The notes beneath the pieces were generated by a model, which made no database searches, was not told the origin of the DNA, and saw only the letters and a list, made by a program, of their open reading frames with translations. A stretch of 49,024 nucleotides of DNA, counting the filler, from Basidiobolus ranarum (Eukaryota), in NCBI GenBank assembly GCA_040143965.1. It is 2 parts of 2 records of this genome, joined end to end, with 100 filler letters (N's around TTAATTAATTAA, not from the genome) between each part and the next. Parts side by side here need not be neighbours in the genome. Positions count along the whole stretch, not along the records: positions 24,586 to 49,024 come from JASJQH010000153.1; 1 more part is not named here. One strand, written 5' to 3'. This document shows, piece by piece, positions 1 to 49,024 of the stretch. How positions within the stretch are numbered: position 1 is the stretch's first letter; every line of letters begins with the position of its first letter. Made by a program: the position numbers and the translations under genes.

Positions 1-1018
1 AATTGAAGTCGTCATATCCAGCAAAAAGAAGCCTTCCGGATACAGAGAAACCGACAGACGTAATTCCGCAAAGAATGTTATCGTGGGCGTATTGATTTAA
101 TTCACGGTCAGCTCTCAAATCAAATAAGCGACAAGTTGTATCATCAGATCCAGTTCCGAAGGCATCTCCATTCGGGAAAAATTGAACTGCATTGATGTCT
201 GATTCATGTCCTGTGAAAGTCTGTACACATTTTCCGGTACGGATGTCCCACACTTTAGCAGTAGCATCACAGGCACCAGACACGAAGATGTTCTTTTCAG
301 GTGCAACAGACAAACTAAAAATAATATTTTTAGAACTCTTGTCCATATGTCTATAGCTATATATAATATTACCTCATAACATCACCAGTATGATCAACAA
401 AGTCCATCAGTTTAACTCCAGCATCAATATCCCAAAGCATGCAAGACATATCTCCTGAACTTGTGAGAATTTGACGATCACTGAGAAACCTGCAGCAAGA
501 AAGATATCCACTATGAGCACTAAGCTCTCTGGCTACTTTCACAGAGCCTTCTTTAGTTTTAAGGTTATAAATAGAGCAGATATTATCAAGGCCACCACAG
601 GCGACATAGTTTCCTGAAGGAGCATATGCGCAGGTCATAACCCATGAAGAACGAAGAGGGATAGCATGTATTTTGTTGGTGGTGTACGCGTCCCAGACAA
701 TCAATTTACCATCTTGGGAAGCAGATACTAAGTGACGCTCATCGTTTGCCCATTGCATAGCGTAGATTTTGGCAAGATGGCCTTTGAGAGTACGCCGAAC
801 TTTCATGACAATCCTAGGGAGAGGTTCAAGCTCAGCAGCAACCCCTTTAACTAAAGTTTTGAAAGAGAGATATAAGAATGAAAAATATATAATACAAATA
901 CAAGATCTTAAGACTTACGAGTCGTATCCGCTAAGCTGTCTTTTTTTTGCTTTATTTTCTCTTTAAGTTGTTCAGCCTCTCTTCTGGCAATCGATATCCT
1001 TTCTGCAATATTACTCAT
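1..1018 (-). CDS. GPB1: Heterotrimeric G-protein beta subunit (WD40), 3' end outside window; exons 1018-919, 850-373, 314-<1
   Basis: Spliced translation [23 protein letters not shown]...[16 protein letters not shown]...[40 protein letters not shown], the canonical G-beta motifs; GT-AG introns keep frame. Confidence 0.96.
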
Positions 1019-2175
1019 CTTTCAAATGACTACGTACTTTAGCAAATAGGATTATTGGATATAGGAATGGAGGGGTAATCTCGATTCAACACTATGTTAT
1101 ATTTGAAGTATAGATTGGAGTCTACAACTGGCCAGCACTAAGAGCGTGTTGGTAATTTACAGTTGTACTTATGATGATGTATTAAAAGAGATTGTGAGAA
1201 CTGTAGTATTACTGTAAGATTGCTAGTATGGGGGGCAAATAGAAAAAATTGCAATAAGTAAAAGGCGGTGTATGAGAAAGGGAAAGTAGGTGACTAAAGA
1301 GTATTCAGATTGTGCGGAAACACCAGTTTTGAACCAAAATCGATTGCGAAAAAATGGGGAGGGTACAATTGATTAAAGAGGCTGGTTGCTAGATTTGGAT
1401 TAACCACGAATAAAATATGGCTCACGATCACCTTTTCTTTGACAAACATCAAAGAATCCATCGAACTGGATGATTACGAACTGTGTGTAATAGTACATTC
1501 AGCATTGATTTGAATAGGTCTGTCTAGTTCACGCTTTCTGCTTCTATTTCACTAAATGATGCAACTCTATTCAAGGACCTTGTTCCAAATGCATACTACA
1601 CTTTGAAGGGCCTTTAACATACTCCAGTCGCAGCAATATAATAGTTCCACGAAATCGTAATATTTGTGAAACTAAACATTAATACCATGGCGAATCGTAC
1701 AGGCGGAACTGTTCTGCGAACCTTGTTAATGAAGTGTGCATTTAATATCTGAGCTGATGAGAAGATCAAGGAAATCCCTTAGCAAATACCATGACTGAGC
1801 CTGTAAGATTGCTAGTCCACAAATCATTGTCCATACTCTCTTACCTTACAGTCACTGGTGGTACAATCGCTCGTTGTATCCATCTCCGCTCTAGAGGTTG
1901 GTTGAAAATCAATCTGATTCGTGAATAACTGGAGCCAAGACTTGATCTTGTGTAAATGATCATTGGGATTATCTTGACTGGAGCTAGTTGGTTGGTTCTA
2001 GGTAAATATCGAAAGTCTGCGCTCACCGATAAGAGTGGTTTACTTGCTAACGTATTTTAATCCTCAGCATCATTGCTCTAATTTTCAGTCGTCAAAACAA
2101 GTTACACCTCTGACTTTTCTTTCATAAACAATACACAGTCACTCTCGTTATTCTAACTAAAAAGATAGAATAAAC

Positions 2176-2820
2176 ATGGATATGGAAGACACCCCTCCAA
2201 GTAATTCGGTATCTAATCTTATGTCTTACAAGCTGGCATACGAGCGTAGATATCAAGCTTGGCTAGATTCTACCACTCCTTTTGTCACTGAAAGATGGGG
2301 AGCCTTCGCTGGGATCTTGTTTATTTTTATCCTTCGTATTATCATTGCTCAAGGCTGGTATATCGTGTGCTACGCCTTGGGTATTTACTTGCTAAACTTG
2401 TTCCTGGCCTTTTTGACACCAAGATTTGATCCTGCTCTTGAGGAAGAAATGGAAATGGAAAACGAGACTGAAGAAGGTCCTTCTCTTCCCACTACTTCTG
2501 ATGAAGAGTTCCGTCCTTTTGTTCGCCGTCTTCCTGAGTTTAAATTCTGGTAAGAGGGAGCTATTTGTATCAACTTAGAGTGGCGTAACTTAATTTTTAA
2601 GGCTTTTCTTAGGTACTCCGCCACCAAGGCTACTATTTTCTCTTTATTCTGTACTATTTTCAAGGCTCTCGATCTTCCAGTATTTTGGCCTATTTTATTG
2701 ATGTACTTCATCATTTTGTTTGTACTTACCATGAAACGACAGATTCAACACATGGTCAGATACAGATATCTTCCATTTACTACAGGAAAAAAGCAATATA
2801 CCAGGACCGCTAGCAATTAG
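2176..2820 (+). CDS. RER1: Rer1 Golgi-to-ER retrieval receptor; exons 2176-2549, 2613-2820
   Basis: YIVCYALGIYLLNLFLAFLTPRFDP, EEFRPFVRRLPEFKFWYS and DLPVFWPILLMYF...MKRQIQHMVRYRY are Rer1 signatures. Confidence 0.96.
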
Positions 2821-3559
2821 ATATTCATAAATATTGAAGGACGCCTCACTACATGAAGTTTTCAAGGCTGTTTTGTTTCTCAAGTATCAAAATCTCTTCC
2901 ACCTGCTTATATATTGACTTTCATGTATTAACAGTCTAACGCTCACCTTAATCACTCGTCTAATATCAATTAGAGTTGGAATATTTACATAGCAACTTAT
3001 CTGTGATGATTAGGTTTAGTGGAGAGTACCATTTTAATTAAAAAATTGCAAGGAAAATGCTGTTTGATTTTTGTATGATTTATGTTTTAAAACAGTTGCG
3101 AAAACTTTGAAGACTTGCTGAATAATTTCCCATATAGCTCCATTGTCACGGTACACGAAGAGCATTATTCCCCTGTTCCCAAAAAAGACATCCTAGTAGT
3201 ATTAATAACCAAGAGTTACATATGGCTATTTATACATTTAAAAGATGGACGGTACTCGGGAGACACTCTTTTAGTTTTTCTTACCGCTGTCTTTATCATC
3301 GATAATTCTAATACTCAATAACCCAAATAACCATGATATAAGAGAATTTACTAACTTCCCCATTACGATACAGAGTAATTGCTATTTAATCCCTAGACTA
3401 TAGAGATCTATGTAACTTCTAGTCCAAGTGGATGTAGAACTACTATTTCTTGGTAATTTTTGTTTATTGGACTAGGTGATGGAGTTAACACTAGTTATGA
3501 GTAGCATTGTGTAAATACAATGATATTAAATCTACAGAGATTTTGCTATCTGCATGTAT

Positions 3560-3999
3560 CTACTTACGAAGAGTACAACGACCAGCCTTCTTGGTGATCT
3601 TCTTGGGCTTTTGAGCGGCAAGAATAGCTGAAAGACGACCGAGGGCAGCCTGAACAATTCTTGTTAGTTTTGAAGGCTATAAAAATAATGAAAACGATAA
3701 TGATTTACCTTGCGTAGATCAGCACGATAGCCGGAGCGGGCAGTAACATTGACAACGGTCTTAGCGGCTTTACGGGAGGAGCCAGAGATAGCAACAGACT
3801 GCTTCTTGGTGCTGAGGATAACACCCTTGCCAGAGGGGTTGGCAGAAATACCAACGACCTTGGAGTTAGCCAAACCAGAGTTCTTGAAGGAGTTCAAGTT
3901 GGTGAGGTTATTGGGTTCAGTGGTGAATTGAACGCCATTACGTTTAACAAGGAAGCTAGAGTTATCCTTAACAAGGAGCCAGGTAAGATCAGCTGACAT
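3560..3999 (-). CDS. RPL28: 60S ribosomal protein eL28; exons 3999-3709, 3649-3560 (probable additional 5' UTR intron)
   Basis: MSADLTWLLVKDNSSFLVKRNGVQFTTEPNNLTNLNSFKNSGLAN...YRADLRKAALGRLSAIL. Confidence 0.95.
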
Positions 4000-4422
4000 T
4001 TTAATATCTGTAGAAGTTAATTTATTAGAAGAGTACATTATTAGTAAGGAGGTTCATTTTTACACTACTTAATCCAACTACATTTATCAACCATATATCA
4101 ACGGGAAAACTATACATACATATTGTTCCCCAAGATATTAAGCCGGTTCAAGAAGGAAAGAGTTAGAAACATCGTCGCTATTTGAAAAGGAATTTCAGAT
4201 CCACTCAGTTGGGACCCGTGTAGATGGAAAAAATCGCAACCAAATTTTTATTACTAAGATTAATGAATAAATGTGTAGGCGAAATCCAGTTCAAACCTGC
4301 TCTCGCATGCTACCTCATAGGTTAAATGTTCGAAATGTTCACAAAAAGTGATATTACGACGGATGATATGTGATCTCAGTTGTTAAAAAACTAAACGAGA
4401 CACAACGTTGGCGAGGTCTTTT

Positions 4423-5129
4423 TCATCTAGACTCTTTGATAGCTTCTAGCAATCTTAGCGAGGATTGTGCCAGCTCATTAATGGTATTAAAGTTTTCTAT
4501 CGTTCGCATGATTTCAATCACCTCCAATCCATCATGAAGATCAGAGTTAGCTATATCTACTGATTCTTTGAGGTTACGAAGATCTTTCTGTTGTGTAGAG
4601 TATTAGCTTAGTGACACGATTAATCATGTGTTCTAGATGTACTCACCTTTTCTCGAACAATTTGAGGTAGCTTACGGTGTATTCTATCGTTGGTTCTGTA
4701 CATAAATACAGAGGTATCATTGTATAGAGTGTGTATAGTGCTGGAGAAACTGGAACTTACTATGGTAAAGAAATAAATTTAAACACAACTGAATAATACC
4801 ACATGGAATTTACACTAGCCAGTCCTACCTTTCTTCGCCTTATCTTTTACATGAGTATCTACTCCAGTATTATCAACCGAAACATTTCTCCTAGCTTCTG
4901 GATTCTTCGAAGTAAAAATATGATTTAGATTCAGTGTAGCAGACCAGCCCTCTACGCTGTCTACATTGGGTTGAAAAGGGGTTGCAATCACTGGATCTAT
5001 GTTTTGTACAGAGGATAGGTGTGTACCCGAGGGTGAAGGTAAGTACGTAGAAAAATTGAGCATAGCAGGTGTTGGTGAACGCATCCTTTCACTTATTTCA
5101 GGCTTTAGCACCTCGTCCAAGTCTGACAT
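4423..5129 (-). CDS. BORCS8/MEF2BNB-like coiled-coil protein with a ~90-aa low-complexity N-terminal extension; exons 5129-4829, 4759-4647, 4587-4423
   Basis: Manual splicing over two GT-AG introns gives KDKAKKVSSSFSSTIHTLYNDTSVFMYRTNDRIHRKLPQIVREKKDLRNLKESVDIANSDLHDGLEVI..., which resembles recalled BORCS8 ([38 protein letters not shown]). Confidence 0.65.
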
Positions 5130-7225
5130 GGTACAAGCTTAAGGATATCAATTGTGATAAACTTTACTAGTAGTTTCCTATAAATGACATCATGGATTAA
5201 GGGGTTATCAGATATTCAGGAATGCGATTTACACTTTTGGGTGTTGCTCCTGAAAAACTCGATCCTGGACATGTTAATTTCCCGAAGCCAAACTGAAAAT
5301 CAATGTAAATGGGAATTCATATTGTATTGCTCTATACACAAACGTTACAAAGCCCATTTGAATACATAGCAATTCGTTTGATGCGATTTATTTCATATCA
5401 CATATATTTCCAAAATATGCCAACGGTAACGATTTCACGCAGTCTCTTCCGACTCGAATATTTATCATCGTTATCCTAACGAAGATCAAATAATCCGACA
5501 GCAGAATCCAATAAAAGGAATAGGTGTGCTTACCAATGAAAACACTACGATTAGTGGGGTGAACAATGCGAGAAGGTGAGATACAGAGCTATTTTATGCA
5601 GGGATGGCGGACATCTGCGCTTACTCATTTAGCAACACAAATAGTATGCAGTCATATCTTGACAAGGGGCTCAATAGCATAATTAATTAATAGTACTCCT
5701 AAGAATCAGAGCAGGAATCACAGTGAAGCTATTCACCAAAAAGATTGATTTTCAAGGTATTTTTTTCAAAAATTTCATCGAGTATAAATCCAATCACACC
5801 AGTTACTTTTATCTTGGTCAAGAGAAATCAAAATGGCCCTTAACTGGAACCTCATTGGGAGCAAGGATGTCCATTTGGAAAAATCTCGGAGACTTAGGGC
5901 CAATGGCTGGGTACTGGTTTAGCTTTCAAACAAGCATGGTCATTGTATTGTTATATTTGGCATAGTAAGCTCTTGAAAATGCGAGAAAATACCCGAATCG
6001 GTCAACTTGACGACATCCACATGTGCTTGAAAGCAGATGGCTATAGTAACATAGTAAAATATGTTTCTTTACCGACGTTACAATATTACAAGTTGCTTCA
6101 TAAGTACATAGCTCTGCCCATTGAAACTGCACACACGTCAACTATTATTTATCGGTAATTGGCAATCGCCTAAATCTCAACACATGCTTTGAATGTGATT
6201 GGATAATGTCAAATGTGCTGCTACTGTGGATATTCCCTGATTAGCTATGTGTATACACATTGATCAACCAACTTAGAGTACCAAGTATACGAATGACTTT
6301 GGGTTGGAGCAACCTCAACAGAGTGGAGGTTTCAACTACAGTGTTAAACTCCAAGCATGCAGATAATATACCTATAATGGACTTTCGAATGCTATATAGT
6401 AGTTTGATTTGCTTTCTACAAATAGCATGTGCTGCTAAACAATCTGGAATGTATGCGATATACTTTCAATCTGGGATTGCATGTGTAACAGGATAAAGTC
6501 TAGTTATATTGTAGTAAATAACCAGACTAGATTAATTAATTTAATTTGATGAAAACACATTCACTAATCCATCAATCATGTAGCTCTTGGCTGTATATAT
6601 ACCTATATACTGCAAGCGAGAGGATATGTTTCGATGAAGGAATCTGTTGAATCGTAGCGGCTTAGACTTCAACGAGTAGGGATGTCCTAATGCGTGTGCC
6701 CAATTCATGTCAGGGTTATTTCTAGTAGGCTCATGCATCAAATGTATTCTTCTGCTGTAACGTTACTTTTCACCGAGATACCATAAAGCAACAGGATTTT
6801 GTAGCAGTTGAGTATTTTGCATTCTATGATGTTCTCTCCAGATGGGGACAGGATACTCTGGATCTTTGTGGCTGAATCTGACCAAATTTGTATCTCTATT
6901 TCAATTTTGAGCCAACTTTGTGACGTCGCTGTCTACGTCATGTGTAAAATCAAATACTTGTATTCTGTAAGAATCGAAAATTGTAGAAAAGCTACCTTGA
7001 ATTTTTTCCAATCATTCATTAATTAAAATTGTTTAAATAATAAATTTATGTACTAGATATGAATTACAAGCCATCCGTTTTATCTCATCTTTCGTTGAGC
7101 CCATTTTTTGTAGAATTTCTCATATATCTTATTGTATTCTTCAGTCATAAAGGTTAACAAAGGTAACAATATCAGTAGTTACACTGAAGAATTGCCGTTC
7201 TAAATCTTGACTTTATAGTGAAAGT

Positions 7226-10200
7226 ATGTCTCTCGAAGAAGTTGGAAAGAATGTGATTATAGCGTCACTTTTTCTTCCACAGACAATTTCTTTTAACTGG
7301 GAAGATAAAATTATCGCAACCACAGAAAATACCGCCCAACCTCAGCATAGTCGTTCAAAAATTACTGTAGATAACTTTCGAAATGAACCTCAGTCAAGTT
7401 TAATTGAACGAATGATACAGAAAAAAAAGGAACTATCTGATCCCAGACCGGAAAGAGATTTCCGCATTCCTCGTAGTAGGAATACTTCTCCCACTCGTTC
7501 TCCTACACCTACACCTCCCGTATCAGTAACAGAAAATAAACCATCCCCCAAAAAGCATCAGAGAAGAAAGTCTGTCTCTGCCAGTTCTCCCGATTCGCCC
7601 TGGGCTGTAGTACCTTGTTCGGTTGGAAACATCGGACTACACAATGCTGTGAATTCCATTGCTGACAATTTGGGAACTAGAACTTGGATCGGTACTTTGT
7701 CTATCTCAACTGAAGATCTCAGTGATAAAAATTGTCAAGCTATAAAAGATGAATTGAAGGATAAATATGATTGTCACCCCGTCTTCCTTACTGATGCGGA
7801 AATGGATGGCCATTATAACAAATTCTGTAAACAAGTAGGATGAAGTATGTAATATGTATAACGAACCAGAGCTTAACCCTCTGCATATTCACAGGTTCTT
7901 TGGCCTATGTTTCATTACATTCTACCTGAATACCCTCAGTCACTTGGATATGAGGATGAAGCATGGCAGCATTGCCTTTCAGTTACCAGAAAATTTGCAG
8001 ACGCTGTTGTTGAAGTATATCAACCTGGCGATATGAGTAAGTAGTCAATAGCGTATCAATTACTTTTATGTTGTAGATATTAATCATCAAAAATTAAGTT
8101 TGGGTCAACGATTATCATTTAAAGCTTTTGCCAGCTATGCTACGCGAAAGAATTCCTGAGGCTAAGATTGGCTTCTTCCTTCATATCCCATTTCCTAGTT
8201 CTGAAATCTTCAGATGTCTTCATGGTAAATATCATCATGTTTTTAATGCAAATACATCCTTTCGCTAATTCAGAAATGAACAGTTCGTCGACAAATCTTG
8301 GAAGGTGTGTTAGGTGCTGATTTGGTTGGATTTCAGGCAAGTCGACTGTTTATTATCATAATCCTATGAGATGTCCTAACCAAGATACTACTTTAGACCT
8401 ATTCGTTTGCTCGCCATTTCCTTGAAAATTGTAGTAGAATTCTATCTTATGAATCATCTCCAAAAGGAATTCAAGTTGATGATAGATTTATTTCTGTTGG
8501 AATCTTCCCAATTGGTATTCCACTTCGTAAGTTTATTATAGTAGACTCTTGCTGATATTAACTTAAACCTATAGGTATTGACGCTCAAAAACTGAATGAA
8601 AAAAGGTTAGAGAATTGGCTATATATATTGTTTCTTAAAACTAACCGTTAAACCCTTAAAAGAAACAATCCCGATGTAATGGAAATCGCAAGCTCCTTAA
8701 GAGAGAAGTATGGCGATAAGAAATTAGTAATTGGTAGGGACAAGCTTGATTATGTCAAGGGTGTGAGACAGAAGATGCTAGCATTTGAGAAGTTCCTGAA
8801 TATTTATCCGGACTGGAGAGGAAAGGTACGCAAATATCTATGAAGTTCTTCAAGAGTAATAGTTATTTACATGATTACTGTTGTATATAGGTCAGTCTTC
8901 TGCAGGTCTCTTTACCCACTGCTGAACATAACGAACTTCAAGGACAAGTCTCCGATATTGCCTCTCGAATCAATTCTAAATATGGCAGTCTATCATATCA
9001 ACCCGTTATATATCTACACCAGGATATTGATTTTAGTCAATACCTTGCACTTCTCACTGTTGCCGACTCTTTTATGATTACATCTCTTAGAGATGGTATG
9101 AATTTGACGTCACATGAATATGTGGTATGCCAAGAAAAGAAATGTAGTCCCTTAATTATCAGTGAATTTGCTGGCACTTATGGTAGTTTTGGAGCCGCGG
9201 CCATTCGTGTCAACCCATGGGATACCCGTCAGCTCGCAGAAGCTATTAATGAGTCCTTGTCAATGTCTGATGAAGAAAGAGCTTATCGGTGGAAAGAGTT
9301 ACACGACCATGTTATCACCAATTCGGCTCAATTTTGGGCTGAAAGCTTTTTAGATGAACTTGATAAAGCTCATGGCGAACGTCGTAGCTCAGTTCAAATT
9401 CCTCATATCACACCTTTTGTAGTCAAACCTGCGTATCAGAGTAGTCATAAGCGACTTTTCTTTCTTGACTATGACGGTACTTTAGCCCCTTATGTGCGAG
9501 CCCATTCCAATCCTGCCTCGTTTGACAGAGTCAAAAAATTACTTGAGACCTTGAGTGGTGATCCAAAGAACACTGTTTATATTATGAGTGGTAGGACTAC
9601 CTCATCTCTTGACAAGATTTTAGGTAGCATCCCAAGCTTGGGCTTTAGGTAAATTTTTTCATTGATGAATCGTTTTGCATTTAAAGTTTAACTCGGTTTT
9701 TGAATACCCAGTGCCGAAAATGGTTGCTTTATTAAGCACCCTCACTCTTCCAAGTGGGAGCGTCTCCTATCTGACAATGATTTTAGCTGGCAGGGCAAGG
9801 TTAAAGAGGTAAGCTTCTTGACTGCAACTTAGAAAATTAACTCTTACTCAAACTACCCCAAATCAAATTAGATTTTCGAGTATTATACCGAGCGTACTCC
9901 AGGTAGATTTATTACAGAAGTACTTCTTTACAATTAAGAAACGAAGATTGACTTTTTAACTTCAAATATAGGATCTTACATTGAATCTAAGGAGGTAGCT
10001 CTTGTTTGGGATTATCGTTTGGCGGACAATCCATCATATGGGTATACAACATTTATCTTCAGTTAAAAAAACCAAGTTGATATTCAAATTTCTTTTTATT
10101 AGTGCTTGGCAAGCTGCTGAATGCCAGAATCACATTCAAGATTCCCTAGGAACTGTTTACCCAATTCATGTAGTGGGTATTAGTAAAAACCTTGAGGTAA

Positions 10201-10526
10201 AACCCATGCTCTATAACCTAGGTATAAAATTATTGCTCCGCATATATTGACCTACTGTTTTATAGGTGCTTCCACGTTCCGTTTCTAAAAATAACGTAGT
10301 TCATCGTGTGCTTGAATCCAATTCTGATGCGGATTTCATAGTAGCAATTGGTGACGACCGTACAGACGAAGATATGTTCGAAGCACTTGAGAATCTTCAA
10401 TTAGCGCAGCCAGATAAGACCATTTTCACTTGTACTGTAGGATTAAAAGCTACCCAAGCAAGTTACTTTGCCAGTAGTGTAGGTGCAGTTCTCTCGTTCC
10501 TGTCTGGACTTCCAGAACAGCAGTAA
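7226..10526 (+). CDS. TPS2: Trehalose-6-phosphate phosphatase (GT20/TPS-like domain plus HAD phosphatase), multi-exon
   Basis: [48 protein letters not shown]; intact HAD motifs FFLDYDGTL and [17 protein letters not shown] (rather than VDRLD) fits the Tps2 class. Confidence 0.9.
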
Positions 10527-10802
10527 ACATTTGAGGTGCATGATGTACATTCTCTGTTATCTTCGTTTTCTAACATAAGCCAATAATCATTGCCAACCCT
10601 TTTGCGTAGTAAAAATAGCATTAATAAATTAAAACAAATCATAGCCTAAAAACAAGTGCATATCTTGTCTTCATAGTACTTACCGCCAATAAGATAGCTA
10701 TATAGGGTAGTTGTTGATAACTGTCTAAAAAATATTACCATGAAGAGACAATGAATCGAAGTTAAATTAGCTTTTTATTATGAGGTTCAACTACTCGAGG
10801 AT

Positions 10803-11314
10803 TTAAGCAGTCTTGGTAGCGCTAGGTTTTTTGCCATCACGGTCAAATCTAAATCTAGGAGGAGGGGTTCTAATTCTACGACCAACGCAAGAACGAACAC
10901 GGACAATATGTTGATGAATAGCGCAGGAAATGCAATAGTGCAATTTGACATACAACTTGGGAAGAGCATATTCAGCATAAACAGAAGCTTCCTTAAGATC
11001 ACGAACGGCAGCAGATTCGACCATGTTACGGATAGTGAAGCGCTTAATGGCCTTATCCTTAGGAACACAACGAGCGCAGTTTACACAACGAACAGGCTTG
11101 ACGTGCCCGCGTCCACTCTTGTTACGTCCGTGATTTCTTCTCTTTGTAGTCTGCAATGTATATAAACTTTAGATATTTGCTTGCTAATAGATCAGGCATA
11201 CTGCTGGAGTTTAGTTCATTGCACATCTTGCGAAGAAAGTATGCAATATCTCGAACTTGGTTTCTTGCCCATCCATCCAAATAGTAATATACTAAAAATA
11301 TATTCACTTACCAT
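10803..11314 (-). CDS. RPS26: 40S ribosomal protein eS26; ATG-only first coding exon 11314-11312, exon 2 11150-10803
   Basis: [36 protein letters not shown]...[16 protein letters not shown] followed directly by GTAAGT. Confidence 0.97.
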
Positions 11315-11831
11315 GATTGCTCAAAGCCTGGAATGGAGGAAAGGGGAGATCCAACTGGGGATTCAGAATTTTTATTTCATATTGTGATCAGTATTCGGAG
11401 CCGTTCATTTTTCTGACCAATCATTTCATACTTATTGATACCTTGACATTCAAGCCCACTACACATTAAAACTCTACCAGTTGCTTGATGTAAATGTCTA
11501 TCCCATTCAAGCAATCTATCGTAAGATATTCCGAATAAATGCCTAACCAGAAAGGGGCTTTGAAACCACCACATTTCTCCACTATCATGCCTCATCACTT
11601 CTCTCTTCCCACTGATAGCTGCAATCCCATTGCTGTATTGCTCTGGCTTAATTTCAATATCAAATCAAATTGTTTTAGGAGCGATAGGCAATAGGTTTGC
11701 TGGATACTATTAAGGTTATTTATTATATATATGGGCTTACATATTCAATGCGCTAATACGATGTAAGGTATATCATAATTTCGCCCGGAATCATCTGAAG
11801 CCCATTCAGGAAAGAGGGTTTTTTATCAATG

Positions 11832-11941
11832 ATAAACATTTGATATGTAAACAATACAGTCCTTGAAATCCAAAACGCTGACTCGGGAACTGTGTTTTCT
11901 TTCAGCAATGTTATGCTTGAAAGTATTTTGTTTTGGTTGAT
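11832..11941 (+). promoter_or_regulatory. Promoter block of forkhead paralogue 1: ATAAACA (11832), GTAAACAA (11847), ACTCGGGAACT (11881), TTTTGTTTTGGTTGAT (11926)
   Basis: The last three elements recur in the same order upstream of paralogue 2; RYAAAYA is the forkhead consensus. Confidence 0.55.
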
Positions 11942-12277
11942 AGTTTCTCGTGGGTTTACTTCACAAGTTGTAAACCATTTCCTCTTTAGAGCTCTTACCT
12001 CAAAGCAGATAGACTAAGTGAGATATCCTGAACATTTGTTCACTTAGACTTGAACTTTATCATATTTTTTCATTTCATACTCATCCCCTATCCAAACGAC
12101 TAAGCGTTAATAGTTATAAGCCTGTTTTCACTTCGCTACTGCTGTGTATTCGTGTGACAACATATCAATACTCGTATACTTGTCATATTCGCAATCCTTT
12201 GTGTTAACATACGTGCAGTACACGTATTTTTCTCCTGTCAATCATTGATCTCAAATTAACTCCGAAATCTGTTTCTA

Positions 12278-13814
<1,537 letters not shown>

Positions 13815-14852
13815 AACCCATTCGAGATTCCCAAACCAAGTGTATATTAGAATATCCAATAGGATGATTAAAAACTGAGTCTCCAAACGCACCTTACAAT
13901 GACGCTCTTGTATTTAATACTTTCAGATGAAGCTCGTTCGTTTATTGTTAATTAATATTTAGTTGCGGTATTACATCGTTTTTGATTTTTACAGTTTCAC
14001 CTCGAATATTGAACACGTCTTCATGGTTTCCTAAGCATTCCAACAATACCTTAACTTAGTTTCCATTTCTTCGTATCGTGAATAAAAATCCTCCAGCTTC
14101 ATGTTAATAATCGGTACAACTCTTACAGATGGGATACACTTCTGAATGCGGATGTTGAATCTCTCAATGAGAAATCAGGGTTTCGTATTATCGGCTTCAA
14201 TGGTATTTGAAGCTTGAATGGGGCTATTATGATATTTGGATTAAGCTTGTAGATGTTTGATAAATCCCCTATATTTGTATCTGGACAATACATAGAGAAA
14301 GGCTTTTTCCACCAAAGGAGAAATCAGGCATATTAGTTACATCATTATTGTTTGCGAAGTTGTTTGCATATTTGACCGTTGGATATATTGCTGTCGACCA
14401 TGTACTAACGCAGACCATTGTTTTGAATGCTATATTATGTTTGCTGAATTAGCACCATGCTCTAGAGCTTCAGGTTTTATTCCATAGTAAAGAAATCATT
14501 TTGTTGCAAGGTCATTGCTAAATACACCCTGCCATTTGGTAGTCGAACAATATTTGAGAAGTGGGAGGAATTGCATGTTGAATTGAATAGATACTTAATG
14601 TTTGTTCACATACAGCTTGATAGTGCAAGTAGAAAACTGAGAAAGAACTTTTTAGTACAAGTTCATCAATGTCAAGTTCTACACGCCTGCCTGTTTCTTA
14701 GTATTGTATGCTTTAATCGCTTTGAAGTTGAAATAGATGAAGATTATCCATAGGAAATGTAAGCTTTAGCGAACTATGTAGTTTGCTGATTAACTTCGAC
14801 CAATTGAATAGTTAAGAATTGGAAAACTAAGCCCAACAAATTGGAGGAGAAT

Positions 14853-14952
14853 GTAAACATTGGCTAGTATATGACCACATCTTTACAGTTTACTCGGGAA
14901 CTATATTTTGATCCATTCTAGTTAACTGTAGTCACTTTTTGTTTTGATTGAT
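14853..14952 (+). promoter_or_regulatory. Promoter block of forkhead paralogue 2: GTAAACA (14853), ACTCGGGAACT (14892), TTTTGTTTTGATTGAT (14937)
   Basis: Matches block 11847-11941, with an identical 45-nt spacing between the last two elements. Confidence 0.55.
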
Positions 14953-15201
14953 TGTTCCTTCGTGTGTTCCCCCCTCGATTCCCCTCCCTTTTTGTATTTT
15001 ACTGATATTTGACCTCCAATTCTTATAACCTTCAATATTGTCTCTATCACTCAGACCGTTGCTTCAGGTCTGAACAACTCACTTTCAGTTTCATTACCCT
15101 TGAATGGTATACCATAATTGAGAAACTGTAGTTTATAAATATCTGATTCAACCGTTCTTGAGCACATCTTTTTTCAATATATAATTGAACTAACTATACA
15201 A

Positions 15202-16702
<1,501 letters not shown>

Positions 16703-17345
16703 CTTTCGCTCGTCGTAAATTATGGAAAAGAAAAGCAACATAAGAGCCTGGAATGTTTATTCACTATATCGTAGATTATATACTCACCTTTACCTTCACC
16801 CTCCCTTTCTCGCATTGCTTTCTTAACTGCATTTACATACTTTCCCCTTATTCACCTTCGTAATATTTTCACTTTTCTCTTGTATTCTTACTGTAAGTTT
16901 TAGCGTTGATCGCATTTGTGTTCGAATAAATACTTCGGCTACCAATATGTAACTATTAACCTGCCCGTTGTACAACGAATTGGTCGGAAGGATATACTAG
17001 TAAAGTAAATCAACCAGATGTAAAGACCAAGTTACTTTGGTACTATGGTTTTAATTAACATTTGCATAGACTACACCCAATATCACTGGGTTTTGAAGAA
17101 ACGAGAAAGAGACATATTTCACCTGATTCTCATGAACCTCTTCATTTTTGATTTATTTATATTTAACGATAAGGAATGAACATATTTTTCAATTTGTTTA
17201 CGATATTTAAGGGTAGAAATGCATTAAAAATTTAGTTATTATACCCAAGACAAAGGAAGAGTAAACAATAGTCATATGCGACTAGTACATTTGACCAAGG
17301 AAATAGCGCAGTTAAATTGGCGCTTGAAAAACTAGGATGAAAGAT

Positions 17346-17696
17346 TTAAGCCCAAAGGCTTCTAACGGCCATGATGATACAGGCTAGTGATACGTATGGA
17401 CTTAATCGTTCACCTACTCGTGCCGCTTTCCAAAAGAGCCCTAAGATACTATATAGTTTACCAAGTAAATTAGAGTCAGTAAAATAAAATTTGAACAAAG
17501 TTTCACAGCGGAAGAAACGTACCCATTCTTGTTACGATCAAGGACGTAAGGTGCTTGAGCTCGGATGTACGCACAAGTACAGATCAGTAGTAAAACTACC
17601 ATCAGTAAGCTTTGGAAGTTAAAGAGAGCTGACTGGAGTGTATGGGAAAACTTTTAGTAATGCATCAATTATTAATAGATGATTTATACATACCAT
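17346..17696 (-). CDS. KSH1: Protein Kish (TMEM167/Ksh1), 72 aa; exons 17696-17694 (ATG), 17632-17523, 17448-17346; absent from the ORF track
   Basis: [71 protein letters not shown]. Confidence 0.95.
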
Positions 17697-19513
17697 CGTT
17701 ATTTGAAATTGAAGAAAGGTCTCCTAGAGCGCTTGATGAAGCTAGTGACCATAAATATAGTATGTCATAAGAACTAATGAATTTAGGGTATCACCCTGGA
17801 TATTGGAAATTAGATCCAATACTAATCAATGCCTTTCTAACTCCGTAGCGCTAGTAGCTTTTGTTTAAATAGTATGAATATCTTTCTAAACGATAAATAT
17901 ATTCTGCCAAAAACATAATAATTCAGTGCTAGAGCAAGTAAAGGTGGTAATGGAACCGATAAAAAATGCAAATAATAGAGAGCGGCTAGACAAATTTAAG
18001 TAAAGCATTTCATTCTTTAGTGTCTCTCGTTGGCTTACCAATAGATTTGTGTATAAAAAGCGGTGTACTAAATTATCAAGGCTATTGACATTATAAAGCT
18101 GATGCTCTAGCGATTGTTTATCAAAATCCTCATTATGTATGACACAATCCTAAACATAAGACCCCTTCTTTGAACAATTCACTGCCTCAAACCATATTTA
18201 AGTGAGATTTTCCTTTGGGGCAGCACTAGGATGTCTAGTTAATGGTTAAGTCACCTTATCTACTGTAACTCATTGGGTAATTAATATCCAAAATCACCAG
18301 CACTTGATATATCTCAACCACCAGCCAACTCGAACACTTGATAAATACGTATTACATTGGAGGTGTTTGATCAGTGCCATGCATACGATGGCGAAGGATC
18401 ACTGCGATTAATGTACAGTTGAGGTTCAATCCTGCTGCAAGGTATCTAATACATTCGCTGATACAATATGGCTCATACAGGGATGATGTTGGATCTCCAT
18501 CGGAACAGTTCGACGAGAATTAAAGCTCGTCGTTTGAATGACACTACATAGTTAATTTACCCCAAATGGTATCCATATCATACAGTGACGTAAGTTAGCA
18601 AATGATATAAAGTTAGCTTTGTTTGCAGTGTTTAATAATTACACCCAGAGTAAAAATAGATCGCCATTGCATGAAGGAACACTGGAGCGCTAGAGTACCA
18701 ATCCTACAACACATCGGTAATATTTAGAATTGATACAAGGGCCACTCTAAAGTCGAGACAATCACATGCAATACAAAAATAGTCCTATCGCTAATAGAAT
18801 AGAGCGTTCATTAATTGTCGCCATTTGCACCTTAAAATAACCAACGGGACCGACACTTGGCCAATGGAATGGCCGATATATTAAATTTATGTATCTGGAG
18901 TGCCAACTCTCTTACTTTTCCACTTGACTATTCAATGCTAATCTGTAGGTAATCTGATACAAAGCGGTGTTGGAGAGAAATATGATGACAAAAATCCCAC
19001 TACTGCTAGATGTGCTAAGGCTTCGCACTATTTGAAACGAGCTCTATATAAAACCACCATACAGTAGGTGCAGATCAAGTAATTCAAGATGTACAAAATA
19101 TTTCAATGTAAACTAGAATGCCAAATACCTTGGTTAGACTGGCATTGTTTGAACATCACATCAATTATATCCGCTTCATACATTCGCCTTGTTTTTGCTA
19201 TTTTGACCCATTGCAATAAACATTCTAGTTCTATGCGTGGATCCGCAGATTACTGCAATTCGAAAGTCGGCGAATGTAATTCATTTTAATAAATTTTGAG
19301 TTGTAATAATAAAATCAGAGTGCGCCATAATATAAGCATGATCAGTTTATAGATAGAGACCTTTCAGTTGATATAAATACCCCTTTCCCCACTTACCGAA
19401 TTCGTCTACTCATTTATTCTTATTTTCATATAGAGCGATTCGACTGTACTCTCGCGCAAGTACTATACATAGATTTTGATCGACATACCAAGCTCCTCAC
19501 AACAATCGGAAAT

Positions 19514-20442
19514 ATGGAATTTCATACACTTCAAGCGCCTACATTGAATCTTCTTCCCTTAGAAGCAGGATTGCCTCATAACTCCAACTTTACCGAGAGT
19601 GATAGATCAGCACAGAATATCTTGAATGTATTCATTTCCTTGGTTCATTCTTTCCCCACGACCGAGATTTTTGATAGTCTCTTAACTTCTTTGTCAAATC
19701 ATTGCCGTGTGTTGTGGACCAAAGATCAAGAAACCACTGCGGGATTCGAAAAAGTGAAACGTAAAACACTAGTCCTAGACATGGACGAAACCCTCATTCA
19801 TAGCAGGTTACAGGAGGATGTGGATTCACCAGCTCCATTCAAGATTAATGTTCCTTTTGAAAATACCGACTGCATTTATTATGTCTACGATCGACCGCAC
19901 GTTTGCGAGTTTTTGGCCACTGTATGTATTAAATTTCTGGGTGGTTTTCGAGCTAGTTTAACATATTGTCATCGCATGATAGGTTGCTCAATGGTATGAC
20001 CTTGTCATATTCACAGCCTCGATATCTGATTATGCCGATCCTATAATAGACTGGTTAGAGAGAGAAGTGAAGGCTAAATATCCATCCTCGAACCCAGTAA
20101 TCAAGAGTCGATACTACCGCCAAGTAAGAGTAGATTTAGTCACTATGCTTCCCCCGGTCTATATTAATAACATTTACCTTCCAGCATTGTACTTATTACA
20201 ACGGCATTTTCACCAAAGATCTAACGCAGATCGAGTGTGACCTTCGGGATGTAGCTTTACTAGACAATTCAGAATTCTCGTTTCTAATTAATCCAGAGAA
20301 TGCTATTCCAATTAGAAGTTGGACTAACGATGATGAAAATGATCTCGCTCTACATGATCTTTTTGCTTTTTTGAATGCCCTTAGTCACGTAGAAGATGTA
20401 AGAAGTGTACTAAGGTCTCGCTCAACCAGTAGCGGTTATTAG
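19514..20442 (+). CDS. FCP1/SCP (NIF) family HAD phosphatase, Nem1/CTDNEP1-like; exons 19514-19921, 19983-20123, 20185-20442
   Basis: RKTLVLDMDETLIHS (DxDxT), RPHVCEFLATVAQWYDLVIFTAS, FTKDL, LLDNS, NPENAIPIRSW, C-terminal DVRSVL. Confidence 0.85.
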
Positions 20443-20730
20443 AAATATTCCACTGATTAGATTCAAATTTATATCCTTGTAAGCATCTCGATTTGACTCT
20501 GGTATACCATGTTAAATTATGCAATCACTAAGCTACTAGCTGCTTGACTATTGTAATAAACTCTATATCACCTAATATTGCACACTAGAATTACTAACGA
20601 CGCATGTCAGAGAAACATGGCTAAAACTCAAGTCACACAGCAGTAGTATTCTAAATATAAATGGTGACTACTAAATAGATTACATTAGTGTACAGCTATT
20701 TTTGAATATTTATTCCAGTTCACAGGTAAA

Positions 20731-21627
20731 TTAAATATCTGTAAGAATAGCGGGCTCTTTGAATTCTTTAGTTATTTTGGAACCAGAATCCTCGGAAGCA
20801 TCACCATGAAGCTCCATCAACTTACCAACATCAAATTTGGGGGCTTTGAGGATTTTGACTTTGTGAAGGTAGACGTTTTGAAGAGGATAGATGCCTTGAC
20901 AAGCTTTTTCAATCTCGCGGCCAATAACTTCAGGAATAAACTTTTGAACTAAAGACTTCAAGTCACATGTGCTGGCCTCACGGGTCATGATTTCGAACAT
21001 CTTCTTACGAATTTGACGAATTTGAGCGGATTGAGCATAAGTGGTTTTCTTAAGTTGGTTAGGTCTACGACGGGTGAAGCCAATAGAGAAAAGACGAAGA
21101 AGGTAACCATCAGTAGTCTTGACATCAACATGAGCTTCGATTAAAGATTGCCATTTCTTGACAAGGGATCTTAATTTGTCGGAGGTGAAGGTCATACCGT
21201 GGAAGTTGGTGAGGCAGTTTTTGCCTTGAACTTCATCAACTCTAAGTCGAATCTTACGGAATGACTGTTCCTCATCCTTATTCAAATCAGCGAGAGAGAC
21301 TTCTAACACACGACCTTTCAAGTAATCGGTGGCATTTTTCAAACCCTGAGTACGGTTAACAAGAGTCTTACCGACATTGCGAACTTCAAAAAGAGAAGGG
21401 GCTTTGATATCGTACCAATCCTTACGAGTGAAGGGATCAACACTAGAATAATATTAGTAATTGAACTCAATGGATGGATGCCTATCAACTCAAAAGATAC
21501 ATACATCTTCTTCTTCAATCCCTTCTTTCCCTTAGAGAGACGCCTAAATAGAGAAGTGGAGGGTAAGGATATAGAGCTTCGGAGGATTCTAACCACTACA
21601 TACTAACTTATTCTTTCCAACAGCCAT
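20731..21627 (-). CDS. RPS1: 40S ribosomal protein eS1 (S3a); exons 21627-21608, 21543-21505, 21442-20731
   Basis: [35 protein letters not shown]...[13 protein letters not shown]...CLTNFHGM. Confidence 0.97.
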
Positions 21628-21981
21628 ATTGAACTAGTCTGCACAGATATATAGCAAACGCAAAAGAAGTCGCAAGGTTTGATAGCGAAATCTATTAAAG
21701 GAACCCGAGAAATTTTTCGAATAAAATTTTGAAAATTCTCAGATGGATGAAAAAATTTCGAGATATTAAAAAGGGGGCCCAAAGATGACTTGTCTCCTAC
21801 GACGAGTTTGCTTTTGATTATGTGTTTATTTCTATACATATATATAGTAAGACGACACTAAGCCGAAACTTCAGTCTTCAAGGAGACGAAGCTCTATCTA
21901 CGTAACTAACATCACTTGAAAGACTATTCCAATAAAGTTTTTGCAAAGGGGAATTATAATGAGCCAAGTATATATAAAACT

Positions 21982-23125
21982 CTAATCACGATCTGATACT
22001 GTGATATTCGATTCACTCTCCACTCTGGAATCAATCGTATCTAATTCTGTACCAGAAGCGACACCATTTCCACTTCCTTCTTCCATCAACTGTGGATATG
22101 CGGGAGATAGAGTCTCAGTTATCCCATTTGAGGTTACAGAAGGTTGATAAACAGTTCCGTTGTATGTACACATGGCGCGTTCGTATCGTTGCTTGTCTTT
22201 AGCAGAAAGGTCATAGTATTTCTACAAATATGTAATTCGTGTTAGCTTAATGGATATTGTGTTGATTTCTACATAATATACCAAGACCTTTTTCTCGTCC
22301 ATAGTCATAACTTTCCACCTCTGACCAAGCATCTTAGTTAGCTCGCTTAAAGAAGCATCGTGATGAATTTCCTTCAGTTTGGATCTCTCTAATTGGCAAA
22401 AAACGAAAAAGGCATTCGACGGACGTTTGGGTGCATTGGGATCTTTTTCGGCTTTTTTAGATACAGGTTTTTCGACTTGCTCTATTTCGGACTGTGGATA
22501 CGAAAGCATCACACTTCATTAGTAAACTAAGCAATCACCTTCAACAATTAAAAACGAAGTAGCCTACCTCGACACTTTCAACTTCTGAATCATGATCGTT
22601 TGCTCCTTTAATATTTTCCAGTTTATCAAATAGCAAGCTGGTGTAACAAAAGTGCAATCTAAGTATCTGTATATTCTCGAAAGAAGATATAAAACAAGTG
22701 CACATACTTTCTCTCCACTTTAGTTCGACGTACGTTTTTTCTTACTCTACTGATTTTAACCACCAGCTCTTCATTAAACTAGAAACAGTCAAATATCAGT
22801 TCATACGTACTATCTAGTGGTTAGCTTGTAATAATTGCCATTCAAGGCACTTGCTTTTTCCAAACCTTTTCTATCTCGAGTACTCTCTTTTTGAGTTCCT
22901 TGTATTTTTTTTTGTACTTGATGTCTGGGAATGAAATAATCCAACAATTAGCTAATTTCACCAAGTTGATTAAAATGTAAAATCTGTGTACCGTCTGAAG
23001 GTGCTTCAGTCTTGGAGACTTGCAAATATTTTGACTACAAGTAGTTCAAATAAAATGGTTTATATATTTGTAGAACAAGACAGATATTAATTCGAATAAA
23101 TAGAAGCGAATACCTTGGATGCCAT
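21982..23125 (-). CDS. NHP10: HMG-box INO80 complex subunit Nhp10, about 7 small exons (boundaries approximate)
   Basis: N-terminal coiled coil KYKKKYKELKKRVLEIEKFNEELVVKISRVRKNVRRTKVERNLLFDKLE followed by HMG box KDPNAPKRPSNAFFVFCQLER...LGQRWK. Confidence 0.8.
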
Positions 23126-24485
23126 AGAGTGAAATCGTGTTAAAGTTTACTAAAAAGCTGGAGGGACGCGTATGATGAACCTTGACTACTTTATTTGTAA
23201 TTGTTTGTAAATGATATCCAGTAAAAAATGCGAAATGAGCATCATATCTAGTTCGCGGCAGTTCTATGCCACCTGATCACCACATCCCTACTGAATATGC
23301 AGTTTACCTAGATTTTCATATACTTCAGCGATATTAAATGTTATCAGTCTCCATCATTTCCAACTTCAAATTATATCGAATCATTAAAACTAAACCGTCC
23401 TTTTGTTCACAGGAAGTTAATTTAGTTTTCTGGTAAATTTATTTTACAAGGGATCTCTCAGTTTCTACTAAGGCTGTTGATTAGCCTAAAGGAAATGACC
23501 ATAATAGACTAGTTAAAATGTAATTCTAGCTAAAAGAGTTATAAAGGTTCAGAACGTTGAACAGGTAAATAGTATTCATATATACTGAGAATATGATAAG
23601 GCATATGAATAACTTTAGTGTATTCAAGAAGCAATTATGTCCATCTTTGCTTCGAGCTTTGGTGATATCAATCACTTAAGAAAAGCCAAATTTTAACTTA
23701 CTATCACTTTTAGTCGTCTTGGTGCTTTTAAATGTTGCCTGACCAATTTCTTATGAATCGTCAATTGGATGAGTAATCATATAGACTTGGATGTAGCCGC
23801 AATTCTCAATACATGCATGCCTTTTTGAGTATATGGTGCCTATAAGACTAAGCGCTGGGCTGTTTAAAGTCAACTCTGAATAAATAAATATATCCTGTGA
23901 AAATGACAAGCACCTCTAAATTAGAGGTAAAAATGGAGTTTTAGTAAGGAGTAAGGAAGGGGGTTAAATAATACATGAAACCAGGCAATGGTGAACTTGG
24001 CATATGGATTTAGTAACTAGAATATGTAATTGTCCTATATTCCGAACCTTATTTTGATTGAACTGGATAAGACATTTCAACCAAATCTTTGCCTTCTTTG
24101 AAGTGGCCATTATTTCAAATACCTCAATGTACGGGGCATTATTGTTCGGCATAAGTTGCGTGTAAACTACAGCCCGTGCATCATTGATAAATTAAAACTT
24201 CATCCGCATGAGGTGTTGTTACCCATAAGTTCGATAAATAAATCAATATAATCAATACAGAATGAAAAGTGATGGTAAAGCATGAAGTCAAATAAAAGCT
24301 TATACATAAATAGGATGGAAATATCCCCCACAGAGCAGATAAATAACATCCAAACCCATAAGTACAAGGAAGATAACTTTCTTATATAAGGCTTTAAACA
24401 TTATGAACTGAGTAAAACCGTTAAATTAGTGTTTAGAGTTAATTAAATATTCAGAACATATGACTTCGCTCGCTAGACCAATTTC

Positions 24486-24585
24486 NNNNNNNNNNNNNNN
24501 NNNNNNNNNNNNNNNNNNNNNNNNNNNNNTTAATTAATTAANNNNNNNNNNNNNNNNNNNNNNNNNNNNNNNNNNNNNNNNNNNN
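24486..24585. other. Artificial contig spacer: 44 N + TTAATTAATTAA + 44 N
   Basis: Symmetric 100-nt linker whose core gives stop codons in all six frames. Confidence 0.97.
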
Positions 24586-25231
24586 AAGTATTTGGGAGCC
24601 TGTTGGAAGTGGTTTGGAGAATTAGAGGAATTGGTGGTTTTCACTTATTGATTTATTGAGTAGAAAGTTGACATTTATAGTTTTGTCAAGATATAAGCAG
24701 ACTAATGTGTAGGATATGTTAAGGAAAGTTTCAGGAACATGTGTGCAAATTTTGGAGCTTCTTGCATAAGTTTGAAAAATCAATATATCTGAGAACTTCT
24801 AAGTTGGTATCAATATTGTAAGTAAATTTCTTATGAGATTAATGAATAATATCTTGGTGAATTATAAGATAGCTAAGTACTAAGCTATATATGACTATAT
24901 AGGTGTTTAGGCAAAGCTAATTTCAACAATACCTTAGTACTTAGTAATCTTTTATTTCACCAAGATATTACCCATTATTCATTTGAAGAATTTACTTAGA
25001 ATATTTTTTACCAATGTAGAAGTTCTCAGATGTATTGACTTTCAAACTTGTGCTAGAAGCCCCAAACTTTGCACACATGTTCCTGAAACTTTCCTTAACG
25101 CATCCTACACGTTAGTCTGCTTACATCTTGACAAAACTTTAAATGTCTACTTACAACTCAATAAATCAATAAGTGAAAACCACCAATTTCTCTAATTCTC
25201 CAAACCACTTCCAACAGGCTCCCAAATACTT
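24586..25231. mobile_element. Long imperfect inverted repeat (foldback/MITE-like non-autonomous element): arms ~24586-24884 and ~24933-25231, ~48-nt spacer; left arm cut by the contig end
   Basis: AAGTATTTGGGAGCCTGTTGGAAG... is the reverse complement of ...CTTCCAACAGGCTCCCAAATACTT; about 88% arm identity by manual count; no credible coding capacity. Confidence 0.75.
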
Positions 25232-26644
25232 TAGCAAGGTTATCATAATTTTTTCCATAAGCTTACAGAAAAATTAGGTTAAAATATCAGTAATTATATC
25301 TTCAGCTGGGTGATACTCTAGCTGAACATGCTAGTTCTCAATGGCTTCCCTACAAAGTGATGTAATATATTAATGTGCTTCTAGGTCAAGATTTCAGATA
25401 TTTGGCTAAAGAAATTCAACTATGATTGACTTGAAATTATAGTCAGTAAATTTTGAGATATACCAAAGTTCTTAATATGGTTCCTTGATTTTAGGGGTTC
25501 CTGAGTTGCATGTCAAATGGCCGTTATCTTGGTTTCAGTTTTAGAAAGTGCTATAGTTAGAGTAATGAAAATTTTAACATCAAAATATGATAGCTATCAT
25601 GATATAGTATAGTCCATGATCTTATACTTATTGGAGAATGTTGGAATCTCAGTGCGCACCATATGTAGGTACTGGCTAAATGATGGGTCAGAATATATAC
25701 AGGTATATAAAGACTTGTGGCTCAATGATTATAGTAATAAATCAAAGTAGCTGAGGGCTGAGGTCTAGCTACGGGCCTGACCAAAATTCTCCTCAATATG
25801 CATTAAATTGAATAATTTCCAAATATTCCTAATTGGGACGATTTATATACACTATTACGTGTTAGTTGTATACTTTTTACATAACGCTAACACAAAATTC
25901 AAGTATCTTGATCTACTTCATGGTATATATGCTGCTTATTTTTTTTGCTTCGGCGGATATTAAAAACACTTAAAAGGGTAATCGCCATTCGCACTGATAT
26001 AATAAGCACTAATATATATTGCATTATTGGAATCACTAAGGGACCACTGCAACCGAACTCACAGAGTATGGTTGTTCGGAATTCCAGACAGGAAAGATTA
26101 TTTTTCAATATACCAAGTATCTTATGGTCTGGCAACTTCTCACTGTTGTAAATCCAAATAAGCAATGAAAGGTAGATTGTGGAATGATTTAATTGACCCA
26201 TTTGGAAGAACCCACGGAGTAGGCTATACTACACTAAATTTGGATACTCCAGGCCTTATTCTTAAGGAGAAAAATGAGTTTGTGTATCCAGGTTTCGATG
26301 GTAAAGCAGATACATAGAAGACGCGTTCTAAATGAACATAAACTCTTCCACCTCACATTTACCCAAATTTTCTTTTATTAATTTGAGAAAATCTTCAAAA
26401 TCCCCGAAAATATTCCATTTGACCATTTCTAGAATATTAGGTTGAATAGAATACTATATAGATGGTTTGATTTAACCTATCAATTGAATCTTCATTATCA
26501 ATACTCCAGCGAATCAAGTAGCAAATTAAAGTCACACTGGAAGTTATTCATTTACCCAATTTTAATTTACATGGGAGAATTCATGTGATTTATTGTCAAC
26601 AACAAGCTATTAGAATATGTACATTAAGATGATTTGCATGCCCA

Positions 26645-27475
26645 TTACAAGCGATAGTCCCTAGGGTGAATCCAATTTCTAGCTTCCATAGTCTTTGGTG
26701 GCAGATTGGTTACATAGAGGTTATCATGATGTGAAAATGGTTGAAATGGTAGTGTGCGAAGCGGAGGAAGTTGGAAAATTTGATTGTCTTCGTGTGGAAG
26801 ACTGTTCTCACTATCTGTGGGAGAGGATGGGTCGGAGGATCGACGTACGGTGGGTGGGTAACATGGAGAAAGACGAGGGATTTCAATACGGGGGAGCGGA
26901 TGGTCCTTGAACGCCTTTAAGGAAGGCAGCGTTATGATCTCACTAGGTGTTTGTGACGAGAAAGCCGGAGCAGAGAGAAAATGCTCGGGTGACTCACTTG
27001 CAGGCGGTGTTACAGGTGGAGAACCACGTGGAAGATTAGGTAGACCGTGGATCGTTTCAGGGTAAGTAGTGGGTTCATAATGCCATGAGATTTGGGCTGG
27101 TTTTGGAAGTTTATAATTCAACTTCAACACCGTATAATCCCGCTTTCTTTTTCTGTCTTTCTTTTCGTCATCACTTTGAGGATCTCGAGGGACGATAAGT
27201 GGCTCCAATTTCTTCTTTTTAAGTGCTTGACGTCTATTCTGAAACCAGATCTGGATGGTTCTAGGGTTCATCTCCAACTCTAAGGCTAGCTTCTCTTTGG
27301 CAGCAGTATTTGGACGTTTGTTCGTTTGGAAGAATTCATCTAGGGCAGTCAACTGCTCTTTGCTTGTTCTGCGACGTAATTTTCGCTTGGGCTTCGATGG
27401 TTTGAGAAGGGAGAACTCCTCAGCTTTGGTGTTAACCCAAGCGTTGGTCAAGGTAGTATTATCAGGTGTAGACAT
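26645..27475 (-). CDS. Homeodomain transcription factor, Yox1/Yhp1-like, intronless
   Basis: RKLRRRTSKEQLTALDEFFQTNKRPNTAAKEKLALELEMNPRTIQIWFQNRRQALKK; TATAAATA about 40 nt upstream of the ATG. Confidence 0.88.
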   Translation of the reverse strand: MSTPDNTTLTNAWVNTKAEEFSLLKPSKPKRKLRRRTSKEQLTALDEFFQTNKRPNTAAKEKLALELEMNPRTIQIWFQNRRQALKKKKLEPLIVPRDPQSDDEKKDRKRKRDYTVLKLNYKLPKPAQISWHYEPTTYPETIHGLPNLPRGSPPVTPPASESPEHFLSAPAFSSQTPSEIITLPSLKAFKDHPLPRIEIPRLSPCYPPTVRRSSDPSSPTDSENSLPHEDNQIFQLPPLRTLPFQPFSHHDNLYVTNLPPKTMEARNWIHPRDYRL

Positions 27476-28127
27476 GTTAAGAAAACTTAAGGTAAATACA
27501 GAACGGGACGTGCCTATTTATAAGCGCAAAAGTGCATCTCCAGAATTGTCGTAGTGCTTGATTTGTACATCTTTAGGATTCAAGTGGAAGAATCCATTTG
27601 AAAGGTTCGAACTGGGTTAGGGACAGGTTAAGTACTAATACAATCGAATTTGGTAGTCAATAACTCTAATTCAGTTACCGTTGCAAGGTTTGGATTCGGT
27701 TCGGTGTATAAAAGGTGTGTAGTAATTTAGAGTAGAATATTTTCCCTGCTTTGTCCGCTCTCTAGAATTACAGCTCTGTGGAGCCAATTTAATCTAACCA
27801 AATCTCTGCTAATCTGGTCCGATTTGGCAGTTATTAGGGATGATTTGAAGATACGTTCCACGCTCTTCGAGGGAATACCTTAGCCAAACTGGCGGATTTA
27901 AGGTTAAGCAGGAATGAAAGGAATGGAAAATATAAGACCAAAAAGGGTTGATATGCGATTTATTTAAGTCATCGGAAGTGAGAGGGAGACTTTGTGACAC
28001 ATTCTTGAACTAGATTGTGTTGGGAGGAGGTTGATAGATCGCTCTAGGATTGAAGATAGTAGGGATATATGTGATGGCTAGACAATAGATAAATATACAA
28101 GTAAAATCAATTTACAAATCACATCAA

Positions 28128-30608
28128 CTAGGGAGTGTTGCTGAGATTGATGGACTGGAGAAGCTCCATAATGTGCATGATTTTGGGGATCATGTGTCGG
28201 TAACGTTTGGTTACAATGTCCTCAATAAAGTATTCCTCGGTCTTGCCTTCAGGATCGATAGAGACCAGGGTCCGGCCATACTCTCTAACTAGAATCTTTT
28301 GATGGTCATAGAAATTGAATTGAACTGTATGATTGGAGAGCAGCAACATTCTCGCGTGCTGGCTGTTAATCAAATCACCAATAACATGGAGTTTACGCGT
28401 GTCGAACTTGAGCACTTCTAACGTCTCACTGTTACTGCGCAAATGAGTTTTCATGAAGCGGTAGCTTTCGACAATCCTCTTGAACTTGAGTTTCAGCTCA
28501 GTCGAGGGGATTTTATCTGGAGAGAATTCAACGATCTCACCCGAATTATGATCACGGTACTGGCAAGATCGTCGATCAGAAGAGAGCGTGATACTCGTGT
28601 TATCGAGGAAGTTAAGACCAATTGCCTTATCTCCAAACTGGTAGGCTAATCCTACTTCAGGGAATCTGATGAATTTACGAACAAAAACTGCATCACTTTC
28701 GATGGGGTTCTTGACGGGATACTCGGTGGCGATGTTATCGATACGTCTCAGTTCATAATCCATCAAGGTGTTTTTGAGATTCATGATTATGGGCTCCACG
28801 AATGCTATAAGTTAAGTCAGTATCAAGATACAAGGGAACAGGTGTAAAGGGATGTTTATCTTACATGGCCTATTGGTGGCGTACGTGACATATGCCCCAG
28901 TACTTCCATTCGCGGGTGTTTGTCCGGGTTTTTCGTTTGATGGGGTTGGAATTGGTAGTTGGGTTTGTGGTTCAGGTTGCTTGACGGTGCGAGAGCGACG
29001 AACACGTTCATTGTTGAAAATATCGCGAGTTGTTTTAGACTTCAATGGGAATGGATCTCTGACAGAGGGACGCTCTTTATTGACCATCTCGGGCTTTCGT
29101 GAATGGTTCACTTCCAAGGGCTCTGCAGGCTTGGTTGGTTCAGCACTTTTATTGGATACTGCGGGAGTCTGGCCACGAATTCTAGGATTGATGGGTTCAG
29201 CTTCTTCAGATGAGTTGGAATCATCAACTCCAAGAGCTTTCATTTGTGCCACCAATGGATTGGTATTGTTATTACGAGCCAAGCTCTCTGTTTGATACTC
29301 TTCGTGCAGCTCTTCTTGAATTTTGGACATCAACTGCTTTCGCTCCTCTGCTCGGGTGGGAGGCAGATTTACAGCAGCAGGAGTGTCCGAAAAGAAAGGT
29401 AATTGAAGAAGCTCTCTAAATGTTAGCCTTGACTCCGGATTTCTATTAAGACATGCGCGAATGACCTCTTCTAGTTCTTGACTGCATGTGGTGGGGATTT
29501 GAAGTGGGGCTGATGTGATATTTCTTTCGACCTCTTTCAGGCTAGATCCTTTCCAAGGAGCACGAGAGAATGCCATAATGTAAATCATGACTCCGAACGA
29601 CCACACGTCAGCTTTAGTTCCATGTCCTATTCTAGTGACAATTTCTGGGGCCACATAATTTGGGGTTCCACATTTTGTAAGGCGGCGTTCGTTGTCCTCT
29701 CGAAGCTGTGCACAAAGGCCAAAGTCGGCAATTCTAGGCGTCCAATCTTGATCCAAGAGAACATTGGCAAGCTTCAAGTCACGATGGATCACTTTCATCT
29801 TTTCGTGAAGATAATTCAATCCACTGGCGACCTCACTCATCACTTTACGAATCTTTCTTTCAGAAATCGAACCCAAACGATCAGTCCAATCTTTCAGTGA
29901 GCCTCGAGGGCATATCCCAATGAATAAATATAAAAACTCAGTATCTTCATGTTGATGAATAAATTCCACGATATTTGGATGGGATGATTTGCGAGTGATT
30001 AACATCTCATATTTTAATCTCTCCAATACCTCCTGTCGTCTGATTGCGCTTTTAGCCATCACTTTCACCGCACACTCTTTTCCCGAGTTTCTATTGTATG
30101 CTTTGAATACTCTGCCGAATCCACCTTTCCCTAATATCTCCCGAAGCTCCCAAGATCCAACAGTAGTCTCAATAATAGAGGGTGGTTCAGGTAAATCGTC
30201 TTGACGACTTGTTTTGACCTGCTCTTGTGGTTTGGTTTGTTGAGGAACATGTTGTTCTAAGAAACGGCGATAATCATCAGCACGGTGTTGACGAGGGTCG
30301 AGAGCCGGTTGTGTTGTTCGAGTTTTCATCATGGGTTTGAGAAATCTATTAGGATCGGTTGGAGTGGCGGCGGTAGGAGTATTGGATGGATTGACGTTAA
30401 CGCTAGTTCTTTTTAGAGAATGAGGAGATGGTATTGCCAGACGTTCACTAGCATTACGAGTTCCAGCTTGCTTACTAGGCTCCGTAGGGCACATTTGGTT
30501 TGTGGTAGAAGTACGTTTGTTCATTGTTCGAGGTCTTAACTGTCTAGCGCTTGGTTCAGGAACACGAGCAACTGACGGATAAGCAAGTGTAGCAACTGGA
30601 TGAGACAT
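28128..30608 (-). CDS. Divergent Polo-like kinase; exons 30608-28865, 28804-28128
   Basis: GKGGFG, AVKV, HRDLKLAN, DFGL, TKCGTPNYVAPE; two polo-box-like segments (GLAYQFGDKAIGLNFLDNT; LLSNHTVQFNFYDHQKIL); a 60-nt GT-AG intron joins the two track ORFs in frame. Confidence 0.88.
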
Positions 30609-32673
30609 AAAAATAAGGAATAACTAATGAATCGGATAAAGGATTTCGGTACGAGAACAATAGCACTGCAATGACAGTGTTTAGTTTATATACACCAAAG
30701 AGAACGAAGTGAGGGTTCGAGAAAGTAAAGTTGAAAATTAAGGATGTTAAACTAAAGGATAAACGAGCATCAAATGATAAAAAAACAAAGATTGCGAAGT
30801 TTGCAAGAGTTGGTCAAATCAACGATATTATTATAGCAATTCGTAGTAAGGAAACCAGCAGTAATGTTTGTTTTGAAGATAAATGCTGGGAATGGGGTGG
30901 ATTCACAATCATCAAAACAAACCGAGCTTTCTGATTCGTCGAGCATGTATACATCACTAGGGCGGCCCTTGTAGCATGTGTCCAATAACTTTCAGCTGTC
31001 AGATGTGGATGGTTAATTATGGAATTTAGTGACTGAAGTTCTTTTTAATTACTTCTGGAAACACATGACGAACGACAACAATAACAAATGAGTACCTAGA
31101 TCATATATTGTGATAATTTTCACAGAATAATTGATTGATACTTGTTTCGATACCATTCGAAACAACTGGCCATCATTAACTATTACATAATGAAGAGGTT
31201 GGAATTGTTATTTACATAATAAATAAAATATGCACAAATGTGGATTTAAGTAATAAAGCGTAAGTAAAAGACTGATAATTTGCAACATTCAAATCTATAC
31301 CACCCAATTCATCGTAGTTTAGTTTGATTCTCACACAAGTGCTCTATTTTGGTTTAAACTTTGGTTTGTTTAAACCCACATATGATTAGCCTATCTTTGT
31401 TCCTTCTCAACACGCGATTACTTTTCCTTCGATATCCTCAGGTTGAATATTAGATGAGCAGGAATTCAGCATAATCAAGCGCAATACATACATTGTCTGT
31501 TGTTTGTACTGCCATGCTGTTATATAGTTATTTGTACCGCTATGGTGGGTAATGGTGTTGTTAATCCAGTACACAGGAAGGACACGGGGTGATCATCATC
31601 CAACTCTTGAAATTCATTTAAAAGATAAGAAATTTTTTCATAATCATTGGTTCATTGAAAGAGTCAACATTCCTAAAGCAGCAGCACATTGCACATTAAA
31701 AAGCTTCCGTTCATAAATCATTCAAATAAGCCGCTTTTCAGGGTTTGTAGTGATGAAGATCAGCCCAATGGTACCCAGTCAATGTTCGGGATAAGAATAC
31801 TCCTTAAATCAAACAAGACAGAAACTGACTTCTTGGAGAGTTTAAATTTGAAAGTAGGCTGAGGTGTAAAGAGTAGAAAAGTCCAAATGAGATATTGCCG
31901 ATGACACGAATCGGACATAAGCATGAAATCAACCATTTAGCTACTTTTATTAGGTAAGAACATTGTTTCCACTTCCAAAACTGGCTTAAGTGTAGTAGAT
32001 CAGCCGTTGTTTCAACTGAAACTAACATTTTGACTACTTTTCATGACACATTGAACCGGAGTTTAAATAGCCCAAGCACGGAAGAACGATGGGACAAGAT
32101 AGATCAAAGATATGCTATTACAACGATAGCAAGATGCTATAAAATTCTCAGGTGCAGTTGACCAATTCATAATCCTAGAAAGGAGAAAAAGCTGGTTCTT
32201 CGTTGGCTTGGATGAAACAAACCTCCAATCGGTATATTTTCAGAATGAAGGGGTATCAATTATATTCAATTTCTTCAGGTCTAGCATAAAGATTTTCGAG
32301 TGGCGCTAATGAAGCACACTATATTCTGACCAACAGTCATTTAAACAGCAATTAGGGGTGTTAGCAAACTTGAATCAGCCTAAAATTGGAGACTATGTCG
32401 ACTCAGGAGTACATGCTTTAACCCCAGGCACGCGTTACTATCATGAATGGTACTTGCAAACACAATTGCAACTTTTCATGCGAAGTCAGCATCTCTTCAT
32501 AATATAACCTGAAATGGGCAGATAAAATAGCTTTACCCACTGTATAGGGTGTGGTGTCGGCGGCTGTAAGGGTTGGGTTAGCCAAACTATAAAAGATTCA
32601 CCGGCTGTCCATTCTCAATATCACTATCTACAGTTATCCTTTATATAGACTATTCAAATCACAAATACTTAGC

Positions 32674-34080
32674 ATGGCTAATGAAGATTTCCCCGTCTCT
32701 GATGGGCAGAAAGCATCTATATTTGTTGTATATGTGATTTATCTGTCCTCCGTCATTGTAACCACAACCTTTTTCTGGAAATACAGAGAACATCCAGGTA
32801 TTCGATCCCGTAGTCTTCTGATTACTATGATCGGAGTCAGTGCCAACATTGTTCTTTCAACTGTATATCTAATGGGCCCCGTGTTCTCCACCTTCTTACC
32901 GTGCTTTGTCACACTGTGGTTTGGTTCATTATTGACCCCGGTGACTATGTTGACGACTGTTGGCAAGTTTCTTCGAGTCGCATATCTGTATCGTTCCTCG
33001 TTAGCCAAGTTGAAAGCCGAAAGACGTCGTCAAGAAGGATTAAAGGAAAAGAGCAAGAGTAACTCTATGCACTCCAGTAAAGACCAGGCAAGCGAACCAT
33101 CCATCGTACTGCTAAATATCGATTCTTCGACCAACCTCAAACTTTCACAGGATTACGACCTTGAAAGTAACTGGATTCAACGTCACTCGTATATTTTCGA
33201 AGATCATTTTTTGATTCGTATTCTTGGTGGCCTTACTCTATTCCATATCGTTTTGACCATCGTGGTGCAAGGGTTTACTCATAGCTATGCCTTCAACGCA
33301 CTTCCCCGATTGGATTGCTTTAATGGTTGGGAATATATTCCAGTATACGTGATAGGTTCTTGCGAAATTTTCTTGTTTGGAAGTGTGGTTATTCGATACA
33401 TCCGAGGTGTGTCTGATGCTTACAACATTGTCAAGGAGCTATCACTTATTGTCGTGGCTACCGGAACTGGTTTTTTCTTTCATTTACTGTTCGCCTACAC
33501 TCCTAATCTATACAATATCCGTGCTATAATCCCAGTGGGTACTTGGGGTTTCTGTACATTGTGGTCTATCCATCTATTGAATTGTGGTCTGCCATTGGTA
33601 GAAATCTATCAAACTAACAGAAGAGCCAAAAACTATCTTAATGGACGTAAACTTCCCAGCTTTGAAGAAGTGCTTGAGCACCCAATTCTATTCGAGAAAT
33701 TCAAGGCCTTTACTGTTAAAGATTTCAGTATTGAGAATGCGTTATTTTACGAACGTTACCTTAGACTACGTACCACACCAACTGCCTTTGTTAAAGACCA
33801 TGACCCTACTCGAGAGGATCGTTTACCAGTAGAAATCAAAGCCGAATTGAAATCTATCTATGAAACGTTCATTCAAATGGACTCGGATTACCAAGTGAAT
33901 CTGAAAGGTGAGACTATCTCGGAGATTGAAAGAAGAATTCGGGAAGACGAATATGCGCTTGATATGTTAGACCAAGCTTTGACGGAAGTGAAACTCCTCA
34001 TGTATCAACACACCTTTAAACGTTTCCTTCAACAAGAATACACGTATACCATGTTACCAGAGGCTCACGAGATGGATTAA
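32674..34080 (+). CDS. Seven-transmembrane protein with C-terminal RGS domain (GprK/AtRGS1-type architecture), intronless
   Basis: Seven hydrophobic segments in roughly residues 16-310, then FEEVLEHP...FKAFTVKDFSIENALFY...IYETFI...YQVNL (RGS motifs). Confidence 0.88.
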   Translation: MANEDFPVSDGQKASIFVVYVIYLSSVIVTTTFFWKYREHPGIRSRSLLITMIGVSANIVLSTVYLMGPVFSTFLPCFVTLWFGSLLTPVTMLTTVGKFLRVAYLYRSSLAKLKAERRRQEGLKEKSKSNSMHSSKDQASEPSIVLLNIDSSTNLKLSQDYDLESNWIQRHSYIFEDHFLIRILGGLTLFHIVLTIVVQGFTHSYAFNALPRLDCFNGWEYIPVYVIGSCEIFLFGSVVIRYIRGVSDAYNIVKELSLIVVATGTGFFFHLLFAYTPNLYNIRAIIPVGTWGFCTLWSIHLLNCGLPLVEIYQTNRRAKNYLNGRKLPSFEEVLEHPILFEKFKAFTVKDFSIENALFYERYLRLRTTPTAFVKDHDPTREDRLPVEIKAELKSIYETFIQMDSDYQVNLKGETISEIERRIREDEYALDMLDQALTEVKLLMYQHTFKRFLQQEYTYTMLPEAHEMD

Positions 34081-35378
34081 ACTCTACTCGAAGCTTAATG
34101 GATGGACTAATTAATTTGCAGTACTATATTTAACTTTCGTAATAATGTTATTTCCTCATTTCGATCCTTCGAACCACATTCCTTAAGTGCTGGGCGCTTT
34201 TCGTTCCAGCAGAAGTAATATGGCGATATTTGATTTCTCTTAGCCTCACATTCCCTTAATGAACATCTTTCTTTAATACTGTGTCATCTTTCGGAGAAGT
34301 GATAGGTTACCCATGGTATATAGATAGACGATTGTTCCCTCTTCATGTAGTTAATTTAAACTTGAGATCTATCGGTATTGCTGCGGCTTAAGGATAAACG
34401 AATTATAGGAAATGTTGAAGGCTATACATATTTAGTAATTTGTAATATATATCTATGGTTGCTGATGATACTCTCCATGCTTAGCTCAGATGAATGTGAA
34501 ACAGATCTTTGATTGGTGTCTACAAAAGGGCACAAGCGGAGTCATCTACAACTGCTCCCCAACACAATAACTGTGAATATAGTAGGGAGCATTATGCGAC
34601 TCCGTTAGATCTTGTACTAATCTAAATCTGGACAGGTTTTGTAACTATATGTGATGCCACCATGTTCGGATACTGCATCAAGTACATAGATAACTACATA
34701 CAATTTACATAAATTGATTAGAACATGGTTGACATTGGCACTGTTGGTAACATTCTTTGGATTCTGCTTGAAGGATGGATCTTTGGTCTTTCTATCTCAT
34801 AGGTGAAATTTTATGCATGCTGAGTATTGTTTGTATACTTCTTGGTTACGAGTGCTCCAAAATTAGTGCACTTCTCCTTTGAACAAATCCAAGGATTGAT
34901 GTGAATGCCCTATGGCTGATTTTATTAAGTTGGGAGGTCTTTCTGCACTTGGAATTATCTTCAAAATAACCATTGTTCCCCTTCGCAGTGCAGCATTGGA
35001 GGTTAGCCAGGCTATCACTGTGGTCATTTGACCAACATATTAGTGCTTCTGGGATGGAGCGAATTGCCTAAGCACGCAACCCTCATGTCATAGTATTTCT
35101 CTACATCACAATTTATCCCGAAAGTCTATAAATAAATATCACCTCGATATCATTGGTTAAGATAGAAAAATTTCAACAGAATTTCTACGTTCAAGATCCA
35201 TTCAGATCAGATGGCCGGGGACCAGAGGGGAATTTTTAGCACCATCACTCTAAATACCTAAAGAACCAATTAAAAAGCAAGAAGAGTTTTTTTCCAAAAA
35301 AGTGGGTTTAAAAGTGGATTTCTTGGTTTTAGTAACTACCTTTTTTCCCGGTCGGTTGAATCAATCCGTGTTGTAATC

Positions 35379-36162
35379 ATGGCTCCTCCAAGAAACTGTA
35401 TTCTATGAACGTTGTGGGTTGTACGAATTTACTTTATCTGTGTTTGTTTGAAATTCTTTTTGTTTGTTTCAATGAGTACCCATCGTTCGAGAAGAGCTAC
35501 ATAGCTACTTCTCTGGGCATGAACGAAGTTAACCAATTAATGATTGGGCCTCATGATCATAGGCAAGTGATGAGAGCACCTTATCGCTTGACCGGTTTAT
35601 TTTCTGATTTCTAGGCTCCAAGACCTACAAGGTTCCCAGACGTCCCTTCGAGAAGGAACGTATGGACCAAGAATTAAAGATTATTGGTGAATACGGACTC
35701 CGTAACAAGCGTGAAATCTGGAGAATCGGATACACTCTCTCCAACATCCGTCGTGCTGCTCGTGAGCTTCTCACATTAGATGTCAAGGATACCCGTCGTC
35801 TCTTCGAAGGTAACGCCCTTATTCGTCGTCTTATCCGTATTGGTGTCTTGGATGAATCTAAGGCCAAGCTCGATTACGTCTTGGGTCTCAAGGTTGAAGA
35901 TTTCTTGGAACGTCGTCTCCAAACCCAAGTTTTCAAATTGGGATTAGCCAAATCCATCCATCATGCTCGTGTCCTTATCAAGCAAAGACACATCCGTGTT
36001 GGTAAGCAAGTCGTCGATATTCCTTCTTTCGTTGTTCGTTTGGAATCCCAGAAGCATATCGATTTCGCTTTGACTTCTCCTTACGGTGGTGGTCGTGCTG
36101 GTCGTGTCAAGAGAAAGAGAATGGCCGCCGGTGCTGGTGCTGAGGAAGAAGACGAAGAATAA
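35379..36162 (+). CDS. RPS9: 40S ribosomal protein uS4 (S9); exons 35379-35397, 35615-36162
   Basis: [43 protein letters not shown]...[26 protein letters not shown]. Confidence 0.97.
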
Positions 36163-37045
36163 TTTAATTCAATTTGATTTACCAATATTCTTCCTTCAAT
36201 AAATTGTCAATTTGTTTATTCTATTAAGTGAACATCCATTTCATTCCGTCTATCCATCCAGTGGTCAATTTGTATTGAACTCATCATTTCTGCGCTTTAA
36301 TTGTATTGTGTATAACCATGCAAAGAATACTATCCTTTGTCAAGGAATTCTTTACAGTTTGTTCTTTCAGCATTCAAGTATTCCCTGCAAGTTCCACTGA
36401 ACCGAAAGTTCTATTGCTTTAATATTGGTCATTCGCTGTGAGTAATTTATTGTCAAACATAGACAGGTGGAAAGGCAATTCTTATCCTGAATCCAATAAT
36501 GACTACCAACCTTGGAAAGTTAATCCAAAATCAGGTTGAAGAATTAAATTCTTGATTGAGGACCAAAGCGATATAAAGTGATTATCTTCACTTTTTAGAT
36601 TCATTCAAGGGAGGTGTATTTTAGGGTTAGGGTTTGAGCAGTCAATATGTATATGTATTGTTCAACAATGCTAAGCCTCTGATATCTACTCAAAGAAGCG
36701 AGATGGTTGAAACAGGAACAGGAGTGGTTGCAAGGGTAGTCCCACGGTCTTTAAAATGAAACGATTTGTTTATTGTAAATATTGCTCATAAACCAATACC
36801 ATTGTATAATATATGTATATATAAATCAGGGAGTCATTGACAACAAATACAATAAGGTGATACGAGACTGTCGTAATCAATTTAATGAAACAAGTCATAA
36901 TTCTATGATCATGAGCTTAACAAATATATCTATAGTAAGCTGGTGAATACTGGATATATATATATACTTGAATACTTGTTACTCGTCATTGTTCATGAAC
37001 TCGTCATGGTGTAATCTCGTCAAACTATAAAAGTCGAACCTTTCA

Positions 37046-39418
37046 ATGCTGATGGTGGACCAAGCATTGATCATGAGTGTTCCATCAATGGAGAATAACG
37101 ATACTGACTCTTCATATTCTAATGACGAAAAGTTGGACTCAAACTGTGCTTTTTATAGTTATCATGCTGAGAAAGCATTAAAGCATGCAAGTAACTTCAT
37201 ATTTCTTCTTGGAGTCGACTGTTAATAACAATCTTAATAAACATAGGAGGATTCCAAAATCATTGCTCAACAAGTAAAGGCAGCTGAGGAAGAGCAGAAA
37301 GCCACTCACAAACCCTCCTATAGCGGCCGAACGCCTGAAGGAATTCAAGCCCTAGTTGCGATGTACCAAGCTACACATATTCAAGGTATAAATGATGATT
37401 TGAAGTCTAATAAAGTAACCTCTAATCAATATCTCATGCTAGACGAAAGTTACAAGGAGGAGCTAAGGCAGATTTACACAAATGTTCAAAAATGTATGGA
37501 CCTGCGCGACAAATACATAGCCGTATCTCTTCAAAGACCAAATGATGATCCCAGAAATCTACCAGGCTGGGAGATTTACCCTCCACCACCGCCTCCTGGC
37601 TCGAAATCCGGAGAATTTCCAGTTGGTTACGATTTTGATCCAACTCATGTTAAAATGGCTGAAAGTCACTCGGTAACAGTTCACACTCATGGTAGCATAT
37701 TCAATACAAACTAACAATATCTTATAGTTCAACTTTAGCATGGATGAAAGTGGAGTCTATCAAATATATCGCACTACAGAAGGTTCGTATTAGTAGACAA
37801 TATATCATTCAAATCCATTCCAACCGACTCTTTTGCCTTGCCTCTTCCCCTTCATAGATCTCGAACAAGGAAAGCCTGCTTATCACATCCCCTCTATTAG
37901 AGATTACTACCGAGACTTAGAGTTTATCCTTAGTGTGATTTCCGATGGTCAAACCAAATCATTGGCGTTTGATCGTCTACGGTATCTTGAAAGTAGCTGG
38001 GACCTTTATGCCTTGTTGAATGAATATCAGGAAATAGCAGATTCTAAGGTAGACTATCCTAGTTACTATGGCTTATTGAACTAGTGAAGTTAAGTGAGAA
38101 GTTTAGAGAGTGCCTCATAGGGATTTCTACAACGTTCGCAAAGTAGACACTCATGTTCATCATTCGGCTTGCATGAACCAAAAGCATTTGCTGCGCTTCA
38201 TCAAATCCAAGCTGAAGAAGAATCCAGACGTAAGTGAATACTAAGCAATCAAATCCATCTTGACTTACTAACGATGTATCAGGATATTGTAATTCATCGT
38301 GATGACAAAGATTTGACATTAGCCGAAGTATTCGAGAGTTTAAAGCTCACAGTCTATGATCTGAGTATTGATACTCTGGATATGCACGTAAGTATGGTTG
38401 TGCTGCTTTCAGATAGCATTTTCTAACCGATAATTGCAAATACAGGCACATACCGATTCTTTTCATCGCTTTGACAAATTCAATCTGAAATACAACCCCA
38501 TTGGAGAAAGTAGACTGAGAGAGATTTTCCTAAAAACAGATAATAAGATTCAAGGGTCCTACCTTGCAGAACTTACGCGAGGTACGTACCAGGATTAGAA
38601 TTGTTGAAACTGTTGGTTATTTTATTAAATGAGATCATGTAATAGAGGTCATTGGAGACCTCGAGTCTAGTAAGTACCAGCTAGCTGAGTATAGAATATC
38701 CATCTACGGAAGGTCGGTTGATAGAGATCAAATTCATTTTAATTTAAATGTGACTGACGCTCGTTTAATAGATCCGCTTCCGAATGGGATAAGCTAGCAA
38801 AATGGGTCATTAACAACAAACTTTTTTCACCCAATGTTCGTTGGCTTATTCAAATTCCTCGGTTGTATAATGTGTACAAAAGCACTGGCATTGTAGAGAA
38901 CTTCGAGCAGATAATCTACAGTATGTCATTCAACCATCGTTTTTCTATTTTGCAGCTACCGATTCATGAGTCTTTTAGATGTTTTCAATCCATTATTTGA
39001 GGTTACCAAGGACCCCTCATCTCATCCTGAACTTCATATCTTCCTTCAAAGAGTAGTTGGTTTTGACAGTGTCGACGACGAGAGTAAGGCAGAGCGTCGT
39101 ATTCATCGCAAATATCCTCTCCCAAAGGCCTGGGATATGCCTCTAAACCCACCATATACCTACTATCTGTACTACCTGTATGCCAACATCGCCTCTCTCA
39201 ACCACTGGAGAAAGGAGCGAGGATTTAGTAAGTCTTAGTGATATTTTCCTAGATGACTATGAGCACATTACCAACCCATCGTTTTAGGTGCATTCGTCCT
39301 TCGACCTCACTCTGGAGAAGCAGGGGATACGGATCATTTGGCTTCAGCTTATTTGACATCGTGGAGTATTAATCATGGGATTCTTCTTCGTAAAGTTCCA
39401 GCCCTTCAATACTTATAT
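37046..39418 (+). CDS. AMD1: AMP deaminase, about 11 exons, homology ends at ~39418 and the C-terminal catalytic segment is missing (start may be the ATG at 37073); truncated, chimeric or pseudogenising
   Basis: [78 protein letters not shown]; the expected SPLSNN and SLSTDDP motifs are not found downstream. Confidence 0.88.
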
Positions 39419-39713
39419 CAGCAGACAGCAGCTATGAATTATGTAGAACTAAACTTAAGCCCAGATACCGGTAAGTTTTGAGCACTTCTTTAAGAATAGA
39501 ATTTACTCAACAATTGGTTGACTTGGTTTCTTTCAAGTGGATAATTTCTCCACCACAAATAATGGGAAGTTATTATGGTTTGCTACACCTCCTTTAGTAA
39601 TAGATACAGTGGAAAAGCCTCAACATTCTTTAGAATACATGTATCATAAACTTAGTCAACGTAAACTTAAAGTAGCCAATCCAACTCCTCAGAACAAACC
39701 AACCCATAACTGA
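39419..39713 (+). CDS. Foreign C-terminal segment in frame with the AMP deaminase, resembling the Rsc1/Rsc2 C-terminal motif; intron 39471-39537
   Basis: [81 protein letters not shown] donor, TTGAC branch-like site, AAG acceptor. Confidence 0.6.
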
Positions 39714-39985
39714 CTTCGTATGTATAGAATGCCGTTTAACAAGAGTTAGGGTATCTAACTTGGTCAAGGTAAAATGATGATCGGGGCTTTAACATGTCAG
39801 ATAGACAAACGTGTTTGTACAGAATCATTTATGTCTCTAATAAATTTCATATAATAAGGTTAATAATATACAATTGATTAAGATATATTCATCAATGCCA
39901 TGATATATCGAATTTATTGAAAATGTATGAATGTGTATGTAATGTAACGAAAGAAAAGAAACGAAACGAAATCCTCCCAATGAGA

Positions 39986-40994
39986 TTAACGTTTAACCCA
40001 GGTATCCTTCTTTCTAGCCTTGGGTTGACCAGTCTTTTTACGTTCAACTCTGCGAGGATCGTGGGTGATACATCCGGCTAGAAATGGATCCCATGTTAGT
40101 CAACAGTTACTAGTGAACTTATCCTTGGAATGAAATGTTAGTTACCTTCTCTGAGTACAGGCTTCTTCGAGAGATCTTGAACGATCAAAGCTCTAGTCAC
40201 ACCAAGAGCAACAGACTCAGCTTGTCCTAAAGGCAAAACAAGTCAGTATATAGTACATATTAACCAAGAGAAGATGTAAATTTCTTACCAGTGGTTCCAC
40301 CACCTTGAGCCAATGCCCAAGTATTGTACTTTCCTAAGGTATTGGAAGCAATAAAAGGGAATATGGTCTTTTCACGATCATGTTGATGATAAAAGTAGTC
40401 GGCGAGAGGTTTACCGTTGACAAAGAATTGACCTTCACCTTCTACCATCCAAACACGAGCAGAGGAACTCTTACGCTTTCCAAAACCATAGGATTTACCA
40501 AATTCATCCACTGCTTTCACTTTTTGGACTTCTTCACCTACATCTACGGCTCTCTTGAACCGTTGCAAATATGCGGTAATATGCTCAGGTAAGTTTTGTT
40601 TACGATTTAAAACATTAAGACGAGAAGTGATCTTTCTGTATTGAGCAGAAGTCAAGGAAAGACCTAACACCTCCGAAAGACGTTTGTTGGTTAACCAAGG
40701 GGAAACAGTAGTATTGATGGTAATCTCTGAGAAGTCCGAATATTCCTTTTGAAGTTCGTCTAAATTCATCAACAGATCATTGTAGTCAGGATTGCCAGTA
40801 AAGTAGGAGGCCGAACGAGGGACTTCACGTGGTTTAATGGTTGGCTCTTGAGAAGTATAGTTAAAAGTAGAAGCCGAACGGACTCCAAGGTGGCTAGTAA
40901 CTCCATAAACCTTATTACCAAGGAAACTCTTAGGAGTGCCGAGGCGAACAGAAGCACAACGAGCTAGTTGAACTCCCCGAATGAATGAACTCAT
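39986..40994 (-). CDS. MRPS9: Mitochondrial ribosomal protein uS9m; exons 40994-40289, 40226-40146, 40077-39986
   Basis: Presequence-like N-terminus; GKRKSSSARVW, GGGTTGQAESV, DPRRVERKKTGQPKARKKDTWVKR. Confidence 0.94.
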
Positions 40995-41422
40995 TTTGTT
41001 TTCTAGAACGACTTAACTATGACACTGAGTTCTCGTTCAAGTTGACTGTCACGGTTTGGTATCTTACGGACCAATTCAACTTTTTTCTTGCGAATGGTCC
41101 CCCTGTGGAAAGCACAAAATTTTTGGTCGAACCCAAAAAGGGGTACAATTTTGCATTGATTTGATGGATACCCCAGACCCCAGAAATTTTCTTCTTTCTA
41201 GTCCATTGATTTAGTCTAATGCGAATACATGTGTAGATGAATGAGATGCTGTATGATATATTTGAAATTTATTGTTTCATTGTTTCCTTGTTACATTGGT
41301 ATGGTTACAAAGAAAGACTAAAGAAAAAATGGGATGAAATGTTATCTAGTATAGAGAGGAGAGCATGGATGAGAGTGCAGTATGCATGTTTTTATCTTGA
41401 GAGTGAAAGTCGTCATGGCATC

Positions 41423-42425
41423 TTATTGTGACTTGGTGGCAGTGACTGTGCTCCACTTTTGTTGGAGAGAGACTACAGCACCGGCCATATCTTTGTGTCC
41501 ACGCTTCTCATAAGCAGAAATCAAACTATTGGCAGCCTCTTCTGTCAAGGGCTTGGCCAAACTCTTTCTTTTGTTACACCAATGTTTGTAATCCGTGAAA
41601 GTAGCCTTGGCTCTGTCCCATCCAATCTTAGTGTTGCCGTGAAGGCAAGCCTCCAAAAGGAGAGAGAAATTGTTTGCTTCATACTCAACATTATAATAGG
41701 GCATGATACCAAAAGTACGGAACATGTTATCTAAATGTTGAACGTACTCTTCCTCGTTCTCCTTGTCAATGGCTTGCACAGCTTTGGTCTTGAAAGCTCT
41801 CATAACATCGGCAAAGTTGGAGGAAGCGGGGAAGTGGTGGTAAGTAGCAGGGTCAGAGAAAACTGTAAGAGCCACCTCAGGAGTATTGAATTTACAACAC
41901 ATCTTGACAAGATATCTGGTAGTAAAGACATCAATAGGGTATTGCTGGTTTCTCCATTGGGCAAGAAGTTGAGGCAATAATAAAACCTCCTCGGCATTGG
42001 ATACTTTCATAAGTAAATTGTTTAAAGCGGTATGACGAATTGGCTGAAGACCATGAACTTTGGGAATAGAACGAGTGATAAGACTTTTGTAAATTTTGTA
42101 GAAATCGGCGCTTACACCAGAAGTCTTGGCGGGAATGGGAGTAGACTCCGTAGCCTCACTCTTTGGAGTAGCTAGAAAAATAGGAAACTCGTTAAGAACA
42201 ACACTCTAGACGCCAAGTAAATAATAACTCGGTTTACCTAACAAAGGTCTAGCAGCATGAAGTTGTCTTACTATATAAAATACACCACAATTTCGAAGAC
42301 ATAAAAGTTAATTCCCAACGAACTAAAGCACCCTTCATATGTTTTTAGGTTTTACCTTGAATAGTGGACAAAACTCTCTGTTGTACGGAGAAAGGTCTTA
42401 AATTTCTAAGCATATTGGCAGCCAT
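41423..42425 (-). CDS. Probable mitochondrial helical-repeat (PPR-like) protein; 3 exons including a ~33-nt exon at ~42270-42238
   Basis: Arg/Ser/Leu-rich presequence MAANMLRNLRPFSVQQRVLSTIQ; PPR-like helices (TRYLVKMCCKFNTPEVALTVF; FSLLLEACLHG; ANSLISAYEKRGHKDMA). Confidence 0.65.
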
Positions 42426-43075
42426 CTTCGAATGTCACGGTCAACCCAGAAAAGTTGAGACAAATTCCTCTCTTTCTTGTCAAAATTTTCCCTGGTGCTA
42501 ATACCAAAAAAATTCTCGCTCAATCCCAGTACCTTGGTTTTTGATCACATACAGAGATCTAGTTTGTATTTAAACGTGATTTTAAATATCGTTTAAATCT
42601 AATCAAATTTCCCACTAAGTCTCTCCTGGGGGGACAGTCCAGGTATAAAACAAAATTCATGCTGAAATGACACAACAACCCTAACCCAACCTATGACAGT
42701 TAAGAAATCATTTCGATTTTGAACGGAGATTTAAAGGAACCATTAGAATTTGAATGATTGGACTATGCATTATACCCACCTCAGTAATACAATATTTCGA
42801 AATTAAATGGATTCCTACCAATGGTAATGCTTTGTGATGGATATCCTGATCTAGCTCCAATATAGCTCTAGATATTTATCATGTTAATCATCAGTGATAT
42901 GTATAATTGAAACATTTCTCGAAATAATATATAAAGCCCCAGTTTCACCAAAATTGTTTCTAATCCACTTTTACCTTTACCCTATTTTTTCTTGGTGTAA
43001 TTATCCTTACCTTACTGTCTGTTAGATACTCCTACGTCGCTTCCGCCCTATCCATCCTATCCGTAAACCTCAAAA

Positions 43076-43378
43076 ATGCACAAATCTAAAAAAGCACGAG
43101 TCCCTGAAAGTCCCGTTGACCTTAGTCATAGTACCCGCCCCAAAATCCCTCAGCCAGTCCAGTCTTCTCTGATGTGCGGACCGATGCGTGTTCGTAAGGC
43201 TGTGAGTGAGGGCTACAAGCATACCAACATGATGTCTAATCCCTTTAACGCACATCCCGTTGATCAATCACCTTCTAAAGTCGTTGATAACGCTTCTCAA
43301 ACTCACGGAATCAAACACAAAACTTCACATCAAACCTTATTGACCAGCTACTTTGAACCAGAGTATATGGATATATAG
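43076..43378 (+). CDS. spd1: Ribonucleotide reductase inhibitor, Spd1/Dif1 family (Hug domain)
   Basis: MHKSKK...RPKIPQPVQSSLMCGPMRVRKAVSEGYK closely parallels recalled S. pombe Spd1 (RPQLPESIQGSLMDVGMRVRKSISTGYK). Confidence 0.85.
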   Translation: MHKSKKARVPESPVDLSHSTRPKIPQPVQSSLMCGPMRVRKAVSEGYKHTNMMSNPFNAHPVDQSPSKVVDNASQTHGIKHKTSHQTLLTSYFEPEYMDI

Positions 43379-44187
43379 TTAACCTATTACCTTTATGGTC
43401 TCTGCTTTTAAATATATTCTATCCAAATTCTTCTTGGTTCGTGTGTGTGTATGTATTGATCTTTTCGTTTAAGAACCCAGTTCTTTAAGAATTTTTAATT
43501 GTTTATTATCTTTTATCTTTCACTTTTCCCTTACTTTCCATTTCTTCTGGTTTTAAATGGAGCAGACTTTTGGTTACCTCACACGATGTAGTCATTGGAA
43601 CCAGCAGTTCACGACGCTTTTAATTCTCCCCAAAATCCCCTTGACCTGATAATCAAATATTGTTAATATAGTCATTTTAATCCAACGATAGCATCGTCAT
43701 TTTCCACTTCCATTGAACTATTATATATTTAAAATAACCCATCTATTAGAATATTAATTTCTTTAGAAGTAGTTGTTTGTTGTTTCATTAATACCAATCT
43801 TTTGAAAAAAAAACCATCGAATTTTACTTTCTACAACAAATATATGTTTCCATTTTGATCCATGGAACTCTGGTTGTGAAAGAAGGATCCAAATCAAGTT
43901 AAGGGTTTACGTGAGTGATCGAAGTCACAATGAGTGCATAACAAAGATAAGTTAAAGGAATCATCAACATTAGCATAGATTCATTCTAAGATCTATCGTT
44001 TAAGTTTACCATATTACATGTATAAGAGATAAGTTTATTGAATTTCTCTTCCAAAGGGATATTATAATACAGTCTAACTGAGATAATAGATTTCCTCTCT
44101 AAACTATGAAATGTTCCATTTTATCAAAGGTAGGAAGAAATCGAATTATGAAAGAATGAGTTGAAATCAAATAATATATATTCAATT

Positions 44188-44833
44188 TTACGTCTCTAAA
44201 GCCATAATCTCTCTACGTGATTTGATTATCAATTCAGGTACATCAGGTTGCTTATTTTTCACTAAAAAAATACAAACATTCATTAGTTAGAAGTTAAGAA
44301 TAAAAGAAAACGGTGGAAAACTCTATCGAATTGTTCTCACTTTGACTGGTCTCTTGTTGTAACTTTAAGAGTAAATCTTTGTCGTATTTTATGGCTACTT
44401 GTTGACAGGATTTTATGGTACCACCAAGGTGTATCACTCGAAATAGACACTCTCGTTTCTCAACAGAGGTGATAAAAGTTAAAGTGGCCCATAAAGTGTG
44501 AAAATAATCTCTACCTACACGTACAATCCCAATGTTTGTATAGGGACTGAAATATTTCACTAATAAAAATGAGTCAGTCAAGTTCCAACAACAATAATGT
44601 CCCCCTATTCCTAAAAAAAACGATATCTAACCTTGTAAAGAAGAGCCTAGACAACCACGACCATAATCACCAAAGTTCAAAGTGAGTTGTTCTTTAAATA
44701 GGTTTTGAAGTGAACGAGTGTTCAAAGGTGTCTCGAAGGGATGAGAAGGATGGAGGAAATGGGTGACTTTCGAACTATTCGTATCTTCAAATAGAATTTC
44801 AAATAAAATATATCTGTTCTTGAAACGAACCAT
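44188..44833 (-). CDS. POP5: RNase P/MRP subunit Pop5; exons 44833-44632, 44559-44341, 44261-44188
   Basis: MVRFKNRYILFE, NFGDYG, LQVKYFSPYTNIGIVRVGRD, RVIHLGGTIKSCQ. Confidence 0.93.
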
Positions 44834-45120
44834 CTTGGGTTATCAAAGCTCTCGTGGAAGTGAAGGTAGTATATTATGATGGTTGAGTTATTATTCCCTT
44901 AACCTTTTTTTTTACTTTATAAATTCGATAATTAAATCTCCCGGTTAATATCGAGATCTTGCCATAAGAGAGAATTGGATAAATGCAGCAAATTAGGGCA
45001 TGTTGCTTAGTATTCTTAGTTTAGTCACGATAAGATTAACCTGGAGAGGGTCAGATGGAACGGGCACAACGACGAAATGTGACAGGTGAAATCGAGAGGG
45101 CTATCTTCACTACCCAGCTA

Positions 45121-46249
45121 TTATGGCTCTTGTGGAGCAGTCTGTGGCTGTGGTGAATATGTTTCCTGGCTGCCAGGAGGTCGAAGCCCATATTGCTGAG
45201 TTTGCTGTTGCATTTGCTGTAATTGGAGCTGGTACTGCTGTAACTGTTCTTGAGTGAACTAGAGGCAAATATTGGTCAATCAATGGTGCTTGGAGATGGG
45301 AATAATCAACCAACCTGTTGGTAGTATGCAGGATCGATTACTCGTTGATCCACGGCAACATTCTAAAATTCAACATGTTTAGATGCAGCTTCATGGATAG
45401 TCGATTCAAATACATACCGCTGGATATTGAGATAGCCCTGTAGCTTGATAGTAGGCATTATATGCACTAGGATCATAGATTTCCGACTATTTTGGTATAT
45501 AACATTAATAATATGTAGATGCATCACTTTCATCAATCTACTTGCCTCTTCTTTGGGTCTTTTCGCCTTGGTATCTTCTCGGGGAACAATATCTATTAGA
45601 AAATCGAACTGGTCCGACTTACTGACCGCACTAGCGACGTCACTACGTTGCAAAGTTCTGCGTTTATTTTCTTCTGCATGCATCCAAGCACGCATTGTAA
45701 TTTCAGTGATAAAGATTTCGCAAGCCTTTGAAAATAGAATAGGAGCCTACTCAGAGAAGTATAAGTAAGCCATAGGTGAATATGAAATTTTCTCAAGAAC
45801 TACCTCAGCACTGATCATCTAAATAATATATGACAAAACAGAACAATAAGTTAAAAGGCGTCGAGATAAGAATAATAGGTTACTGTTGAATAGAATAATA
45901 TATGTAACTTATTAATGGAGCTAACCTTGACATCTTCATCCGTTTTCATGACCTTCTTAATTCGAGCTAACGGTAATGGGTGAAGTTTGAAGTCAGAATC
46001 ATATGTTTCCGCTATGGATACCTGATTGACCCAGAAAGACTGTAAAAATTGTTCTTGTTGAGAGAGTTGTGCCGCTGATGTTTGTGGTTGTGAATGTTGC
46101 TGCGTAGGTGTTTGCGGCTGAGTTGGGTTGGCAACGGGAGTCATTTGCTGCTGATAGGCCAGTTGACTTGTCGCAGAGGTTGTCAATGATAAGGAGGGGG
46201 ATGGAGTCAAATTCATCTGACTACTGGTAGGTGAGTGAGAGTCGGACAT
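45121..46249 (-). CDS. HAP5: CCAAT-binding complex subunit Hap5/NF-YC/HapE, about 6 exons including a 15-nt micro-exon (45818-45804, MISAE)
   Basis: [59 protein letters not shown]...[10 protein letters not shown]. Confidence 0.95.
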
Positions 46250-46338
46250 TAGAGATGATTAAGTCTGATTGAGCGCGTCAAAATTCCAACCGAATCCTCT
46301 GCTCCTATTGCATTTCCATTTTTAATTACTGCTAACAT

Positions 46339-46371
46339 TAGCCAATCCCATTACAATCCCATTACAATCCC
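46339..46371. promoter_or_regulatory. CCAAT box (TAGCCAATC) merging into an 11-bp tandem repeat CAATCCCATTA x ~2.6, about 90 nt upstream of HAP5
   Basis: Read directly: tagccaatcccattacaatcccattacaatccc. Confidence 0.5.
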
Positions 46372-46599
46372 TGAAAGTCATTGTGACTGAATTACTTGTA
46401 AAATCAAAGGTGGTGGCGTCTCATTCAATTTGTCTTCTTTATTGGTGTACTCCTTGGTTGCGTTTCCATATGGTGCGTTATTTATCTATGAATCCACATG
46501 CCCCGAGTAAGTGGTCATATAAAATATTCCTTTTTATTGATATGGAAATTGATTTAAATGAGTGACGAGTGACGGGTAATGAGTGATTTAATGCTTTTG

Positions 46600-46632
46600 T
46601 AGTAGAAACATCAAATCACCATGTTTCTACTA
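46600..46632. repeat. Perfect 12-bp inverted repeat with 9-nt loop, 30 nt downstream of the SHM1 stop codon
   Basis: TAGTAGAAACAT-caaatcacc-ATGTTTCTACTA. Confidence 0.6.
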
Positions 46633-46662
46633 GTTACTTGGAATTTACATTATGCCTGAGAA

Positions 46663-48165
46663 TTATAAACTGTATTTCATTTCGGATTCATTGAAGCCGA
46701 CAGTGGGGAATCGACGAGAAAATTCGATAACATCATTCTTGAGTTGGCCAACTTCAGCAATATGTGAGCCATCACCAACATAAGCCTTGAAGTCCTTCAA
46801 CTTAGAGCCACCTGCCTTCTTGTCAGCCTCAGCTGCAATCTTGACTGCACGATCAATGAACCCTGCAATCTTCTCGAAATCCGCCTCATTAAGACCGCGG
46901 GAGGTCATAGCAGGTGTACCAACACGCAGACCACTAGGTACAAGAGCACTCTTGTCGCCGGGAACAGTGTTCTTGTTAGCTGAGATGTTAACCAACTCAA
47001 GAATACGCTCCACACGAGAACCATCAACACCACGTGGGCGGAGGTCGACTAAGACAAGATGGTTGTCAGTACCGCCAGATACTAGCTCAAAGCCATGAGA
47101 GAGGAAGGCTTTGGCAAATGCTTGGCAGTTGGACAATACTTGCTGTTGGTATTGTTGGAACAAAGGATTCTTGGCTTGCTTCAAAGCAACAGCCAATGCA
47201 GTGATGGTGTGGTTGTGTGGGCCACCTTGGTGACCTGGGAATACCGACTGGTTAATGGGGTTCTCCAAGTTGTACTTGATCTCTTCACCCTTCTTGTTGA
47301 CCTTACGGACACCTTTGCGGAAGAAGATGATGGCACCACGAGGACCACGGAGTGACTTGTGAGTGGTGGTGGTGACGATATCGGCATGCTCGAATGGACC
47401 AGGGAGAACTCCAGCGGCAACAAGACCAGAGATGTGAGCCATATCAGCCATCAAGTAAGCATTGACCTTGTCAGCAATCTTTCTCATGCGAGCATAGTCA
47501 ATGTTACGTGCATAAGCAGAAGTACCGGCAATGATCACCTTTGGTCGGTACAAAATAGCGTTCTTCTCTAATGCATCGTAGTCGATGAGGCCAGTGGTCT
47601 CGTCAAGGCGGTAGGGTAGAGACTCAAAGTAGGAACTAGTGGCTGAGATCTTCTTGGTCTCAGTTTGGAAACCGTGAGACAAGTGACCACCATGGGTAAG
47701 TTCCAAACCCATAAGACGATCATGAGGCTTCATGATAGCTGAGTAGACGTAGAGATTGGCTGGGGCACCAGAGAGAGATTGGACGTTCACTCCCCATCTC
47801 TCAGGGTCAAGGTTGAAAGCCTCTAAAGCTCTCTTCTGACAAAGGGTCTCGGCCATATCGATAAACTCGTTACCACCATAGTAGCGAGCACCAGGGTATC
47901 CCTCAGAGTATTTGTTTTGCATTACTGAGCCAAGAGCATCCATGACGGAACGAGAAGTGAAGTTCTCGGAAGGAATGAGGCAAATACCATCACGTTGTCT
48001 AGTTTTCTCCTTCTCGATAATATCAAAAACTTCAGGGTCAACCTCAGTCAAACGAGCGTTTAAGAGTTCCTTCTGCTTAGCCACATAGGACATAGCTCTG
48101 AGAGGTACGCGAGTAGCGACAGCAGAGACAGAGGCAGTTCTCAAAGCGCGGGTGATGGCAAACAT
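46663..48165 (-). CDS. SHM1: Serine hydroxymethyltransferase, mitochondrial precursor, intronless
   Basis: Presequence [44 protein letters not shown]-lysine motif [13 protein letters not shown]. Confidence 0.97.
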
Positions 48166-48762
48166 ATTTTCTTTTTACAACACAGTGAAAGAAATGAATT
48201 TATCAATCGTACGTTCAAGAAGGTAAATAGATAGGTTTTACAAAATTGATAGTGTCAAACTCTTGACTCGGTGGAAAGACTAGTTTCGTGTGTTCCTTAA
48301 TACTGCAGGAGTTTCTACCTGAAACCCTTTTCCTTTTAAAAATAGGACTTCAATCAATTGATTATTACCAAATAATCTTACCATGATCTAATATAGAGAA
48401 ACAATAATATTATTGAAGGGTAGTTTTTTTTTACCGCAATTCCATTTTTACCATCTCTAGTAATCAAGCCACTAACTCTGATTTAGGAATGGGTGACAAG
48501 GGATGACTAAAGGACAGACAGTAATAGATGGGGTAGGTAACCTCAGCAACTATCAGCCTCATGATTGGATTGATAGTCGAAATACCTTGTCAAAATTATT
48601 ATTTATTTATTGATGTACTGAATGTATGCTTTACATAGGCTAAGATTTTAGTACGCAAGTGAAATGTAAGAACTGAGGTTCTGAAAAATTGTTCAATCAC
48701 ACGCGATCAAACCAGTTTAGCCAAAAAGTGTTTTAAGTGGTGAGAATGCAGATATCAGGTGT

Positions 48763-49024
48763 CTATAGAGCATATTTCATCTCCGATTCATTGAAACCAA
48801 CAGTGGGGAATCGACGAGAAAACTCGATAACATCTTCCTTGAGTTGGCTAACTTCAGCAATATGTGAGCCATCACCAACATAAGCCTTAAAGTCCTTCAA
48901 CTTAGAGCCGCCGGCCTTCTTGTCAGCCTCAGCTGCAATCTTGACTGCACGATCAATGAACCCTGCAATCTTCTCGAAATCCGCCTCATTAAGACCGCGG
49001 GAGGTCATAGCAGGTGTACCAACA
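48763..49024 (-). CDS. Second SHMT copy, 3' end only (continues beyond the window)
   Basis: Near-identical to 46663-46924 at an offset of 2100 nt; intact frame ending SEMKYAL*. Confidence 0.93.
   Translation of the reverse strand, partial: VGTPAMTSRGLNEADFEKIAGFIDRAVKIAAEADKKAGGSKLKDFKAYVGDGSHIAEVSQLKEDVIEFSRRFPTVGFNESEMKYAL

Follow-up and report, generated by a model that had tools for sequence, protein, structure and literature searches.

In the assembly of Basidiobolus ranarum K7432, a 13-exon AMP deaminase (AMPD) gene switches in mid-exon, with the reading frame unbroken, to the final 75 codons of K7432_011836, a gene for a small protein that carries an Rsc1/Rsc2-type C-terminal motif. 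The product has lost the part of AMPD that holds the fourth zinc ligand. A real rearrangement of some sort probably lies behind the join, and it is somewhat favoured that this rearrangement was recent, most simply a deletion, and left a non-functional product. GenBank already lists the chimeric protein, simply as an AMP deaminase, and the record names carry no mark of truncation or chimerism. A literature search found no paper joining Basidiobolus with AMP deaminase; rearrangement is a known source of chimeric or truncated genes.

The analysed stretch of DNA (the window) is 49,024 nucleotides long, and the chimeric gene is sited on its second contig (positions 24586–49024; 24,439 bp). The runs of N at 24486–24585 were considered as a scaffold gap or adapter and rejected, being a 100-nt spacer (44 N, TTAATTAATTAA, 44 N). 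The translation of the 13 exons is identical, letter for letter, to KAK9766459.1 ("AMP deaminase, variant 3"; here P0170). The annotated GC-AG intron between exons 1 and 2 was preferred over a GT donor at 37191 for exon 1, which is out of frame. In the exon assembly the reading frame is clean from 37247 onward, and the intron at 37386–37442 is one beyond a plain open-reading-frame reading of the gene.

GenBank holds two further isoforms at the locus, KAK9766457.1 and KAK9766458.1, both produced by intron retention. Two of the three annotated isoforms terminate upstream of the junction, and the fully spliced isoform, P0170, spans it. Retained-intron isoforms and GC-AG introns are typical of transcript-guided annotation, which suggests that the GenBank models of this locus were guided by transcripts. 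A mitochondrial-type S9 gene (MRPS9, PF00380) adjoins the chimeric gene tail-to-tail at a spacing of 277 bp, and the three AMPD isoforms and the neighbouring SHMT gene all lie on the one contig.

Table 1. Features of the chimeric AMPD locus in B. ranarum, in positions of the window.
Feature	Position	Strand	Remarks
Whole chimeric gene	37046–39713	+	13 exons; 647-aa product (P0170)
Exons 1–5	37046–37186, 37247–37385, 37443–37672, 37728–37782, 37858–38048	+	
Exons 6–10	38107–38229, 38283–38387, 38446–38581, 38646–38712, 38772–38920	+	
Exons 11–13	38979–39227, 39288–39470, 39538–39713	+	
GC-AG intron (GCAAGT...AG) between exons 1 and 2	37187–37246	+	Annotated model
Intron retained in one isoform	38921–38978	+	Retention gives the 471-aa isoform P0171
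Intron retained in one isoform	39228–39287	+	Retention gives the 531-aa isoform P0125, ending ...GFSKS
AMPD-derived part (codons 1–572)	37046–39418	+	His268/His270 (DTHVHH) and His536 (RPHSGE) kept; Pfam domain truncated after position 494 of 630
Junction (TTATAT/CAGCAG)	39418–39419	+	Mid-exon, in frame, no splice site
First tail segment	39419–39470	+	Identical to P0003 residues 44–60
GT-AG intron inside the tail (GTAAGT...AG)	39471–39537	+	67 nt
Second tail segment, with the Rsc1/2-type anchor motif	39538–39713	+	100% identical to P0003 residues 61–118; TGA stop at 39711–39713
SHMT gene, 500 aa	46666–48165	-	About 7 kb downstream of the chimeric gene

According to the preliminary description, an otherwise intact multi-exon AMPD runs to 39418 and then switches in mid-exon, with no splice donor, to a sequence that stays in frame across a 67-nt intron to the TGA. 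Both parts of this description hold. The 13-exon model passes through the switch, the Pfam and Arabidopsis AMPD (2a3l_A) matches end there, no GT donor is present at TTATAT/CAGCAG, and the translation across the tail intron to the stop equals P0170. The junction lies in mid-contig with no N, and the longest exact match elsewhere in the window to any part of the surrounding 791 nt measures 13 nt. A metagenome scan with a 32-nt pattern from the tail returned 0 matches. The junction is known from a single fragmented assembly, in which the relevant contigs measure 4,194, 8,472 and 24,439 bp.

The AMPD family profile PF19326 matches P0170 residues 95–573 at profile positions 15–494 of 630, scoring 727.6 bits (gathering cut-off, 27), and AMP_deaminase is the sole domain in a Pfam scan of P0170, with no bromodomain and no BAH domain. 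Arabidopsis AMPD (2a3l_A) aligns to P0170 over chain residues 108–559 of 701. In AtAMPD the metal is described as coordinated by H391, H393, H659 and D736, and alanine mutants of the equivalent residues as inactive (10.1101/447789). On the 2a3l_A alignment, where ligand positions were obtained by our own count as chain index + 138, the three histidine ligands are present in P0170, in DTHVHH at residue 266 (H268 and H270) and in RPHSGE at residue 534 (H536). The equivalent of D736, the fourth zinc ligand, falls in the STDDP segment about 39 residues beyond the end of the match and is absent.

Correspondingly, neither SPLSNN nor STDDP occurs in P0170. In the intact paralogue P0005, these motifs are found at residues 493 and 522, which places them 10 and 39 residues downstream of the site corresponding to the junction. 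For the C-terminal 195 residues of AMPD, tblastn searches of the whole window with full-length P0005 and P0006 gave chance matches only (E 0.15–7.9). The Pfam end point, the motif search and the 2a3l_A alignment thus agree with the initial account of an AMPD fused in frame without the SPLSNN/SLSTDDP segment and its metal-binding Asp. Because the Asp ligand is missing, and given the established chemistry of amidohydrolases, the chimeric product is predicted from its sequence to be unable to deaminate AMP.

All 75 codons of the tail are identical to residues 44–118 of P0003, which is the 118-aa hypothetical protein K7432_011836 [Basidiobolus ranarum], encoded intact on a separate 8,472-bp contig of the same assembly. 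With the 57 residues encoded by the last exon (P0001) as query, two proteins matched among four candidates: P0003, at 100% identity, and the 128-aa B. meristosporus protein K493DRAFT_319372 (P0004), at 72% identity over 75% of the query. These two orthologues are 51% identical overall. By tblastn, P0003 residues 1–36 had no match in the window; residues 1–43, and with them the gene's own start and the N-terminus MS.P.FYQ..YAE..., which is common to both species, are absent from it. Pfam assigned 0 families to the tail, P0003 or P0004 at E-values up to 10. A search of the ESM Atlas with P0003 gave no usable feature match, and P0003's own model there is disordered (pLDDT 0.32; best TM 0.39).

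It had been supposed that the fusion partner was an Rsc1/Rsc2 gene. Since the tail corresponds to P0003 residues 44–118, and P0003 has neither a bromodomain nor a BAH domain, the donor is instead a small stand-alone gene, and that supposition fails.

The likeness of the tail pattern to the C-terminal motif of Rsc1/Rsc2 fares better. A profile built from P0003 and P0004 (A1) was searched exhaustively against 1.84 billion representative proteins at E ≤ 0.001 and recovered 41 proteins, including the two queries. Pfam scans of 23 of the 39 others found eight with a BAH domain (six of these also with a bromodomain), three unrelated repeat proteins and 12 without a family, and in all eight BAH proteins among the 23 scanned the motif is C-terminal to the BAH domain. 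The unrelated repeat proteins are P0132, P0142 and P0160; P0132 and P0142 fit only the first half of the motif, as repeats.

Realignment of 38 sequences gave one motif, approximately [LI]P.[ED]T...F....G.[LV]LWF..PP......P.HS.EYL. The named long carriers belong to Gonapodya, Gigaspora, Fimicolochytrium, Geosiphon and Acaulospora, and the named small carriers to Syncephalis and Entomortierella. The best solved relatives of one long carrier, P0156, are polybromo-1 (E 5.5e-126), Rsc1 (23cp_U; 2.5e-73) and S. cerevisiae RSC2 (6k15_L; 6.9e-60). When P0156 is aligned with these structures, its motif coincides with residues 855–926 of 23cp_U, and with RSC2 from residue 786 (KGEILWFRGP...), adjoining the modelled anchor at 787–820; the RSC2 placement is, by itself, not significant (score -2.4).

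Comparison of the tail sequence with Rsc1/Rsc2 in the PDB was positive for one profile and negative for the others. Profile A2, built from 28 small proteins, gave a single match, to Rsc1 23cp_U residues 821–941 (E 5.3e-4). The tail alone (P0001) and profile A1 gave chance matches only (tetrathionate hydrolase and a methyltransferase; E 0.14–1.6), and with a wider profile of 38 sequences (A3) the Rsc1 match was lost, leaving mL64 alone (E 2.2). The C-terminal parts of the long carriers matched no Pfam family at E-values up to 0.001. Because profile A1 retrieves BAH and bromodomain proteins at their C-termini and profile A2 retrieves Rsc1, the likeness of the tail motif to the C-terminal motif of Rsc1/Rsc2 is real homology.

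In the literature, CT2 is described as "required for Rsc1 or Rsc2 assembly into RSC" (PMC7308085), and the head lobe of RSC is described as containing an "anchor domain" formed by Rsc1 776–809/892–924 or Rsc2 787–820/849–881 (PMC6959994). By eye, and without statistics, a second, helical anchor segment 40–70 residues past the motif could be recognised in 13 of the 21 printed carriers, with three doubtful and five without it, the latter including P0003 and P0004. P0003 ends 25 residues past HSLEY, and the tail of the chimera has the first anchor segment only.

B. ranarum also has an intact AMPD paralogue, P0005, of 678 aa. Over 483 aligned positions the chimeric AMPD shares 87.0% identity with P0005; its identity to the B. 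meristosporus proteins P0172 and P0006 is 88.4% and 81.7%, respectively. In a phylogenetic tree it grouped with P0005 and P0172 with 96% support, which ruled out its candidacy as the orthologue of P0006; the branch uniting P0005 and P0172 had 68% support. The chimeric AMPD and P0005 have similar branch lengths (0.134 vs 0.132).

Constraint was assessed in an alignment of 48 other AMPDs of at least 590 aa, reduced from 64 by dropping near-duplicates, at columns that were at least 95% conserved. The chimeric AMPD deviates at 3 of 178 such columns, compared with 3 of 176 for P0005, 6 of 178 for P0006 and 2–6 for other intact proteins. Given this count and a branch like that of P0005, the retained AMPD part evolved like the gene of a working enzyme until recently, with no sign of decay. 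The tail is unchanged from P0003 at all 75 residues, against the 51% identity of P0003 and P0004. With the AMPD part undecayed and the tail undiverged, the join is very recent, allelic or not real. Among 199 candidates, eight matches were examined for an intact annotated allele of the chimeric AMPD copy and none was found; at this level of identity there were only the three isoforms of the locus itself.

That last option, a join made in assembly, would mean that a normal AMPD locus was wrongly connected to the K7432_011836–MRPS9 locus and that the fused DNA is absent from the fungus. This is possible, if rather unlikely. The full constraint on the AMPD part (3 of 178) is what a truly intact gene would show, the tail protein is letter-identical to a gene on another contig, the contigs of this fragmented assembly run from 4 to 24 kb, and one random join in three would be in frame. 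The join nevertheless sits in mid-contig without N, no repeat in the window is common to both of its sides (longest exact second match, 13 nt), and the 277-bp tail-to-tail spacing to MRPS9 is a natural-looking arrangement. Furthermore, a fused model and two further isoforms are annotated, and if these are transcript-based, as their form suggests, real RNA would cross at least part of the gene.

Were the DNA real, its origin might still be other than a simple local deletion between neighbouring genes. The 3′ part of K7432_011836, recently duplicated along with MRPS9 and downstream genes, could have been translocated beside a broken AMPD copy, as the intact K7432_011836 on another contig would allow. 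The genome of B. ranarum is described as about 350 Mb, at least diploid and rich in duplicates (PMC3281927), a setting that favours such a translocation and is also compatible with either heterozygosity for a deletion or the presence of a paralogous copy. In B. meristosporus, the small gene lies on a 63,103-bp contig piece and the two annotated AMPDs on separate pieces of 113,595 and 195,568 bp; this separation of the parent genes favours translocation and is counted against the deletion. Translocation needs two events rather than one, however, and the SHMT gene 7 kb downstream is on one contig only. Since SHMT has no second member at ≥ 90% identity, no large recent segmental duplicate is visible, and this origin is judged unlikely.

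A working chimera, in which the anchor motif docks a zinc-site-deficient AMPD body on an RSC/PBAF-like remodeller or competes there with the small protein or Rsc1/2, is more improbable still. The fusion is in frame with the first anchor motif whole, the motif is homologous to an Rsc1/Rsc2-type C-terminal region that has a role in RSC assembly and in the head lobe, and a fully spliced isoform is annotated. Yet a (beta/alpha)8 barrel that lacks 136 of 630 profile positions would be unlikely to fold stably, two of the three annotated isoforms end before the junction, the tail has no counterpart of the second anchor segment seen in 13 of the 21 printed carriers, and the absence of any difference from P0003 in 75 residues gives the gene no sign of age.

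The preferred reading is a real and recent rearrangement with a non-functional product, for which a simple deletion is the favoured origin. It is proposed that an AMPD paralogue lost everything past codon 572 (some 195 codons, judged against P0005), including SPLSNN, STDDP and the fourth zinc ligand. At the break, a copy of K7432_011836 would have contributed its final 75 codons, in frame, and with them the first anchor motif. The simplest origin would be one DNA deletion or non-homologous join in one copy or haplotype of a highly duplicated, at least diploid genome. The chimera would be tolerated because intact P0005 and intact K7432_011836 persist elsewhere, and most probably represents a by-product that is neutral or decaying. 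Against this reading, the occurrence of the same 75 codons on a second contig could reflect one real sequence that was threaded twice in the assembly.

If real, the locus is a clean and very young in-frame chimeric gene from a single rearrangement in a fungus with a large, duplicated genome, and it shows the loss or recombination of spare enzyme copies. If the join is an artefact, it is a warning on one GenBank model. The lasting value may lie in a by-product of the analysis, an Rsc1/Rsc2 anchor motif recognisable across early-diverging fungi, together with small anchor-motif proteins that have no reader domains in Basidiobolus, Syncephalis and Entomortierella. Should the functional reading prove true, the chimera would be a lineage-specific tie of adenylate metabolism proteins to chromatin remodelling, through a body that keeps most of the nucleotide-contacting barrel. 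Separately, the donor gene would stand for a family, in early-diverging fungi, of RSC subunits or competitors that are stand-alone and 'anchor-only'.

Compared with eukaryotic AMPD (PF19326, Arabidopsis FAC1/AtAMPD 2A3L and P0005), the chimera has the HxH and third His metal ligands in common, but is without profile positions 495–630, SPLSNN, STDDP, the Asp equivalent to D736 and a complete barrel. Relative to K7432_011836 (P0003) and K493DRAFT_319372 (P0004), it carries P0003 residues 44–118 as its tail and is without residues 1–43. Unlike members of the Rsc1/Rsc2/PBRM1 family, it lacks a bromodomain, a BAH domain and the second anchor segment, whereas the first anchor motif of its tail is common to the CT2/anchor domain of Rsc1/Rsc2 and to the solved Rsc1 (23cp chain U).

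The 100-nt spacer (Table) shows the window to consist of two separate contigs set end to end, and only positions 24586–49024 are contiguous with the chimeric AMP deaminase (AMPD) gene. This second contig opens with a nested inverted repeat, whose outer arms (24586–24777 and 25040–25231; 192 nt, 93%) are accompanied by inner arms of 77 nt and 34 nt. This structure could represent a fold-back element, or else an artefact of the contig end. The neighbours of the chimeric gene are ordinary housekeeping genes (Table). Within the annotated AMPD model itself, one intron is of the GC-AG type; using the alternative GT donor, 4 nt downstream of the GCAAGT donor, would break the frame.

Table. Features of the window outside the fusion junction
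Feature	Position	Strand	Pfam
Spacer, 100 nt (44 N + TTAATTAATTAA + 44 N)	24486–24585		
Nested inverted repeat at contig start	24586–25231		
Cytosolic ribosomal protein S9/uS4	35608–36162	+	PF00163, PF01479
GC-AG intron of annotated AMPD model, donor GCAAGT	37187–37246		
Mitochondrial-type ribosomal S9, convergent with tail	39990–41012	-	PF00380
SHMT, single-exon	46663–48165	-	PF00464

An AMPD paralogue from B. meristosporus (P0006; ORX92910.1) carries DTQVHH where DTHVHH is expected, replacing the first metal-ligand His with Gln, and ATDDP in place of STDDP. It departs from the conserved residue at 6 of the 178 conserved AMPD columns, and may represent a further AMPD copy in Basidiobolus on its way to lost activity.

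The proteins matched by the anchor-motif profile (P0131–P0169) include small proteins of about 60–300 residues, from sources including Syncephalis, Entomortierella and Basidiobolus, which have the C-terminal anchor motif of Rsc1/2 but neither a bromodomain nor a BAH domain; several also contain the second anchor segment. They could have arisen by gene fission, could be subunits reduced to the anchor, or could stem from gene models that were split. Separately, among P0157 and P0176 (Furculomyces, Smittium), one 1345-residue model combines importin-N and Cse1 domains with a BAH domain plus the anchor motif; it is probably two gene models merged.
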